Assembly: GCA_035360455.1 (NCBI GenBank)
Contig: DAOSAR010000002.1
Location: 1 to 39,297, forward strand
Direction: 5' to 3'
DNA from: Candidatus Pacearchaeota archaeon
GTDB taxonomy: Bacteria; Patescibacteriota; Minisyncoccia; Minisyncoccales; GCA-002788555
Length of the DNA stretch: 39,297 nucleotides
In this document: in pieces, positions 1 through 39,297 of the stretch
Numbering within the stretch: position 1 is the stretch's first letter
Layout of the letters: each line of letters opens with the position of its first letter
The notes under the pieces: generated by a model
What the model was told of the DNA's origin: nothing
What the model saw: only the letters and a program-made list of their open reading frames with translations
Databases searched by the model: none
Program-made: the position numbers and the translations under genes

Positions 1-2
1 TT

Positions 3-221
3 ATTCAAAAAAGCAACGTCGGCATCGGGACAACAAGCCCAGGGCAAAAATTAGAGGTGAATGGCGGAATTCGGTTAAATACTACAACTGCCAAGCCTAC
101 TTGCGATAGTACAAGGCGAGGCACTCTTTGGTTTACTCAAGGAGCATCAGGCGCAAAAGATGCTTTGGAAGTTTGCGCCACAGCCGCAGATGATAGTTAT
201 GCTTGGCGAACAATCTATTAA
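3..221 (+). CDS. 3' end of a CDS that starts upstream of the window; C-terminal domain of a probable large surface or fibre-like protein
   Basis: Frame 3 is open from the window edge to TAA at 219-221. It translates to ...NVGIGTTSPGQKLEVNGGIRLNTTTAKPTCDSTRRGTLWFTQGASGAKDALEVCATAADDSYAWRTIY. The ORF track omits it because it has no start codon in the window. Confidence 0.55.
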   Translation: MQKSNVGIGTTSPGQKLEVNGGIRLNTTTAKPTCDSTRRGTLWFTQGASGAKDALEVCATAADDSYAWRTIY

Positions 222-340
222 ATAAATCAACAAATCTTAATCTTGCGAGGTTCAACTTCGTAAACATACTTCGTAAACTCCAACGCCCAATGCATTAAAA
301 TAAAACATATCTTTTCGACTCCAGCTCGGAACTGAAATAG

Positions 341-368
341 AACGAGATTATTTCTCGTTTTATTTTTT
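341..368 (+). terminator. Rho-independent terminator candidate
   Basis: Hairpin AACGAGA-ttatt-TCTCGTT followed by TTATTTTTT, downstream of the partial CDS. Confidence 0.6.
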
Positions 369-486
369 AAAGTTAATTCCATAAGACTGCCACATTTGCA
401 AAGACAAAAATATCAAGCATCGAAATTATTGTATTGATAGTTTTTAATTGCTAAAAATTTTTTCTTTTGGTAAAATTAAAGAAATT

Positions 487-2865
487 ATGCCTGAAGTTTC
501 TTTGGAAAATAATAAAAAATTTTTAAAGATTTTAATCCCTGTTCTTTTAATTGTCGTTGTGGCAGTTGCTGTTTTTTTTGTTACTGGCGGAAATAGAGTA
601 AAGGCAAGAGATACTCGCCGGGCTCAAGATCTTGAAAACTTAAAGCAAGCTTTAGAAGAATATTATAAAAAAAATTCAAAGTATCCTTATACAAAAGCTG
701 GTTTTCCTTCTGATAGTGGTTTTTGCATTGAATATCTCATTGATCACCCATCAGACATTAACTTTAAAGATCTTTTAACAAATGATCAGTTTAAAGAATT
801 GCCTCGAGATCCGATGTACAGCGAGGAAAAATGCGGCGGTAGCGGATATGCTCTTCCTGACTGCTATTGCTATATCTATCAAACAGGAGGAGATGATCAA
901 TATTTTAAAATATGGGCAAAAGCAGAAGAAGGAGAAAGATTTATTTCTGCTAAAAATGATGGAGGAAGAGAGCCAGCAATAATTGAAGTTTACAGCATTA
1001 CCCAAGGATCTGCAGGAATTGAGTATCTGGGAAAATGGCTGGAAACTCTTTCTCCTGCTTTATGGGTGAGAGCTCAACTGCCAATTAAAAACGCAAGCGA
1101 TAAAGAAATTTCTCAATATCAGATAATGGTAAAAGAAGCAGATCTTTTGCCTCTTATTTCTCGCGGTTTTGCTGAGTCTAACCCTATCAGATTTGCTGAT
1201 AAAAAAGGCAATGAACTTTTTGCCTGGAAAGATTCTAATAATAACTGGTGGATTAAAATTGGTAAAGAACCAATAGCTAAAGACAATGATTGGATTCTTC
1301 TTTACTGGAAACTTGGTAGTTCTTTGCCAACTTCGCTTACGTGCGATCCCCAAGGAAAATGCAATAGCTATGATGAAGTTTTTGAAACGTCATTTCTTGA
1401 TTCCTATCCAAGAAATTTAGTAGCTGAATGGTTAATGGATGAAGGTTCTGGCAATTATCTTTTAAATACTTTTAATCCAAAAACTCCTGCAGTTTACAGA
1501 GCTTCTGCTTTGCAGTTTGATGGAGTTGATGATTATATAGAAATTGGAAGTAACGAGAAAAAAAGCTCTCTTGCTCTTCAGGAAAAAGCAACCTATGAAC
1601 TATGGTTTTATTCAAGAGAAAATAAAGAAGCAAGCATTATTACTCAGCGATACGATGGAGGAAATTTTTTGGGAAGAGGGATATCTGTTGGAAACGGAGA
1701 AATCAGCTTTTGGTCAAGGGACAGTGATTTAAATCAACATAAAATAAGCACTCCTTATAAATTAAATACTTGGTATCATATCGTTGCAGTTCAAGATGGC
1801 AATCTTCTTTATCTTTATTTAAATGGCCGTTTAATGAATACTTTTGATATGAAAACTAATATTGGCGTTGGATACTTGGGAAAAGGCGAAGGGAATAGAT
1901 ATTACAGCTATCACACGATTGGAAAATATACAGACGGCGGTTATTTCTTCAACGGAATAATCGATGAGGTGCGAATTTATAATCAACCATTAAACGCTGA
2001 AATTATTCAAAAACACTATCAGGGAGATTATTCTTCTGATGCTGAAGGATCTTTGGTGATGTATCAATCGTTTGAAGAAGGACCAAGTTGCGGGAATGAT
2101 ATTAAAGGGTGCCTTGGAGATGACTCTTCCAAAAAAGAGAATAATGGAACAATGAAGAATTTTAACGATACTACTCAATATGATAGCAAATCTTCTCCTT
2201 TGTCTGGCTGGACAACTATTGCTCCTCCTATCTGGCAAGATTCTTCAAACAGTGTTCAGTGGGATAACCAATCCGGCACTTATTTCAAAAAAGGATCAGC
2301 TTTAAAATTTAATGGCGATAGTATAATAACTACTTCTTTAAGTTATAATGGCTTTACTAAGCTAACTCTTGCAGCCTGGGTGAAACCATTATTGAAAGCA
2401 GATTTCATTCCTATTCTTGGCACTGCTATGGAAAATACTCTTGATTGCGGGATGACAATAGAAAATTCTAAAGTTTGTTTTCATGATTATTCTACTGCCA
2501 AAACTGACAAAAGTTATTGTTCAAGTAATGATCTTATTAATCTTGATCAATGGCAGTTTATTGTTCTTACCTACGATAGCTCTAATATAAAATTATATTA
2601 TAATGGCCTTAATGTTGGCGGAGCAAAGTTTCTTAAAAACGGCACTTTTCAACCAGCAGTCATTGGGAGAACTAATAACCAAAATAATAAAGGTTTTGTT
2701 GGCTTCATTGATCAGGTCCGAATATATAATACTGCTTTAACTTTAAACGAAATCGGCGCTCAATATTATCATTCAAAATGCGCTGTTTCTGGCGATAATT
2801 GCGATCTTGCAAATGATCCTGGCTGTCGCCAAGCTTGCGGCGTTATAGTTGAACTTAAAAAATAA
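487..2865 (+). CDS. Membrane-anchored pilin-like (GspG-fold-like) protein with two LamG/concanavalin-A-like lectin domains
   Basis: The track ORF starts at a TTG at 448, but ATG at 487 (MPEVSLENNKKF...) is more plausible. There is an N-terminal TM helix followed by RDTRRAQDLENLKQALEEYYKKNSKYP, typical of pseudopilin globular domains. Two Laminin_G_3-like units are present: FDGVDDYIEIG...WYHIVAVQDGNLLYLYLNG...FNGIIDEVRIYNQPL and LKFNGDS...WQFIVLTYDSSNIKLYYNG...FVGFIDQVRIYNTAL. Confidence 0.8.
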   Translation: MPEVSLENNKKFLKILIPVLLIVVVAVAVFFVTGGNRVKARDTRRAQDLENLKQALEEYYKKNSKYPYTKAGFPSDSGFCIEYLIDHPSDINFKDLLTNDQFKELPRDPMYSEEKCGGSGYALPDCYCYIYQTGGDDQYFKIWAKAEEGERFISAKNDGGREPAIIEVYSITQGSAGIEYLGKWLETLSPALWVRAQLPIKNASDKEISQYQIMVKEADLLPLISRGFAESNPIRFADKKGNELFAWKDSNNNWWIKIGKEPIAKDNDWILLYWKLGSSLPTSLTCDPQGKCNSYDEVFETSFLDSYPRNLVAEWLMDEGSGNYLLNTFNPKTPAVYRASALQFDGVDDYIEIGSNEKKSSLALQEKATYELWFYSRENKEASIITQRYDGGNFLGRGISVGNGEISFWSRDSDLNQHKISTPYKLNTWYHIVAVQDGNLLYLYLNGRLMNTFDMKTNIGVGYLGKGEGNRYYSYHTIGKYTDGGYFFNGIIDEVRIYNQPLNAEIIQKHYQGDYSSDAEGSLVMYQSFEEGPSCGNDIKGCLGDDSSKKENNGTMKNFNDTTQYDSKSSPLSGWTTIAPPIWQDSSNSVQWDNQSGTYFKKGSALKFNGDSIITTSLSYNGFTKLTLAAWVKPLLKADFIPILGTAMENTLDCGMTIENSKVCFHDYSTAKTDKSYCSSNDLINLDQWQFIVLTYDSSNIKLYYNGLNVGGAKFLKNGTFQPAVIGRTNNQNNKGFVGFIDQVRIYNTALTLNEIGAQYYHSKCAVSGDNCDLANDPGCRQACGVIVELKK

Positions 2866-2894
2866 GAATATTTGTAAAAACCATCCCTCTACTC

Positions 2895-2923
2895 TTGACA
2901 AAATTTATATTTATTGATATAAT
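2895..2923 (+). promoter_or_regulatory. Consensus sigma70-type promoter (TTGACA-17 nt-TATAAT)
   Basis: TTGACA at 2895-2900, a 17-nt spacer, and TATAAT at 2918-2923. AGGAGG at 2943-2948 sits just ahead of the ATG at 2952. Confidence 0.65.
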
Positions 2924-2951
2924 ATAGATGGTTCTTTAAAAAGGAGGTGCA

Positions 2952-3725
2952 ATGATGATGATGAAAAAACATCTAAAATATTTCATCATTGTGGCAGTGG
3001 TAATATTGGTACTCTTTGGGATATGTGAAGGTTCCTTCGCTCAGACTAATCAGGCTGGAAACAATAATAAGGCAATAGAAACACAAATAAAAGCTCTTGA
3101 AAATCAAATTGAAACTCTCAAAAAGCAGCTTAATGATCAACAAACTCAACAAACCTCAACTTATAATATTGCAGTAATGCCGATTCGAAACGCAGGTCGT
3201 ATTCCCGAAGTTCGTAATGGATTAAGAGTAATGATTGTCAGCGCTTTACAGGAAAGAGGAATTTCGACAGTTGAATCTCTTGATCGTGAAACTCAACAGA
3301 TGGTTGAAGCTCAACGTCGAGCAATGAAACGTGGTTATGTTGATCCCAAACAAACTCCTCAACAAGGTAAAATGGTTGGCGCGAAGTATTTCTTAGCAGG
3401 CGAAGTTGTAAAGTATCAAGAAGATGATCAGAGACAAAACCTTGGCGGTTTATTTTCTGACCACAAGATTAATGTTTGGCTTCGAAGATCAGTTGGTTCT
3501 TTGGTAGTCGACTTTAGACTTATTGACGCTCTAACTGGCGTTGCTGTTGATTCTTTCAGAACCGAAGCTTTGGTAGAAGAAAGAAACATTGATGGAGCTT
3601 ATGTTAAAAACGTTAAAGTAAATGCTAGAAGCTATGAACAGACGCTTCCAGAGAAAGCTGCTCGAGAATGTGTTCGTCAATGCGCTGAGCATATTCAACA
3701 ATTTATTAATCCCAACGGAGTGTAA
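2952..3725 (+). CDS. Secreted CsgG/LpoB-like family protein with an N-terminal coiled coil
   Basis: It has a signal peptide (MMMMKKHLKYFIIVAVVILVLFGICEGSFA) and a Q-rich coiled coil. These are followed by YNIAVMPIRNAG...GAKYFLAGEVVKYQ...VVDFRLIDALTGVAVDSF, which matches the CsgG-family pattern as I remember it. Confidence 0.55.
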   Translation: MMMMKKHLKYFIIVAVVILVLFGICEGSFAQTNQAGNNNKAIETQIKALENQIETLKKQLNDQQTQQTSTYNIAVMPIRNAGRIPEVRNGLRVMIVSALQERGISTVESLDRETQQMVEAQRRAMKRGYVDPKQTPQQGKMVGAKYFLAGEVVKYQEDDQRQNLGGLFSDHKINVWLRRSVGSLVVDFRLIDALTGVAVDSFRTEALVEERNIDGAYVKNVKVNARSYEQTLPEKAARECVRQCAEHIQQFINPNGV

Positions 3726-3795
3726 TAAAAATGCTTTTCAAAACCTTAAAACATATCTCTTATAATTCCCAAAGAAGTATCAAAATTACCTAACA

Positions 3796-3832
3796 AGCTC
3801 TCGCTTTTTTAAGCGAGAGCTCTTTTATTTTT
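3796..3832 (+). terminator. Rho-independent terminator
   Basis: An 11-bp stem AGCTCTCGCTT-tttt-AAGCGAGAGCT followed by CTTTTATTTTT. Confidence 0.8.
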
Positions 3833-3871
3833 ATTTGACTTTTAAAAATATTTTTGATAATTTATACTAAT

Positions 3872-4156
3872 ATGGTAGAAGAAACAATTTTTTATATTTT
3901 AGCTTCTATTTTCCTTGGGCTTGCAATAATCTTTCTTTGCGTTTTGCTTTATTCATGGATAAAGATTTTAAGGGATTTCCGGAAGACAAGCTCTAATATT
4001 AAAGAAATGAGCGAGGATTTGAAAGAAAAATTGAAAAATTTTTCAGGAATAGCGGCAGGGCTGGCGGTTTTGAGTGAAAAAATTATAAAAATGTATTCAA
4101 AAAAGAAAAAAAAGGACAAAGGTCAAAAAAAAGAAGAAGATAGCTCATCTAAATAA
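3872..4156 (+). CDS. Small single-TM protein with a coiled-coil and a Lys-rich tail (DUF948-like?)
   Basis: The track ORF starts at a TTG at 3854. ATG at 3872 (MVEETIFYILASIFLGLAIIFL...) is preferred. TTGACT at 3835-3840 plus 17 nt plus TAATTT, with a TGn extension, would place the transcription start only a few nt from this ATG. Confidence 0.6.
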   Translation: MVEETIFYILASIFLGLAIIFLCVLLYSWIKILRDFRKTSSNIKEMSEDLKEKLKNFSGIAAGLAVLSEKIIKMYSKKKKKDKGQKKEEDSSSK

Positions 4157-4162
4157 AAAAAT

Positions 4163-4534
4163 ATGGCAGAAAAACCTCAAAAAAAAGATTCTGGTAAAAA
4201 AATAACAGCAGGTCTTTTTGCTGGAGCAATTGCTGGCTTATTAGCTGGGATTTTGCTTGCACCAAAAGAAGGAAAAGAGACAAGAGAGGAAATAAAGAAA
4301 AGAATCGAAAAAAATAAATTTGCAAAAGAAGTAATGAAAAGATTAGGAAAAGTTGGTGAAGTTACTAAAGAAAAATATAATCAGGTAGTAGACGAAGTGA
4401 CGGATGTTTATAAAAGAGCAAAAAAAGTAAAAGACGAAGATTTGAAAGAAATTGTTGATGATATAAAAAGTCATTGGCCAGAAATTGCTAAAAAGCTTAA
4501 AACACCAACTAAGCAAGCAAAAAAGGGGAAATAA
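4163..4534 (+). CDS. YtxH-domain membrane-associated protein
   Basis: AGLFAGAIAGLLAGILLAPKEGKETREEIKKRIE is the characteristic YtxH motif. The rest is charged helical sequence. Confidence 0.7.
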   Translation: MAEKPQKKDSGKKITAGLFAGAIAGLLAGILLAPKEGKETREEIKKRIEKNKFAKEVMKRLGKVGEVTKEKYNQVVDEVTDVYKRAKKVKDEDLKEIVDDIKSHWPEIAKKLKTPTKQAKKGK

Positions 4535-4691
4535 GTCGGGATAAGTCAGTAAATAAGAATTTATTACGAATACGGATTTAAGGGTGATTAAGAGTGATTT
4601 TAAGGGTTGTTAATAAGATCTGCGATTCGTACGGCATAAAATCCGTATATTTGCATTATTATTTAAAAATTTAAAATTTAATAGAAATTAT
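4535..4691. repeat. Intergenic spacer built of inverted short words (TACGAAT/ATTCGTA, ATACGGATTT/AAATCCGTAT, TTAAGGG-type tandem words)
   Basis: ATACGGATTT at 4570-4579 is the exact reverse complement of AAATCCGTAT at 4639-4648. TACGAAT and ATTCGTA are also present. Between them lie tandem TTAAGGGTGA / TTAAGAGTGA / TTTTAAGGGTTG words. Confidence 0.6.
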
Positions 4692-5696
4692 ATGGAGCAA
4701 CAAAATACAGAAGAAAAAAACATAAAAACTAAAAAAAATATTAATTTCTGGATACCTGTAAGTATTGTCTTATTTTTGCTTTTACTTACTTCTATTTGGT
4801 TTAATGGTTTTGGTTTAAAAAACCTTGTTTTTAAAAACTCTGATAAAGTAGCAGAAAAAGCATTGGATTTTATTAATAAAAATATGCTTGCTGAAGGGTA
4901 TACCGCTTCTTTAATTGAAAGTAAGCAGTTAGAAAACGGCCTTTATGAAATAAGATTTAAAATTGAAGATCAGAATTTTACATCTTACGTTTCAAGCGAT
5001 GGCAATATGCTTTTTCTTGAAGGAATAGAAATGACTTCAGCAAATTCCTCATCAACTGAAGAAGAAACTCAAGATATTCCAAAAAGCGACAAGCCAAGTG
5101 TTCAGTTATTCGTGATGTCTTACTGCCCTTATGGTTTGCAAGCTGAAAAAATGTATTTGCCAGTGCTAAACTTACTTAAAAATAAGGTAGAAATGAGCAT
5201 TCATTTTGTAAATTATGCGATGCATGAAAAGAAAGAAATAGATGAAAACCTAAGACAATATTGTATTCAAAAAGAAGAGCCCGATAAATATTCCAATTAC
5301 TTGAATTGTTTTGTAAAAGCTGGAGATTACGAAAATTGTCTTAAAGAAGCGCAAATAGATGAAACAAAACTAGATTCCTGCATTACCCAAACTGATCAAG
5401 AATATAATATTACCTCTCAATACAATGATAAAAACACATGGCTTGGTGGCCAATATCCAAAATTCGATGTTGAAACTGAGCTAAATGAAGAATACAATGT
5501 TCAGGGTTCTCCTACAATTGTAATCAATGGCAAGGTTGTGAATATAAATCCAAGATCCCCAGAAAAATTTAAAGAAGTAATTTGCCAAGCGTTTAACAAT
5601 CCTCCAGAAGAATGCTCTCAAAAGCTTTCTGAAGAAGCTGCTTCAACAGGATTTGAAGAAGAAAGCGGATCAACGAGTGGAGGTAGCTGTGAATAA
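4692..5696 (+). CDS. Membrane-anchored thioredoxin-fold (DsbA-like) protein with a C-P-Y-G motif in place of CxxC
   Basis: There is an N-terminal TM helix. FVMSYCPYGLQAEK and GSPTIVINGKVV are typical thioredoxin/DsbA-fold landmarks, and a Cys-rich helical insert is present. Confidence 0.65.
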   Translation: MEQQNTEEKNIKTKKNINFWIPVSIVLFLLLLTSIWFNGFGLKNLVFKNSDKVAEKALDFINKNMLAEGYTASLIESKQLENGLYEIRFKIEDQNFTSYVSSDGNMLFLEGIEMTSANSSSTEEETQDIPKSDKPSVQLFVMSYCPYGLQAEKMYLPVLNLLKNKVEMSIHFVNYAMHEKKEIDENLRQYCIQKEEPDKYSNYLNCFVKAGDYENCLKEAQIDETKLDSCITQTDQEYNITSQYNDKNTWLGGQYPKFDVETELNEEYNVQGSPTIVINGKVVNINPRSPEKFKEVICQAFNNPPEECSQKLSEEAASTGFEEESGSTSGGSCE

Positions 5697-5715
5697 AATT
5701 TATTATTATAAAATT

Positions 5716-5829
5716 ATGGATCCAATAAATTTAGTTTGGATAGTTCTTATTATAGCAATAATAAGTTTTATCATTTATTATCTCTTACAGCCAGAAAAAA
5801 AGCAGGAAACAGAATCAAAGAAAAAATAA
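5716..5829 (+). CDS. Possible 37-aa single-TM micropeptide
   Basis: ATG...TAA encodes MDPINLVWIVLIIAIISFIIYYLLQPEKKQETESKKK. It is below the ORF-track size cutoff, and I have no homology evidence. Confidence 0.3.
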   Translation: MDPINLVWIVLIIAIISFIIYYLLQPEKKQETESKKK

Positions 5830-5861
5830 ATTTTTAATACTGCTAAAATTTTTTCATTTTT

Positions 5862-7175
5862 ATGAAAAGAGTTCTTTCGAAAAACGCTCCTAAGTTTTTG
5901 GGCAAAAAAATTAAAGTTTGTGGCTGGGTTAACTCTCGAAGAGATCATGGGAAAATAGTTTTTTTAGATCTAAGAGATAAAACAGGAATTTTGCAAGTGG
6001 TTTCTGAAGCAAACTTAGTTGAAGGACTTCGAGATGAATATGTTTTAGAGGTTGAGGGAGAGATTAAAAAAAGACCAGAAAAAATGATAAATCCAGAATT
6101 AGAAACTGGCAAAGTTGAGCTTGAGGCGGAAAAAATAAAAGTTTTAAGCAAAGCTGCAAAATTGCCCTTTGACCTTCAAAAACTAAACTGTGCATTGCCA
6201 AAAGTTTTAGATTATCGGCCAATTACCTTAAGGAATAGAAAAATTCAAGCTATTTTTAAGGTCCAAGAAGAAATAATTTCAAGCTTTCGGGAAGCTCTTA
6301 AAAATTTAGATTTTACTGAATTTCAGGCACCAGCTATTGTGCCGTCAGCTACTGAGGGAGGAGCAGAAGTTTTTCAGATTGATTATTTTCAAAATAAAGC
6401 TTATTTAGCTCAAAGTCCTCAACTTTATAAACAAATTTTAGTGGCAGTTTTTGAAAAAGTTTTTACCGTAACTAAAGCTTATCGGGCAGAGCCAAGCATT
6501 ACTACTCGTCATTTAACAGAGTACATCAGCTTAGATGCTGAAATGGGATTTATTGAGTCCTGGGAGGACTTAATGGATGTTTGCGAATTAACTATTAAAA
6601 GAATATTTTCAAACGTGGAAAAAAATTGTCAGAAAGAATTAAAAATACATAATGCTTCAGTGCCAAAAATAGAAAAGAAAATTCCAAGATTAAAAATGCG
6701 CGAAGCTCAGGAAATTATTTTTCAAAGAACTCAAAGAGATCACCGAGAAGAAATGGATTTAGACCCAGAAGACGAAAAAGAAATTTGTCAATTTGCAAAA
6801 GAAAAATATAATTCAGATTTAATTTTTATTACTCATTATCCTACAAAAAAAAGACCTTTTTACACTCACCCTGATCCTGAAGATCCAAATTATACTTTAA
6901 GCTTTGACTTGCTTTTCCGAGGATTGGAAATTGTAACCGGTGGTCAAAGAATTCACCAATATAAAAAATTAGTAGAGAATATTAAAAAATGGGGCAACAA
7001 ACCTGAAGATTTTGAATTTTATCTACAAGCATTTAAATATGGAATGCCGCCAGAAGGAGGTTTTTGCTTAGGGGCAGAAAGAATAACAAAACAACTTTTA
7101 GGATTAGAAAATATTCGCGAAGCAAGCTTGTTTCCTCGAGATATGTCAAGAATAGATAAAAGGATAACAAAATAA
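5862..7175 (+). CDS. aspS: Aspartyl-tRNA synthetase, short archaeal/eukaryotic type (probably non-discriminating)
   Basis: OB-fold N-terminus (GWVNSRRDHGKIVFLDLRDKTGILQVV). Class II motifs FRAEPSITTRHLTEYISLDAEM and FDLLFRGLEIVTGGQRIH...GMPPEGGFCLGAERI. At 437 aa it has the length of the archaeal-type enzyme. Confidence 0.9.
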   Translation: MKRVLSKNAPKFLGKKIKVCGWVNSRRDHGKIVFLDLRDKTGILQVVSEANLVEGLRDEYVLEVEGEIKKRPEKMINPELETGKVELEAEKIKVLSKAAKLPFDLQKLNCALPKVLDYRPITLRNRKIQAIFKVQEEIISSFREALKNLDFTEFQAPAIVPSATEGGAEVFQIDYFQNKAYLAQSPQLYKQILVAVFEKVFTVTKAYRAEPSITTRHLTEYISLDAEMGFIESWEDLMDVCELTIKRIFSNVEKNCQKELKIHNASVPKIEKKIPRLKMREAQEIIFQRTQRDHREEMDLDPEDEKEICQFAKEKYNSDLIFITHYPTKKRPFYTHPDPEDPNYTLSFDLLFRGLEIVTGGQRIHQYKKLVENIKKWGNKPEDFEFYLQAFKYGMPPEGGFCLGAERITKQLLGLENIREASLFPRDMSRIDKRITK

Positions 7176-7308
7176 AATTCTAATGACCAAATTCCAATTT
7201 CCAATTAAATACTAAATCCCAATGTTCAAACTAAATTACTGTTTAAAACATTTGGTAATTATAATTTGATTGGTCATTGGTTATTAGAGTTTGGCATTTT
7301 AAATAATT
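7176..7308. repeat. Intergenic imperfect palindrome with CCAAT-type words on the left and ATTGG-type words on the right
   Basis: AATGACCAA (7182-7190) pairs with TTGGTCATT (7270-7278). An inner stem CCAATGTT-c-AAAC / GTTT-a-AACATT-t-GG is present. The left arm is ccaaattccaatttccaatt...cccaat and the right arm is catttgg...gattggtcattgg...tttgg. Confidence 0.6.
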
Positions 7309-7749
7309 ATGAAATTCATCGTTCATACTGATGGAGGAGCAAGAGGAAACCCTGGACCAGCAGCGATTGGAGTAGTTATTCAACTCCTAACTAACAACCT
7401 ACAGCTAACAACTGAAAAGCAATATTCAGAATATATTGGTAAAGCAACTAATAATGAAGCCGAGTATATGGCTATTATTTTTGCTTTAAAAAAACTTAAA
7501 CAACTTTTTGGAAAAAATAAAATAAAAAATTTAGAAGTAGAAATTTATTTGGATAGTCAACTTATAGCAAGACAACTTCAAGGAAAATACAAAATCTTAG
7601 AAAAAAATCTTCAGCCTTTGTTTTTAAAAGTGTGGAACTTGAAAACAGAATTTAAAAATGTTAATTTTAATTATGTTCCAAGAGAAAAGAATAGGGAAGC
7701 AGATAAATTAGTAAATGAAGCACTAGACAACTTAGAACGTAGAATTTAG
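7309..7749 (+). CDS. rnhA: Ribonuclease HI family protein
   Basis: HTDGGARGNPGPAAIGVVI, TNNEAEYMAIIFALK, DSQLIARQLQGKYK and VPREKNREADKLVNEAL match the RNase H (RVT_3-type) catalytic pattern. Confidence 0.85.
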   Translation: MKFIVHTDGGARGNPGPAAIGVVIQLLTNNLQLTTEKQYSEYIGKATNNEAEYMAIIFALKKLKQLFGKNKIKNLEVEIYLDSQLIARQLQGKYKILEKNLQPLFLKVWNLKTEFKNVNFNYVPREKNREADKLVNEALDNLERRI

Positions 7750-7834
7750 AATGTTAAAGGAAAATAAGGAAATTTTAAGGTTATTAAGGGAACACGATTT
7801 AAAAATTAAAAATTTGAAATTAAAAATTTAACAT

Positions 7835-7905
7835 GGCGCATTCGTCTATCGGCAGGACGCCAGGCTTTCAATCTGGCAAGATGGGTTCGACTCCCGTATG
7901 CGCCA
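7835..7905 (+). tRNA. tRNA-Glu (anticodon UUC)
   Basis: Hand-folded cloverleaf: acceptor GGCGCAT/ATGCGCC, D arm GTCT..GGAC, anticodon stem CCAGG/TCTGG with loop CTTTCAA, and T arm ATGGG-TTCGACT-CCCGT. The discriminator is A and no CCA is encoded. Confidence 0.85.
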
Positions 7906-7912
7906 TATCAAA

Positions 7913-7931
7913 GGCGCCCTAATTGGGCGCC
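7913..7931. terminator. GC-rich hairpin between the convergent tRNA-Glu and recG (bidirectional terminator candidate)
   Basis: GGCGCCC-taatt-GGGCGCC followed by ATTTTCTTATT on the plus strand. Confidence 0.6.
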
Positions 7932-7937
7932 ATTTTC

Positions 7938-10139
7938 TTATTCAAAAACTACTTTTTCTTTAAAATCTTCTAATTTTTTTTGAAGGAGTGGATAATTTTT
8001 TAATTCCGGATCTTTTCCTAAGATTTTTTCTACCTCATTTTTAACATCTTCAACTAAAGAAGCATCAGAGAGCGAAGCCATTGCCAAATCCGGTATTCCT
8101 GCCTGCCGAGTTCCAATAAAGTCACCAGGCCCTCGAATCTTTAAATCTTTTTCAGCTAATTCAAAAGCATTTTGAGCTAAAGTAATTGCTTTTAATCTTT
8201 GCCAAGTTCTTTTTGCGTGAGATTCAGTAAACAAAAAACAATAACTTTGATGTTCACTCCTACCAACCCTTCCTCTAAATTGATAAAGCTGTGCTAAGCC
8301 AAAGCGATCTGCTCCTTCAATGATCATTACTGTAGCATTGGGAACATCAATTCCAACCTCAACTACTGGTGTTGAGACTAAAATTTGAATTTTTCCTTCT
8401 TTGAAATCCTTCATCACTTCTTCTTTTTCTTTTGGTTTCATTCTGCCATGCAAAAGTCCTAATTTTAAGTCAGGAAAAACTTCTTTTTTTAATCTTTTAA
8501 ATTCTTTTTCAGCTGCTTTAACTTCAGTTAAGGAAAGATAAACTCCAAATTGACTTTTTAAGGATGAAGGTTTGACTAACTTTTTTGATTCTTCTATTAA
8601 GGGGCAGATAATAAATCCTTGCCTTCCTTTTTGAACTTCTTTTCTTAAAAAATCATAAACTTTTTGGCGGTCTTTTGAAGGAACAATTTTAGTCAATATC
8701 TTTTTTCTTCCTTTTGGCAATTGACGAATTTGAGAAATTGAAAGATCTCCATACAATGCCAAAGCCAGCGTTCGAGGAATTGGAGTAGCTGTCATTGAAA
8801 GAGAATGGGGGATTAGTTGTTTGTTGTTGGTTTTAGAATTGCGTAAGAGTTTTGCTCTTTGTTCTACTCCGAACCTATGCTGTTCATCGACAACAACAAG
8901 TCCTAAATTTTTAAAACTTACTCTTTCCTGAATTAAACTATGAGTGCCAATTAAAATGTCAATCTTCTCATCTTTAATCATCTCTAAAAATTCTTTTTCA
9001 TCTATTTTTTTATCAACAATTTGCTCTTCGTTAGTTAAAAGATTTTTTTCTTCAATTTCATTTGCTAATCTTGCTTCACTACTTGTTAAGAGACCAATTT
9101 TTACTTTTAATCCCTTAAAAAGTTTTTTGAATTCCTTAAAATGCTGTTCAGCCAAAATTTCTGTTGGAGCCATTATCGCTACTTGATAGCCATTTTTTAC
9201 CGTAACAAAAGAAACAAGAGCTGCAACCACTGTTTTTCCAGATCCAACCTCGCCCTCAAGAAGCCGCGACATCGGTGAGCCTTTTTGCATATCATCTAAA
9301 ATCTCTCTGATGACTTTCTTTTGATCTTCAGTAAATGAGAAAGGTAAATTTTTTTTAAATTCTTCGATATATTCAGCTTTTGGAATAATTTTTGGAGCTT
9401 TTTGAGATTGAATTTTCTTTTTTTGTTTTTGATAAAAAAGCTGGATTAAAAATAGTTCTTCAAAAGCAAATCTTTTTTTAGCAATCTCCGCCTCTTTTTG
9501 TGTTTTTGGAAAATGGATTTGAAAAAGTGCTTCTTTGATTTCTGGAAAATTTTTCTCTTTTAAAATTTCCTCAGGCAAAAATTCTTCTATTTTTTGAGCA
9601 TATTTTGGAAGCAAAGTCCAGATAAGCCGTCGAAGATAGCGAGAAGATAATCCTTCAGTTTCTGGATAAACTGGCACCAAACCCTGAGTGTGAATAAAGA
9701 AATTTTCCTCATCTTCTTCATTATTTGAATCATTAATTTTTTCATAAGCTGGACTTGAAAGAAATATTCCACTGTTTGATTCTTTTACTTTTCCTACAAA
9801 ACTTCCTTTTGTTCCTTCTTTGAAAGTTTTTGCTAAATACGGTTGATTAAACCAAACAGCTTTTATTGTGCCAGTTTCATCTTCAATTAAAGCTTCGGTT
9901 AAAAACATTTTTCTTTTTGGAGTTCTTCTTGTGCTAATTTTTTTAATTTTTCCCTCAATAGTAACTTCTTCGCCAATTTTAACTTCGCTAACTTTTTTTA
10001 AGTTAGAAAAATCATCATAGCGGAAAGGGAAATGGTAAAAAAGATCTCCTAAGGTTTTGATTCCTAATTTTTGGAGCCTTTTTACATAAACAGGACCAAC
10101 ATATGGAAAAGATCCAATCGACTGACTAAGCACATCCAT
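7938..10139 (-). CDS. recG: ATP-dependent DNA helicase RecG
   Basis: 733 aa with a wedge/OB N-terminus and helicase motifs GEVGSGKTVVA, VVDEQHRFGV, SMTATPIPRTLA and QLYQFRGRVGRS. A roughly 18-aa insertion follows LIEES. Confidence 0.92.
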   Translation of the reverse strand: MDVLSQSIGSFPYVGPVYVKRLQKLGIKTLGDLFYHFPFRYDDFSNLKKVSEVKIGEEVTIEGKIKKISTRRTPKRKMFLTEALIEDETGTIKAVWFNQPYLAKTFKEGTKGSFVGKVKESNSGIFLSSPAYEKINDSNNEEDEENFFIHTQGLVPVYPETEGLSSRYLRRLIWTLLPKYAQKIEEFLPEEILKEKNFPEIKEALFQIHFPKTQKEAEIAKKRFAFEELFLIQLFYQKQKKKIQSQKAPKIIPKAEYIEEFKKNLPFSFTEDQKKVIREILDDMQKGSPMSRLLEGEVGSGKTVVAALVSFVTVKNGYQVAIMAPTEILAEQHFKEFKKLFKGLKVKIGLLTSSEARLANEIEEKNLLTNEEQIVDKKIDEKEFLEMIKDEKIDILIGTHSLIQERVSFKNLGLVVVDEQHRFGVEQRAKLLRNSKTNNKQLIPHSLSMTATPIPRTLALALYGDLSISQIRQLPKGRKKILTKIVPSKDRQKVYDFLRKEVQKGRQGFIICPLIEESKKLVKPSSLKSQFGVYLSLTEVKAAEKEFKRLKKEVFPDLKLGLLHGRMKPKEKEEVMKDFKEGKIQILVSTPVVEVGIDVPNATVMIIEGADRFGLAQLYQFRGRVGRSEHQSYCFLFTESHAKRTWQRLKAITLAQNAFELAEKDLKIRGPGDFIGTRQAGIPDLAMASLSDASLVEDVKNEVEKILGKDPELKNYPLLQKKLEDFKEKVVFE

Positions 10140-10181
10140 TTTTTAGTTTAGAAATGAAAATTGAAAATTTACTAATGTATA

Positions 10182-10254
10182 TGTCCCCAGGAGGACTCGA
10201 ACCTCCAATCTCAAGGTCCGCAACCTTGTGTTCTGTCCATTAAACTATGGGGAC
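10182..10254 (-). tRNA. tRNA-Arg with a genomically encoded GCG anticodon
   Basis: Minus-strand sequence GTCCCCATAGTTTAATGGACAGAACACAAGGTTGCGGACCTTGAGATTGGAGGTTCGAGTCCTCCTGGGGACA. All four stems are regular, the anticodon loop is TTGCGGA, and A20 is present in the D loop. Confidence 0.85.
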
Positions 10255-10255
10255 A

Positions 10256-10375
10256 GTTTTGGTTTCGAGCATCCCTCAAGACACCAGTAATTTTACTTCG
10301 TAAAATTCTGGTTTCTTGCGTCAGTCACTTCGTTCCTTCCTATCTTCCCGAAACCAAAACATGGGAGGAACCCAT
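10256..10375. ncRNA. Candidate structured RNA/DNA element of unknown class next to tRNA-Arg
   Basis: A 12-bp closing stem GTTTTGGTTTCG (10256-10267) / CGAAACCAAAAC (10349-10360) encloses a long hairpin (CAAGA..CCAG-AATTTTAC-loop-GTAAAATT-CTGG..TCTTG). One internal strand is purine- or pyrimidine-rich depending on the strand read. A hairpin ATGGG-aggaa-CCCAT follows (10361-10375). The region is visibly GC-richer than neighbouring spacers and holds no ORF. Confidence 0.3.
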
Positions 10376-10424
10376 ACCCCATAATAGTTTTGGTTCCGTA
10401 ATAGATTCGTAATTCGTTGATTTG

Positions 10425-10916
10425 TTATAGTCCTAATTTTTTACCAATCGTGTCGAATGCATTTCTTTGAGCTTCTTTTTCGGGAAGATAATTTAAAAGA
10501 ATATTTTTTACTCTAATAATGTCTCGCTTATACAAAGGAAGGCTAATATAAGAAGGAAAATTTTTTTTATTTTTAATATAAACTTCTACTGGCTCTTCGA
10601 ATATCCAAAAACTTTCAAGATTTTTCCAGGGGAAAAGTTCATTTTCTATTTTAATGCCTCTTTCAATAATAGCGAAAGATTGTTCTTTAGATTGTCTTGG
10701 AAAGAAAAATATTAAAAAAATAATGACCGCTACTAACGCTGCTCCAAAATAATTTTTCTGCCATAAGAATAAAGCCATGCAAATAATTAAAAAACTAGTT
10801 ATTCCTATCTGCCATTTTTTATCAATTTCATCTTCTTTTTTATATTTCCATTTGAAAAGAGTTTCCTGTGGCTCAGGGCTTGTTTCTTTTTTTTGGAGAT
10901 CAATATGTTTTTCCAT
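10425..10916 (-). CDS. Hypothetical two-TM membrane protein
   Basis: 163-aa ORF with two adjacent hydrophobic helices (ITSFLIICMALFLW, AALVAVIIFLIFFF). I recognise no family. Confidence 0.65.
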   Translation of the reverse strand: MEKHIDLQKKETSPEPQETLFKWKYKKEDEIDKKWQIGITSFLIICMALFLWQKNYFGAALVAVIIFLIFFFPRQSKEQSFAIIERGIKIENELFPWKNLESFWIFEEPVEVYIKNKKNFPSYISLPLYKRDIIRVKNILLNYLPEKEAQRNAFDTIGKKLGL

Positions 10917-10940
10917 TTTGTAAGGTTATTAGTTGTAAAG

Positions 10941-11432
10941 TTATCTTAGGCAATGGTCGGCTACGGATGTAGCGCCAAAAGATTCTGGTTTAATTTTTAC
11001 CTCAAAACCATTTCCTTTTACCATTCCCACTATTTCTTTTATCATTTCTTTCGTTTCTCCAACTTGGCCAATATCTGTATGGATTTCAAGATCTTTAAAA
11101 TTATTAGGTTGTTTTTTTTGGAATTTTTTTTCTAATGCTTCTCTTAGTTTAGTTGCCAGGATTAAAGATTTCATTGTTTCTTCGTAAATTCTTGTTCTTA
11201 AGGTATATTTTTTTCCAGTTTTAGATTTTTGGTAAAAAAATCTTCCTCCTTTCCCTTGTCGATGAATAACAATAGCAGTTACAAATTCTGGATATTCTTT
11301 CCCTTCAGAATCAGTTCCTACAACTAGTTTATAAATTTCTTTTGGATCTTTCAATATAAAATCAACCAGGTTATCGACAACTTGATTAAAACTCATTTTT
11401 CCATATGTTGGGCTTTGAAAATAATCAGACAT
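10941..11432 (-). CDS. YkuK/DUF458-like (RNase H-like fold) protein
   Basis: VVGTDSEGKEYPEFVTAIVIHRQGKGGRFFY and the C-terminal region resemble the YkuK family as I remember it. Confidence 0.55.
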   Translation of the reverse strand: MSDYFQSPTYGKMSFNQVVDNLVDFILKDPKEIYKLVVGTDSEGKEYPEFVTAIVIHRQGKGGRFFYQKSKTGKKYTLRTRIYEETMKSLILATKLREALEKKFQKKQPNNFKDLEIHTDIGQVGETKEMIKEIVGMVKGNGFEVKIKPESFGATSVADHCLR

Positions 11433-11595
11433 ATTGTATTTGAATAGCCTTAGTGAATAGGCACATCCAATTTATATTCTAATTAGCGATTCCAATCTAT
11501 ATACCTCCTCGCAGATGTTTTAACAATACAGACAGGATAGATGACATCAAAATATTCAAGTTATTCGGATGCATTCGTAATTTCGGATTGCATTT

Positions 11596-13029
11596 TTATG
11601 TTTTTTTCTTTGCTTCTTCGATTGCTTTTTTTACTTCCTCAATATTTGGCTTTTTCGGTTTTTTAAAAGGAATCGGTTTCTTTTTGGGAAGTTCCGAAAG
11701 GGAAATTTGAGGAATTTCTCTTCTCTCTTTTTCTATTATCTTTTTAGTTTCTTCTGTTCCGCTCCAACGAGCAATTTTTTCTTCAACTTTTTCTCTTTTT
11801 GTTCCATATCGTTCACGAGAAACTTTGATAATTTTCTCTCGATAACTTTTTTCAGGCCTTTTCTGAGGAGGCAGAGTTTCTGCTGAAAATGGTCGAGAAG
11901 TAATTCCATCTACCATTAACTTTAAATATATATTATATTTTGGCAAATTTACAAGGTCGTGTAAATAAAATTCTGGTTTAAATTCTTTTTCTAAAAATTC
12001 TGCATCAGCTGCTCCCACTCGAAAAGAAACAATCGTGCCAATGTTGCCAAAAACCGCATCTCTAACTGTTTCTTCAAGCTGGCTAATATATTGATGGGCT
12101 AAAATAAGAGAAAGTCGATATTTTCTTGCTTCAGAAAGAATGGTGGCGAAAGATTCAGTAGCAAAATTTTGAAACTCATCTACGTATAAAAAGAAATCTT
12201 TTCTTTCCTCTTCAGGAATATCAATCCTTGACATTGCAGCTAACTGTAATTTTGTTATTAAGAGAGCTCCTAATAGCCTTGAAGGATCCTCGCCAATCCG
12301 CCCTTTTGATAAATTTAAAATTAAAATTTTTTCCTCATCCATTACTTTTCTCATATCAATGCTTGACTTTACCTGTCCAACAATATTTCGAATAAGTGGA
12401 GAAGAAATAAACTGCCCAACTTTATTTTGAATAGGAGCAACTGCTTCTTCTCTAAAGCGTGGAGGATACTGAGCAAATTCTTTTACCCAAAAAGATTTTA
12501 TGGCCGGATCAGTAATTTTCTCAACAATTTTATCCCGGTACTCTTTGTCTGAAAGCATGCGATTAATTCCAAGCAAAGTAGTTCCTGGTACTTCAAGCAA
12601 AGCTAAAATAGTATTATTTAAAATATATTCCATTCTTGCACTCCAGACATCAGGCCAAATTTTTTTAAAAACCCCTAAAAGCCCTGAAGAAACTAAATGT
12701 CGTTTAGAAAAATCAACCCTTTCCATAACATTAAAAGCGATAGGATATTCAATATCTGCTGGATTAAAATAAATTACGTCATTAATTCGATTTTTAGGAA
12801 CAAAATCTAACACTTTTTCAGCAAACTCTCCATGAGGATCAACAATTCCCACACCTCTTCCTTTTTGAATATCTTGAATTGCCATATTCTCCAAAAGACA
12901 ACTTTTTCCCATCCCTGTTTTTCCAATAATATACATATGCCGACGTCGATCGTCGGTTTTTATTCCAAATACTTTTTCTTTTCCGTGATAAACTGTTTTT
13001 GCAAAATGGACCACATCTTCTTCTGCCAT
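11596..13029 (-). CDS. TraD/VirD4/HerA-FtsK-superfamily P-loop NTPase without a TM domain
   Basis: Walker A IIGKTGMGKSCLLENM, Walker B-like FFLYVDEFQNFAT, and ILAHQYISQL. The overall layout is that of T4SS coupling-protein soluble domains, with a Lys-rich C-terminal tail. Confidence 0.7.
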   Translation of the reverse strand: MAEEDVVHFAKTVYHGKEKVFGIKTDDRRRHMYIIGKTGMGKSCLLENMAIQDIQKGRGVGIVDPHGEFAEKVLDFVPKNRINDVIYFNPADIEYPIAFNVMERVDFSKRHLVSSGLLGVFKKIWPDVWSARMEYILNNTILALLEVPGTTLLGINRMLSDKEYRDKIVEKITDPAIKSFWVKEFAQYPPRFREEAVAPIQNKVGQFISSPLIRNIVGQVKSSIDMRKVMDEEKILILNLSKGRIGEDPSRLLGALLITKLQLAAMSRIDIPEEERKDFFLYVDEFQNFATESFATILSEARKYRLSLILAHQYISQLEETVRDAVFGNIGTIVSFRVGAADAEFLEKEFKPEFYLHDLVNLPKYNIYLKLMVDGITSRPFSAETLPPQKRPEKSYREKIIKVSRERYGTKREKVEEKIARWSGTEETKKIIEKERREIPQISLSELPKKKPIPFKKPKKPNIEEVKKAIEEAKKKT

Positions 13030-13046
13030 AAACTTTTAATTTATTG

Positions 13047-14324
13047 TTACGTTGGTAAATTTGGCGGTACTTCACCTTTCTTTAATTCAACACGAGGAAC
13101 AGAAGCCGCAGGTACAACATTTTTTCCTGGGAAATGGTAAAGCGTTGCTAATTCTTCAGTGGAAAAAATATAAGGTCCGCGATGCCACGGCCAGAGTCTT
13201 TTTGTATAATGTCTGAAAATTTTCCTTCTTCTTACATAAAGACGTCTATCTTCAAAAAACCAAGGAGCAACCTTTGTTTTGCTTTTATCAGGAGTGAAAG
13301 CATTTAAATTTACTGTTGCAAATTGATTAAATGCTGCCATCGTTGAAGATACTCCTCTGGGTGGAGAATAAATATTGCGCTTGGCAATGTATAAAAAACG
13401 AATATTTCCTTCATAGACATATTTTCCGAGATTTTCTTCAATTGCCCGCAAAGCTTCTGCTTCGCCGGGACTTAATTTCATTAAACCGACATCTAACCCA
13501 CTTGGCATTTTTTCTTCTGCTGCTGGTGGAATAGGTTTGCCCTCAATTAAAACTGTCCAAATATCAGAGGGAATTTTAGAAAGCTGAAGAGGCGCTAAAA
13601 CTCCCGGCTTTTTTTCTTGAGGTCTTTTCATTATTTTATTAATAATTTTTTGCGCCTCTGCAATATAAGGGTGATCATCGTCAGTAACTGGTGAAGCTTT
13701 GATTTGAACCCAAACCTCTTCTCCTTCTTCTAAATTGCCAAAAGCTTCAAAAAGAGTAGCTAAAGGGTCTAATCTTTTTTCTTCCCGCGTCATTTCAGTT
13801 TCCCAATAAGTATAAGTTTTAATCGGATAAGCATCTGGTTTTACTAACTTTAAATCTGCTCCCCAAAGATTATAATCTTCATTAGGGATATCCTTCCCAA
13901 AGTTATTTACATAATCATCTACTTCTTTAATTTCTGCTCCCGGATATTCAGCCCAAATAGCTGATTTGACTAATTGTTGATGAGTAGAAGGCGTTCTAAT
14001 ATAAAAATGAACTTGATCTCTTTTTCCGACAATTTCAAAGCTATAATAAAGAAGGCCTTTACCTTCTACCCAATAGTCTTTAATGTTTGATGGAGTGTCG
14101 TATAGTGACCATAAAGAATGAAAAACATTCTCCATTGCTTTTGGAGTTTTCTCTATTTCTTCAGGAATTCTTATTTCAAGCATTGTCCACTTAATAGTAT
14201 TTGACCAAAGATCTCTTTTTGCCCAAAGATAAAAATATTTTGCTGGAAAATAAAGTAAAATTGCTAGCCATAGCCACCAGAGCGAAGCTAAAAGATTAAG
14301 AAATTGCGAAAGAAGAAGGGGCAT
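13047..14324 (-). CDS. Membrane-anchored partner protein of the downstream NTPase
   Basis: N-terminal TM helix (LLASLWWLWLAILLYF). The C-terminus is ...IFSTEELATLYHFPG. The gene lies 17 nt upstream of the NTPase gene on the same strand. Confidence 0.65.
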   Translation of the reverse strand: MPLLLSQFLNLLASLWWLWLAILLYFPAKYFYLWAKRDLWSNTIKWTMLEIRIPEEIEKTPKAMENVFHSLWSLYDTPSNIKDYWVEGKGLLYYSFEIVGKRDQVHFYIRTPSTHQQLVKSAIWAEYPGAEIKEVDDYVNNFGKDIPNEDYNLWGADLKLVKPDAYPIKTYTYWETEMTREEKRLDPLATLFEAFGNLEEGEEVWVQIKASPVTDDDHPYIAEAQKIINKIMKRPQEKKPGVLAPLQLSKIPSDIWTVLIEGKPIPPAAEEKMPSGLDVGLMKLSPGEAEALRAIEENLGKYVYEGNIRFLYIAKRNIYSPPRGVSSTMAAFNQFATVNLNAFTPDKSKTKVAPWFFEDRRLYVRRRKIFRHYTKRLWPWHRGPYIFSTEELATLYHFPGKNVVPAASVPRVELKKGEVPPNLPT

Positions 14325-14366
14325 AATAAAAAATCAAATTTAAGATTAGAAATTAAATAAAATTAG

Positions 14367-15401
14367 TTATGTTCTATATTTTCCTTCTTCGGTTTTTTGG
14401 AAATATTGAAGGTTTAAAAGGATAGTGCTTTCTTTCACCAGTCTTTGTTTTTGAACTTCTTGAATGATCTTTTCCTTGGAGAGTGGCCCTTTTTCTCTTA
14501 AAATTTCTTCAATTACCTCTCTCACTGTTCCGTCTTTATAGCCCCATTCTTTAAGTCCGTAAGTTCCTCTTCCAACTAAAACAAAGTTTTCATTTTTAAT
14601 AAGCTCATTATGAAGAGTATTCACTTGAATTGGTCTTTGAAGTTTTTCTTCAATTAGTTTTGCTAATTCCTGGAAGTGTAAAGGAGTTTTTTCTTTCTTT
14701 AGGACAAGATAAGCTTCATCGCGAACGCATCGTGGATTAATTTCTGGCCACCAGATGGGTCCATATTCTCCAAAAGGATTTTCTTCTATCTTTTTTGTTG
14801 CTTCAACAAAAGAAAGAATATGATTCTCTGGAATGTTTATTCTTAAAGATTTTTTTGCTTCTTTTTTACCTATTTCCAAAACTTCTTCTTTTTGGAATGT
14901 TTTTCTTTCTTTTTCCATAAATTCTATTAATAAGCCAACAATCCTTTCGGCAATATTTGAAGCTTCTGGTTTGGTTTTCCATAATGAATAAAAAGAAGGA
15001 GAATCGGGTTGGAATAAAAATGGTCCGCCAACTTTTAAGATAAGCAAAAGATACGGTTTAAAATCTGGTCCTGGGGAAAATGTTTTTTCTAAAAGATCTT
15101 CTTTTTTTAACCCTCCATTTTGATCAATAAAATGTTTAATTTCTATTAGTGGCTGTTTTAAATAAGAAAACTGAGGATTACTTTTAAAAAGTTCTAATCC
15201 TTTATTTTCAATTTGTCTTATCCTTTCCCGAGTAACACCAAAATCTTTACCAATTTTTTCTAAAGTTTCAGGTTGGTTTGAATTTTCTTCTTTGTTTCCA
15301 ATGCCAAAGCGACGCGACAAAACTTCTTTATTGCGTTCAGGGAGTTCTTGCAAAATTCCATCAATAGTTTTTTTGCAATCATTAAGTTTCAAGTTATCCA
15401 T
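14367..15401 (-). CDS. Sigma-70 region-4-like HTH fused to a C-terminal HARE-HTH-like domain
   Basis: LPERNKEVLSRRFGI...ETLEKIGKDFGVTRERIRQIENKGLELFK is a region 4 pattern. The C-terminus PLHFQELAKLIEEKL...NENFVLVGRGTYGLKEW resembles HARE-HTH (the RpoE-delta N-domain type). I see no sigma region 2. Confidence 0.65.
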   Translation of the reverse strand: MDNLKLNDCKKTIDGILQELPERNKEVLSRRFGIGNKEENSNQPETLEKIGKDFGVTRERIRQIENKGLELFKSNPQFSYLKQPLIEIKHFIDQNGGLKKEDLLEKTFSPGPDFKPYLLLILKVGGPFLFQPDSPSFYSLWKTKPEASNIAERIVGLLIEFMEKERKTFQKEEVLEIGKKEAKKSLRINIPENHILSFVEATKKIEENPFGEYGPIWWPEINPRCVRDEAYLVLKKEKTPLHFQELAKLIEEKLQRPIQVNTLHNELIKNENFVLVGRGTYGLKEWGYKDGTVREVIEEILREKGPLSKEKIIQEVQKQRLVKESTILLNLQYFQKTEEGKYRT

Positions 15402-15526
15402 ATCTCTATAAGTATATTAAGCGCGAACTTCTTAAAAGGGGATTTACGTAGAAATATATGTGGGATTAATGCGGATAAAAACGTTATATATCCTTATTCT
15501 TTCTATCATAATTAAAATTTCTTCTC

Positions 15527-15555
15527 TTGTCAAATTAGAGGATTTGTGGTAAGAT
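15527..15555 (+). promoter_or_regulatory. Promoter candidate for murA
   Basis: TTGTCA, a 17-nt spacer, then TAAGAT preceded by TGG (extended -10-like). Confidence 0.4.
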
Positions 15556-15620
15556 GGAACAATTATCAAGAAATCTATTTGAATATTTAAAATCATTGTT
15601 TATAATTTATTTACTAATTT

Positions 15621-16937
15621 ATGGAGGAACAATATTTTCAAATCCAAGGCAAAAAACCATTAGCTGGCGAAATTGATGTTAAAGGTTGTAAAAATGCTGC
15701 TACTCCTATTATCGCTGCTACTCTTTTAACCAATCAGCCATGCTACATTCAAAATTTACCATTAGTGGAAGATATTTTTCGAATGCTTGATCTTGTTAAA
15801 GAACTAGGTGCAAAAGTAGATTTTATTGGAGAAAGAGAAGTAAAGATAGAAGCAAAAGACCTTGATCCTTCAAGAATAAGAAAAGAGCTAGTAACAATGC
15901 TCCGTTCATCAGTTTTTCTTTTAGGGCCGTTGCTTTCTCGTTTTGGCGAAGTTAAAATGCCTCAGCCCGGCGGATGCTTAATTGGTGCAAGGCCGGTTGA
16001 TGCACATCTTGAAGGGTTTCAACAATTAGGAGCTGAAGTTGAAAGAGAAGAAAAATATTACATTTTAAAAAGCAAATATTTAAAGTCAGGCGAGGTGGTT
16101 CTTCCAGAATTTAGCGTTACTGCTACTGAAAACATTTTAATGGTCGCTGCTTTATTGCCTGGAAAAACTGTAATTAAAATTGCTGCCCTTGAACCTCACG
16201 TTAAAGACCTTTCAAGGGTTTTAGTGGAAATGGGAGCGAAGATTCGTTGGCTTGAAGATCACACAATTGAGATTGAAGGCAGAAAAAAATTAAAAGGTTT
16301 TTCTCATTTTGTTATTTATGATCCGGTAGAGGCAGGTTCTTTTATTATTTTAGCAGCAGTAACAAAAGGAGATATAGTTATTAAAAACGTTCCCTTGAAT
16401 AATTTAGATCTTGTCTTGCAAAAACTAAAAGAATTTGGTATTTTCCTTGAAAAAATAGAAAGCTCAAAAATTAATGGCGGGGCAAAATTAAAGCAATTTC
16501 AAACCCTTTTTGATGTTAAAACTAAGGCCCCGAAAGAATTTTTGCCAGTTCAAAAAGTTCAAGTTTTGCCTTATCCTGGCATCCCAACTGATCTTCAATG
16601 TGCTTTTGGAGTTTTAGCAACTCAAAATCCTGGCGAAACCTTAATTCATGATCCTTTGTATGAAGGACGATTGAGGTATCTTGACGGTTTAAATAAGATG
16701 GGAGCAGATGTTTCTATTTTAGATCCTCACCGTGCAATTGTTAGAGGACCTTCAAATTTAAAAGGACTTCCTATTGAAAATTATGACTTACGTTCAGGCG
16801 CTGCCTTCATTATTGCCGGCCTTATTGCTGAGGGAGAAACTTTAATTTCCAATGCTTATCAAGTTGATAGAGGTTATGAAAAAATCGAAGAGCGTCTTCA
16901 AAAAGTTGGTGCAGACATAAAAAGGGTAAAAGTATAA
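15621..16937 (+). CDS. murA: UDP-N-acetylglucosamine 1-carboxyvinyltransferase
   Basis: MurA pattern across the full length, including the active-site loop PGGCLIGARPVDAHLEGF and YPGIPTDLQ. A roughly 18-aa insertion lies around 16461-16541. Confidence 0.92.
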   Translation: MEEQYFQIQGKKPLAGEIDVKGCKNAATPIIAATLLTNQPCYIQNLPLVEDIFRMLDLVKELGAKVDFIGEREVKIEAKDLDPSRIRKELVTMLRSSVFLLGPLLSRFGEVKMPQPGGCLIGARPVDAHLEGFQQLGAEVEREEKYYILKSKYLKSGEVVLPEFSVTATENILMVAALLPGKTVIKIAALEPHVKDLSRVLVEMGAKIRWLEDHTIEIEGRKKLKGFSHFVIYDPVEAGSFIILAAVTKGDIVIKNVPLNNLDLVLQKLKEFGIFLEKIESSKINGGAKLKQFQTLFDVKTKAPKEFLPVQKVQVLPYPGIPTDLQCAFGVLATQNPGETLIHDPLYEGRLRYLDGLNKMGADVSILDPHRAIVRGPSNLKGLPIENYDLRSGAAFIIAGLIAEGETLISNAYQVDRGYEKIEERLQKVGADIKRVKV

Positions 16938-16988
16938 AATTTTCAAACAAAAAGTTTAGAAATTAATAATTATAAATTAGAAATTTTT

Positions 16989-17990
16989 ATGAAAATAGGT
17001 ATTGATCTTGGCACTTGTAATTCAATTGTTTTTGTGAAAGGAAAAGGAATTGTTTTGTCAGAACCTACCGTTGTTGCTGTTTCTCAAGAAGAAAACAGAG
17101 TTTTAGCTATTGGGAAAGAAGCAAAAGAAATGCTTGGTCGCACTCCTGATACAATTGTTGCTTACCGTCCATTAAGAGATGGGGTTATTGCTGATTTCAG
17201 AGTTACCGAAGCAATGCTTCGCTATTTCATTCGAAAAGTTCAAGGGCATTTTTCCTTTACAAAACCAGAAGTTTTAATTGGCATTCCAGCTGGAGCTACT
17301 TCAACTGAAAGAAGAGCAGTGATAGAAGCTGCTTTAAAGGCCGGTGCAAAAGAAGCTTTTGTAGCAAAAGAACCGATTCTTTCAGCTATTGGCGCTGGCA
17401 TTCCTATAAACTCTTCTTCTGGCAATATGATTGTTGATATTGGTGGAGGAACAACAGAAGTTGCAGTTATTTCTCTTGGTGGGATTGTTTCAGCATCTTC
17501 AGTAAGAGTTGGTGGAGACAAATTTGATTCAGCTATTGAAAACTATATTAAAGAAAAATATGACCTGGCCATTGGAGAACAAACAGCCGAAAGGATTAAA
17601 ATTCAAATTGGTTCAGCTATGCCCCCAAAAGAAGAAAAAAAGATGAGAATAAAAGGAAGAGATTTAGTTTTGGGCCTGCCAAAAACTATTGAAATTTCCT
17701 CAACTGAAATTTGTCAATCTCTTCAAGATCAATTAGGAGAAATTCTTCAATGTGTTAAAAGTGTTTTAAAAGAAACTCCTCCAGAAATTTCCGCTGACAT
17801 TATGGATAAAGGAATGGTTTTAGCAGGTGGTGGTTCGCTTTTAAGAAGGATTGATGAATATTTGGCCAAAAACACCGGCGTGCCTTCTCAAATTGCCGAG
17901 GAGCCATTTTTTTGCGTAGCAAAGGGCACAGGCATTGTTCTTGAGCATCTTGATACTTATAAAAAGAGTATAATGGCAAAAAAGGCTTAA
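16989..17990 (+). CDS. mreB: MreB-like actin homolog, paralog 1
   Basis: IGIDLGTCNSIVF, NMIVDIGGGTTEVAVISLGGIV and VLAGGGSLLRRIDEYL. Confidence 0.9.
   Translation: MKIGIDLGTCNSIVFVKGKGIVLSEPTVVAVSQEENRVLAIGKEAKEMLGRTPDTIVAYRPLRDGVIADFRVTEAMLRYFIRKVQGHFSFTKPEVLIGIPAGATSTERRAVIEAALKAGAKEAFVAKEPILSAIGAGIPINSSSGNMIVDIGGGTTEVAVISLGGIVSASSVRVGGDKFDSAIENYIKEKYDLAIGEQTAERIKIQIGSAMPPKEEKKMRIKGRDLVLGLPKTIEISSTEICQSLQDQLGEILQCVKSVLKETPPEISADIMDKGMVLAGGGSLLRRIDEYLAKNTGVPSQIAEEPFFCVAKGTGIVLEHLDTYKKSIMAKKA
17424..17489 (+). repeat. 66-bp tract identical to 19864..19929 (mreB paralog 2)
   Basis: aatatgattgttgatattggtggaggaacaacagaagttgcagttatttctcttggtgggattgtt occurs in both genes with no mismatch, while the flanking codons differ extensively. 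Confidence 0.9.
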
Positions 17991-18008
17991 AAGTTATTTT
18001 CAATTTTT

Positions 18009-19274
18009 ATGCTTCGTTCTCAATTTTTTTTAAAAACAAAAAAGGATGTTCCAAAGGGAATCGAGGTTGAATCTCATAAGCTTTTAATTAAGGGAGGTTT
18101 TATTGAACAAGTTTCATCGGGAAGTTTTTGTTTTTTGCCGCTTGGCTGGAAAGTTCATCAAGAAATTGAAAATATTATCAGAGACGAAATGAATAAGACT
18201 GGAGGTCAGGAAGTTTATCTTAATGCTTTAATTCCAAAAGAGCTTTGGCAAAAAACTGGACGTTGGGAAAAGATGGATCCACCCCTTTTTCGAACGAAAG
18301 ATCGTCACCAACAAGAATTTGGCTTGGGACCGACTCACGAGGAAGTAATTACTCAAATTGCTAAAAATTATGTCGAATCTTATAAGGATTTGCCTTTTGC
18401 TCTTTATCAAATTCAAAATAAATTTCGTAATGAAATGAGATTTACCGGCGGACTTTTACGAACGCGGGAATTTATAATGAAGGATCTTTACAGTTTTCAT
18501 CAGGATGAAAAGGATTTAGAAAAATATTTTTATAAAGTAGTAAGAGCTTATGAAAAGATTTTTCGGCGTTGCGGAGTTCCAGCAATAAAAAGCGAGGCAT
18601 CAGGCGCTGGATTTGCTGAAAAAGGAGCAAAAACTTATGAATTTCAGGTTGAGGCAGGCATAGGGGAAGATAAAGTAATTTTTTGCCCAAAATGCAAATG
18701 GGCAGCAAATAGCGAAGTTAGTTCTAAAAAAGAAGGAGAAAAATGCCCGAATTGCAAAGGAATTTTAAAGCAAATTCAAACTATCGAAGTTGGCCATACT
18801 TTTATGCTTGGCACAAAATATTCCAAAGCCTTTGATCTCACTTTTAAAGACAAAGATGGGAAAGAAAAATTAGTTTATATGGGATGCTATGGAATTGGCG
18901 TTGGAAGATTAATGGCAACTATTATTGAAAAAAACCATGATGAAAAAGGGATAATCTTTCCAAAAGAAGTAGCGCCGTTTGATATTTACTTAATCCCACT
19001 ATTTTCTGGGAATGAAACAATCGACAGAAAAATTAAAAATCTATCAAAAAAAATTTATGAAAGTTTAAAAAAGCGAGGAGTTGATGTATTATTTGATGAT
19101 AGAGAAGATAGGTCAACGGGCGAGAAGTTTGCTGATTGCGACTTAATTGGCGTTCCCAAAAGAATTGTAATTTCCGAAAGAACCTTAGAAAAAGATTGCA
19201 TAGAAATAAAAGGAAGAAAAGAGAAAAAGGGAAAACTGGTTAAAATGGCAAAAATATTATCAACGAATTACTAA
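18009..19274 (+). CDS. proS: Prolyl-tRNA synthetase, bacterial-type N-terminus, lacking the INS editing domain and carrying a Cys4 knuckle
   Basis: N-terminus LRSQFFLKTKKDVPKGIEVESHKLLIKGGFIEQVSSGSFCFLPLGW, then RTREFIMKDLYSFH, GCYGIGVGRLMATIIE, and an anticodon-binding C-terminus. The protein is only 421 aa. CPKCKW...CPNCKG sits where INS would be. Confidence 0.9.
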   Translation: MLRSQFFLKTKKDVPKGIEVESHKLLIKGGFIEQVSSGSFCFLPLGWKVHQEIENIIRDEMNKTGGQEVYLNALIPKELWQKTGRWEKMDPPLFRTKDRHQQEFGLGPTHEEVITQIAKNYVESYKDLPFALYQIQNKFRNEMRFTGGLLRTREFIMKDLYSFHQDEKDLEKYFYKVVRAYEKIFRRCGVPAIKSEASGAGFAEKGAKTYEFQVEAGIGEDKVIFCPKCKWAANSEVSSKKEGEKCPNCKGILKQIQTIEVGHTFMLGTKYSKAFDLTFKDKDGKEKLVYMGCYGIGVGRLMATIIEKNHDEKGIIFPKEVAPFDIYLIPLFSGNETIDRKIKNLSKKIYESLKKRGVDVLFDDREDRSTGEKFADCDLIGVPKRIVISERTLEKDCIEIKGRKEKKGKLVKMAKILSTNY

Positions 19275-19410
19275 TCCATTACGAATTTACGAATGTGAAA
19301 ACTATTATCCGAATCCGCGAATAATTATCCGAATCTGCGAATTTACGAATTTGGATATTTATGTTCGTTGATTCGTATATTCGAATTAATTCGTAATTCG
19401 TAGAGGTTTT
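19275..19410. repeat. Intergenic spacer with about 7 CGAAT-containing words followed by 4 to 5 ATTCG words (inverted word array)
   Basis: The left arm is attacgaatttacgaat...atccgaatccgcgaat...atccgaatctgcgaatttacgaat. The right arm is attcgtatattcgaattaattcgtaattcgta. For example, TACGAAT at 19344-19350 pairs with ATTCGTA at 19371-19377. Confidence 0.7.
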
Positions 19411-20445
19411 ATGTTTTTTCATCGCGACATTGGAATTGATCTTGGAACGGCAAATACTTTAGTTTATGCGAAAGGCCGGGGAATTATTATTAACGAACCT
19501 TCGGTAGTGGCCATTAATAAAAAAACAGGTCAAGTTTTAGCAGTGGGCGAAGAAGCTAGAAAAATGGTTGGCAAAACCCCAGGCCACATTGTTGCAACAA
19601 AACCCTTAGTTGGAGGAGTCGTTTCTGATTTTGAAATTACTGAACAAATGCTTCGTTATTTTATTGATAAAGTTTGCGGAAAAAGATTTTTTCCTTGGCC
19701 TCAGCCACGTTTAGTGATTGGTGTTCCTTGCGGAGTAACTGAGGTTGAGAAAAAGGCAGTAGAAGATGCAGCGCGAAATGCAGGTGCTGGAGAGGTTTAT
19801 TTGATTGAAGAACCAATGGCTGCGGCTATTGGCGCGCGTTTGCCAGTTCAGGAAGCAGGAGGAAATATGATTGTTGATATTGGTGGAGGAACAACAGAAG
19901 TTGCAGTTATTTCTCTTGGTGGGATTGTTAACTCACGCTCAATTAGGGTGGCTGGCAATAAATTAGATCAAGATATCATTCGTTATGCCGAGGAAAAATT
20001 TAAATTGATTTTAGGAGAAAGAACAGCAGAAGAAATAAAAATTAAAATTGGCTCAGCAATACCTTTAAAAGAAAAGCTCGAATATCCGATGAGAGGAAGA
20101 GATATTATTACGGGCTTGCCAAAAGAAATTATGGTTAGCGATGAAGATATTCGCGAAGCAATAAAAGGCTCAGTAAGAACAATTGTAAATGAAGTTAAAG
20201 CAGCGGTTGAAGATACGCCTCCTGAGCTTTTAGCTGATATTATGGCAAAAGGAATTTATCTTGTAGGGGGAGGTAGTCTTTTGCGAGGGCTAGATGAACT
20301 TTTAAAAAAAGAAACAAAAATTCCAGTAAAAATACCTGAAGATTCAATGACAGCTGTTGCGCGAGGTTGTGGTATTGTTCTTGAAAATTTACCAAAATTA
20401 AGAGAAGTTTTAGTATCAACAGAAGAGCTAGAGGCACCGAAATAA
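19411..20445 (+). CDS. mreB: Rod-shape-determining protein MreB, paralog 2 (more canonical)
   Basis: DIGIDLGTANTLVY, NMIVDIGGGTTEVAVISLGGIV and YLVGGGSLLRGLDELLKKET. Confidence 0.92.
   Translation: MFFHRDIGIDLGTANTLVYAKGRGIIINEPSVVAINKKTGQVLAVGEEARKMVGKTPGHIVATKPLVGGVVSDFEITEQMLRYFIDKVCGKRFFPWPQPRLVIGVPCGVTEVEKKAVEDAARNAGAGEVYLIEEPMAAAIGARLPVQEAGGNMIVDIGGGTTEVAVISLGGIVNSRSIRVAGNKLDQDIIRYAEEKFKLILGERTAEEIKIKIGSAIPLKEKLEYPMRGRDIITGLPKEIMVSDEDIREAIKGSVRTIVNEVKAAVEDTPPELLADIMAKGIYLVGGGSLLRGLDELLKKETKIPVKIPEDSMTAVARGCGIVLENLPKLREVLVSTEELEAPK
19864..19929 (+). repeat. 66-bp tract identical to 17424..17489 (mreB paralog 1)
   Basis: Exact match by direct comparison of the two stretches. Confidence 0.9.
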
Positions 20446-20511
20446 AATTCCAAATTCCAAATATTAGAATTTTTTTGAAAATTAAAAATTTAAAATTAGA
20501 AATTTTGATTT

Positions 20512-20799
20512 ATGGAAATTGATCATATTTTAAAATTAGCTCGGTTGGAAGTTTCAAAAGAAGAAAAACAACATTTGGAGAAAGATTTTTCTTCGATTTT
20601 AGAATTTGTCAAAACGCTCGATGAAGTTAAAATTAACAAAGAAGAGCTAAAAAAACAAAAAGGTGGATTTAAAAATGTAATGAGAAAAGACGAAACAAAA
20701 TTAAAAGTTAAAAACGAAAAATTAAAAATGAGTGAAAAATTAATTAAATCAGCACCAGAAACAAAAGATGGATATATTAAAACAAAACAAATACTATAA
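20512..20799 (+). CDS. gatC: Asp/Glu-tRNA amidotransferase subunit C
   Basis: IDHILKLARLEVSKEEKQHLEKDFSSILEFVKTLDEV is the GatC pattern. The gene lies immediately upstream of gatA. Confidence 0.85.
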   Translation: MEIDHILKLARLEVSKEEKQHLEKDFSSILEFVKTLDEVKINKEELKKQKGGFKNVMRKDETKLKVKNEKLKMSEKLIKSAPETKDGYIKTKQIL

Positions 20800-20837
20800 A
20801 ATAGTTTTGATTACTCCTTTCCCAAGATGCTAAAGTT

Positions 20838-22334
20838 ATGACTATTACCGAACTTCATCAAAAATTTATTAAAAAAGAGTTATCGCCAGTAGAAATGGTT
20901 AAAGATTATTTTAAAAAAATTAAAAAAGATGATAGAGAAATTCATGCTTTTTTAACTTTAATGGAAGATGAAGCGTTTTTAGAAGCAAAAGAAGCCGAAA
21001 AAAAATTTTTAAAAGCAAAATCAAAAAATGACATTGAAAAAATTCCTCTTTTATGTGGCATACCTTGCGCTGTTAAAGACAATATTTTGATTGAAGATGT
21101 AAGATGCACAGCTGGTTCAAAAATTCTCGAAGATTACATTGCTCCTTATAGTGCCACAGTAATTGAAAAATTAAAAAATTTAGGAGTAGTATTTTTAGGA
21201 AAAACCAATCTTGATGAATTTGCTATGGGAGCTTCAACAGAAACCTCAGCTTACGGAGTAACGCATAATCCAATTGATAAAACTCGAGTTCCTGGTGGTT
21301 CTTCTGGCGGATCAGCTGCTGCTGTTGCTGCTGATTTTTGCCAATTTGCTTTAGGTTCTGACACTGGTGGCTCAATTCGTCAGCCGGCTTCTTTTTGCGG
21401 AGTTGTTGGTTTAAAACCAACCTATGGAGCAGTTTCAAGATATGGCTTAATTGCAATGGCTTCTTCTCTTGATCAAATCGGACCAATAACAAAAAACGTT
21501 GAAGATGCAGAAATAGTATTTAAAGCAATTAAAGGTAAGGACTCTTATGATTCGACTTCTGTCGAATCAGAGTTTCCAATTGCCGAACCCTACGAAGCAG
21601 AGCGAGGCGTAAAAAGAAGTAAAGCCTCATTGGATTCTACTTTTCAATTTTCAAAACTACGCATTGGTATTCCCAAAGAGTACTTTATTAAAGGAATAGA
21701 AAAGGATGTAAAAGAGAATATTGAAAAAGCTATAGAAAAATTTCAAAAATTAGGAGCAAAAATAGAAAGTATTTCTCTCCCGCATACAAAATATGCTTTA
21801 GCAACTTATTACTTAATTATGCCATCAGAAGTTTCTTCAAACTTAGCAAGATATGATGGGATTAGATATGGCTTGTCTAAATCTAAAATTTCAAAACTAA
21901 CTCCAAAAAATTCATTTGAAATTTATTCAAAAATTCGAGGAAAATATTTAGGGGCAGAAGCAAAAAGAAGAATTTTACTTGGAACTTTTGCTTTATCAGC
22001 TGGCTATTACGATCAATATTATTTAAAAGCAAGAATGGTAAGAGAGCTTATTAAAAAAGATTTTGAAATTGCTTTTCAAAAAGTTGATTTAATCTTAACA
22101 CCAGTTTCACCGACAACAGCTTTTAAAATTGGTGAAAACATTAATGATCCAGTAAAAATGTATTTATCAGATATCTTTACAGTGGGAGTAAGTTTAGTAG
22201 GTTTGCCAGCTCTTTCTTTACCATGCGGGAATTCAAAAGAAGGATTGCCAATCGGTTTACAAATTATTGGGAAACCTTTTAAAGAAAATATTATTTTAAA
22301 AACAGCAAAAACCTTCGATGAATTTTATTCTTAG
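20838..22334 (+). CDS. gatA: Asp/Glu-tRNA amidotransferase subunit A
   Basis: Amidase signature GGSSGGSAAAVA and GSDTGGSIRQPASFCGVVGLKPTYG. It contains extra residues around 21573-21655. Confidence 0.92.
   Translation: MTITELHQKFIKKELSPVEMVKDYFKKIKKDDREIHAFLTLMEDEAFLEAKEAEKKFLKAKSKNDIEKIPLLCGIPCAVKDNILIEDVRCTAGSKILEDYIAPYSATVIEKLKNLGVVFLGKTNLDEFAMGASTETSAYGVTHNPIDKTRVPGGSSGGSAAAVAADFCQFALGSDTGGSIRQPASFCGVVGLKPTYGAVSRYGLIAMASSLDQIGPITKNVEDAEIVFKAIKGKDSYDSTSVESEFPIAEPYEAERGVKRSKASLDSTFQFSKLRIGIPKEYFIKGIEKDVKENIEKAIEKFQKLGAKIESISLPHTKYALATYYLIMPSEVSSNLARYDGIRYGLSKSKISKLTPKNSFEIYSKIRGKYLGAEAKRRILLGTFALSAGYYDQYYLKARMVRELIKKDFEIAFQKVDLILTPVSPTTAFKIGENINDPVKMYLSDIFTVGVSLVGLPALSLPCGNSKEGLPIGLQIIGKPFKENIILKTAKTFDEFYS
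21573..21655 (+). repeat. In-frame tract of about 83 nt shared with ileS (36720..36802)
   Basis: An ungapped hand alignment gives about 67 of 83 identical positions. Both copies are in codon phase 0 and encode F(P/Q)IAEP(Y/C)EA(E/R)R(G/D)VKR(S/G)K(A/I)SL(D/N)S(T/K)FQF. Confidence 0.8.
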
Positions 22335-22393
22335 GGTTTTGTCTTTTTATCTTTATTCTTCGCTTAGGTTTTTTTGAAAGCTTTTTAAATAAA

Positions 22394-22423
22394 ACTCCGC
22401 CATCAAAAATGGCGGAGTTTTTA
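22394..22423. terminator. Bidirectional rho-independent terminator between convergent genes
   Basis: ACTCCGCCAT-caaaa-ATGGCGGAGT, flanked by an A-run upstream and TTTTTAT downstream. Confidence 0.8.
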
Positions 22424-22468
22424 TAATCAAAGTCATTTTTTCTTTCCTCTTTCATTCTATGATTAATT

Positions 22469-23707
22469 TTATTTTGGAGTTTTTTCCTTTGATCTTTTTC
22501 TTTCAATAATGCCATATCCAAGAATTGCAGAAAGGATTGAAAGGATTATTGCCGATGAAGCACCAGTTGTAGGAACATTAGGAATTGTTCTTTCAGTTGA
22601 AGCTCCCAAAACCTGACCAGGCGGTGTTGAAGGCGTTGGTATGGGAATTTCCGGTTTTGGAGTAGGAACTAAAGTAGGTGTTAAAGAAAGATCTGCTTCA
22701 AAAACCACATGTCCTTGATATGGCCAACATCCTTCAATATCGCCGATAGTCACAGTTGCTCTATTATTAGAAATAGTAACTGGCACTGATTTTCCTTCGC
22801 TAGACTGATTTGGATACCAAAGAGCAGTTGTTTTAAAGATAAGTTTTTCATTAGCATTGTTGGTCAAATTAATTGTTCCTTGATCGTAAACCGCAGTAGC
22901 ATTATCTGCCTCTATTATTCCCACTGTAACAATTTTATTTCCTGGTTCTGTTGGAAATTCAATCGAGATTTTTACATTTTTTGCAGTAGAGCATTCAATT
23001 CCATTATGGTAGTAAACATCGAAACTAATCGTATCTCCCGCATCGGCCGAGATCGGATCTTGCCAGTCTGCAGTCCCTTTAGTTTTGTTTTTCAATCTCA
23101 AGGTTTCCTTGTCGTTTGTCATAAAATTAAACTGAGGATTGGGTTTTGAAATTGTTCCTTCAAAAACTACATGACCTTGACTTTGCCAACCGCCTGCAAT
23201 GTTGCCGATATTTACAAGAACACTATTCGATTGAACAAATGTCACAGATTTATTTTGAGAAACAGTGCCTTGATTTGGATACCACAAAGCGTTCTTGTCG
23301 AAAGTAAAACTTAACCCAGAACAGGGAACTTCTACTATTCCAAGATCGTCAACATAATTTGCATTATCTGCCCAAAGAAAAGCGTGAAATTTTAATTTAT
23401 TATTTTTGTTGTCTTCAAAATCCAATCTAATCTGGGTGTTTTTTGCAGTTGTACCTGCGACTGTATTGTGGTAATAAACATCAAAAGCAATTTTATCTCC
23501 AGCTTTTGCCGAAATCTGATCTTGCCAATCTGTGGTTCCTGTAGTTCTATTTTTCATTCTCAAAGTTGATTTGTCTTGAGGATCATTATTAAATACAGGA
23601 GCAGCAGCAAAAACTTTTTCTGGCATAAAAGCAATTCCTTCAATCAAAACTAAACTTAAGAGAATACTTCCTCCAATAATTTTTTTAAAAATATTTTTTG
23701 CATTCAT
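22469..23707 (-). CDS. Secreted surface protein with two beta-sandwich-like repeats, a Pro-rich stalk and a VPTTG sortase sorting signal
   Basis: The track ORF starts at a GTG at 23767. ATG at 23707 (MNAKNIFKKIIGGSILLSLVL...AAAP) gives a clean signal peptide. There are two repeats of about 150 aa (STLRMKNRTTGTTDWQDQISAKAGDKIAFDVYYHN... and ETLRLKNKTKGTADWQDPISADAGDTISFDVYYHN...). The C-terminus is NVPTTGASSAIILSILSAILGYGIIERKRSKEK. Confidence 0.8.
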   Translation of the reverse strand: MNAKNIFKKIIGGSILLSLVLIEGIAFMPEKVFAAAPVFNNDPQDKSTLRMKNRTTGTTDWQDQISAKAGDKIAFDVYYHNTVAGTTAKNTQIRLDFEDNKNNKLKFHAFLWADNANYVDDLGIVEVPCSGLSFTFDKNALWYPNQGTVSQNKSVTFVQSNSVLVNIGNIAGGWQSQGHVVFEGTISKPNPQFNFMTNDKETLRLKNKTKGTADWQDPISADAGDTISFDVYYHNGIECSTAKNVKISIEFPTEPGNKIVTVGIIEADNATAVYDQGTINLTNNANEKLIFKTTALWYPNQSSEGKSVPVTISNNRATVTIGDIEGCWPYQGHVVFEADLSLTPTLVPTPKPEIPIPTPSTPPGQVLGASTERTIPNVPTTGASSAIILSILSAILGYGIIERKRSKEKTPK

Positions 23708-23788
23708 ATTTTTTCCGTTAGAAATAATTTTTAACGAATCTGTTTTTATTTCGACCTTTTCAACCACCTTTAGGCAGTTTTAAACAAA

Positions 23789-23817
23789 ATTATAAATATT
23801 TTAAAAACATTTGTCAA
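23789..23817 (-). promoter_or_regulatory. Consensus promoter for the surface-protein gene
   Basis: Minus strand reads TTGACA (plus 23812-23817), a 17-nt spacer, then TATAAT (plus 23789-23794). Confidence 0.55.
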
Positions 23818-23869
23818 CTCTTTTTACTTAGTTCAAATTTTTTCTTTATTTAAACCAAATAAAAAGGGT

Positions 23870-23914
23870 GGGAGCTATCAAATCTTAAAACCTCCCTTCT
23901 ATAAGATAGCTCCC
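23870..23914 (-). terminator. Terminator candidate after the S/G-rich protein gene
   Basis: 10-bp stem GGGAGCTATC / GATAGCTCCC. On the minus strand it is followed by ACCCTTTTTATTT. Confidence 0.5.
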
Positions 23915-23931
23915 TTTAATAAAAATACTAC

Positions 23932-25245
23932 TTATTGAGGATCTGGTCCTGGTCCTCCGCTATCGGAGCTTCCAGAACTACCCGAACTGCCTGATCCTGA
24001 ACCTGAACTTGAACTTCCACCGTCTGATCCACTTGAACTTCCACCGTCTGATCCACTTGAACTTCCCGAGTCACCATTATCTGATTCTCCACCTGAAGAA
24101 CATGATTGTGATCCTGGTGGAGAAGAAGGAGATGGAGGAGAAGATGTTCCTCCTGGGCCACCCGAATCTGAATTACTGCTGCTTGAACCGCTTGATCCAG
24201 CATGATCTGATCCGCTATTAAGATAAAATGATTGAGCTTTTAAAGCTGAAAGAACTTTTATAGGGTTTCCGCAATACATCAGTATTCGTGGCGTTCCAAT
24301 CAGATCTGTTAAGACTTTTTCATCTCTGGATAAATATTGTTGAAATACACAATATTCTCCATTACGTAAGCCTGCGCTCAAAACAAATGTTCCTTTTGGT
24401 AGGATCTTAACTAGTTTTTCATCTCTTTGAGTATCTTCAACTATTTTTTCAAAAATCATGAAGGATTCAACATTATTTAAGCTCAATCCGCTGATATCCT
24501 TTAAGGGTTTTTCGTATTCAGGGTGAGATTTTATATATTCAAAAACATCTTTCCAGCATTCAACTCCTCCTCCAATCATAGCTTCAATCTCTAAAGACGT
24601 TCCTACTTTTTTTGTTTTTTCTTTCGCCGGTGGCAACGTTATTGGCGTTGCTGCTGCTGTTGTTGTTGTTGTTGTTGTTGATTCAACCGGTATTGGTGGT
24701 GTTGACTTTGACAGAGTTGATTTTTCTTTTGGTTTTGGTTTTGGCTTAGGGGTTTCTACCCGACAAGGATTCCCGCAATCTGTTAAAACCCTAGGAATGC
24801 CATTCGTATCTGCCAGTGCTATTCTTGCTTTTGGTAAAGACTGTTTAATTGAATAGTACTTGCCGTTTTTCTGACCAGTGTTGATTAAAAAGGTTCCCTT
24901 TGGAACGACCATTTTCAGGCTAAGTCCTTTTTTCTCAAGAACAGCAAGAGAGTGGACTGTTTCAAAGTCTAAACCAGTTATCTCTTTCATAAGGCGAGCG
25001 TAATCGGGATCATTTTCCATTTTAGTAAGAACTTCTTGCCAAGATGAAAGACCATTAGGAACAACTCCATTATTTCGTTCTGTTCGTTGCGTAATTTGTT
25101 GGGGAACTGGTTGCTGTGTGGATTGTTGTGATGCTTGTTCCGGTTGGACCATTTGCTCTTGTTGCCGTTCTTCCTTTTGATTTAGCCAGCCAAAGAGCCA
25201 AAAAACTAATACAAGGATAGCTACGAAACTCACAATTTTTTTCAC
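23932..25245 (-). CDS. Membrane-anchored or secreted protein with two repeats of about 95 aa, a poly-Thr linker and a long Ser/Gly-rich tail
   Basis: GTG start preceded by GGGGGGTG. There is an N-terminal TM helix and a Q-rich region. The repeats share the pattern ...PDYARLMKEITGLDFETVHS...PKGTFLINTGQKNGKYY...GIPRVLTDCGNP / ...PEYEKPLKDISGLSLNNVES...PKGTFVLSAGLRNGEYC...GTPRILMYCGNP. The tail reads GSSSGSDGGSSSGSDGG... Confidence 0.75.
   Translation of the reverse strand: MKKIVSFVAILVLVFWLFGWLNQKEERQQEQMVQPEQASQQSTQQPVPQQITQRTERNNGVVPNGLSSWQEVLTKMENDPDYARLMKEITGLDFETVHSLAVLEKKGLSLKMVVPKGTFLINTGQKNGKYYSIKQSLPKARIALADTNGIPRVLTDCGNPCRVETPKPKPKPKEKSTLSKSTPPIPVESTTTTTTTAAATPITLPPAKEKTKKVGTSLEIEAMIGGGVECWKDVFEYIKSHPEYEKPLKDISGLSLNNVESFMIFEKIVEDTQRDEKLVKILPKGTFVLSAGLRNGEYCVFQQYLSRDEKVLTDLIGTPRILMYCGNPIKVLSALKAQSFYLNSGSDHAGSSGSSSSNSDSGGPGGTSSPPSPSSPPGSQSCSSGGESDNGDSGSSSGSDGGSSSGSDGGSSSSGSGSGSSGSSGSSDSGGPGPDPQ
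24008..24066. repeat. 24-bp tandem repeat, about 2.5 copies, inside the S/G-rich tail
   Basis: cttgaacttccaccgtctgatcca occurs at 24008-24031 and 24032-24055, followed by a partial third copy. Confidence 0.85.
24659..24679. repeat. (GTT)7 trinucleotide repeat preceded by a short GCT-triplet run, encoding poly-Thr/Ala on the minus strand
   Basis: Direct reading of gctgctgctgttgttgttgttgttgttgttg. Confidence 0.85.
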
Positions 25246-25284
25246 TTTCTTACACCCCCCTTTAAATTTAAAAGAACTGTCTAT

Positions 25285-25313
25285 ACTATAATAAAAATTT
25301 TTCCATTTGTCAA
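25285..25313 (-). promoter_or_regulatory. Promoter for the S/G-rich protein gene
   Basis: Minus strand reads TTGACA (plus 25308-25313), a 17-nt spacer, then TATAGT (plus 25285-25290). Confidence 0.55.
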
Positions 25314-25324
25314 GTTTATTTGAT

Positions 25325-25353
25325 TTGACAACAATATTTAAGAATGTTATAAT
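25325..25353 (+). promoter_or_regulatory. Consensus promoter for the methyltransferase-sortase fusion gene
   Basis: TTGACA at 25325-25330, a 17-nt spacer, then TATAAT at 25348-25353. It is divergent from, and almost back to back with, the minus-strand promoter. Confidence 0.6.
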
Positions 25354-25372
25354 ATAACAATTTTAATCTTCT

Positions 25373-26635
25373 ATGCTTGCAGATTTAAAGATAAAAATTG
25401 AAAAAATTGCATATGAAAACAAACTTTTTTGGGAAGAAGCGTTAAAAGCAATCATTTCTCAGATTGTTTGTTTTGCTTTTTTCTTTTTTCTTGAGAAAAA
25501 TCTTAATATTCCATTAATTAATTTTTCTCAAAATATAATTTTCATTATTTCCGGTATCTTACTTTTTCTTTTTTTGCTTGTAACTGCTTTTAGTTTAAAA
25601 GAACTTCATCCTTCTTATATTTTTATTTTTGAAACACAATTTAAAAACAAAGGAATCTATTCCTTTGTAAGGCATCCATTTTATGCTGCTATTATCTTCT
25701 TTCTAAATCCAGCAATTGCTTTTTTATTAAGGTCAGCTGGCCTTCTTTTTGCTTGCTTTTTGAGCTATTTTATTTGGAAAAAACAGTCTGAGAAAGAAGA
25801 AGAAGAAATGATAAAAAAGATAGGAGATGAATATAGGAATTATCAAATAGAAGTTCCCCAAAGATTTTTTCCACCGGTTCTGGAAAATATTTATTTAAAA
25901 AGGAGAGCACTATTTTATATTTTAGCACCTGTTTTAAGTTCGCTAATAATTTTCTTTGCTTTTAATTTATATTTAAGCATGGCCTCAAGCAATATTTCTT
26001 TTAATGAAGAAGAAATTTTTTTAAATTCTTTACCTCAAATAATAAAAATATCTGACGACGTTATTCTTGCTGATGATGTTGTTTTGATGCAAAAACCCAT
26101 TTCTAATTTTTTATCATCACCCGCTGGCCTAGAAACGAATGAAGCTCAAAACTCTCAGGAAACCAACCAACCAGATACTTCTTCTCTAGAAATGACAAAC
26201 GAAGGGATTTATAAGAATCTCTCAGGTGTAATTTCTATTTCAAAGATCAATATTCAAGCTCCAATTATTTTTGTAGGAGATGTAAACTGGGTAAATTATG
26301 ATCATAAATATGGAATTGTTCACTATCCAGATACTGCTCTACCAGGTGAAGAAGGTGCTATTTTGCTTTCAGGACATAGCTCAGCTCCTCCAAATATAAA
26401 AAGTCAATATAATTTTATTTTTTCAGGACTAGATAAACTTGAGGCAGGCGATGAGATTACAATAACCTTTCAGGAAAATACTTATACTTATAAAGTTTTT
26501 AGAAAAGAAATAGTATTGCCTCAAGATTTTAAACTAAGAGAATATAAAGGAAAAGAGACAGTAACCTTACTTTCTTGCTGGCCCGTAGGAACAGCGGCTC
26601 GAAGGATTGTTGTAGAAGCCGAAAGGATAGAATAA
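25373..26635 (+). CDS. Fusion protein: ICMT/PEMT-like membrane methyltransferase domain + TM + linker + sortase catalytic domain
   Basis: The N-terminal multi-TM region carries KGIYSFVRHPFYAAIIFF and EKEEEEMIKKIGDEYRNYQIEVPQRFFP, the ICMT/PEMT hallmark. The C-terminal region carries ISKINIQAPIIF, LPGEEGAILLSGHSS (His), GDEITITFQENTYTYKV, TLLSCWP (Cys) and AARRIVVEA (Arg). Confidence 0.8.
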   Translation: MLADLKIKIEKIAYENKLFWEEALKAIISQIVCFAFFFFLEKNLNIPLINFSQNIIFIISGILLFLFLLVTAFSLKELHPSYIFIFETQFKNKGIYSFVRHPFYAAIIFFLNPAIAFLLRSAGLLFACFLSYFIWKKQSEKEEEEMIKKIGDEYRNYQIEVPQRFFPPVLENIYLKRRALFYILAPVLSSLIIFFAFNLYLSMASSNISFNEEEIFLNSLPQIIKISDDVILADDVVLMQKPISNFLSSPAGLETNEAQNSQETNQPDTSSLEMTNEGIYKNLSGVISISKINIQAPIIFVGDVNWVNYDHKYGIVHYPDTALPGEEGAILLSGHSSAPPNIKSQYNFIFSGLDKLEAGDEITITFQENTYTYKVFRKEIVLPQDFKLREYKGKETVTLLSCWPVGTAARRIVVEAERIE

Positions 26636-26644
26636 AAATTTTAA

Positions 26645-26707
26645 TGACTTTTATTTTTAATATTAAATAAAATATAATAAAACCCTATTAAAGGGTTTTT
26701 AAATAAG
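26645..26707 (+). repeat. Intergenic repeat of about 62 bp, copy 1 (promoter-like box plus hairpin and T-tract)
   Basis: tgacttttatttttaa...atataataaa-ACCCtattaaaGGGT-ttttaaataag. It is roughly 80% similar to 27433..27493. Confidence 0.55.
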
Positions 26708-26905
26708 AAAAATGATATTATTCCCTATAAAGCCAATATTATAAAAAAACTTTACTTTCCTAGTTTTATCTCGAATTTATAGAATAAATTTGCTAAAATA
26801 AATACAGAATATTCATTTATATTATATTTTTCGATTTTTAAAAATCCAACGATAAAATTTAAAGTTTTAAAATAAATTTTTTTATCTTTAATTTAAAAAT
26901 TATTT

Positions 26906-27424
26906 ATGTCTTTTGAAGATTTTTTTCTTTTTTTTCGCTCAGAACTGTGGGAAAATCTCGCATCTATTTTAAACCCCACTAGCATTTTACTTATTGTTTT
27001 TTTTCTTGGGGTGATTATCTGGGCTTTAACAAAAAGTTCCTGGTTAGAAGTGTATATTTTTGCTGACGCTAGAGAGTTTAAAAAAGGATCTCATATTCCT
27101 TTAGAGAAAAAAGCTCAGCAAAATTGGCAAAAAATCAAAAAACGACTTCAATCAACAAAAGAAGCAAATTGGAAATTAGCAGTTATTGAAGGAGAAGAAA
27201 TTGTTGAAGATTTACTTTTAAAAATTGGTTATAAAGCAAAAGATTTTAGGTCAAGATTATTATTAGCGGATGAAGTTAAAATACCAAATCTTAGAGACTT
27301 ATTGGAAGCAGCTGAAATTTATGAAGGAATTCTTAATGACCCTGATTATAAATTATCCCATGAGAACGCAGAGAAAGTTCTAAATAGTTTTGAAGAATTT
27401 TTAAAATATTATCAATATCTATAA
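26906..27424 (+). CDS. Hypothetical single-TM protein
   Basis: 172-aa ORF with an N-terminal TM helix (ILLIVFFLGVIIWAL) and a helical charged C-terminal domain. I recognise no family. Confidence 0.65.
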   Translation: MSFEDFFLFFRSELWENLASILNPTSILLIVFFLGVIIWALTKSSWLEVYIFADAREFKKGSHIPLEKKAQQNWQKIKKRLQSTKEANWKLAVIEGEEIVEDLLLKIGYKAKDFRSRLLLADEVKIPNLRDLLEAAEIYEGILNDPDYKLSHENAEKVLNSFEEFLKYYQYL

Positions 27425-27432
27425 TGTAGGGT

Positions 27433-27493
27433 TGACTTTTATTTTTAAAAAATTAGAATATAATAAACCCCCGATAAGGGGTTTTTAAATAAG
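27433..27493 (+). repeat. Intergenic repeat of about 62 bp, copy 2
   Basis: tgacttttatttttaa...atataataaa-CCCCcgataaGGGG-tttttaaataag. Confidence 0.55.
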
Positions 27494-27541
27494 CAGATTA
27501 CCGACTTACTTAATACTGATTAGCGCTGATTCTGCATCTAT

Positions 27542-27582
27542 CCGCGTATAGAGATCTGCGCTAGTCCGTGTATAGATCTGCG
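27542..27582 (+). repeat. Direct repeat CCG(C/T)GTATAGA(GA)TCTGCG x2 just upstream of secE
   Basis: Copies at 27542-27560 and 27566-27582, separated by ctagt. Confidence 0.6.
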
Positions 27583-27601
27583 TTAATTCGCGTCAAGAGA
27601 T

Positions 27602-27799
27602 ATGAATATTAATAATTTTTTTAAAAAAATTCCTAAATTTTTTTCAGAAGTTAAAGCAGAAATGAAAAAAGTTTCTTGGCCTACACGCGAGGAAACTCTT
27701 AAAAATACTCTAATTGTGATTGGAACCTCAGTGGTCACTGCTATTTTTCTTGGCGGTTTAGATGCTTTTTTCACCTGGATAATGAGTAAAATAATATAG
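27602..27799 (+). CDS. secE: Preprotein translocase subunit SecE
   Basis: 65 aa. KFFSEVKAEMKKVSWPTREETLKNTLIVIGTSVVTAIFLGGLDAFF is the SecE pattern, and the gene is upstream of nusG. Confidence 0.85.
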   Translation: MNINNFFKKIPKFFSEVKAEMKKVSWPTREETLKNTLIVIGTSVVTAIFLGGLDAFFTWIMSKII

Positions 27800-27913
27800 C
27801 TCAATTTTGCTTGGCAAAATTGAGAATTTATAATTTATAATTTTAAATTTACAATTTCTATTATTTTAAAATTAATTTATTGAACATTTAATAAAATTAA
27901 AAATTAACCTATT

Positions 27914-28459
27914 ATGGCACGTCAACAAACACAACAAGGAAGAAACTGGTATGTTCTCCATACTTATTCTGGTTACGAAGAAAGCGTTGCTCGCAATTTA
28001 AAGCAACGTATTGAATCTATGGGAATGGAAGATAAAATTTTTAATGTGATTGTTCCAAAAGAAAAAAAAATAAAAATTAGGAATGGAAAAAGAGAAGTTG
28101 TGGAAGAAAAGATTTACCCTGGTTATGTTTTGGTTGAAATGATTGTGACGGATGATTCCTGGTATGTCGTAAGAAACACTCCAAGGGTTACAGGTTTTAT
28201 TGGAGCTGGTACAACGCCAATTCCTGTTTCAAAAGAAGAGATAGAACGGCTTCAAAAGAGAATGGGTGAAAAAGAACCGGAATATAAGATTGATGTTAAA
28301 GCTGGCGATTTAGTTAAAATCGTTGATGGTCCATTTAAGGATTTTGACGGAAAAGTTTCGAGCGTTGATGAAGAGAGGGGAAAAATTAAAGTTTTAGTAA
28401 ATATGTTTGGCAGAGATACGCCAGTTGAATTAGATTCTTTACAAATAAAAAAAGTGTAA
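27914..28459 (+). CDS. nusG: Transcription termination/antitermination factor NusG
   Basis: NGN domain WYVLHTYSGYEESVARNL and KOW domain GDLVKIVDGPFKDFDGKVSSVDEERGKIKVLVNMFGRDTPVEL. Confidence 0.92.
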   Translation: MARQQTQQGRNWYVLHTYSGYEESVARNLKQRIESMGMEDKIFNVIVPKEKKIKIRNGKREVVEEKIYPGYVLVEMIVTDDSWYVVRNTPRVTGFIGAGTTPIPVSKEEIERLQKRMGEKEPEYKIDVKAGDLVKIVDGPFKDFDGKVSSVDEERGKIKVLVNMFGRDTPVELDSLQIKKV

Positions 28460-28524
28460 TAATCGCTAATCTATGCGAATTTAATTCGCGAATAACGTGA
28501 ATAATTAATGTATATTCTATTATT

Positions 28525-28947
28525 ATGAAAAAGATTATAGCTAATATTAAATTACAAATTCCTGCTGGGAAAGCAAATCCTGCACCCCCGATTGGACCGG
28601 CATTGGGTCAGCACGGACTTCCCATTGCTGAATTTTGCCAGAAATTTAATGAAGCCACTAAAGATAAAGTAGGAGATATTATCCCAGTGGAAATTACAGT
28701 TTTTGAAGACAGAACCTATGAATTTAAATTAAAAACTCCACCCGTTTCTTCACTTTTAAAAAAAGCAGCGGGAATTGAAAAAGGTTCTGGCGAACCAAAT
28801 AAAACAAAAGTAGGAAAAGTTACAGAAGCTCAAATAGAGGAAATTGCTAAAAGAAAAATTGAAGATTTGAATACTGATGATTTGGAGCAAGCAAAAAAAA
28901 TTGTGAAAGGGACTGCAAGATCGATGGGGATTGAAATTAAAAAATAA
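28525..28947 (+). CDS. rplK: 50S ribosomal protein L11
   Basis: [35 protein letters not shown] is the uL11 signature. Confidence 0.93.
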
Positions 28948-28981
28948 ATTTAAATTAATCTTAATTTATTAAGAATTTTTT

Positions 28982-29923
28982 GTGTTTTCATTATTAGAAA
29001 ATTCCATTCTTAAAACTATTGCTTATTTTGATATTTTTTCTCGCCCCCTTAAAGAAAAAGAAATCCTAGATAATCTTGTAGTTTTACCCCAAAACTTATC
29101 ATCTGCACCTACCTCAGAAATTTCTATTGAATTTATTAAAAAAGAAATAGAAAATAGTCAATATTTGCCAAAATTTATTGAAAAAAAGAATGATTTTTAT
29201 TTTTTAAAAGGAAGAGAGGATATAATAAAAGAACGACAGAAAAGAGAGAAAATTTCTCAAAGAAATTGGCAGAAGTTGGAAAAAATAGCTAAAAAAATTA
29301 ATTTTGCCCCGTTTTTAAAGGGGGTTTTTGTTTCAGGATCGCTAGCGATAAATAATTCTAATGAAAAATCTGATATTGATTTAATGATAATCGCCAAAAA
29401 GGGTAGAATTTTTACAGTAAGATTTTTTCTAATTTCAATTCTTGATTTTATTGGTGAACGTCGAACCGCTCAGAAAAAAGCTGGAAAAATTTGCCTAAAT
29501 CATTATTTAACAGATGATAATTTAGAAATTAATTTTCCTAGTGTTTATAATGCTTATACTTATTTACATTTAAAACCAATCATTAATAGGGGACAAGTTT
29601 TTGAAAATTTCAGGAAAGAAAATGAATGGATGAAAAATTATCTTTTATTTTGGGATAAAAAGTTTAGTTCGCCTTTTAAAATAGAATATAAATCAGATTT
29701 AGCAAAGTTTTTAGAGAAAGTTTTTGGAGGTAATTTTGGCAATAAATTAGAAGAAAAATTAAAGAAAGAGCAACTCAAAAGAAAAGAAAAAAATTATCCA
29801 GAAGGAGTAAAAAATGGGCGAGTAATCTTAAAAGATACTTTAATTGAACTTCATCCAAATTCTCCAGAGAAAAAAATTTTAAAAGAATATCAAAAAAGGC
29901 TCCAAAGATTGAGCCTTTCTTAA
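28982..29923 (+). CDS. Nucleotidyltransferase-fold protein of unknown specificity
   Basis: GTG start. GVFVSGSLAINNSNEKSDIDLMIIAKKG resembles the NTase GS...DxD motif. Confidence 0.55.
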   Translation: MFSLLENSILKTIAYFDIFSRPLKEKEILDNLVVLPQNLSSAPTSEISIEFIKKEIENSQYLPKFIEKKNDFYFLKGREDIIKERQKREKISQRNWQKLEKIAKKINFAPFLKGVFVSGSLAINNSNEKSDIDLMIIAKKGRIFTVRFFLISILDFIGERRTAQKKAGKICLNHYLTDDNLEINFPSVYNAYTYLHLKPIINRGQVFENFRKENEWMKNYLLFWDKKFSSPFKIEYKSDLAKFLEKVFGGNFGNKLEEKLKKEQLKRKEKNYPEGVKNGRVILKDTLIELHPNSPEKKILKEYQKRLQRLSLS

Positions 29924-30322
29924 AAGAGCATTAGTAAGCCGAGTTCTGTCCTATTTCTCATTTTTTAATTTAAAAGTGAGAAATAGTGATAGTCATTTCT
30001 CTAGCTCCATAATTACTTATGGAGTCAAGCTCCCTTTTTAAAGGATGGGATTACATCAGGTAGGGTTTGCCATAGTCAATGTTTCCATTGACTAACTCGC
30101 CTGAGGCGAGACTTTTCACCTTTCTCCCACTTTCAGATGAAAGCGGGGTAGTATAGTCTCTGTGGCACTTTCCCTAGCCTTACGGCCGGTGGGAGTTACC
30201 CACTACCTACTTCTGCCAATTTTGCATTCACTCGCAAAGCTTATGAGCAAAATTGGAGGATGCTCGGACTTTCCTCCCCTCACCTTCGTAAAAGGTGAGG
30301 GGCGACTACCTTACTTGCTCTT
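29924..30322 (-). ncRNA. rnpB: RNase P RNA
   Basis: The minus strand reads AAGAGCAAGTAAGG...CCCCTCACC-ttttacgaa-GGTGAGGGGAGGAAAGTCCGAGCATCC (P3 and the P4 5' strand)...GGAAAGTGCCACAGAGA...GGACAGAACTCGGCTTACTAATGCTCTT (P4 3' strand, with P1 closing). The region of about 400 nt is ORF-free and GC-richer than its surroundings. Confidence 0.88.
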
Positions 30323-30328
30323 TATTTT

Positions 30329-30356
30329 AAAATAACATATTTTACAAAAAAGTCAA
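30329..30356 (-). promoter_or_regulatory. Promoter candidate for rnpB
   Basis: Minus strand reads TTGACT, a 16-nt spacer, then TATTTT, ending about 6 nt before the inferred 5' end. Confidence 0.45.
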
Positions 30357-30397
30357 TATTTAAAATATTTCTTAAAAATGATATAAATACATCTTTT

Positions 30398-31774
30398 ATG
30401 TTTCTATCTTTTTTCGGCGCAACAAAAATAGTTACAGGTTCAAATTATCTTTTAGAAGGAGAAAAAAGAAAAATTTTAATAGATTGTGGTCTTTTCCAAG
30501 GAGAAAAAGAGTTAGAAAAAAAGAATTTAGAAGCTTTTCCTTATAACCCACGAGAAATCGATGCGGTAATTTTAACTCACGCTCATCTTGATCATGTTGG
30601 TCGTCTGCCAAAATTAGTAAAAGATGGATTTAATGGTCCAATTTTTGCAACACCTGCTACCATTGATCTTAGTAAATTAACGTTAGAAGATGAACTTTCT
30701 TTGCAACCTCAAGAAAGCGATTTACCAAAAGGAGAGAAACCACTTTTTTCAAAAGATGATCTTGAAAAAACTTTTACTCTTTTTAAACCAATAGAATATC
30801 ACCAAAAAATTGATATTTTCCCTGGAATTTCTTTTAAATTACTTGATGCTGGTCATATTTTAGGCTCGGCAATTATTGAAATTTTTGCCGAAGGTAAAAA
30901 AATTGTTTTTTCTGGAGATTTAGGCAATTCTCCAACTCCACTTTTGAGAGCAACTGAGTTTCCCTCATCAGGTGATTATATTTTAATTGAATCTACTTAC
31001 GGAGATAAAACTCATCCAGATCTTTTAAAAAGAAAAGATTTATTAGAAGATACCATTGAGGAGGTAGTAGGAAGAAAAGGGGTTTTAATGATTCCAGCTT
31101 TTGCCATTGAAAGAACTCAAGAGCTTTTATATGAATTAAATGAATTAGTTGAAAATCATCGTATTCCAGAAACATTAATTTTTGTAGATAGCCCTCTTGC
31201 TATTCGATCAATCGATGTCTATAAAAAATACGAAAGATATTATAACAAGGAAGCATCTTATCTTTTAAGATCAGGAGATAAAATTTTTAATTTTCCTCGT
31301 CTTGTTTTTACTGAGAGTGTTCAGCAATCGAAAAGAATAAACAACACTCCTCCGCCAAAAGTAATTATTGCTGGTTCAGGAATGTCAACTGGCGGAAGGA
31401 TTCTCTATCACGAACAAAGATATTTACCTGATCCCCAAAATTGTCTACTTTTGATTTGTTATCAAGTAGAAGGAACAAGGGGAAGGCAAATTCAGGAAGG
31501 AGCAAAAGAAATTGAAATATTTGGCGAAATGATTCCTGTCAGAGCGGAAATAAAATCAATCCAAGGTTATTCTGCTCATGCCGATAAAGAAGGCCTATTT
31601 CGCTGGCTTTATCATATTAAAAGCAGTGCTTTTTTAGAGGGTGAACATATGGTGAAAAAAGTTTTTGTTGTCCATGGCGAAGAAAAACCTGCTGAAGCAA
31701 TAAGTCAATTAATAAAAGACCAGTTAGGAATAGAAGCAAGAATTCCAAAATATGGCGAAAGAATTAAGCTTTAA
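30398..31774 (+). CDS. MBL-fold beta-CASP family metallo-hydrolase (RNA-processing nuclease type)
   Basis: ILTHAHLDHVGRLPKLV, DAGHILGSA, ESTYGDK, and the C-terminal GYSAHAD and VHGE motifs. Confidence 0.85.
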   Translation: MFLSFFGATKIVTGSNYLLEGEKRKILIDCGLFQGEKELEKKNLEAFPYNPREIDAVILTHAHLDHVGRLPKLVKDGFNGPIFATPATIDLSKLTLEDELSLQPQESDLPKGEKPLFSKDDLEKTFTLFKPIEYHQKIDIFPGISFKLLDAGHILGSAIIEIFAEGKKIVFSGDLGNSPTPLLRATEFPSSGDYILIESTYGDKTHPDLLKRKDLLEDTIEEVVGRKGVLMIPAFAIERTQELLYELNELVENHRIPETLIFVDSPLAIRSIDVYKKYERYYNKEASYLLRSGDKIFNFPRLVFTESVQQSKRINNTPPPKVIIAGSGMSTGGRILYHEQRYLPDPQNCLLLICYQVEGTRGRQIQEGAKEIEIFGEMIPVRAEIKSIQGYSAHADKEGLFRWLYHIKSSAFLEGEHMVKKVFVVHGEEKPAEAISQLIKDQLGIEARIPKYGERIKL

Positions 31775-31811
31775 AATAAGAGATAGCTTTATTATGAAAT
31801 TTAATCCATCT

Positions 31812-31884
31812 TGCCGGAGTAACTCAGTGGCAGAGTAGCTGTTTCGTAAACAGCAAGTCGTGGGTTCAACTCCCACCTCCGGCT
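31812..31884 (+). tRNA. tRNA-Thr (anticodon CGU) with an irregular T arm
   Basis: Acceptor GCCGGAG/CTCCGGC, D arm ACTC..GAGT, anticodon stem GCTGT/ACAGC with loop TTCGTAA. The T arm GT(T)GGG-TTCAACT-CCCAC needs a bulged U or a 6-nt variable loop. Confidence 0.8.
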
Positions 31885-31911
31885 TAATAAAAGATTGATT
31901 TTTTTCTTAAA

Positions 31912-31940
31912 TTGACTTAAATTGAAAAATTTAGTATATT
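31912..31940 (+). promoter_or_regulatory. Promoter candidate for prfB, implying a near-leaderless mRNA
   Basis: TTGACT at 31912-31917, a 17-nt spacer, then TATATT at 31935-31940. The ATG is at 31950 and I see no SD sequence. Confidence 0.5.
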
Positions 31941-31949
31941 AAAAAACAT

Positions 31950-32687
31950 ATGGCTGAGGAAAATAATGTTTCAGTTTATGATGATAAAAATGCTTTTCTT
32001 TCAATTTATGCTGGAACCGGAGGAAAAGATGCTGAAGATTGGGTAACTATTTTAGCTCGAATGTATCAGCGATATCTTCAAAAAAAAGGATTTAAAATAA
32101 AAGAGATTCAAAAAATATTAGGAGAAGGAGGAATTAAATCGGTTACTTACGAAATAAAAGGAAAAGGAGCTTTCGGGCTTTTAAAAAGAGAAAATGGAGT
32201 TCACCGACTAGTAAGGATTTCACCTTTTTCGGCAAAAAAGCTTCGTCACACTTCATTTGCTTTAGTAGAAGTTTTGCCAGAAATAGATGAAAAGGAAATT
32301 AACTTAAAAGATGAAGATTTAAAAATAGAAACATTTAGGGCTTCTGGAGCTGGAGGGCAATATGTTAATAGGCGAGAATCAGCGGTAAGAATAACTCATA
32401 TTCCAACTGGCTTAAGCGTATCATGTCAATCAGAAAGATTGCAAGGCGAAAATAAAAAAAGAGCTTTGCAAATATTGCAAGCAAAGGTAATTCAATATCA
32501 ACAGGAAAACAAGAAAAAAGAAGCCATTGAAGCACGTGGAGAATTGCCTATCGCTGATTGGGGAAGGCAGATTAGATCTTATGTTTTTCAACCTTATCAG
32601 ATGGTTAAAGATCACCGAACAGGAGTAAAAACTTCAAATTTAAAAGAAGTTTTAGATGGAGACTTGAATCTATTTATTAAAAAATAA
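31950..32687 (+). CDS. prfB: Peptide chain release factor 2 lacking N-terminal domain 1
   Basis: SPF motif (RLVRISPFSAKKLRHTSF) and GGQ motif (FRASGAGGQYVNRRESAVRITHIPTG). The protein is 245 aa and starts at the equivalent of about residue 115 of E. coli RF2. Confidence 0.85.
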   Translation: MAEENNVSVYDDKNAFLSIYAGTGGKDAEDWVTILARMYQRYLQKKGFKIKEIQKILGEGGIKSVTYEIKGKGAFGLLKRENGVHRLVRISPFSAKKLRHTSFALVEVLPEIDEKEINLKDEDLKIETFRASGAGGQYVNRRESAVRITHIPTGLSVSCQSERLQGENKKRALQILQAKVIQYQQENKKKEAIEARGELPIADWGRQIRSYVFQPYQMVKDHRTGVKTSNLKEVLDGDLNLFIKK

Positions 32688-32813
32688 GACGCGATTCTGA
32701 TTTACCAATAACACCCGAATTATCCGAATAATAAATGGATTATCTTAGTTATTCTTTCCTTCGGATCATTCGGATAAAATTCGGATTTTTCGGATCGGTT
32801 TAATTAGGATACT
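32688..32813. repeat. Intergenic inverted word array with CCGAAT words on the left and TTCGGAT words (x4) on the right
   Basis: cccgaattatccgaat ... ttcggatcattcggataaaattcggatttttcggatcgg. ATCCGAAT at 32722-32729 is the exact reverse complement of ATTCGGAT at 32768-32775 and 32779-32786. Confidence 0.7.
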
Positions 32814-33494
32814 ATGATTTATTTTGATAATGTTACAAAAATTTTTCCTAATAATTGTGTTGCTTTGTCTAATGTAAGTTTTGGAGTCTCTGAAGGAGAG
32901 TTTGTTTCCATCGCTGGTAAATCTGGAGCAGGGAAATCAACATTATTGCGTTTGCTTTTAGCTGAAGAAAAACCAACAAATGGCAATATAATGTTTGAGG
33001 ATATAAATGTTAATAAGATAAGCTATTCTTATTTACCTTATTATCGGCGAAAAATAGGAGTGGTATATCAAGATTATAAACTTTTACCTCAAAAAACAGT
33101 TTTTGAAAATGTTGCTTTTGCTCTTGAAATTTTAGGAAAAAGTAATAGTGAAATAAAAAGAATTGTTCCCCAAGCCTTAGATTTAGTAGGCATCTTAGAT
33201 AAAGCTAAAAATTATCCTCGTGAGCTTTCGGGAGGAGAACAACAAAGGGTAGCTTTAGCAAGAGCTATTGTTTTACAACCAAAAGTACTTGTTGCTGATG
33301 AACCAACTGGTAATCTTGATGTTTTGACCACAAAAGAAATAGTAAAATTATTCTTAAAAATTAATCAATTAGGAACAGCAATAATTTTGGCTACTCACAA
33401 TCGAGACATAGTTAATAGCGTTCAGAAAAGAGTAATTGTTTTGGAAAAAGGAAGAATTATAAGAGATGAAGAAAAAGGAAGATATTACCTTTAA
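32814..33494 (+). CDS. ftsE: Cell division ATP-binding protein FtsE
   Basis: Walker A GKSGAGKST, signature LSGGEQQRVALARA, Walker B LVADEPTGNLD. It is followed by ftsX. Confidence 0.9.
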   Translation: MIYFDNVTKIFPNNCVALSNVSFGVSEGEFVSIAGKSGAGKSTLLRLLLAEEKPTNGNIMFEDINVNKISYSYLPYYRRKIGVVYQDYKLLPQKTVFENVAFALEILGKSNSEIKRIVPQALDLVGILDKAKNYPRELSGGEQQRVALARAIVLQPKVLVADEPTGNLDVLTTKEIVKLFLKINQLGTAIILATHNRDIVNSVQKRVIVLEKGRIIRDEEKGRYYL

Positions 33495-33580
33495 TAAAAA
33501 TTTTAAAGCACGAAATTCTAAATTCTAAATTCAAAATTTCAAATTATTTAGGATTTAAAAATTAGGATTTAGAAATTCTT
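33495..33580. repeat. Intergenic inverted word array with TCTAAAT words on the left and ATTTAGG/ATTTAGA words on the right
   Basis: The left arm aaattctaaattctaaattcaaaatttcaaat faces the right arm atttaggatttaaaaattaggatttagaaatt. The right arm's reverse complement matches the left arm at roughly 70% by eye. Confidence 0.65.
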
Positions 33581-33598
33581 TTGCGAAGCAAAAGTTTT

Positions 33599-34507
33599 AT
33601 GTTTACTAATTTTTTTCGAGTTTTTAAATTTGGTTGGCAAGAAGTTTCAAGAAATATCGGAGTTTCTCTTGGAACGATTTTCATTATCTTTGTCGCGGTT
33701 TTTTTAGTAGGAGGAACCTTACTTTTACGAGGAATGACCGAAAATTTAATATCTACTTTACAGTCAAAAGTAGATATTAGTGTTTATTTTAAACTAGATG
33801 TAAAGGAAGAGGATGCTCTTTTAGTAAAAGAAAGAATAGAAAACTTTCCAGAAGTAGAAAAAGTGGAATATGTTTCGAAGGAAGATGCTTTAAAAAGCTT
33901 TAAAGAAAGATATCAAGACAACTCATTAGTAATAGAAAGTTTAAATGAGATAGGCGATAATCCTTTGCCCTCTTCTTTAAATATTCAAGCCACTGAGGCT
34001 TCTTCCTATGAAAATTTGGCAAATTTTTTAGAGAAAGGAGAATTTAAAGATTTAATTGATAAAGTGAATTATCGACAGAATAAAACTATTATTGAACGAC
34101 TTTTTTCTATTTCTAATAATATAAAAGAAGGAGGATTTATTATTAGTATTATTTTAGTTATAATTGCTGTCCTTGTTACGTTTAACACTATTAGATTAGC
34201 GATATATTCAAAACGGGAAGAAATTGAAACAATGAAGTTACTCGGGGCTACTAATTGGTTTGTGCGTGGACCATTTTTAATTCAAGGATTAATTACTGGT
34301 CTTCTTGCTGGCTTAATTTCATTTCTTTTATTTTTCGTTATTGATCACAGCATTTCGCCAGGAAGTTTTGGCATTTTTGGAGAACTAGGAATTTTAAGTT
34401 TTTTTGAAGAAAATATTTTGCTTTTTCTCTTGATTGAAATTGGTGGGGGAGTTATAATCAGTATGTTTGCTACTTTATTAGCTACTCAAAAATACCTTAA
34501 GGTTTAA
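33599..34507 (+). CDS. ftsX: Cell division permease-like protein FtsX
   Basis: The track ORF starts at a TTG at 33581, but ATG at 33599 is preferred. The periplasmic domain carries NPLPSSLNI, and the C-terminal part has four TM segments with TIRLAIYSKREEIETMKLLGATNWFVRGPF. Confidence 0.85.
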   Translation: MFTNFFRVFKFGWQEVSRNIGVSLGTIFIIFVAVFLVGGTLLLRGMTENLISTLQSKVDISVYFKLDVKEEDALLVKERIENFPEVEKVEYVSKEDALKSFKERYQDNSLVIESLNEIGDNPLPSSLNIQATEASSYENLANFLEKGEFKDLIDKVNYRQNKTIIERLFSISNNIKEGGFIISIILVIIAVLVTFNTIRLAIYSKREEIETMKLLGATNWFVRGPFLIQGLITGLLAGLISFLLFFVIDHSISPGSFGIFGELGILSFFEENILLFLLIEIGGGVIISMFATLLATQKYLKV

Positions 34508-34525
34508 ACCTTAAGGTATTTTTTA
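34493..34525. terminator. Bidirectional terminator between the convergent ftsX and rpsR
   Basis: 11-bp stem TACCTTAAGGT-ttaa-ACCTTAAGGTA followed by TTTTTTATT. An A-run on the other side serves the minus strand. Confidence 0.75.
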
Positions 34526-34549
34526 TTGAAAAATTAAAAACTAAACTTA

Positions 34550-34744
34550 TTAATCTTTAATATAAGGTAATATAGCCATCTCTCTTGCTTTTTTGATGGC
34601 ATTTTTTAATTGGCGCTGATGTTTTGCACAGGTTTTTGTTTTTTCTCGTGGTTTGATTTTACCTGAAGCAGAGATATAGCGGGAAAGTAATCTCCCGTTT
34701 TTCCAATCAATTTCTTTTATATTTCTTTGACAAAAATAACACAT
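34550..34744 (-). CDS. rpsR: 30S ribosomal protein S18
   Basis: CYFCQRNIKEIDWKNGRLLSRYISASGKIKPREKTKTCAKHQRQLKNAIKKAREMAILPY. Confidence 0.9.
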   Translation of the reverse strand: MCYFCQRNIKEIDWKNGRLLSRYISASGKIKPREKTKTCAKHQRQLKNAIKKAREMAILPYIKD

Positions 34745-34793
34745 AAAATTTTTACTTTATAATTAGAATCATCAGGATTTAGGATTTATATTT

Positions 34794-35246
34794 TTACAGT
34801 GGTAAATCTTTTACATCTATTTCTTCTTCCTCTATCGTTGGAATATCTTCTTCTTTAATTTCCGGTTTTGGCTTTTTAGACTCAGGATTTTCTCTTAATT
34901 GAGAATTAGAGGAAGATTGATTTTTAGGCCCTAGTTGCAAACTTTCTACTATTATTTCTGTTCTATATTTTTTAATTCCATCTTTGTCTTGCCAATTTCT
35001 TGTTTGAAGTCGTCCTTCAATTAAAACTAGCGATCCTTGTTTTAAATATTGAGTTGCAGTTTCAGCTAATTTTCCAAAAGCAACCACATTATGAAATTCT
35101 GTTTGTTCTTGTTTTTCTCTGTTTTTATCATAAAATATTCGATTAGTAGCTACTCCAAAATTAGTAACTGTTTGACCAGAGGGAAGAGATTTTATTTGTG
35201 GGTCTTGAGTAACCCGTCCTAAAATAAAAACTTTATTCAAATTCAT
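34794..35246 (-). CDS. ssb: Single-stranded DNA-binding protein
   Basis: MNLNKVFILGRVTQDPQIKSLPSGQTVTNFGVATNR... is an OB fold, and the tail is acidic. The track's TTG start at 35285 runs into a GC-rich hairpin and is rejected. Confidence 0.88.
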   Translation of the reverse strand: MNLNKVFILGRVTQDPQIKSLPSGQTVTNFGVATNRIFYDKNREKQEQTEFHNVVAFGKLAETATQYLKQGSLVLIEGRLQTRNWQDKDGIKKYRTEIIVESLQLGPKNQSSSNSQLRENPESKKPKPEIKEEDIPTIEEEEIDVKDLPL

Positions 35247-35447
35247 ATACGCGAGCCCCGCTCCGCAGAGCGGAGCGAAGTTCAATGAATTAAATATTCA
35301 TTTCACCGAGCTCACTACGTTCGCTCGAGCGTGGAGATGAAGGTAAACTCCGGCCCCTCACCCTCCTCGAAGAAGGTGAGGGGAAAGGGCGAAGACAAAA
35401 ACAAAGTTTTTGTGGAGCCCTGAAGGAGGTAAACTTCATCGACTTAT
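35247..35447 (-). other. GC-rich multi-hairpin spacer of about 200 nt inside the rpsF-ssb-rpsR operon (candidate structured RNA)
   Basis: Plus-strand hairpins are CGCTCCGC-aga-GCGGAGCG, AATGAAT-taaat-ATTCATT, CGAGC...GCTCG, CCCCTCACC-ctcctcgaagaa-GGTGAGGGG and ACAAAAAC-aaa-GTTTTTGT. An outer pair GATGAAG...CTTCATC is also present. There is no ORF. Confidence 0.35.
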
Positions 35448-35855
35448 TTATTTAAGTAATTCGTCTAATTTTTTATCTAATTCTTCAATTTTAACTTTTT
35501 CTTTTTTAACTTTTTTCTTAGTTTCTTCTAAGAATGGTTTTCGTCTTATTTTTTTAGGATGAGCTTCTTTTTCTTTCTTTTCTTTTTTCTCAAGAAGTGT
35601 TCTTAAAATATTTCCTTCCATTTTTAAGAATTGAGAAAGTTCTTTTATCTTTTCGGGTTCCATTTCAAAAATTATTACTCCTAAAAATCCTTCTAAATGT
35701 TTTTTTACAGGATAAGCAAAAATTTTCTTTTCAATGAATTGTTCTTCAATCTTGCCATTTAATTTTTTAATTTCATCATTGATTTTTTTTAAAAATTTCT
35801 CTCTTTCTCTTATTTCTAAATTTGGAGTTAAAAAAGCTAATTCGTAGTAAAACAT
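35448..35855 (-). CDS. rpsF: 30S ribosomal protein S6 with a Lys-rich C-terminal extension
   Basis: MFYYELAFLTPNLEIRERE...FAYPVKKHLEGF is the bS6 pattern. The start was moved from the track's 35903 to the ATG at 35855. Confidence 0.85.
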   Translation of the reverse strand: MFYYELAFLTPNLEIREREKFLKKINDEIKKLNGKIEEQFIEKKIFAYPVKKHLEGFLGVIIFEMEPEKIKELSQFLKMEGNILRTLLEKKEKKEKEAHPKKIRRKPFLEETKKKVKKEKVKIEELDKKLDELLK

Positions 35856-36062
35856 ATATTTTATAAGCGACACTAATATTACGAATTTATTCGAATTTAC
35901 CATTATATTTGTTCATATCGTAAGTTGGCGTCAGTTAATTTTTATTATAGCAAAGAGAGATAAATTTATCAAGAGAACTTTAAAAAGAAAAAAAATAGAG
36001 TTTTTTAAGAATATAATTGTTGAAATTTTGAAAGAAAAGTTTAAACAAGAAATTTTTATTTT

Positions 36063-36090
36063 TTGATTTTGGTATAAAATTTGATATAAT
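36063..36090 (+). promoter_or_regulatory. Promoter candidate for ileS (extended -10)
   Basis: TTGATT, a 16-nt spacer, then TGaTATAAT (36082-36090). Confidence 0.45.
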
Positions 36091-36110
36091 CTTAATTCAC
36101 AAATTTTTAT

Positions 36111-39100
36111 ATGGAATTTAACTTACCAAAAGAAGAGAAAAAAATTCTTAATTTCTGGGAAGAGGAGAAAATTTTTCAAAGCAGCCTTCAGAAGACAAAA
36201 GGAAAACCTAATTTTGTTTTTTATGAAGGACCTCCTGGAGCAAATGGGAGGCCTGGCCTTCATCATATTTTATCGCGCAGCTATAAAGATATTATTTGTC
36301 GCTATAAAACGATGAAAGGTTTTTATGTTGAAAGAAGAGCTGGTTGGGATACTCATGGTTTACCGGTAGAGTTAGAAGTTGAAAAACAGCTTCAAATTAA
36401 AACAAAGCAAGACATTGAAAAATTTGGAATTGATAAATTCATTGAAAACTGTCAAAACCTTGTTTGGCGTTACAAAGCAGAATGGGAAAAAGTGACCGAA
36501 GAAATTGGTTTTTGGCTTGATTTTGAAAATGCCTATATTACTTATGACCCACTTTATATTGAAAGTTTGTGGTACATAATAAAAGAAATTTACAAGAAAG
36601 GACTTTTGTATGAAGATAAAAAAGCCGTTCCTTGGTGTCCACGATGTCAAACTTCTTTATCATCTCATGAGGTTGCTTTAGGATATCAAAAAGTAAAAGA
36701 TCGAGCAATTTATGTAAAATTTCAAATTGCCGAACCTTGTGAAGCAAGGCGAGACGTGAAAAGAGGTAAAATCTCATTGAATTCCAAGTTTCAATTTTTA
36801 AATACTTATTTTCTTGCTTGGACGACCACTCCTTGGACCTTACCAGGAAATATGGCCTTAGCAGTAAATCCTGATATTGATTATGTATTAGTTGAAGCGG
36901 ACTTACTCGGATTAGCGAAAAAGAATAAAGATCAATATATCTTAGCTAAATCAAGATTAAAAGAAATTTTTCAGGAAAATGACTATAAAATTCTTAAAGA
37001 ATTAAAAGGTAAAGAGTTAATTGGTTTAGAATATAAACCACCTTATCCTACGCCTGATATTAAAAATCAATCAGCAAATATTTATCACGTTGTGGCTGGT
37101 AACTTTGTTTCTACAGAAGAAGGAACAGGAATTGTTCATATTTCCCCTGCTTTTGGAGAAGATGATTTTAGAGTAGGAAAAGAAAATAATTTATCTCCAT
37201 TGGTAACTGTAAATGAAGATGGCACAATGAAAAAAGGAGTTATTGGAGAGGGAAAATTTATTAAAGAAGCAGAACCAATAATTATTGAAGAATTAAAAAA
37301 ACGGAATTTGATTTTTAAAGAAGAGTTGTACGAACATGATTATCCGTTTTGCTGGCGTTGTAAAACTCCACTTTTGTATTACTTACACACATCTTGGTTT
37401 TTTGCCATAGAAAAGATTAAAGAAAAATTAATTCAAAATAATCAAAAAGTAAATTGGATTCCTCCTTATATAAAGAAAGGAAGATTTGGTAAATGGTTAG
37501 AAGAAGGCAGAGATTGGAATTTTTCTCGAGAAAGATATTGGGGAACACCCTTGCCAATCTGGAAATGCAAAAATTGTCAAAAAGTTGAATTAATTGGTTC
37601 AAGAGAAGATTTAAGAAAAGAAAAATTTTCCACTAATAGATATTTTATCTTAAGACACGGATTAGCAAAGCAAAATATTAATGGAATAGTAAATTCTTCT
37701 CCGGAGGAAAATTTTCCCTTAACCCAAAAAGGAAAATCTCAAGCTAAAAAAGCTGTTTTAAAATTAAAAAAATTATTAGACTCGTCTTGTCAAAGCCCTC
37801 GGCGTAACACAGGCAAAGAAAAATTAGATATTATTTTTTCTTCCGATCTTCAAAGATGCAAAGAAACAGCAGAAATTATTTCTAATGAATTAGGAGCTAA
37901 AATTATTTTTTCTTCAGAACTTCGAGACCTAAATTTTGGAGAGTATAATGGTAAGAGCATTATGCAATATAGAAAAGATTTTCCTTATGACCTTTCAAGA
38001 TTTCAAAAACGTTTGCCTGGCGGAGAAAGTTGGAATGATTGTAAAAAAAGAATGATAAAATTTATAGAAAAAATCGAAAAAAAATACCAAAATAAAAATA
38101 TTTTAATTATTAGTCATGGCGATCCTTTATGGCTGTTGGAAGGAGCGATGAAGGGATTAACTAATGAAGAAATACTAAATTCAAGAAAAAAAATGATAGA
38201 CAAAGGAGAATTAAGAGAAATTGAGTTTAAAAAATTTCCCTATAATAAAAAAGGAGAACTTGATTTCCACCGGCCTTTTGTTGATGAAATAAATTTTTAT
38301 TGTCCGTATTGTCAAAAAGAAAAAATGCAAAGAGTGAAAGAGGTTGGTGATGTTTGGTTTGATTCCGGCGCGATGCCCTTTGGTCAAGCTCATTGGCCAT
38401 TTAGTCAACCCAAAAGTCAAAGATTAAAACCACCAGAATTATTCCCTGCAGATTTTATTTGTGAAGGAGTAGATCAAACAAGAGGGTGGTTTTACACATT
38501 ATTAGCAGTTTCTTCACTCCTCTTAGGATTTCCCGCTCCGTATAAAAATGTTTTAGTTTTAGGTTTGCTTCTTGATAAGGAAGGCAAAAAGATGTCGAAA
38601 TCAAGGGGAAATGCAGTTTTTCCAGAAGAAATGATTCAAAAATATGGAGCTGACACTATCCGATTTTACTTTTTTACAATTAACCAGCCATGGGAGTCAA
38701 AAAAATTTGATGAAAAAGATTTAAGAAAAACCTATAATCGCTTTATTTTAACAATCGAAAATTTACTTAACTTTCTTTTAACTTATACAAATACAAAAAC
38801 AAAAAAGCTAAAAACTGTTTCTTTAAAGAAAGAAATTTTAGATAACTGGATTTTATCAAAAATAGAAAATTTAAAGAAAGAAATAGATGATCTTTTATCT
38901 AATTATAAAATAGTTGAAGCTGCAAGATTAATCGAAAAATTTACTATCGAAGATCTCTCCAATTGGTATTTAAGAAGATCAAGATATCGGCTAAAGAAGG
39001 GTGATAAAAACGCTATTGCTACGTTTAGTTATGTGCTCTTTAATCTTTCCTTAATCTTAGCTCCATTTACTCCATTTTTAAGTGAGGAAGTCTATCAAAA

Positions 39101-39297
39101 AGTTACGGGATCAAATTTCAAAAGTAAAAAATCAGTTCATTTAGAAAAGTTTCCTGAAGTAAGAAAAGATTTTATTAATAAGGAATTAGAAGAAAAGATG
39201 GGAAAAACAAGAGAAATTATTACCCTGGGACTTTCTGAGAGAAAAAAAGCAGGAATAAAAGTAAGACAACCAATCGCTTCGCTTAAAATTAAAAATC
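36111..39297 (+). CDS. ileS: Isoleucyl-tRNA synthetase (type 2-like), 3'-truncated by the window end
   Basis: It is not in the ORF track because it has no stop in the window. My own translation gives MEFNLPKEEKKILNFWEEEKIF...YEGPPGANGRPGLHHILSRSYKD...AGWDTHGLPVELEVEK...WTTTPWTLPGN...GTGIVHISPAFGEDD...RERYWGTPLPIWKCKNC...DVWFDSGAMPF...GVDQTRGWFYTLL...KMSKSRGN. The absence of any plus-strand ORF fragment of 60 aa or more in the track here is consistent with one continuous frame. Confidence 0.93.
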   Translation, partial: MEFNLPKEEKKILNFWEEEKIFQSSLQKTKGKPNFVFYEGPPGANGRPGLHHILSRSYKDIICRYKTMKGFYVERRAGWDTHGLPVELEVEKQLQIKTKQDIEKFGIDKFIENCQNLVWRYKAEWEKVTEEIGFWLDFENAYITYDPLYIESLWYIIKEIYKKGLLYEDKKAVPWCPRCQTSLSSHEVALGYQKVKDRAIYVKFQIAEPCEARRDVKRGKISLNSKFQFLNTYFLAWTTTPWTLPGNMALAVNPDIDYVLVEADLLGLAKKNKDQYILAKSRLKEIFQENDYKILKELKGKELIGLEYKPPYPTPDIKNQSANIYHVVAGNFVSTEEGTGIVHISPAFGEDDFRVGKENNLSPLVTVNEDGTMKKGVIGEGKFIKEAEPIIIEELKKRNLIFKEELYEHDYPFCWRCKTPLLYYLHTSWFFAIEKIKEKLIQNNQKVNWIPPYIKKGRFGKWLEEGRDWNFSRERYWGTPLPIWKCKNCQKVELIGSREDLRKEKFSTNRYFILRHGLAKQNINGIVNSSPEENFPLTQKGKSQAKKAVLKLKKLLDSSCQSPRRNTGKEKLDIIFSSDLQRCKETAEIISNELGAKIIFSSELRDLNFGEYNGKSIMQYRKDFPYDLSRFQKRLPGGESWNDCKKRMIKFIEKIEKKYQNKNILIISHGDPLWLLEGAMKGLTNEEILNSRKKMIDKGELREIEFKKFPYNKKGELDFHRPFVDEINFYCPYCQKEKMQRVKEVGDVWFDSGAMPFGQAHWPFSQPKSQRLKPPELFPADFICEGVDQTRGWFYTLLAVSSLLLGFPAPYKNVLVLGLLLDKEGKKMSKSRGNAVFPEEMIQKYGADTIRFYFFTINQPWESKKFDEKDLRKTYNRFILTIENLLNFLLTYTNTKTKKLKTVSLKKEILDNWILSKIENLKKEIDDLLSNYKIVEAARLIEKFTIEDLSNWYLRRSRYRLKKGDKNAIATFSYVLFNLSLILAPFTPFLSEEVYQKVTGSNFKSKKSVHLEKFPEVRKDFINKELEEKMGKTREIITLGLSERKKAGIKVRQPIASLKIKN
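36720..36802 (+). repeat. In-frame tract of about 83 nt shared with gatA (21573..21655)
   Basis: See the gatA copy. The tract lies in the variable loop between YVKF and WTTTPWTLP. Confidence 0.8.
37638..38180 (+). other. Histidine-phosphatase (PGAM-like) domain inserted within IleRS
   Basis: RYFILRHGLAKQN (RHG), IIFSSDLQRCKETAE, ELRDLNFGEYNG, LPGGESWNDCKKR and ILIISHGDPLWLL (second His). The domain is in frame between ...ELIGSREDL and ELDFHRPFVDE..., which are only about a dozen residues apart in the T. thermophilus IleRS as I remember it. Confidence 0.75.

What the first reader, a model, noticed from the sequence alone, without database searches (positions are those of the whole stretch)
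19275..19410. Intergenic spacers built as inverted arrays of short words, with a different word in each spacer (proS-mreB example)
At least five spacers between co-directional genes share one architecture. Several tandem copies of a 5-8 nt word fill the left half, and several copies of its reverse complement fill the right half. In this spacer the words are CGAAT (about 7 copies) and then ATTCG (4-5 copies). The other spacers use CCAAT/ATTGG (7176-7308), CCGAAT/TTCGGAT (32688-32813), TCTAAAT/ATTTAGG (33495-33580) and TACGGAT-type words (4535-4691). CGAAT-type words also recur in 11540-11595 and 28474-28490 (GCGAAT-tta-ATTCGC). Because each spacer has its own word, the conserved property seems to be the long imperfect palindrome and not a shared binding site. 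That suggests local generation by slippage plus inverted duplication, with selection for a long AU-rich stem. Possible roles are an intrinsic terminator or attenuator, an RNase III processing site within operons, or a cruciform. I do not know of a description of this organisation.
Basis: seen in the sequence. Interest (0 to 1): 0.7.

Follow-up and report, generated by a model that had tools for sequence, protein, structure and literature searches.

The report
Dispersed hairpin repeats built from words
The proS-mreB spacer is one copy of a family of small hairpin-forming repeat elements, with arms made of tandem 7-8-base words, that fill intergenic regions of these tiny-genome (Patescibacteria) bacteria; it behaves like REP/MITE-type passenger DNA, not like a terminator, and resembles inverted heptamer arrays already described in Xanthomonas.

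Summary
The described pattern is real at 19275-19410. There are 7 CGAAT words on the left and 4 ATTCG (plus one GTTCG) on the right. No dinucleotide shuffle reached this count. The predicted RNA hairpin is -41 kcal/mol (z about -4.5). Of the other four spacers cited, only prfB|ftsE passes a word-array test. Two are significant hairpins with weak word repetition, and one is not significant.

The idea that each spacer has a private, locally generated word does not hold. CGAAT/CGGAT words recur in at least seven spacers of the window. Identical 18-21-nt modules occur at non-orthologous sites in a relative whose proS is 77% identical. The CCAAT element (7176-7308) has about 17 or more near-identical intergenic copies in that relative, in both orientations. 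Across 80 Patescibacteria loci plus the window, 8% of spacers hold such arrays, against 0.7% of coding controls. Period 7 dominates.

Strain comparisons show whole-word indels inside identical flanks, so slippage is ongoing. Metatranscriptome contigs run through the arrays, so they are not efficient terminators.

Best reading: these are REP/BIME/MITE-like dispersed palindromic elements whose arms are slippage-prone word arrays. How they spread is unknown. The closest published architecture is the convergent GGGAATC heptamer arrays of Xanthomonas. I rate this a new variant of a known kind, of moderate interest.

The parts
18009..19274 (+). proS (prolyl-tRNA synthetase). Its last 11 nt already carry one ACGAAT word at 19263-19268.
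   Evidence: Pfam tRNA-synt_2b + HGTP_anticodon; word positions.
19275..19351 (.). Left arm of the element: seven NNNCGAAT words (period 8) at 19282, 19290, 19310, 19318, 19330, 19338 and 19346. Includes the 20-nt tandem duplication ATTATCCGAATCYGCGAATA at 19304-19342.
   Evidence: 0 of 300 shuffles reach the word count.
19352..19362 (.). Central region between the arms (TGGATATTTAT). Part of it pairs in the predicted inner stem, which closes a loop of roughly 8-14 nt at about 19340-19350.
   Evidence: MFE structure.
19363..19402 (.). Right arm: GTTCG at 19363 and ATTCG at 19371, 19379, 19389 and 19396 (period 7-9). It is the reverse complement of the left-arm words.
   Evidence: the RNA hairpin pairs 19276-19356 with 19358-19406, -41.1 kcal/mol, z -4.6/-5.5.
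19403..19413 (+). GAGG Shine-Dalgarno-like site (19403-19406) and the mreB2 start codon (19411). The element ends directly against the translation signals.
   Evidence: mreB2 Pfam MreB_Mbl.
7176..7308 (.). CCAAT/ATTGG hairpin element between asnS/aspS and RNase H. It is a member of a family with many copies in a related genome.
   Evidence: MFE z -4.0; 84% identical to L085 455-605 at a non-orthologous site; its 20-mer is found in 38 metagenome loci.
32688..32813 (.). CCGAAT x2 / TTCGGAT x4 array between prfB and ftsE (CGAAT family).
   Evidence: Word array reached by 0 of 300 shuffles; lies inside a single 2.5-kb RNA contig in 3 metatranscriptomes.
33495..33580 (.). TTCTAAA/TTTAGGA heptamer hairpin between ftsE and ftsX.
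   Evidence: MFE z -4.0; TRF period 7; right arm similar to L036 and L043 elements; read through in RNA contigs.
4565..4650 (.). CGAAT-family modules (TACGAATACGGATTTAAGGGT ... ATCTGCGATTCGTACGG ... AAATCCGTAT). This is not a significant word array.
   Evidence: A 21-nt module is identical to L093/L094; hairpin z -0.25.
11563..11590 (-). Solo left-arm type words (ATCCGAA, TACGAAT, ATCCGAAT on the minus strand) directly after the stop codon of the TrwB/VirD4-like gene. There is no inverted partner.
10403..10421 (-). CGAAT-family module ATCAACGAATTACGAATC directly after the stop codon of the bPH-domain gene.
   Evidence: Identical 18-19 nt in L087 and L093/L094.
28475..28493 (.). Small palindrome GCGAATTTAATTCGCGAAT between nusG and rplK.
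27540..27601 (.). Direct repeats TATAGA(G)ATCTGCG upstream of secE. They carry the spacer-specific word ATCTGCG, which is shared with 19333 and 4618.

Best explanation
The spacer is a copy of a dispersed, non-coding, hairpin-forming repeat element. It is comparable to REP/REPIN/BIME and MITE elements, and it is common in Patescibacteria (CPR) genomes.

**Anatomy.** Each element is an imperfect palindrome of about 90-150 bp, larger when composite. Its arms are arrays of 7-8-nt words. Several word families coexist in one genome (CGAAT, CCAAT, CTAAAT and others). Families are shared between genomes.

**How it works**
- Shown: the arrays expand and contract by whole words, which indicates replication slippage.
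- Shown: copies sit only in spacers, in either orientation. They often fill the whole gap from a stop codon to the next ribosome-binding site.
- Shown: copies appear at non-orthologous sites, so whole elements or modules are copied between spacers.
- Unknown: the copying agent. Candidates are a transposase acting in trans, or template switching / gene conversion between word arrays.
- Shown at the level of contigs: the elements are transcribed inside polycistronic mRNAs and do not stop transcription efficiently.
- Predicted: the transcript folds into a long AU-rich hairpin. Any effect on mRNA stability or processing would be a by-product, or a secondary co-option.
For: - **Non-random architecture:**
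- **Shared words in the window:** the word family recurs in at least 7 spacers and is almost absent from coding DNA.
- **Class-wide census:** 23 of 275 spacers against 2 of 275 length-matched coding controls. A sliding scan found 26 arrays against 1 in block-shuffled DNA.
- **Families within a genome:** L043 has 4 copies of one family including one reversed. L002, L036 and L005 each have paired copies.
- **Homology across genomes at different loci:** window 7176 versus L085 at 84%; L019 versus L043 at 79%; CGAAT modules identical over 18-21 nt between the window and L087/L093; CGAAT arrays in L047 and L050.
- **High copy number:** a 20-mer of the 7176 element hits 38 metagenome loci. About 17 distinct spacer sites in one related species carry copies more than 95% identical, and many lie at contig ends.
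- **Both orientations, never in ORFs:** roughly 10 copies face the same way as flanking genes and 7 the opposite way; none lies inside an ORF.
- **Ongoing slippage:** the same locus in different samples differs by indels of 15, 19 and 21 nt inside identical flanks.
- **Period 7 dominates non-coding tandem arrays:** 72 of 128 arrays.
- **Mostly absent at the orthologous junction:** most relatives have 0-20 nt between proS and mreB.
- **Read-through:** RNA contigs cross the arrays.
Against: - No transposase, target-site duplication or fixed termini were found. The neighbours checked are housekeeping genes. Mobility is therefore inferred from distribution, not demonstrated.
- For the CGAAT element itself I hold only one full-length copy. 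The rest are partial modules, because only 39 kb of this genome is available.
- This spacer folds far better as RNA (z about -4.5) than as ssDNA (z -1.8), and its sense strand is the more stable one (-41.1 against -36.6 kcal/mol). That leaves room for an RNA-level role here.
- Element sequences are about as conserved between genomes as coding DNA, 75-84% against 77%. This could reflect constraint and not recent spread.
- The metagenome scan selected on an exact 20-mer, so copy identity is biased upward.
Confidence: 0.65

Rival explanations
1. Local, independent origin. Each spacer grew its own palindrome in place, by slippage of a short word followed by inverted duplication or template switching. 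Only the stem is under selection.
For: - Word copy number does change by slippage.
- At the orthologous proS|mreB junction, the window and the relatives with 81% and 77% identical proS carry arrays with different words: CGAAT; ATTACTAA/AAATTGA; AATCAAA/TTTGAT.
- At least eight genomes have different words at this same junction.
- No transposase or target-site duplication was found.
Against: - Identical modules and whole elements occur at non-orthologous sites within and between genomes, including non-repetitive loop sequence.
- One species holds about 17 near-identical copies.
- CGAAT words are shared by at least 7 spacers of the window.
- No sense-strand stability bias is seen.
Confidence: 0.12
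2. Selected RNA element. The hairpin exists because it acts within the operon mRNA, as an attenuator or partial terminator, an RNase III processing site, or a 3'-exonuclease barrier that uncouples expression of the flanking genes, as REP does in malE-malF.
For: - The element is transcribed within polycistronic RNA.
- The RNA fold of this spacer is very significant while the ssDNA fold is not, and the sense strand is more stable here.
- 20 of 23 significant arrays lie between co-directional genes.
- One RNA contig in run X6 ends at 7183, at the foot of the 7176 element.
Against: - The element is absent from the same junction in most relatives.
- Across the class, the antisense strand is more stable in 20 of 31 elements.
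- The asymmetric composite elements lie in both orientations relative to transcription.
- There is no canonical terminator.
- RNA contigs cross the arrays at unchanged contig depth.
- The excess in co-directional spacers (87% against a 74% background) is not significant.
Confidence: 0.13
3. Protein-binding arrays. The tandem 7-8-nt words are iterated sites for a sequence-specific DNA- or RNA-binding protein. Candidates are a nucleoid protein, or a cold-shock-domain or S1-type single-strand binder with a footprint of about 7 nt. The inverted symmetry would be secondary.
For: - Period 7 is strongly preferred.
- Words are conserved across genomes.
- TTCGGAT words in 32760-32795 are spaced 9-11 nt apart.
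- The same proposal (S1, Csp, CsrA) has been made for the TAACTGA heptamer repeats of Beggiatoaceae (PMC4679880).
Against: - Many different words coexist in one genome.
- No candidate binder was identified here.
- Heptamer excess among bacterial repeats is widely attributed to polymerase slippage (cited in PMC4679880 and PMC4692102).
- Word number is hypervariable between strains.
Confidence: 0.08
4. Chance pattern in AT-rich spacer DNA.
For: Three of the five cited spacers do not pass the word-array test on their own.
Against: 0 of 300 shuffles reach the count at 19275 or at 32688. The census gives 23/275 spacers against 2/275 coding controls, and 26 arrays against 1 in shuffled DNA.
Confidence: 0.01

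Closest known systems
Convergent (inverted) GGGAATC heptamer repeat pairs in Xanthomonas campestris / X. axonopodis intergenic regions (Rehm et al. 2015, PMC4692102)
   Same: - Tandem heptameric words in spacers.
- In 70-75 cases per genome, two arrays lie close together in convergent orientation on opposite strands. These can form a stem-loop or cruciform.
- Array length and sequence vary between close relatives, while the type (single array or inverted pair) is usually kept.
- The arrays are transcribed.
   Different: - Xanthomonas has one G-rich word genome-wide, with G-quadruplex potential, in a GC-rich genome.
- Here there are many AT-rich word families per genome, 7- and 8-nt periods, and non-repetitive loop and module sequences conserved between copies.
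- Here the composites are mosaic, and there is no G4 potential.
REP / REPIN / BIME elements of Proteobacteria (PMC3337134, PMC3116915, PMC2817692)
   Same: - Extragenic and high-copy.
- Hairpin-forming inverted pairs, often between co-transcribed genes.
- Mosaic combinations with other motifs (as in BIMEs).
- Species-specific sequence families.
- Read through in operon mRNAs.
   Different: - REPs are 20-40-nt GC-rich palindromes with a conserved GTAG/CGTC head, mobilised by RAYT transposases.
- Here the arms are arrays of AT-rich words with variable copy number.
- No GTAG head and no RAYT were seen.
Bacterial MITEs (Correia/NEMIS, RPE of Rickettsia, RU-1/ERIC; reviews PMC3184786, PMC2229807)
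   Same: - Size of 100-170 bp with inverted ends.
- Intergenic dispersal in both orientations and co-transcription with neighbours.
- Possible in-frame presence in a gene (L043 gatC), as with RPEs.
   Different: - No defined terminal inverted repeats.
- No target-site duplication.
- No related autonomous IS was found.
- Element boundaries vary with word number.
Heptanucleotide-repeat stem P6b of the Nostoc tRNA-Leu(UAA) intron, and cyanobacterial STRR heptamers (PMC4476775; STRR sequences from my own knowledge of Mazel et al. 1990)
   Same: - A 50-126-nt stem-loop built from two complementary 7-nt repeat motifs (TDNGATT or NNTGAGT).
- Copy-number variation, and replacement of one motif class by another while the structure is kept.
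- Some CPR words (TTGGTCA, CCCCAAT-like) resemble STRR units.
   Different: - The Nostoc stem lies inside a group I intron at a single locus, in a different phylum.
- It is not a dispersed intergenic element.
TAACTGA direct heptamer repeats of marine Beggiatoaceae, Cyanobacteria and Bacteroidetes (PMC4679880)
   Same: - Intergenic heptamer arrays ending a few nt upstream of start codons.
- The same word is shared across distant lineages.
- TAACTGA/CAACTGA units occur in the composite elements of the related species.
   Different: - Those are almost always direct arrays (one inverted case) with a single word.
- They are oriented with the downstream gene.
Rho-independent terminators
   Same: A hairpin downstream of a stop codon, followed here by TTTTAT.
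   Different: - The window's real terminators are 11-13-bp GC-rich stems with U-tracts: 3796-3825 and 22391-22421.
- The arrays are 40-60-bp imperfect AU-rich stems.
- They are not detected by the terminator scan and are read through.

Membership tests
REP/REPIN (RAYT-mobilised) | Short (20-40 nt) GC-rich imperfect palindrome with a conserved GTAG/CGTC tetranucleotide at one end | tested here: not met
   The arms are AT-rich arrays of 7-8-nt words, and no conserved GTAG/CGTC head is present.
REP/REPIN (RAYT-mobilised) | Two units in inverted orientation forming a hairpin; extragenic; many copies per genome | tested here: met
   Hairpins with z of -4 to -8. Copies occur only in spacers. About 17 sites were found in one species, and 7 arrays lie within 12.7 kb of L043.
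REP/REPIN (RAYT-mobilised) | A cognate RAYT (Y1 transposase) gene in the same genome | tested here: inconclusive
   None among the window proteins scanned with Pfam (30 annotated ORFs plus IleRS; two small minus-strand ORFs not scanned), nor among 10 neighbours of copies in L090/L093. No complete genome was available.
MITE | Defined terminal inverted repeats and a target-site duplication | tested here: not met
   Aligned copies lose similarity at different points inside the word arrays. No direct repeat flanks them.
MITE | An autonomous IS with the same ends | tested here: inconclusive
   None of the 38 loci holding the 20-mer shows an ORF between the arms. The flanking genes checked are housekeeping. 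The search covered fragments only.
BIME-like mosaic element | Spacers built from combinations of palindromic units and other short conserved motifs in variable order | tested here: met
   Species-B composites combine [AAATTCC]n, a nested CGAAG mini-hairpin insert, an inner hairpin, [TTTCTGW]n, [TTTAGAA]n and [TTTGGAA]n in varying sets. L093 5784-6813 is a 1-kb mosaic.
Inverted heptameric simple-sequence-repeat pairs (Xanthomonas type, PMC4692102) | Tandem 7-nt units, with two arrays in convergent orientation close together in a spacer | tested here: met
   The main example has period 8; most others have period 7.
Inverted heptameric simple-sequence-repeat pairs (Xanthomonas type, PMC4692102) | A single G-rich unit genome-wide with G-quadruplex potential | tested here: not met
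   Many AT-rich words occur per genome, and there are no G-tracts.
Intrinsic terminator | Compact GC-rich stem directly followed by a U-tract; transcripts end there | tested here: not met
   The terminator scan found 0 sites in 18500-20500. RNA contigs span proS-mreB2 and prfB-ftsE-ftsX.
Curated RNA family (Rfam 15) | Match at or above a family's gathering score | tested here: not met
   Only RNase P RNA and 3 tRNAs matched in the window. The spacer gives only sub-threshold plant miRNA-precursor look-alikes.

The most novel reading that the evidence does not exclude
The word-array palindromes could be a previously unrecognised kind of mobile or self-propagating DNA, widespread in the Candidate Phyla Radiation. 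In this reading it has no transposase, terminal repeats or target duplications. It would spread by hairpin-primed template switching between slippage-prone heptamer arrays, or through a conserved protein that reads 7-nt words. The recurrence of the same units in Cyanobacteria (STRR: TTGGTCA, CCCCAAT) and in Beggiatoaceae (TAACTGA) would then point to one cross-phylum mechanism behind bacterial heptamer repeats.
Probability: 0.15. Interest if true: 0.8.

Novelty: new variant of a known kind. Interest (0 to 1): 0.45.

Why it matters
- **Genome economy.** Patescibacteria are held up as extreme examples of genome streamlining. Here some operon-internal spacers are filled with repeat elements: up to 1 kb in a relative, and 7 arrays within 12.7 kb of L043. 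These elements are hypervariable between strains.
- **Practical consequences.**
  - They break short-read assemblies, since many copies sit at contig ends.
  - They inflate spacer length and could mislead operon and terminator prediction.
  - They offer strain-typing markers.
- **Biological questions.**
  - They place long hairpins inside essential operon mRNAs (proS-mreB, prfB-ftsE-ftsX). This makes testable whether such elements are tolerated parasites or have been co-opted to tune expression.
  - They give a new, phylogenetically distant data set for the old question of why 7-nt repeats dominate in bacteria.

Tried and rejected
- **A 'chirality' rule** (C-containing words on the 5' arm, G-containing on the 3' arm). 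It held for 24 elements against 9, but only about 12 against 7 when counted by family, and it is invariant to reverse complement. I dropped it.
- **Sense-strand G-U enrichment as a sign of RNA selection.** Not found across the class.
- **Terminator or promoter role.** Consensus scans found nothing above shuffles in the arrays.
- **Rfam.** No family matched.
- **Strain variation of the CGAAT spacer itself.** Three other assemblies of the same organism (L081-L083) are identical there.
- **Target-site duplications and fixed ends.** None could be defined in the L043 or species-B copies.
- **A transposase next to copies.** Ten neighbours are all housekeeping genes.
- **The small hairpin TTTTRC-GAA-GYAAAA as part of the array elements.** Rejected. 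In L019 it precedes the same gene without any array.
- **Formal covariation analysis of the CCAAT family.** Abandoned, because the copies were selected on an exact right-arm 20-mer, which biases the test.
- **Literature.** Eight full-text searches found no description of these elements in Patescibacteria. One search for STRR unit sequences returned only noise, so the STRR units are quoted from my own knowledge.
- **Limits of the evidence.** RNA evidence comes only from assembled contigs, so no read ends or local depth are available. Genes in the loci were called from ORFs only.

Full report
**Setting**

The window is a gene-dense, 32% GC segment of a Patescibacteria (CPR, Paceibacteria-like) genome.
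- The best proS matches among GTDB species representatives are uncultured Patescibacteria at 59% identity or less.
- The same sequence occurs in activated-sludge and digester metagenomes.
- Genes were mapped with ORFs, Pfam, Rfam and ARAGORN.
- The spacer in question lies between proS (18009-19274) and a second mreB paralogue (19411-20445).

**The observation**

- Seven CGAAT words lie in the left half, at 19282, 19290, 19310, 19318, 19330, 19338 and 19346. An eighth lies in the last codons of proS.
- Four ATTCG words and one GTTCG lie in the right half.
- The words come with a period of 8. A 20-nt unit is duplicated at 19304-19342.
- The array statistic counts copies of a 5-mer left of a split plus copies of its reverse complement to the right. 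It gives 11, against a mean of 2.2 and a maximum of 6 in 300 dinucleotide shuffles.
- Direct and inverted 5-mer pair counts lie 8.4 and 6.6 sd above shuffles.
- The RNA MFE is -41.1 kcal/mol, z -4.6 to -5.5. As single-stranded DNA it is only -20.5 kcal/mol, z -1.8.

- prfB|ftsE (32688-32813) passes the word test.
- 7176-7308 and 33495-33580 are significant hairpins (z -4.0) with only 2-3 exact words per arm.
- 4535-4691 is not significant on either measure.

The window also has ordinary GC-rich terminators at 3796-3825 and 22391-22421. The arrays are therefore a separate class.

**The words are not private**

- CGAAT/CGGAT-type 7-mers are concentrated in spacers: ATCCGAA 9 against 0, TACGAAT 10 against 3, ATCTGCG 6 against 0. 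This compares 4.5 kb of non-coding with 34.7 kb of coding DNA.
- They occur in at least seven spacers. In some they form solo half-arrays directly after a stop codon: 11563-11590 and 10403-10421 on the minus strand.

**The class in other genomes**

I analysed 80 loci around proS from other Patescibacteria, plus the window (930 kb).
- A sliding scan found 26 arrays against 1 in block-shuffled DNA.
- 23 of 275 spacers of 60-400 nt pass the shuffle test at p<=0.01, against 2 of 275 length-matched coding segments.
- Tandem arrays of period 7 dominate non-coding DNA: 72 of 128 arrays in 96 kb, against 43 in 835 kb of called coding sequence.

Within a genome the arrays form sequence families.
- L043 (a Staskawiczbacteria MAG) has four copies of one element, one of them reversed, sharing non-repetitive loop sequence.
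- L002, L036 and L005 have paired copies that differ in the number of words.

Families also cross genomes, at different loci.
- L019 (proS|mreB) and L043 (gatC|gatA) are 79% identical.
- CGAAT arrays occur in L047 and L050.

**Close relatives**

The nearest proS relatives (81%, 77% and 76% amino-acid identity) were fetched.
- At the orthologous junction L084 has 55 nt with ATTACTAA x3 and TCAATTT/AAATTGA.
- L085 has 56 nt with AATCAAA/TTTGAT.
- However, L085 also carries, upstream of proS, an element 84% identical to window 7176-7308. In the window that element lies between asnS and RNase H. The two genomes' coding DNA is 77% identical.

A 20-mer from that element was scanned through the metagenome collection and found 38 loci.
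- In the species represented by L085 there are about 17 distinct spacer sites with copies more than 95% identical. Many lie at contig ends.
- These copies are composites: outer [AAATTCC]n/[GGAATTT]n arms, an inner hairpin, and further heptamer arrays in varying sets.
- They lie in either orientation relative to the flanking genes, and never inside an ORF.
- The neighbours tested are housekeeping genes; no transposase was seen.
- CGAAT-family modules of 18-21 nt are identical between the window and this species at unrelated sites.

**Slippage**

The same locus in different samples, with flanks 99-100% identical, differs inside the arrays.
- L085 against L117: indels of 15 and 21 nt, the latter being three heptamers.
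- L089 against L093: an indel of 19 nt.
- Paralogous copies differ in the same way, and the two arms change independently. For example L002 has 4+3 words in one copy and 2+5 in the other.

**Transcription**

- In three metatranscriptomes a single 2.5-kb contig covers prfB, the array, ftsE, the next array and ftsX. It ends near the operon borders.
- Contigs also cross the proS-mreB2 spacer in two runs, and the 4535 and 7176 spacers in two runs.
- RNA contig depth differs between operons (about 35, 21 and 9), whereas DNA depth is flat at about 44. These contigs therefore reflect RNA and not carried-over DNA.
- The arrays are not efficient terminators. A consensus scan finds no terminator in them either.
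- Only contigs were available, so partial termination or processing cannot be excluded. One contig of run X6 ends at 7183, at the foot of the 7176 element.

**RNA or DNA level**

- Across 31 co-directional elements the antisense strand folds better in 20. Asymmetric composites occur in both orientations. Both points argue against a strand-specific RNA function for the class.
- The CGAAT spacer itself is more stable in sense (-41.1 against -36.6 kcal/mol), and much more significant as RNA than as DNA. A local RNA role therefore remains possible.
- A cruciform is unlikely, given the mismatches and the weak ssDNA fold.

**Interpretation**

The evidence fits a REP/BIME/MITE-like dispersed palindromic element whose arms are slippage-prone word arrays.
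- Shown: non-randomness, family structure, dispersal to non-orthologous sites, restriction to spacers, both orientations, strain-level word indels, and read-through transcription.
- Inferred: that the elements are mainly selfish or neutral.
- Unknown: the copying mechanism. Variable ends and mosaic module sets suggest recombination or template switching between arrays at least as much as cut-and-paste of a fixed unit.

**Comparison with the literature**

- The closest published architecture is in Xanthomonas, where GGGAATC heptamer arrays form 70-75 convergent inverted pairs per genome (PMC4692102).
- The P6b stem of the Nostoc trnL intron is likewise built of complementary heptamer repeats, with motif replacement (PMC4476775).
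- TAACTGA heptamer arrays in Beggiatoaceae end just upstream of start codons (PMC4679880).
- REP, REPIN and BIME elements supply the dispersed-palindrome precedent (PMC3337134, PMC2817692).
- Both heptamer papers cite the proposal that 7 nt matches the polymerase footprint and so favours slippage.
- I found no paper describing these elements in Patescibacteria in the library searched.

I rate this a new variant of a known kind. It is notable mainly because it occurs, abundantly and in many word families, in genomes regarded as minimal.

Noticed in passing
window 37644-38183 (within ileS, 36111 to the window end): The isoleucyl-tRNA synthetase carries a histidine-phosphatase (His_Phos_1) domain at residues 512-691, inserted inside the catalytic domain (Pfam E=4e-32). 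This is an unusual fusion for an aminoacyl-tRNA synthetase.
   Followed up: partly
window 17421-17489 and 19861-19929: The two mreB paralogues are about 65% identical overall but share a 69-nt stretch at 98.5% identity. This suggests recent gene conversion. The stretch also breaks short-read assemblies at 19864-19929.
   Followed up: partly
window 33579-33593 (+), 10291-10305 (-), 27805-27819 (-); L043 11245-11259; L019 10173-10187; L018 2135-2149: A mini-hairpin TTTTRC-GAA-GYAAAA occurs 3 times in the window where 0.13 is expected. It lies a few nt before start codons (the probable ftsX ATG at 33598; the hyp172 homologue in L043 and L019), with a compensatory G-C to A-T change between genomes. 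GCGAAGC is known to me as an exceptionally stable GAA mini-hairpin. The same CGAAG hairpins are nested inside the species-B composite elements.
   Followed up: partly
window 35355-35384 (spacer 35286-35447, GC 0.48) and 30277-30305 (inside the RNase P RNA gene); L093 5940-5965 and 6745-6770, among others: A GC-rich palindrome CCCCTCACC..GGTGAGGGG occurs in a highly structured spacer (z about -6) and in a helix near the 5' end of the RNase P RNA gene. It is dispersed through spacers of the related species. It may be a second, REP-like repeat family, with one copy inside RNase P RNA.
   Followed up: partly
L043 9372-9400 (inside gatC): A CGAAT-family word string (AATCTACGAATAACATCCGAATCTACGAATG) lies in frame in the variable linker of GatC, encoding DPNLRITSESTNV. 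This recalls the in-frame insertions of Rickettsia palindromic elements.
   Followed up: partly
L093 5784-6813; L085 1-432: A 1-kb spacer in a CPR genome consists entirely of small palindromic modules, both AT-rich word arrays and GC-rich GTCATYGCGAG...GCAATC-type hairpins. The 'gene' called at L085 1-432 is probably a translation of such repeats.
   Followed up: no
window 24007-24066 (DUF6777-like gene, minus strand): A perfect 24-nt tandem repeat (2.5 copies) lies in a coding region. Other assemblies of the same organism differ from the window by indels of 27 nt and 3 nt and the gene product varies between 429 and 438 residues. I did not map the indels, so placing them in this repeat is an inference.
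   Followed up: no
window 16956-16985, 20445-20504, 7799-7828, 27825-27857: Further AT-rich heptamer arrays (TTAGAAA, AAATTCC, AAAATTA, TTAAAAA, AATTTAT) lie in short spacers without an inverted partner. AAATTCC is the outer-arm word of the composite element in the related species.
   Followed up: partly
L096, L104, L106, L115, L118 (GC 0.47-0.56): ATTGG/TTGGTCA-type heptamer arrays also occur in contigs of much higher GC content and unknown taxonomy. Such arrays are therefore not confined to AT-rich Patescibacteria. TTGGTCA equals the cyanobacterial STRR2 unit as I recall it.
   Followed up: no

Follow-up and report, generated by a model that had tools for sequence, protein, structure and literature searches.

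The DNA analyzed here, called the window, is the 39,297-nt stretch at positions 1-39,297 of contig DAOSAR010000002.1 (GCA_035360455.1, forward strand). It has a GC content of 32%. Gene content and the best named homologs point to a member of the Patescibacteria (Parcubacteria group) as the source organism, and the protein of a sister species carries a Minisyncoccales label. The RNAs recognized by Rfam in the window are an RNase P RNA and three tRNAs, all located away from the two tracts described below. Every assembly of the window species ends slightly upstream of the window start. In all, about 46 kb of DNA from this genome was examined, which contains two copies of a repeat termed element A and a strain-specific pair of copies of a second repeat, element B. 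The host genes of element A in the window are as follows.

20838-22334, forward strand: gatA, 498 amino acids; best PDB match 3h0l (E = 5e-142)
36111-39297, forward strand, cut by the window end: ileS; best PDB match 1ile (E = 1e-149)

The full-length IleRS has 1192 residues, and 1228 in the strain that carries element B.

Element A in gatA and ileS

The initial annotation described an in-frame tract of about 83 nt shared by gatA and ileS, with roughly 67 identical positions, and a computed alignment upheld it together with the encoded peptides. Positions 21573-21655 in gatA and 36720-36802 in ileS are identical at 67 of 83 positions without gaps (67/84 across the full 28 codons), and both copies lie in codon phase 0 of long open reading frames. 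The edges of the tract are sharp, and identity falls to ~25-30% just beyond either of them. In an all-against-all ungapped scan that covered both strands of the window, unrelated 83-nt pairs reached at most 52/83, the background ceiling. The scan gave two other outliers, a patch shared by the two MreB paralogs and a repeat internal to the ORF at 22469-23767. The earlier statement that convergence does not account for the identity holds, with 67/83 against the 52/83 ceiling. Both window copies were recovered by nhmmer with E ~1e-25, and blastn-short and tblastn agreed; none of these three methods detected a third A copy within the window, either as DNA or as peptide. The two copies are base-for-base identical in at least 10 independent assemblies (ENA, JGI, Logan, and two NCBI MAGs). 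They are the same in all independent assemblies fetched and are therefore not an assembly artefact.

Each copy consists of a core with a GC content of 46-50%, compared to 32% for the window, placed between two AT-rich arms. The core contains two hairpins or their relics.

21573-21656, forward strand: element A in gatA, 28 codons, FPIAEPYEAERGVKRSKASLDSTFQFSK
21573-21582, forward strand: 5' arm of the gatA copy (TTTCCAATTG)
21583-21640, forward strand: core of the gatA copy
21641-21656, forward strand: 3' arm of the gatA copy (TTTTCAATTTTCAAAA)
21587-21603, no strand assigned: gatA copy, relic of hairpin 1: ACCCTAC-GAA-GCAGAGC, with 4 of 7 pairs remaining
21613-21631, no strand assigned: gatA copy, relic of hairpin 2: AAAGAAG-TAAAG-CCTCATT, with 5 of 7 pairs remaining
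36720-36803, forward strand: element A in ileS, 28 codons, FQIAEPCEARRDVKRGKISLNSKFQFLN
36720-36729, forward strand: 5' arm of the ileS copy
36730-36787, forward strand: core of the ileS copy
36788-36803, forward strand: 3' arm of the ileS copy
36734-36750, no strand assigned: ileS copy, hairpin 1: ACCTTGT-GAA-GCAAGGC; of 7 pairs, 5 are Watson-Crick and 1 is a wobble
36760-36778, no strand assigned: ileS copy, hairpin 2: AAAGAGG-TAAAA-TCTCATT; of 7 pairs, 5 are Watson-Crick and 1 is a wobble

A different hairpin, GAGGC…GCCTC in gatA and GAGA…TCTC in ileS with one compensatory change, had been proposed. It turned out to be an alternative register that is not conserved, and hairpins 1 and 2 are conserved instead. 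RNA folds of the tracts were no better than those of shuffled sequences on either strand, and Rfam returned no match reaching its gathering score at either tract. The GC-rich, hairpin-packed rpsF-ssb spacer (35286-35448) was considered as a diverged copy and rejected, with one of ten comparisons exceeding the shuffles, weakly.

Both copies encode loops. In GatA, element A occupies a hypervariable linker with DSTS on one side and LRIGIPKEYF on the other. This linker has 32 residues here versus 14-18 in the Aquifex and S. aureus enzymes (3h0l and 2df4) and 10 in most close relatives, 10 also being its basal length in Patescibacteria. An AlphaFold2 model of GatA (pTM 0.85) places residues 246-273 mostly in coil with pLDDT values of ~46-60, flanked by confidently predicted segments. 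The ileS tract encodes the hairpin loop that leads from the VKF strand to the WTTTPWT motif at the entry of the editing domain. The loop has 28 residues here versus 7 in P. megaterium IleRS2 and 14 in T. thermophilus IleRS (8c8w and 1ile), and its basal length in most Patescibacteria is 8 residues. These values bear out the initial estimate that both loops are about 11-15 residues shorter in reference enzymes, and the PDB alignments for both genes, along with the low-confidence coil in the GatA model, agree with the expected surface-loop positions. In the family alignments, the A core is absent from the GatA of the closest relative (species P0002) and from all 120 IleRS homologs inspected (all at or below 61% identity).

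The GatA and IleRS loops are both hypervariable across the Patescibacteria, and many homologs have inserts of 20-37 residues. These inserts share one layout, in which xFQIxN…NSKFQIxN arms enclose a variable core, and differ in their cores. At the DNA level, the sampled inserts are GC-rich palindromes flanked by AAATTNCAAATT direct repeats, and the core of one of them (P0138) folds with a z-score of -4.7. The PDB alignments, the AlphaFold2 model and the homolog alignments identify both A sites as variable surface loops that are recurrent insertion hot-spots across the Patescibacteria.

Copies of element A in related species

The GatA of species P0003 is 72% identical to the window GatA in the full alignment and 76% identical over ungapped columns. 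Its gene carries an A copy at the same site, with 69 of 84 bases identical to the window gatA copy. Hairpin 1 of this copy is a 7-bp stem closed by a GCGAAGC mini-hairpin loop, and hairpin 2 is a 7-bp stem with one G-T wobble. A profile built from the three copies found a fourth (nhmmer E = 3e-6) on a contig of the P0003 species, where it is cut by the contig end. The host gene encodes an Elp3-type radical-SAM protein (Radical_SAM and Radical_SAM_C domains) and lies 4 kb from the gatA of that species. The Elp3 copy is translated in the same reading frame (…SKQGVKRDEVSLNSNIQN…), is located directly upstream of NETAKHRIVGISIETRPD and has a perfect 7-bp hairpin 2. The copies in the P0003 gatA and the Elp3-type gene establish that the tract is not a private exchange between gatA and ileS.

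The state of the gatA site differs between relatives. P0002 is the closest GatA relative (79% in the full alignment, 85% over ungapped columns), and in place of the A core its linker consists of a 7-nt microsatellite, (AAATTGN)x4, that matches the A 3' arm in reverse complement. P0006, 88% identical to P0003, has a truncated A core at the gatA site in reverse orientation; on the opposite strand, the linker reads TTTCAATTT-CCGAGCTCCTGCG…GCGAAGAGAAC…-AATTTTCAATTTTT. Element A is in forward orientation at this site in P0001 and P0003, and P0002, P0004 and P0005 have the arms only, reversed. Both the state and the orientation of the site thus vary between close relatives. In contrast, no presence/absence polymorphism of A was found within the window species or the P0003 species among the assemblies compared. 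The known copies number four for A (one truncated) and three for B.

The three full A copies are roughly equidistant from one another at 80-82% identity, and 17 of their 28 residues are invariant. Their pairwise differences fall on the first, second and third codon positions as 4/7/6, 5/3/7 and 3/4/10, with no synonymous excess, and 11-13 of the 15-17 differences in each pair are transitions. The substitutions in A therefore look unconstrained at the protein level. All four A copies are translated in the single open forward frame of the element; with only one such frame available, the shared phase is a survivorship effect. At the gatA site, the window and P0003 copies are 82% identical, compared to 59% for third codon positions of the flanking gene (P = 4e-6). 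This difference means that the copies are younger than the species split, have been homogenized, or are constrained at the DNA level. Three readings fit these data: separate insertions at a single hot-spot that postdate the species split, homogenization between copies, and DNA-level constraint.

Copies were also sought in large sequence collections. An exhaustive HMMER profile scan found no further in-frame copies among 1.84 billion representative proteins, a set clustered at 50%, which hides lineage-specific loops; its matches were tandem-repeat junk proteins only and were discarded. A DNA pattern scan of species-representative genomes gave 5 hits with ~4 expected (19 specified bases, ~1.2e12 positions), which is the chance level. 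The same type of scan on metagenome contigs returned one known copy and four chance hits that match 30-42 of 84 positions, and pattern scans of viral sequences returned 0 hits for A and 0 for B. A word-indexed peptide search of proteins produced 15 candidates, and the known copies were not among them. No description of such elements in CPR/Patescibacteria was found in the full-text literature searched, which has incomplete coverage, and an earlier description is possible.

Element B and the plan shared with A

IleRS proteins from different assemblies show a 36-residue length difference. In GCA_029553185.1, ileS contains a 128-nt tandem insertion, element B, that starts exactly at the window end.

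39281-39297, forward strand: AT-rich low-complexity arm (AAAATTAAAAATC), followed in GCA_029553185.1 by two tandem 64/65-nt B copies

The two units (64 + 65 nt) read GAGTTTTACAACAGCAAAACGAGATGGAAGAAGAGAACGAAA(G)TTCTCTTCGCCCATCAAAAATC. They are translated in different frames, one giving an acidic and the other a basic peptide, and together they restore the frame of ileS. Outside the insertion, GCA_029553185.1 has 1 mismatch to the window in 13,850 nt. The last base of the window is the last base common to both ileS alleles, and tandem arm motifs are already present in the empty allele. In three other assemblies, a break or gap lies within 0-139 nt of the window end, as would be expected of samples that contain both ileS alleles. 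The DNA of a 19-residue insert in a different gatA loop of the P0003 species is 95% identical to B over the 44-nt core. B is free of stop codons in all three forward frames, and one copy is open in all six. As single-stranded DNA, two B copies fold with z-scores of -4.2 and -4.5 (0/200 shuffles). Under the explanation preferred below, the strain polymorphism indicates that B is still moving in the window species.

Elements A and B are collinear. Their plan consists of AT-rich direct-repeat arms, (C)CGAG, hairpin 1, CGAG and hairpin 2. Hairpin 1 is CCTGC-GAA-GCAGG in A and CTTGC-AACG-GCAAG in B. The purine-rich hairpin 2 is AAAGAGN-loop-NCTCTTT in A and GAAGAGAAC-GAAG-TTCTCTTC in B. The arms are AT-rich direct repeats on either side of the core and are specific to each family, of the TTTCAATT type in A and the ATCAAAAAT type in B. 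GCGAAGC is an exceptionally stable DNA mini-hairpin with the motif C-GAA-G (PMC13037366). Several of the loops are C-GAA-G, and the exact GCGAAGC is present in the P0003 gatA copy. The A and B cores are ~61% identical (34/56, z = 3-4), a level reached by 0-6 of 2000 dinucleotide shuffles in four of the five pairs compared; the window gatA copy gives the weaker match (31/56, z = 2.2, 48/2000 shuffles). With these moderate statistics, the sequence comparison is suggestive of kinship between A and B and is not proof of it.

Folding of the A copies as single-stranded DNA gave z-scores of -2.2 for the Elp3 copy, -1.3 for the P0003 gatA copy, -0.9 for the window ileS copy and 0.0 for the window gatA copy. 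Hairpin-forming potential is thus strong in B, is present in the better-kept A copies, and is eroded in the two window copies. Transitions account for most of the broken stem pairs in the window copies. The best reading is that the two window copies of A are old, fixed and eroded, and that the strongly folding B copies are young. Hairpin strength follows apparent age, intact in the recently moved B and decaying in the fixed A. We infer that the hairpins serve the spreading of the elements, not the host.

Origin and spread of the elements

The explanation we prefer, with a probability of roughly 0.7, is that the tract belongs to a family of in-frame mini-repeats that resemble Rickettsia palindromic elements (RPEs) and reside in surface loops of unrelated housekeeping genes. 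Double-hairpin copies of A and B, ~60-85 nt in length, would become inserted where AT-rich low-complexity DNA codes for variable surface loops. A copy would persist only where its open frame coincides with the frame of the host gene, and would be translated as a tolerated loop extension. The elements would then be selfish DNA of the RPE kind, and they appear to have been copied as units. Two copying routes are rated about equally. The elements could be transposed in trans by an enzyme that recognizes single-stranded DNA hairpins, such as a Y1 transposase of the IS200/IS605 or RAYT type; the hairpins and the lack of terminal inverted repeats suggest this route. Alternatively, short-patch copying by gene conversion or template switching, with the arm repeats as microhomology, could spread them without a transposase. 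This second route is suggested by the family-specific repeats, by the arm motif already present in the empty ileS allele and by the MreB paralogs of the window, which are 61% identical overall and 99% identical over one 69-nt patch. The MreB patch demonstrates that short-patch conversion is active in the window. No transposase gene was found in the ~46 kb of this genome examined, and no RAYT or Y1 transposase gene was found in the available DNA.

The initial annotation had offered an RPE-like repeat and ectopic conversion between the two genes as alternatives. The additional copies, element B and the reverse copy in P0006 favor the repeat, and conversion stays live as a mechanism of spread. 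As a complete explanation, a one-off event between gatA and ileS, either ectopic conversion or templated repair of a break, in which microhomology of the AT-rich loops acts as the primer and no repeat family takes part, is unlikely. The MreB patch shows that such a process operates here, AAATTTCAAATT-type sequence occurs in both loops of many Patescibacteria and could supply the microhomology, and the known copies are few. A single event does not account for a copy in a third gene of another species, for three full copies at nearly equal distances or for a reversed copy at the same gatA site, and the collinear element B is likewise common to gatA and ileS and is polymorphic between near-clonal strains. 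Like short-patch ectopic conversion, the A and B tracts are short (70-85 nt) with sharp edges; unlike it, they join non-homologous host genes in which only the low-complexity arms could provide homology, and A sequence is found in at least three genes and in both orientations.

Repeated recruitment of a useful basic peptide module (…RGVKRGK…) into tRNA-handling enzymes, where selection on the protein would retain it, is very unlikely. All A hosts found so far (GatA, IleRS and Elp3) do act on tRNA, and the invariant residues, the common frame and the fixation of A within each species would fit such a module. The differences between copies, however, are spread over all three codon positions, and the common frame is forced on an element with one open forward frame. 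GatA does without the tract in the closest relatives, the region is predicted to be disordered, and B is read as an acidic and a basic peptide within one gene. The host sample is also biased, as the contigs searched were those with gatA and ileS. Chance similarity of AT-rich low-complexity sequence, or an assembly chimera, is refuted: the arms are of low complexity and NSKFQI-like motifs are scattered across the window, but the core of 46-50% GC in a 32% GC window, a match far above the background ceiling and the agreement of the independent assemblies exclude both. Targeting by a diversity-generating retroelement was considered and rejected; the differences show no adenine specificity and are mostly transitions affecting all four bases, and the host genes encode essential enzymes.

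The definition of RPEs was taken from PMC10969869. Like RPEs, A and B are short hairpin-forming repeats that lie in frame in unrelated housekeeping genes and are read through at positions compatible with the protein fold, and they form related families in a small, AT-rich reduced genome as RPE families do. The repeat is common to unrelated genes (gatA, ileS and the Elp3-type gene for A; ileS and gatA for B), encodes a conserved in-frame peptide, has hairpin potential in B and in the better-kept A copies, and occupies surface positions according to the 3h0l/2df4 and 1ile/8c8w alignments and the low pLDDT of the AlphaFold2 model. The elements differ from RPEs in their length of 60-85 nt, about half of the roughly 100-150 bp of RPEs, in the host phylum, and in their double hairpin, GAA/GAAG loops and AT-rich direct-repeat arms. 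The RPE class is characterized by tens of copies per genome; two A copies are seen in 39 kb here. Membership in the Rickettsia families RPE-1 to RPE-10 is unlikely given the phylum and the element length.

Other small repeats share some of these properties. REPs lie outside genes and have a GTAG or CGTC tag (PMC3733652). Like the REP/REPIN elements mobilized by RAYT and the hairpin mini-elements of IS200/IS605, A and B are small imperfect palindromes that would be recognized as single-stranded DNA hairpins, and they lack terminal inverted repeats and probably also classical target-site duplications. Unlike REPs, they have no conserved GTAG or CGTC tag in the copy alignment, and all their copies are intragenic. 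With the MITEs that form in-frame fusions (intragenic ERIC, Correia, Nezha and others) they have in common a non-autonomous nature, a size of sub-100 to 200 nt, a location in ORFs and variability between strains. They differ from MITEs in having ends that are direct repeats rather than terminal inverted repeats, and no parent insertion sequence is known. Direct repeats flank every A and B copy, are specific to the family and are present at the empty ileS allele. Being family-specific, they are probably not ordinary target-site duplications.

To our knowledge, almost all well-documented cases of in-frame repeats inside essential genes come from Rickettsia. If the Patescibacteria have a counterpart that is smaller and built differently, this lifestyle arose more than once in reduced AT-rich genomes, and the case gains strength from the presence or absence of B between strains separated by about 1 base in 14,000. 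Elements of the A/B type would offer a concrete source for many of the unexplained loop insertions in CPR proteins. A broader proposal, to which we give somewhat less than even odds, is that CPR genomes host a previously undescribed kind of very small double-hairpin element, stop-free in up to six frames, that repeatedly colonizes AT-rich hot-spots where essential genes encode loops, inserts in either orientation and still moves between near-clonal strains. Such elements might spread without any transposase, by short-patch copying guided by the hairpins and arms. If the proposal is true, they would explain many lineage-specific loop insertions in CPR proteins. The insertions are also relevant to metagenome assembly, since contigs break at the B insertion site. 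The strain-polymorphic ileS site provides a natural before/after pair for the insertion mechanism.

Element B and further insertions in gatA, ileS and ftsH

Both double-hairpin elements are present in gatA (L012 1156-1218) of the species that encodes P0003, a homolog 72% identical to the window GatA. Element A occupies the linker and element B forms a 19-residue insert, IETCNGKARWKKRTKFSSP, in the YG.SK loop. The closest homolog, P0002, carries a different 11-residue insert, VDAVRGGSSNG, located N-terminal to VDLILTP. The A, B and VDAVRGGSSNG inserts show that close GatA orthologs differ by several independent in-frame inserts.

Element B also occurs in ileS of one strain (GCA_029553185.1) as a 128-nt tandem insertion (6479-6606 of the retrieved sequence L021). 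The insertion point is directly 3' of the last base of the window (39281-39297 being the window end), and other assemblies show breaks or gaps within 139 nt of this site. IleRS itself contains an inserted histidine-phosphatase domain (His_Phos_1, PF00300; window ~37640-38200) with RHG…SHG motifs. The fusion recurs in many IleRS matches from Patescibacteria and is therefore a trait of the clade.

FtsH of this genome, encoded on the same contig ~9.5 kb past the window end (L020 1-269, a further retrieved sequence), is 1054 residues long and includes an intein that carries a LAGLIDADG homing-endonuclease domain. The intein is a further selfish element within an essential gene of the same genome.

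Spacer hairpins and MreB gene conversion

GC-rich hairpins crowd the spacer between rpsF and ssb (35286-35448; ribosomal protein S6 and SSB), exemplified by CGCTCCGC-AGA-GCGGAGCG and CCCCTCACC…GGTGAGGGG. The spacer has no significant similarity to element A or B. The CCCCTCACC/GGTGAGGGG stem is also found within the RNase P RNA gene (30270-30297).

Two MreB paralogs are encoded in the window:
16989-17990, MreB paralog
19411-20445, MreB paralog

The pair, separated by 2.4 kb, has a whole-length DNA identity of 61% and a 69-nt patch at 99% identity (17421-17489 and 19861-19929). This patch is a short-patch gene-conversion tract between the paralogs.

Repetitive, strain-variable and possibly secretion-related ORFs

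Five further ORFs are considered here:
448-2865, large protein of Laminin_G_3 type (concanavalin-like lectin), located where the window begins
10425-10916, minus strand, 163-residue ORF
10941-11432, minus strand, adjacent 163-residue ORF
22469-23767, minus strand, unannotated 432-residue ORF
23932-25245, minus strand, repetitive low-complexity ORF with a faint DUF6777 match

The second 163-residue ORF matches PF04308 (RNaseH_like); for the first, no Pfam match is recorded. The pair adjoins genes for a DUF8128 protein and a VirD4/TraG-like ATPase, and may be what is left of a conjugation or type IV secretion module.

The 432-residue ORF has no Pfam match and contains an internal 83-nt repeat (23002 versus 23464, 64/83 identical). 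Strains are distinguished by a 24-nt repeat-unit indel around 24007 in the low-complexity ORF, the product of which has 429-438 residues depending on the assembly. The Laminin_G_3 protein also varies in length between strains (792-805 residues), and its gene contains most of the inter-assembly SNPs. All assemblies break just upstream of this gene.

Follow-up and report, generated by a model that had tools for sequence, protein, structure and literature searches.

The question raised by this locus is what an ICMT-like membrane methyltransferase domain could be doing in one polypeptide with a sortase. The textbook sortase has a single anchor, most bacterial ICMT-fold methyltransferases are orphans, and the envelopes and host-attachment surfaces of CPR organisms are poorly understood. 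In the window (the whole stretch of DNA analysed, 39,297 nucleotides), which comes from an uncultivated bacterium of the Parcubacteria type (CPR), a gene on the forward strand at 25373..26635 (420 aa, ATG start) encodes an ICMT-like membrane methyltransferase domain followed by an extra TM helix, a linker and a sortase. Our leading interpretation, which we regard as probable though by a fair distance not certain, is that the product is a bifunctional membrane protein, a dedicated sortase with a four-TM methyltransferase domain plus an extra helix in place of the usual single N-terminal anchor.

Architecture of the fusion protein

The ICMT/PEMT-superfamily domain occupies residues 1-167 (25373..25873, + strand), as delimited by profile searches, AF2/Foldseek comparison and Pfam/NCBIfam matches. 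It runs from a Lys-rich, cytoplasmic N-terminal tail through TM-a (residues 24-40) and TM-b (residues 54-74) to a cytoplasmic loop, a TM-c/TM-d hairpin and a cytoplasmic C-terminal helix. The fifth TM helix, TM-e (residues 179-203; 25907..25981, + strand), was recognised by hydropathy and charge counts, contains an Asn198 that is conserved at 90% or more in the fusion alignment, and is predicted to lead the chain out of the cytoplasm. The extracytoplasmic linker of about 80 aa (residues 204-284; 25982..26224, + strand) is of low complexity and predicted to be disordered, with a pLDDT of 22-35 over residues 205-270 of the AF2 model; its length varies among the fusions and its mean pairwise identity is only 0.25 (A1) and 0.16 (A2). 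The sortase catalytic domain (residues 285-420; 26225..26632, + strand) is identified by Pfam and TIGR01076 matches, by its fold and by the triad of His335 in LLSGHSS, Cys402 in LLSCWP and Arg411. The three-part anatomy and the identities of both enzymatic-type domains, which a sequence-only reading of the locus had proposed, are thus upheld by profile searches and structure matches.

The same reading had named a frameshift or misassembly among the observations that would undo the proposal. That two separate genes were joined artificially is next to inconceivable, and this explanation was rejected: the identical protein is present on seven contigs from several sources, and upwards of 20 divergent relatives from metagenomes, NCBI records among them, carry the same continuous fused ORF in many independent assemblies. 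Nor was a closely related stand-alone methyltransferase gene found, the nearest being 165-aa Peptoniphilus proteins (E ~1e-14). The fusion is genuine and not an assembly artefact.

Distribution and origin

A search of 1.84 billion representative proteins gave about 17 clusters (at 50% identity) in which both domains are covered, with identities reaching as low as about 30%; the named ones belong to Parcubacteria or Portnoybacteria and are annotated as 'hypothetical protein'. The sortase domains of the fusions form one clade in a neighbour-joining tree. Because the clusters are so divergent and their sortase domains form a single clade, the fusion is, as judged from these sequences, old and of single origin. 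It is also rare, since a pattern-based scan of 185,579 GTDB species genomes returned one fusion locus only, and a literature search gave no paper pairing a sortase with ICMT or PEMT. The idea that the fusion is common and already characterised was therefore discarded, and the earlier impression that it had not been described stands.

The relatives surveyed included no convincing split-gene version. Several sortase-only sequences are nested in the fusion clade. They include short and probably truncated ones (P0010, P0037 and P0043), a one-TM form (P0042), a close relative with a single TM helix and 54% identity in the sortase domain (P0033) and a small group (P0038, P0039 and P0045). Among the other long CPR sortases examined, none carries another recognisable N-terminal domain.

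The sortase and its cassette

The Pfam Sortase family (PF04203) matches residues 287-418 with 83.5 bits against a cut-off of 26.6, and TIGR01076 matches with 66.3 bits against 39.35. The catalytic His, Cys and Arg read from the sequence at the outset are conserved across the family: H335 (in GHSS) and C402 are invariant and R411 is conserved at 90% or more in 24 sequences. The AF2 model of this domain has a pLDDT of 74-94 per 10-residue block, and in Foldseek it matches structures of sortases C, A, E and D with E values of ~1e-11 to 1e-12. The NCBIfam class scores all fall under their cut-offs (75.6 against 160 for C, 63 against 165 for D, 53.5 against 160 for E and 23 against 166 for F), so that by cut-off the window protein is a CPR sortase outside NCBIfam classes A-F. 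The sortase family is common in CPR (Meheust et al. 2019, PMC6744442).

The fusion gene is preceded by a promoter-like site at 25325..25353 (+ strand; TTGACA-17-TATAAT, 12/12, with an extended TG). Back to back with it lies a divergent site at 25285..25313 (- strand; TTGACA-17-TATAGT, 11/12), which confirms the divergent consensus promoters noticed earlier, and a third site (23789..23817, - strand, 12/12) precedes the substrate gene. The divergent site would serve a gene (23932..25245, - strand) for a 437-aa protein that starts with a TM segment or signal sequence and continues with two DUF6777-like modules (Pfam DUF6777, E 1.4e-8) and a Ser/Gly-rich tail. This protein is the middle gene product of the cassette and is homologous (E 3.5e-10) to a small DUF6777-like protein of another locus (L014), where it is located between a plain sortase and the substrate gene. 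The idea of a DUF6777 neighbour in every locus proved only partly true: these two are homologous, loci L003 and L004 have another small protein in common, and the others give no Pfam match.

The predicted sortase substrate (22469..23767, - strand) is a 432-aa protein in which a signal peptide is accompanied by two tandem domains, each about 150 aa long, which form an internal repeat (47% identical, E 9e-44) and have no Pfam or PDB sequence match. Its ORF has a GTG start, Met21 (MNAKNIF..) being the likelier one. The sorting signal (22472..22576, - strand), found by pattern match, consists of VPTTG in an NVPTTG context, the TM segment ASSAIILSILSAILGYGII and the basic tail ERKRSKEKTPK. It agrees with the VPTTG-ending neighbour recognised in the first reading, and the protein is the only ORF of at least 80 aa in the window that fits the sorting-signal pattern. 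At the C-terminus of this protein there is neither a Cys nor a CaaX box. Orthologues of the substrate carry (I/V)P(T/V/K)TG and adjoin the fusion gene in L001 and L002, with homologues in L004; the sorting motif of the family is VPxTG, with RAVTG in the Portnoybacteria branch. On the other side of the fusion gene, a 172-aa membrane protein (26906..27424, + strand) is a conserved neighbour, 44-51% identical to 173- and 175-aa proteins that flank the cassette in L001 and L002.

This arrangement of sortase, small DUF6777-like protein and surface protein with a sorting signal is a cassette that extends more widely in CPR, and in other CPR lineages it occurs with plain single-TM sortases of 224-232 aa. 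The cassette runs with plain sortases, implying that the methyltransferase domain is dispensable for sorting as such. A functional link between sortase and substrate is supported by the fact that fusions adjoin homologous signal-bearing surface proteins in the window, L001, L002 and L004. By analogy with known sortases, it can be strongly inferred that the outward sortase would cut the two-domain surface protein encoded next to it at the VPTTG signal and pass it to an amine acceptor, by the same analogy a peptidoglycan precursor. A MurA gene and two MreB genes within the window argue for a peptidoglycan wall.

The methyltransferase-like domain

The assignment of the N-terminal domain rests on several lines of comparison of unequal sensitivity. 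The window protein taken singly scores 22.9 bits against the gathering threshold of 24 for Pfam ICMT (PF04140; E 1e-4), just under threshold, and 15.3 bits against 25 for PEMT (PF04191), also under threshold; the NCBIfam model isopcys_mtase (NF040696) gives 36 bits against a cut-off of 160 (E 5e-9), a partial match over the C-terminal half. At E <= 0.01, 14 of the 24 fusions match Pfam ICMT and 15 of the 24 match PEMT. A profile built from 15 N-terminal domains finds the Methanosarcina ICMT (4a2n_B) with an E of 2.6e-14, profile positions 6-158 aligning with chain residues 31-193; AtTam46 (8xku) is the second-best PDB sequence match (E 9e-13), and 5v7p is matched at E 1e-3. For the AF2 model of the domain (pLDDT 86.1, pTM 0.72), the top Foldseek matches are the beetle ICMT structures 5v7p and 5vg9, with a probability of 1.00, a modest E of 0.03-0.06 and a TM-score of 0.41, followed by AtTam46 (8xku_G) in third place and then by steroid 5-alpha-reductases. 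The profile, NCBIfam and fold comparisons support ICMT/PEMT for the N-terminus, while the single protein remains below the Pfam thresholds. Motif, profile homology and predicted fold agree that the domain belongs to the ICMT/PEMT superfamily.

The family motif, which we take from work on Ste14/ICMT to be tripartite, consists of RHPxY, a hydrophobic hairpin and EE followed by FG.EY..Y. All three parts are present, in the order R100-H101-P102-F103-Y104, TM-c/TM-d, E140-E143 and IGDEYRNYQ, and the two motifs quoted in the first reading, KGIYSFVRHPFY and EEEEMIKKIGDEYRNYQIEVPQRFFP, were found and are conserved in the family. The RHPxY part lies in GIYSFVRHPFY (residues 94-104; 25652..25684, + strand), in a cytoplasmic loop, and G94, Y96, R100 and P102 are invariant within the close family. 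The last part lies in the cytoplasmic segment EKEEEEMIKKIGDEYRNYQIEVPQRFFP (residues 140-167; 25790..25873, + strand), which conforms to EE...(F)G.EY..Y....P and aligns with 26 residues of 4a2n; E143, Y154, Y157 and P167 are invariant within the close family. The 24 fusions are down to about 26-35% identical overall and the methyltransferase motif is still constrained: Y96, R100, P102, Y157 and P167 are conserved at 90% or more, at least one acidic residue at E142/E143 is kept in 23 of the 24, and the motif agrees in alignment with stand-alone family members and with 4a2n. The most conserved segment of the whole protein is the hairpin between these loops (residues 101-136; 25673..25780, + strand), with mean pairwise identities of 0.63 (A1) and 0.52 (A2) compared with 0.59 and 0.45 for the sortase domain. 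It bears a clade-specific motif, F.LNPA(I/L)A....S....W, which is missing from stand-alone ICMT-like relatives. F109, S121 and W135 are invariant in the 24 fusions.

These patterns bear on whether the domain is an enzyme at all. It might serve, free of catalysis, as a polytopic anchor or as a docking platform for the sorting-signal helix or lipid II, a possibility that we consider unlikely but the most serious of the rivals. Two members show motif decay, P0036 being without RHPxY and EE and P0032 without the FG..Y..Y helix; single-TM sortases serve the same cassette elsewhere, and the close relative P0033 is likewise single-TM; in the chloroplast Ycf2-FtsHi import motor, the ICMT-like AtTam46 is a subunit without demonstrated activity; and conservation is highest in the TM hairpin and not in the SAM loops. 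However, the Gly/Tyr96, Arg100, (His)101, Pro102, Glu142/143, Tyr154, Tyr157 and Pro167 positions are invariant or nearly so in most fusions across deep divergence and agree with those of stand-alone members, a constraint that a mere anchor would not need, whereas the linker, which does no more than space the domains, is down to 16-25% identity. The simple membrane anchor that the first reading had named as a deflating outcome thus fails for most members, in which the SAM-type motif is clearly constrained; in P0032 and P0036 the motif does look decayed. The LNPAIA...S...W hairpin together with Asn198 suggests tight packing or a specific binding site within the membrane rather than a passive anchor. 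From the conservation of its motif, the domain of the bifunctional protein may be catalytically active.

Membrane topology and its consequences

The predicted cytoplasmic loops contain 17 Lys and Arg residues and the outer loops 3. The chain is accordingly predicted to begin in the cytoplasm, with the GxYxxxRHPxY and EE..G.EY..Y loops on the cytoplasmic side, where motif conservation would give both a role in SAM binding. The variants in TM number are compatible with this arrangement. An insertion in P0003 and P0004 amounts to exactly two more TM helices, in P0011 and P0023 TM-a is missing and the N-terminus is short and acidic, and for every variant the methyltransferase loops are predicted inside and the sortase outside. 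SAM is itself cytoplasmic. In solved ICMTs, the AdoHcy site is within the largest cytoplasmic region (PMC13007279).

The caveat attached to the first reading, that an ICMT active site should face inward and a sortase outward, proved to be decisive, as both the charge counts and TM parity place the two sites on opposite faces. The reading itself had put forward a two-step maturation like that of CaaX proteins (the Rce1/Ste24-then-ICMT pathway), in which the sortase would expose the carboxylate of a C-terminal Thr for methyl-esterification by the ICMT-like part of the fusion. Both domain identities on which this analogy draws are correct. Nevertheless, sites predicted on opposite membrane faces in every family variant disfavour such a CaaX-like sequence of steps, the cofactor and the AdoHcy site are on the cytoplasmic side, and the cleaved protein of about 400 aa would be outside the cell. 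The chemistry is also adverse: in a sortase the cleaved Thr is kept as a thioacyl intermediate until an amine takes it over, so that no free carboxylate is released. This proposal is not borne out and must be regarded as highly improbable, and the sortase-generated C-terminus is probably not methylated by the fusion protein.

Another possibility is methylation of the other, cytoplasmic end of the substrate. The enzyme would then hold the sorting signal from both membrane faces and act on the C-terminal carboxylate of the tail, either in the uncleaved protein or in the peptide that stays behind in the membrane. ICMT enzymes methylate the alpha-carboxyl group of a C-terminus tethered to the membrane, the tail is predicted to be cytoplasmic like the methyltransferase site, and orthologous substrates have an unusually long, conserved basic tail of 27 aa (RKK.KEKLLGSKL....KKKGL). 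However, long basic tails also occur on homologous substrates beside plain sortases, and stop codons have removed most of the tail from the window substrate although the methyltransferase motif there is intact, both of which weaken a connection of the long tail with the methyltransferase domain; there is also no feature resembling a prenyl-Cys. We regard this reading as improbable, if somewhat less so than the CaaX-like one.

Proposed function

Returning to the bifunctional protein, the acceptor that we favour for the methyltransferase would be a lipid or cell-wall molecule, which the first reading had offered as its alternative. By analogy with other bacterial ICMT-fold enzymes, the inward, SAM-dependent domain might methylate a lipophilic molecule of the membrane on its cytoplasmic side. 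A polyprenyl-linked wall precursor that later becomes the sortase acceptor would be the most economical candidate, although another membrane lipid is also possible; this tentative choice draws on chemical plausibility and on a Rosetta-stone argument.

A more specific version would couple the two steps through one lipid carrier. The polyprenyl-linked precursor would be methylated on the inside, for example as a methyl ester on a stem-peptide carboxylate of lipid II, then flipped, and the outward sortase would join the VPxTG protein to it. Speculative as it is, we would give this version a small chance, lower than that of the domain being an anchor only. To our knowledge, peptidoglycan carboxyl methylation has no assigned enzyme. 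Such methylation has been reported in mycobacteria (PMC4995902). If the coupled version were true, the fusion would be the first enzyme for this modification and a new way to mark acceptors for surface-protein anchoring.

Retention of the fusion over deep divergence is a Rosetta-stone hint that SAM-dependent methylation at the inner leaflet is tied to the anchoring of CPR surface proteins. One polypeptide with a neighbouring substrate also provides a handle on the targets of bacterial ICMT-like enzymes and on whether wall precursors or lipids receive chemical marks before sortases use them. Even if the domain were only a scaffold, it would be an example of a polytopic enzyme fold recruited as a sortase anchor.

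Comparison with known systems

The N-terminal domain is closest to prokaryotic ICMT-fold enzymes (4a2n; PF04140/PF04191), a family whose members methylate carboxylate, phosphate (LmtA), thiol (MddA) or amine (PEMT) groups. It shares with them GxYxxxRHPxY, the hydrophobic hairpin and EE..FG.EY..Y....P, a profile match of about 150 residues, the predicted fold and cofactor loops oriented toward the cytoplasm. It differs in always being linked to a sortase via an extra TM helix, in having only four core TM helices, in the clade-specific LNPAIA...S...W and, for the window protein, in a score just under the Pfam gathering threshold. AtTam46 (8xku) is similarly an ICMT-fold membrane protein built into a machine for exported or imported proteins, but it is a separate subunit and not part of a fusion, and the machine is another one.

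Eukaryotic CaaX processing (Rce1 or Ste24, then ICMT/Ste14) resembles the fusion in combining C-terminal peptidase activity with an ICMT-family methyltransferase. In CaaX processing both enzymes are on the cytosolic face and act on the same prenylated C-terminus, whose carboxylate is freed by proteolysis. The sites of the fusion, in contrast, are predicted on opposite faces, its peptidase is a transpeptidase and prenylation machinery takes no part.

With single-anchor sortases (classes A-F and the CPR family) the fusion shares the His-Cys-Arg triad, the beta-barrel, an extracytoplasmic domain on a linker and an adjacent substrate with xPxTG, a TM segment and a basic tail; the three-gene cassette is common to it and to plain CPR sortases. 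It reaches no NCBIfam class cut-off and is associated with VPxTG or, in the Portnoybacteria branch, RAVTG. Where these sortases have one helix, the fusion has a polytopic N-terminal domain of enzymatic type.

Domain composition of the fusion protein

The fusion gene (25373-26635, + strand) encodes a protein of 420 aa, and the claim made from the sequence alone, that an ICMT/PEMT-like methyltransferase is joined here to a sortase, is borne out at both ends. Residues 285-420 match the sortase models PF04203 of Pfam (83.5 bits) and TIGR01076 of NCBIfam (66.3 bits), each over its cut-off. The sortase domain is confident in the full-length model, in which the linker (residues 205-270) is predicted to be disordered, and Foldseek matches it to sortase C, A, E and D structures with E about 1e-11 to 1e-12. 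None of the NCBIfam models for sortase classes A-F reached its cut-off. The domain is a member of the sortase family, and would work as one, but is unclassified among these classes.

The N-terminal region is an ICMT/PEMT superfamily member by profile, motif and fold. As a single sequence its ICMT match is weak: it falls below the Pfam threshold for PF04140 (22.9 bits, cut-off 24, E 1e-4), scores 15 bits with PEMT and gives 36 bits (E 5e-9) with the NCBIfam model isopcys_mtase; the NCBIfam matches of the fusion protein to LmtA and MddA are weak as well. A family-level profile built from 15 N-terminal domains matches the Methanosarcina ICMT structure 4a2n with an E of 2.6e-14 (profile positions 6-158), the ICMT-like AtTam46 (8xku_G) with 9e-13 and the beetle ICMT (5v7p) with 1e-3. 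An AlphaFold2 model of residues 1-209, computed from an alignment of 29 sequences (pLDDT 86, pTM 0.72), has 5v7p, 5vg9 and 8xku_G as its best PDB matches, followed by steroid 5-alpha-reductases, which are members of the ICMT superfamily.

Occurrence and age of the fusion

The fusion is genuine, and it is both old and rare. Full-length relatives with 41-57% identity were retrieved by a word-indexed search, together with a shorter fusion (31% identity) and two variants that are 507 and 528 aa long. In an exhaustive HMM search with the full-length profile against 1.84 billion representative proteins, about 17 clusters (50% identity) had one matched stretch covering both domains, and the matches ranked below them were plain sortases exclusively. 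When one genome per GTDB species was scanned, a fused locus turned up once, in Parcubacteria group bacterium GW2011_GWB1_42_6. A protein identical to that of the window is present on seven contigs from several sources; with the divergent fused relatives, this excludes a misassembly or frameshift joining two genes and confirms a genuine single ORF. Neighbour joining of the sortase domains groups all fusions into a single clade that divides into two sub-branches; among the few sequences inside it that have only a sortase are short, probably truncated calls and a single-TM relative, P0033, whose sortase domain is 54% identical.

Searches for stand-alone relatives of the N-domain revealed no closely related split version; the nearest are Peptoniphilus proteins of 165 aa, named 'methyltransferase family protein' (E about 1e-14). 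A literature search found no description of a sortase-methyltransferase fusion, and another branch of the fusions carries the annotation 'hypothetical protein [Candidatus Portnoybacteria bacterium]', in keeping with the earlier suspicion that the arrangement is undescribed.

Membrane topology

Hydropathy places TM segments at residues 24-40 (TM-a), 54-74 (TM-b), 101-118 and 122-136 (a hairpin) and 179-203 (TM-e). The alternating loops contain 4, 1, 4, 1, 9 and 1 Lys and Arg residues, 17 on the side of the N-terminus and both motif loops versus 3 on the opposite side. Two relatives, P0003 (residues ~263-318) and P0004 (contig L001, 10001-11587; residues ~283-343), have a linker insertion with Pro-rich flanks that consists of exactly two TM helices, so that the sortase stays outside. 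In two others (P0011 and P0023) TM-a is missing and the protein begins with a short, acidic stretch. In all of these variants the predicted parity leaves the sortase outside and the motif loops on the inner side, and the additional helix TM-e would be exactly what reconciles an inward methyltransferase with an outward sortase. SAM is a cytoplasmic metabolite. The predicted inward position of the loops agrees with this and with the ICMT structures, whose AdoHcy site is located within the largest cytoplasmic region (PMC13007279).

Gene cassette and putative substrate

The 432-aa protein encoded at 22469-23767 (- strand) has, as the sequence-only reading noted, a sorting signal: it ends in NVPTTG, a hydrophobic stretch and ERKRSKEKTPK, and it is the only ORF of at least 80 aa in the window that fits the sorting-signal pattern used. 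The protein is built from a pair of ~150-aa domains that are homologous to each other (47% identity, E 9e-44). The divergent consensus promoters are also present, with a 12/12 site with extended TG ahead of the fusion gene (25325-25353, + strand) and an 11/12 site ahead of the DUF6777-like gene (25285-25313, - strand). A third site, also 12/12, precedes the substrate gene (23789-23817, - strand), so that every one of the three genes in the cassette lies behind a sigma-70 consensus promoter of its own, perfect or nearly so. The region has 24 promoter-like sites versus 15.8 +/- 3.6 in shuffles.

The two closest long contigs (L001 and L002) carry the fusion, a small Pro-rich membrane protein, a substrate orthologue (443 or 414 aa, ending in SVPKTG or KVPVTG, a TM helix and a basic tail), a 173-175-aa membrane protein and gatA-gatC-mreB; these genes are also present in the window, where part of the cassette is inverted. 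Locus L004, from the Portnoybacteria branch, starts with a DsbA-like gene and a CAP gene, followed by the fusion, two small proteins and two CLIPPER-repeat proteins, whose N-terminal domain is homologous to the window substrate (E about 2e-21) and the longer of which ends in SVRAVTGA, a TM helix and a basic tail. Two further loci (L012 and L014) have, after a CAP gene that is not constant, a plain single-TM sortase of 224-232 aa, a small protein, which in L014 is homologous to the window DUF6777 protein (E 3.5e-10), and a substrate. A cassette of an optional CAP-domain protein, a dedicated sortase, a small DUF6777-like or Pro-rich protein and a CLIPPER-family surface protein thus recurs in CPR bacteria (L012 7073-12094; L014 8367-11650; L004 839-7752), with a DsbA-like gene upstream in L004 and L003. 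Since plain sortases run the same cassette, the 'dedicated sortase cassette' is general among CPR bacteria, and the fusion is one variant of it, in which a single clade of sortases gained the methyltransferase domain.

The substrate family is far broader than the fusion, extending to Paceibacterota, Berkelbacteria, Nomurabacteria, Yonathbacteria and others. The C-terminal motifs of the homologous CPR surface proteins (P0210-P0276; L004 5584-7752) include LPxTG, VPxTG, E(V/I)(N/K)TG, VPTGITG and RAVTG, and the canonical set may understate the variety of sorting signals in CPR bacteria.

After the TM helix, a typical sortase substrate has 5-8 residues. The orthologous substrates (P0201-P0209; L001 12525-13856; L002 12369-13613) have a long, strongly conserved amphipathic basic tail of 27 aa (RKK.KEKLLGSKL....KKKGL), on which the methyltransferase domain could act from the cytoplasmic side. 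This possibility is weakened by equally long basic tails beside plain sortases and by the window substrate itself, in which stop codons have removed most of the tail: across the stop at 22469 and downstream of it, the same frame (22330-22600, - strand) reads ...KEKTPK*N*S*NERGKKK*L, which looks like the decayed remnant of a longer tail.

Constraint on the methyltransferase domain

In the close family (10 sequences), G94, Y96, R100, P102, F109, S121, W135, E143, Y154, Y157, F165 and P167 are invariant, as is L111-N112-P113-A114-I115. Across 24 fusions, Y96, R100, P102, Y157 and P167 are at least 90% conserved, and at least one acidic residue at 142/143 is kept in all but one. These residues form the RHPxY / hairpin / EE..FG.EY..Y motif, which aligns column for column with stand-alone members and 4a2n. 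Mean pairwise identity, in the close family and in all 24 fusions respectively, is 0.63 and 0.52 for the TM-c/TM-d hairpin, 0.59 and 0.45 for the sortase domain and 0.25 and 0.16 for the linker. The best-conserved stretch of the entire protein, F.LNPA(I/L)A....S....W (25673-25780), and the conserved Asn198 in the fifth TM helix (25964-25966) are clade-specific, missing in generic ICMT-like proteins, and suggest a specific intramembrane contact.

Two fusions show decayed motifs, P0036 lacking RHPxY and EE and P0032 lacking the FG..Y..Y helix, and in each of them the TM hairpin is retained and the sortase domain is intact. Because of these members and of the cassettes run by plain sortases, a domain that serves as a scaffold without catalysis is kept as the main rival to an active methyltransferase.

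Proposed function and comparison with known systems

The analysis shows, in silico, the domain identities, the conserved catalytic residues, the predicted orientation and the linkage to a sorting-signal protein. The sortase domain probably acts outside the membrane on the VPxTG protein encoded nearby, and the N-domain may be a functional SAM-dependent enzyme whose substrate is a lipophilic molecule in the cytoplasmic leaflet. Members of its superfamily methylate carboxylates (ICMT), lipid A phosphate (LmtA), methanethiol (MddA) and phospholipid amines (PEMT). The polyprenyl-linked wall precursor, made on the cytoplasmic face and serving as the acceptor outside, is the only lipophilic molecule that is known to enter sortase chemistry as well. 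It is a candidate methyl acceptor, a hypothesis beside which stands the documented carboxyl methylation of peptidoglycan stem peptides in mycobacteria (PMC4995902). A MurA-like gene (EPSP_synthase family; 15621-16937, + strand) lies upstream of two MreB paralogues (16989-17990 and 19411-20445, + strand), which stand on either side of a class II aminoacyl-tRNA synthetase gene; MurA and the two MreB genes fit with this small-genome organism having a peptidoglycan wall.

Elsewhere in the window, an 805-aa Laminin_G_3 (concanavalin-like) protein (448-2865) adjoins a CsgG-like protein (2952-3725), and a TrwB/VirD4-like type IV coupling ATPase is encoded at 11596-13029. The ORF at 31950-32687 (+ strand), just downstream of a tRNA-Thr (31813-31884), encodes a peptide-chain release factor with a length of only 245 aa. 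It matches RF-1 and, starting at profile position 97, PCRF, and seems to be missing the N-terminal domain that is usual in such proteins.

The fusion provides a lead to a putative methylation step tied to surface-protein anchoring in CPR bacteria. The sequence-only reading had proposed a CaaX-like maturation, with sortase cleavage followed by methyl-esterification of the new C-terminus. This model fails because the active sites are predicted on opposite faces of the membrane and sortase chemistry proceeds through a thioacyl intermediate that releases no free carboxylate; the fusion does not belong to a CaaX-type pathway. AtTam46, the second-closest solved relative of the N-domain, is ICMT-like and forms part of the Ycf2-FtsHi motor for protein import into chloroplasts; there too an ICMT fold, with no known activity, is joined to protein-handling machinery.

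Follow-up and report, generated by a model that had tools for sequence, protein, structure and literature searches.

The analysed stretch of DNA (39,297 nucleotides, referred to as the window) ends within an ileS gene that encodes a type-2 isoleucyl-tRNA synthetase (IleRS), and a complete histidine phosphatase domain is inserted in frame into this gene (Table 1). The first-pass annotation had read the frame without a break from position 36111 to the window edge, and indeed neither a stop codon nor a frameshift was found in it. Full-length relatives comprise 1137 to 1359 amino acids and carry a C-terminal DUF5915 domain (Pfam); the corresponding C-terminal part, approximately 90 to 140 residues, falls outside the window.

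Table 1. Features of the ileS gene and of the inserted phosphatase domain (nucleotide positions refer to the window, aa to the encoded protein)
Feature	Position	Strand	Remarks
ileS, type-2 isoleucyl-tRNA synthetase	36111..39297	+	first 1062 codons; gene continues beyond window end
HIGH signature, altered form GLHH (aa 49-52)	36255..36266	+	
CP1 editing-domain signatures WTTTPWT (aa 237-243) and GTGIVH (aa 338-343)	36819..37139	+	columns invariant in 58-sequence alignment A4
First CxxC pair CKNC (aa 486-489), CP3 zinc knuckle, N-terminal side of insert	37566..37577	+	
Histidine phosphatase domain (aa 508-703)	37632..38219	+	end-to-end match to free-standing ~190-aa phosphatase
Arg515-His516 of RHG motif (aa 515-517); His516, putative phospho-accepting histidine	37653..37658	+	R in 130/130, H in 129/130 fusions
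Private 33-nt GC-rich in-frame insertion, phosphatase surface loop (within aa 555-570)	37779..37811	+	
Arg582, second phosphate-binding arginine (SSDLQR, aa 577-582)	37854..37856	+	129/130 fusions
Glu639, general acid/base (GGESW, aa 637-641)	38025..38027	+	130/130 fusions
His669, second catalytic histidine (SHGDP, aa 668-672)	38115..38117	+	130/130 fusions
Return linker and CP3 restart, FKKFPYNKKGELD-FHRPFVD (aa 706-725)	38226..38285	+	
Second CxxC pair CPYC (aa 731-734), CP3 zinc knuckle	38301..38312	+	
KMSKS signature (aa 827-831)	38589..38603	+	
Anticodon-binding domain (aa 911-1056)	38841..39278	+	Pfam PF08264, E 5.7e-31

The window protein scored 890 bits with the ileS model TIGR00392 (cut-off 621) and thus met the IleRS equivalog test. 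The best matches in the PDB were the IleRS2 structures 8c8w (E 2e-228) and 1ile (E 2e-225), whereas matches to IleRS1 were weaker (8c9f, E 6e-105; S. aureus 1ffy, E 7e-96). The enzyme is a type-2 (eukaryote-like) IleRS, nearer to the IleRS2 and Thermus enzymes than to IleRS1, and the same order was obtained with Foldseek. The AF2 model of the protein, calculated with a 58-sequence alignment, had a pLDDT of 90.7 and a pTM of 0.88; Foldseek searches with the whole model returned only IleRS, and TM values of 0.72 to 0.91 versus solved IleRS structures indicated that the IleRS fold is kept.

IleRS2 of Priestia megaterium (8C8U, 8C8V, 8C8W) and the Thermus thermophilus enzyme (1ILE) have the HIGH-type, KMSKS and editing motifs in common with the window IleRS, which, with all of them present, is functional-looking as far as motifs can tell. 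At the HIGH position, GxHH was found in 27 of 58 full-length fusions and HxGH in the remainder. The structure 8c8w has GVHH, and its entry title refers to a mupirocin hyper-resistant HIGH-motif mutant. Assignment to the acquired mupirocin-resistance enzymes MupA/MupB was rejected (771 and 785 bits; exception-model cut-off 1900), as was membership in the ileS_w_GNAT family (NF040702; 339 bits, cut-off 1999), the GNAT domain being absent from the window protein in a Pfam scan.

A histidine phosphatase domain in the CP3 loop

In the Pfam analysis, tRNA-synt_1 was split by His_Phos_1 (PF00300) at amino acids 512 to 691 (E 4.3e-32, 111.8 bits; cut-off 21.7), and the segment 37614-38255 searched alone with the same profile gave an E value of 2.9e-34 (118.9 bits), which confirmed the in-frame histidine phosphatase domain proposed in the first-pass annotation. 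The motifs quoted there (RHG, SSDLQR, GGESW and SHGDP, with the flanking CKNC and CPYC) were all present. With the gathering threshold passed and the catalytic core R515, H516, R582, E639 and H669 in place, the tests for branch 1 of the histidine phosphatases (PF00300) were met. The alignment with free-standing homologues (A1) spans MKN-YFILRHG to GELRELK, and the insert, modelled by AF2 at a pLDDT of 93-97, is predicted to fold as a separate globular domain.

The insert showed a dN/dS of 0.15 (IleRS parts: 0.15 and 0.13), indicating purifying selection like that on the synthetase core. Each of the catalytic residues is missing from no more than one of the 130 fusions, in line with the earlier description of the insert as catalytic-looking rather than a degenerate spacer. 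Judged from these residues, the phosphatase insert is catalytically intact and apparently active; activity data are not available. The private 33-nt insertion is missing in the two closest relatives (L001, L003), and model confidence is low in this region (pLDDT <50 at aa 563-567). The GC content of the insert (~0.30) is the same as that of its flanks. Its net charge, an uninformative proxy for RNA binding, is only slightly more basic than that of the IleRS core.

The closest relatives of known structure, as identified by a profile search, were PhoE, PspA and CobC, which aligned over nearly the whole domain with E values between 3e-30 and 2e-24. PhoE from Geobacillus stearothermophilus (1EBB, 1H2E; a broad-specificity phosphatase), PspA (4IJ5; a phosphoserine phosphatase) and CobC (6NRU, 6E4B; an alpha-ribazole-5'-phosphate phosphatase) resemble the insert in fold, in length (~190-210 aa) and in the RHG/Arg/Glu/His residues. 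They are free-standing enzymes with small-molecule substrates, whereas the domain studied here is inserted in, or operon-coupled to, IleRS. The earlier label 'PGAM-like' has to be qualified, the domain being a short phosphatase of the PhoE/PspA/CobC type rather than a mutase. The scores with the dPGM models were far below the cut-offs (dPGM_arch, 94.8 vs 225 bits; TIGR01258, 31.4 vs 81.7; GpmB, 56 vs 261), and solved dPGMs aligned over the N-terminal half only (profile positions ~12-120), the insert comprising ~195 aa compared with ~250 aa in dPGM. The equivalog models for CobC (TIGR03162, 83.6 vs 162.9 bits) and PspA (57.8 vs 350) were not met, and the free-standing operon phosphatase of relatives showed the same below-cut-off pattern with both. 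The insert reached none of the NCBIfam equivalog cut-offs, and for this reason a substrate cannot be carried over to it from any characterised family.

With the bifunctional RNase H/acid phosphatase model (NF005567), the insert matched the phosphatase half (83 bits at profile positions 177-331), below the cut-off of 326. In that enzyme, which is of the Rv2228c type, a CobC-like histidine phosphatase is likewise fused to a nucleic-acid enzyme; there, however, the fusion is end-to-end and the partner is RNase H, whereas the window domain is an internal insertion in IleRS.

The phosphatase occupies a loop of the CP3 subdomain that is flanked by the two CxxC pairs. Residues 7-503 of the window protein aligned with residues 12-476 of the 8c8w chain (P. 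megaterium IleRS2) and residues 715-1059 with 484-821, so that ~205 extra residues stand in place of ~7; in insert-free relatives the loop comprises 8-15 residues. The first-pass estimate of ~210 extra residues was thus reproduced, though against these references and not against the T. thermophilus enzyme. The latter shares the zinc-type CP3 with the window enzyme (PMC7191050), whereas the CP3 loop has only ~7-15 residues in the P. megaterium and Thermus IleRS2 instead of a ~205-residue enzyme domain. CP3 is the most variable subdomain of IleRS, and its zinc motifs differ among IleRS enzymes (PMC7191050). The first-pair cysteines (CKNC) are kept in only 87-93 of the 130 fusions. The motif hP[YH][ND]xxxE.D.HRP, which is common to the fusions, also occurs in P0264, an IleRS whose CP3 lacks the insert, and therefore belongs to native CP3. 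A role of CP3 as a tRNA-contacting element is not described in the structural papers PMC7191050 and PMC11685878, the second of which names CP3 once.

Fused and operon-coupled forms in Paceibacteria

A survey of related genomes, as suggested in the first-pass annotation, recovered the same insertion in at least 129 protein clusters (50% identity), all from Patescibacteria (Paceibacteria), and as a complete single ORF in 33 GTDB species representatives including the closed Nealsonbacteria genome CP179887.1; the representative genomes were scanned with a four-sequence alignment (A3). The best 150 matches of the exhaustive search were all IleRS or IleRS fragments, and 129 retrieved sequences covered both junctions unbroken. 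Identical junctions occurred in independent assemblies, which, within what sequence data can show, rules out a chimeric assembly. Searches that began with IleRS-flanked or insert queries revealed no host protein other than IleRS, although they did not target other hosts directly. No description of a synthetase-phosphatase fusion was found in the literature searched, which agrees with the first-pass annotation, to which no aminoacyl-tRNA synthetase carrying a phosphatase or mutase module was known. In public sequence data, however, the architecture is common, and NF040702 is a curated precedent for an IleRS with an extra enzymatic domain, in that case a GNAT acetyltransferase and not a phosphatase.

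Where relatives lack the insert, this phosphatase is encoded by a separate gene directly upstream of ileS, which gives the gene order argS-phosphatase-ileS for the separate and argS-ileS::phosphatase for the fused form. An insert-free ileS lies directly downstream on the same strand for 35 of 42 free-standing homologues, and the spacing between the two genes is -10 to +15 nt, abutting or overlapping the ileS start, in 30 of the 42 loci. This operon-coupled alternative to the fusion is new here. Fused and separate forms were never found in one locus, and within 4 kb of the fused loci there was no leftover upstream phosphatase copy, as would be predicted from duplication and deletion. Six or seven phosphatase paralogues lie in unrelated gene contexts.

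In P0264, the phosphatase occupies another site, ahead of the anticodon-binding domain, and CP3 is intact. Some other IleRS proteins hold two phosphatase copies, including a tandem pair in CP3. On neighbour-joining (NJ) trees of IleRS, at least five changes between the fused and the separate state were required in all 200 bootstraps, and a single-origin insertion was thus unsupported; as NJ is a crude method, multiple changes are only suggested by this result. Direct Pfam scans identified NUDIX, GNAT or HD domains in a few sister IleRS proteins (GNAT in P0269 and P0152), with the GNAT and NUDIX variants represented by one cluster each in the set examined.

Possible functions of the IleRS-coupled phosphatase

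We consider it probable, though by no means settled, that the IleRS with its intact, CP3-inserted phosphatase represents a synthetase with a dedicated partner that acts on an IleRS-linked substrate, the activity itself being inferred. According to the comparative data, the phosphatase would serve as the dedicated partner of IleRS in Paceibacteria and would be delivered, depending on the lineage, by a coupled upstream gene, a CP3 insert, a CP3 tandem pair or a second-site insert. From the existence of several delivery routes, selection appears to favour co-localisation and equal amounts of the two activities. The first-pass annotation had put forward, as hypothetical roles, the hydrolysis of a by-product or of AppppA, the repair of tRNA 2'/3'-phosphate ends, and moonlighting; the operon and multi-site evidence favours a functional coupling to IleRS and speaks against pure moonlighting. 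The domain is inferred, but has not been shown, to work as a phosphomonoesterase via a phospho-His516 intermediate. Conservation of gene order in small genomes may in part reflect ancestry and possibly not function.

It is unlikely, but still deserves serious consideration, that the phosphatase is an ordinary housekeeping or metabolic enzyme without any link to aminoacylation, which was caught in the argS-ileS operon, was later absorbed by a permissive IleRS loop and persists owing to loop tolerance and convenient co-expression. As the most variable IleRS subdomain (PMC7191050), CP3 is probably such a permissive site; reduced genomes often retain ancestral gene order, paralogues exist in other contexts, and no feature specific to the family was found that would indicate RNA or protein substrates. 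This explanation has to accommodate, however, the recruitment into IleRS at two sites and in one or two copies, the repeated interconversion of fused and separate forms that exclude each other at a given locus, the abutting or overlapping stop and start codons in 30 of 42 operon cases, and IleRS as the sole host seen in searches that began with IleRS-flanked or insert queries.

MccE is an example of a GNAT enzyme that detoxifies aminoacyl-adenylate mimics, and Ap4A is a substrate of Nudix hydrolases. The occurrence of GNAT and NUDIX domains in sister IleRS proteins, together with the NCBIfam entry for an IleRS with GNAT, is one argument for assigning the phosphatase to the small-molecule chemistry of IleRS, where it would hydrolyse a phosphorylated inhibitor or adenylate mimic, or a by-product such as AMP, a dinucleotide polyphosphate or PPi. 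PhoE, PspA and CobC are broad-specificity or nucleotide-like small-molecule phosphatases, and GxHH, found in about half of the family, is tied to antibiotic hyper-resistance by the 8c8w entry. Nevertheless, we regard this role as distinctly unlikely: histidine phosphatases cleave phosphomonoesters and not the anhydride or phosphoramidate bonds of adenylates, breakdown of AMP would be wasteful where nucleotide synthesis is limited, the GNAT and NUDIX variants amount to one cluster each, and we know of no phosphorylated natural IleRS inhibitor.

Only a slim chance is given to a built-in protein phosphatase that reverses an inhibitory phosphorylation of IleRS itself, for instance at the serine of the KMSKS loop, either in defence against a HipA-like kinase toxin or as part of a regulatory switch. 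The kinases HipA and HipT inactivate the class I synthetases GltX and TrpS by phosphorylation (PMC6581861, PMC7029023), and a 1:1 stoichiometry of phosphatase and IleRS, provided by fusion or translational coupling, would suit a cis-acting protector. The histidine phosphatase superfamily includes protein phosphatases, but the match of the family studied here to SixA was weak (27 bits; cut-off 74.5). Neither the window nor the conserved neighbourhood yielded a kinase, IleRS phosphorylation is unreported in these bacteria, and the NUDIX and HD domains of sister IleRS proteins do not fit such a role.

That the insert is artefactual or inert can practically be dismissed, whether as a chimera of the assembly, as an intein or mobile element excised from the protein, or as a spacer in decay: no read check of the window was possible, relative P0152 has an IS200-like Y1 transposase segment within IleRS and frameshifts occur in some relatives on low-coverage contigs (L001, L002), but the same junctions recur in 129 other sequences and in complete ORFs of 33 independent genomes, including a closed one, the window frame is uninterrupted with a confidently predicted fold, and the catalytic residues are essentially invariant at a dN/dS of 0.15. 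The junctions (window: ...KFSTN before RYFILRHG, and ...PYNKKGELD before FHRP), inspected together with the equivalent sequences in 130 fusions, show neither an N-junction Cys/Ser nor a C-junction His-Asn followed by Cys/Ser/Thr, which rejects an intein, and Pfam identified no intein or homing-endonuclease family in the window protein.

For the phosphatase as a dedicated partner of IleRS, we favour as substrate a 2'/3'-phosphate that blocks the acceptor end of tRNA or a nucleotide; this is a tentative choice that may well prove wrong, and direct evidence for it is lacking. With the phosphate removed beside the synthetase, the active site would receive a chargeable 3'-OH end directly. The next candidates would be the dephosphorylation of IleRS itself and the hydrolysis of a phosphorylated inhibitor or by-product. 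Hydrolytic modules that correct or heal the substrate are known from other tRNA-handling enzymes; examples are the editing domain CP1 in class Ia synthetases and, in the E. coli CCA-adding enzyme, an HD phosphohydrolase domain whose phosphatase and 2',3'-cyclic phosphodiesterase activities have been proposed to repair tRNA 3'-ends. These domains are unrelated to the insert in fold and chemistry, and the likeness would be one of function only. The toxSAS enzymes pyrophosphorylate tRNA CCA ends, which is inhibitory and sometimes tRNA-specific (10.1101/2021.04.30.441581; PMC11559606). This speaks for the tRNA-end guess, as does the presence of NUDIX and HD phosphohydrolase domains in sister enzymes and the clade's matches to the nucleotide-like phosphatase CobC and to the RNase H/acid phosphatase model in its phosphatase half; on the other side, the closest characterised relatives are small-molecule phosphatases, and general tRNA-end repair gives no obvious reason for IleRS as the host.

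A wider and speculative reading, which we hold to be unlikely, is that of an 'armoured' patescibacterial IleRS, a scaffold that has repeatedly captured enzymes of repair or counter-defence (mainly the histidine phosphatase, in some lineages Nudix, HD or GNAT) to undo attacks on tRNA-Ile or IleRS. The attacks undone could include 3'-end (pyro)phosphorylation, phosphorylation of the synthetase and adenylate-mimic inhibitors. If this were true, the phosphatase would mark a previously unknown dephosphorylation step tied to tRNA charging.

Few enzymes have been studied as thoroughly as the aminoacyl-tRNA synthetases, whose accessory domains have time and again exposed new biology, such as editing, regulation and signalling. 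Fused and operon-encoded forms, one and two copies, and first and second insertion sites provide natural experiments, and sequences for structural and biochemical work are plentiful. Because the proteins are named simply 'isoleucine--tRNA ligase', a phosphatase activity goes unnoticed when the metabolism of these reduced genomes is reconstructed. The results suggest a so far undescribed phosphate-removal step in the tRNA charging of these Patescibacteria. Across a large part of the phylum, an intact phosphatase is held in physical or translational coupling to IleRS by several independent genetic solutions. This implies that isoleucine charging, or its protection, includes a phosphate-dependent step without a counterpart in model organisms.

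The phosphatase domain within IleRS

The ileS frame starting at 36111 on the plus strand comprised 1062 codons without a single stop and remained open to the end of the window; its product was identified as IleRS by TIGR00392 (NCBIfam, 890 bits versus a cut-off of 621). In Pfam analysis, tRNA-synt_1 was split around a His_Phos_1 match at residues 512-691 (E = 4.3e-32, 111.8 bits versus a cut-off of 21.7), and the segment 37614-38255 alone matched His_Phos_1 with E = 2.9e-34. Residues 7-503 and 715-1059 aligned with residues 12-476 and 484-821 of the closest solved structure, Priestia megaterium IleRS2 (8c8w), and the gap between them therefore places about 205 residues where the reference has about seven. 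The open frame, the Pfam matches and this alignment bore out the first-pass annotation, which had located an in-frame insert at 37614-38255, and supported its interpretation as a phosphatase domain within IleRS. The base composition of the insert was that of its flanks.

The insertion point maps midway along the CP3 subdomain, which in the Candida albicans IleRS structure links CP2 with the latter part of the split Rossmann fold (PMC7191050). CP3 topology differs among all solved IleRS, and only the Thermus enzyme has a zinc motif there (PMC7191050); in a study of yeast IleRS and tRNA, CP3 was named as a domain and not discussed as a tRNA contact (PMC11685878). The cysteines flanking the insert were kept in just 87-93 of 130 homologous fusions, and their loss in many fusions is consistent with the CP3 variability among IleRS. 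The synthetase part of the window protein appears intact: KMSKS is present, and no member of the fusion family departs from the editing-domain signatures WTTTPWT and GTGIVH. At the HIGH position, GxHH was found in 27 of 58 full-length fusion IleRS and in all seven scorable insert-free relatives; 8c8w, also the best PDB match, carries GVHH and is titled 'mupirocin hyper-resistant HIGH motif mutant' of IleRS2.

The insert with 60-residue flanks was searched exhaustively with HMMER against 1.84 billion cluster representatives; the best 150 matches were without exception IleRS or IleRS fragments (150/150), and 129 of the retrieved sequences ran uninterrupted from one flank through the insert into the other. 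Scanning a single genome for each GTDB species revealed 80 loci, all 80 from Patescibacteria (named lineages including Nealson-, Colwell-, Jorgensen-, Portnoy-, Staskawicz-, Nomura-, Kaiser-, Campbell- and Harrisonbacteria, Minisyncoccales and Paceibacterota). In 33 of the scanned genomes, among them the closed 689-kb chromosome CP179887.1, the insertion lay inside one complete ORF (1137-1359 aa). Catalytic residues were scored over 130 fusions with only 35-48% identity to the window protein (Table). Relative to the closest relative (L003), the insert had a dN/dS ratio of 0.15, and the IleRS parts on its two sides had ratios of 0.15 and 0.13 (approximate values, dS being near saturation). An AlphaFold2 model from a 58-sequence alignment (mean pLDDT 90.7, pTM 0.88) gave TM scores of 0.72-0.91 to solved IleRS, with pLDDT values of 93-97 for the insert except for a loop private to the window. 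On the sequence data, the insert is neither the product of a chimeric assembly nor an intein nor a spacer in decay.

In two relatives, the insert-bearing ileS was broken into several ORFs: L001, a contig at 1.17x coverage, and L002, a MAG of Nealsonbacteria in which a stop follows the HYPFEN motif. The breaks are probably sequencing frameshifts; a genuinely split IleRS is not excluded.

From MKN-YFILRHG to GELRELK, the alignment of the insert with free-standing proteins (~190 aa) covered both over their whole length. With a profile built from the inserts, the closest solved proteins, matched over nearly the full domain, were PhoE (broad-specificity phosphatase, E = 3e-30), PspA (phosphoserine phosphatase, 3e-29) and CobC (alpha-ribazole-phosphate phosphatase, ~1e-25), whereas true cofactor-dependent mutases matched over the N-terminal half only. 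With all NCBIfam equivalog models, including dPGM, CobC and PspA, scores were far under the cut-offs. Therefore, the insert is assigned by sequence to the short phosphatase-type members of the superfamily, with no substrate assignment transferable, and the earlier description as 'PGAM-like' holds in this sense only. A 33-nt GC-rich in-frame insertion (~50% GC in a 30% GC gene) in a phosphatase surface loop was absent from L001 and L003, the nearest two relatives, and from all other homologues; the encoded loop is predicted to be disordered (pLDDT <50).

Features of the window and of related loci (L) and IleRS proteins (P)
Feature	Sequence	Position	Remark
HIGH position	window	36255-36266, aa 49-52	GLHH, not H-x-G-H
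CxxC pairs bracketing insert	window IleRS	486-489; 731-734	CKNC; CPYC
Catalytic residue	window IleRS	R515	130/130 fusions
Catalytic residue	window IleRS	H516	129/130 fusions
Catalytic residue	window IleRS	R582	129/130 fusions
Catalytic residue	window IleRS	E639	130/130 fusions
Catalytic residue	window IleRS	R647	128/130 fusions
Catalytic residue	window IleRS	H669	130/130 fusions
GC-rich insertion	window	37779-37811	33 nt
rpsF and ssb	window	34794-35903 (-)	upstream of ileS
tRNA-Thr	window	31813-31884
Release factor 2	window	31950-32687 (+)	245 aa
Broken ileS	L001	176-2582
Broken ileS	L002	1-1881
Phosphatase paralogue	L046	2887-3480	not beside ileS
Phosphatase paralogue	L049	3983-4576	not beside ileS
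Phosphatase paralogue	L051	3983-4579	not beside ileS
Phosphatase paralogue	L035, L041, L059		not beside ileS
Phosphatase at second site	P0264	aa 733-899	between KMSKS region and anticodon-binding domain; catalytic residues intact; CP3 uninterrupted
Phosphatase at both sites	P0174, P0262, P0237		one copy at each
Tandem phosphatases	P0221, P0226, P0204, P0232	CP3	two copies
NUDIX domain	P0235	aa 226-343	CP1 region
GNAT acetyltransferase	P0269	aa ~281-413
GNAT acetyltransferase	P0152	aa 935-1063
IS200-like Y1 transposase segment	P0152	aa 340-461
HD phosphohydrolase	L031	106-4110 (whole IleRS)	weak match, near C-terminus
HD phosphohydrolase	L061	2516-6595 (whole IleRS)	weak match, near C-terminus

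An operon counterpart and probable repeated recruitment

The principal new result of the analysis is an operon twin of the insert. By tblastn, with separate queries for the insert and for the IleRS parts on its N- and C-terminal sides, 82 loci were classified as in-frame fusions (40) or as free-standing genes for the phosphatase (42). Immediately downstream of 35 of the latter, on the same strand, lay an ileS without the insert, its CP3 loop comprising just ~8-15 residues. The distance from phosphatase stop to ileS start was -10 to +15 nt in 30 cases, which is the geometry of putative translational coupling; argS and the phosphatase gene were spaced as tightly. Loci of the separate form read argS-phosphatase-ileS-...-recO, and those of the fused form read argS-ileS(with insert)-...-recO; none of the classified loci contained both a free-standing and an inserted copy. 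The shared gene order and mutual exclusion thus indicate one protein supplied to IleRS in two ways, as a putatively co-translated neighbor or as a built-in domain.

An RHGKT subgroup of six or seven free-standing paralogues was not located beside ileS, and three of these genes were preceded by a nucleotidyltransferase-like gene (MSTKAIILAAGSS..., judged on N-terminal sequence only); a separate function of the paralogues is suggested.

In the window, rpsF and ssb upstream of ileS lie on the opposite strand, and no argS was found anywhere in the 39 kb; most relatives have argS directly upstream of ileS or of phosphatase-ileS. Elsewhere in the window, a short release factor 2 gene matched positions 113-349 of 353 in TIGR00020 (349 bits, slightly below the cut-off of 370), and its product appears to lack the N-terminal domain 1. 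The tRNA-Thr gene only 65 nt upstream leaves no space for an upstream frameshifted exon.

In an NJ tree of the N-terminal IleRS part, the fused or separate state was strongly clustered (5 changes versus a median of 24 with shuffled labels), with never fewer than 5 changes in 200 bootstrap replicates; the phosphatase tree required at least 7. Some pairs of fused and separate IleRS were 67-69% identical, as close as each to its own kind. The two forms have likely interconverted multiple times, a grading short of proof because NJ is a crude method. Stronger evidence for repeated recruitment than these trees is the predicted architecture of retrieved proteins carrying the phosphatase before the anticodon-binding domain, at both sites or in tandem (Table). 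In the CP3 form, the position of the N-terminal junction is fixed: 104 of 130 sequences have a W484 to R515 spacing of 30 or 31 residues. As a plausible route from operon to insert, we infer that a phosphatase-ileS tandem duplication would have been followed by two in-frame deletions; the leftover upstream phosphatase copy that this route predicts was not seen within 4 kb at fused loci.

NUDIX, GNAT, HD and Y1 variants were each rare among the sequences examined, in which the phosphatase is by far the commonest inserted enzyme. IleRS as a host of inserted enzymes is already known, since 'IleRS with GNAT domain' is a curated NCBIfam entry (NF040702).

Possible function and implications

Judged from comparative data alone, the module is intact, selection on it is as strong as on the synthetase, and several independent arrangements keep it with IleRS. 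The insert would probably act as a phosphomonoesterase whose substrate encounters IleRS, activity and substrate both being inferred. Ranked first, and still only tentatively, is a 2'/3'-phosphate that blocks either the acceptor end of tRNA or a nucleotide. The Nudix and HD domains of some of these IleRS are likewise (pyro)phosphate hydrolases, the phosphatase clade recurs beside nucleic-acid enzymes (RNase H/acid phosphatase model, CobC matches), and tRNA CCA ends are a known target of inhibitory, sometimes tRNA-specific pyrophosphorylation (10.1101/2021.04.30.441581; PMC11559606). The tRNA-end repair proposed in the first-pass annotation gains some indirect support, and its purely moonlighting role loses some.

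That the domain is an unrelated housekeeping phosphatase, merely co-expressed with IleRS, ranks second and is doubtful, being weakened by the multi-site recruitment. A phosphorylated inhibitor or by-product as the target, ranked third, is unlikely. Least probable of the four is dephosphorylation of IleRS itself, which would rest on analogy with the inactivation of class I synthetases by HipA and HipT (PMC6581861, PMC7029023). Against all specific models, including the favored tRNA-end or nucleotide phosphate, the nearest characterized relatives act on small molecules, CP3 has no reported tRNA contact, and the preference for IleRS is unexplained.

Full-text literature searches found no account of a histidine phosphatase built into a synthetase, and public annotation names these fusion proteins just isoleucine--tRNA ligase. 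Both component families and inserted domains in class Ia synthetases are already known, and this is therefore not a categorically new system. The IleRS-phosphatase fusion is still surprising to a specialist, and the natural fused, operon and two-site variants make the link between IleRS and the phosphatase directly testable.
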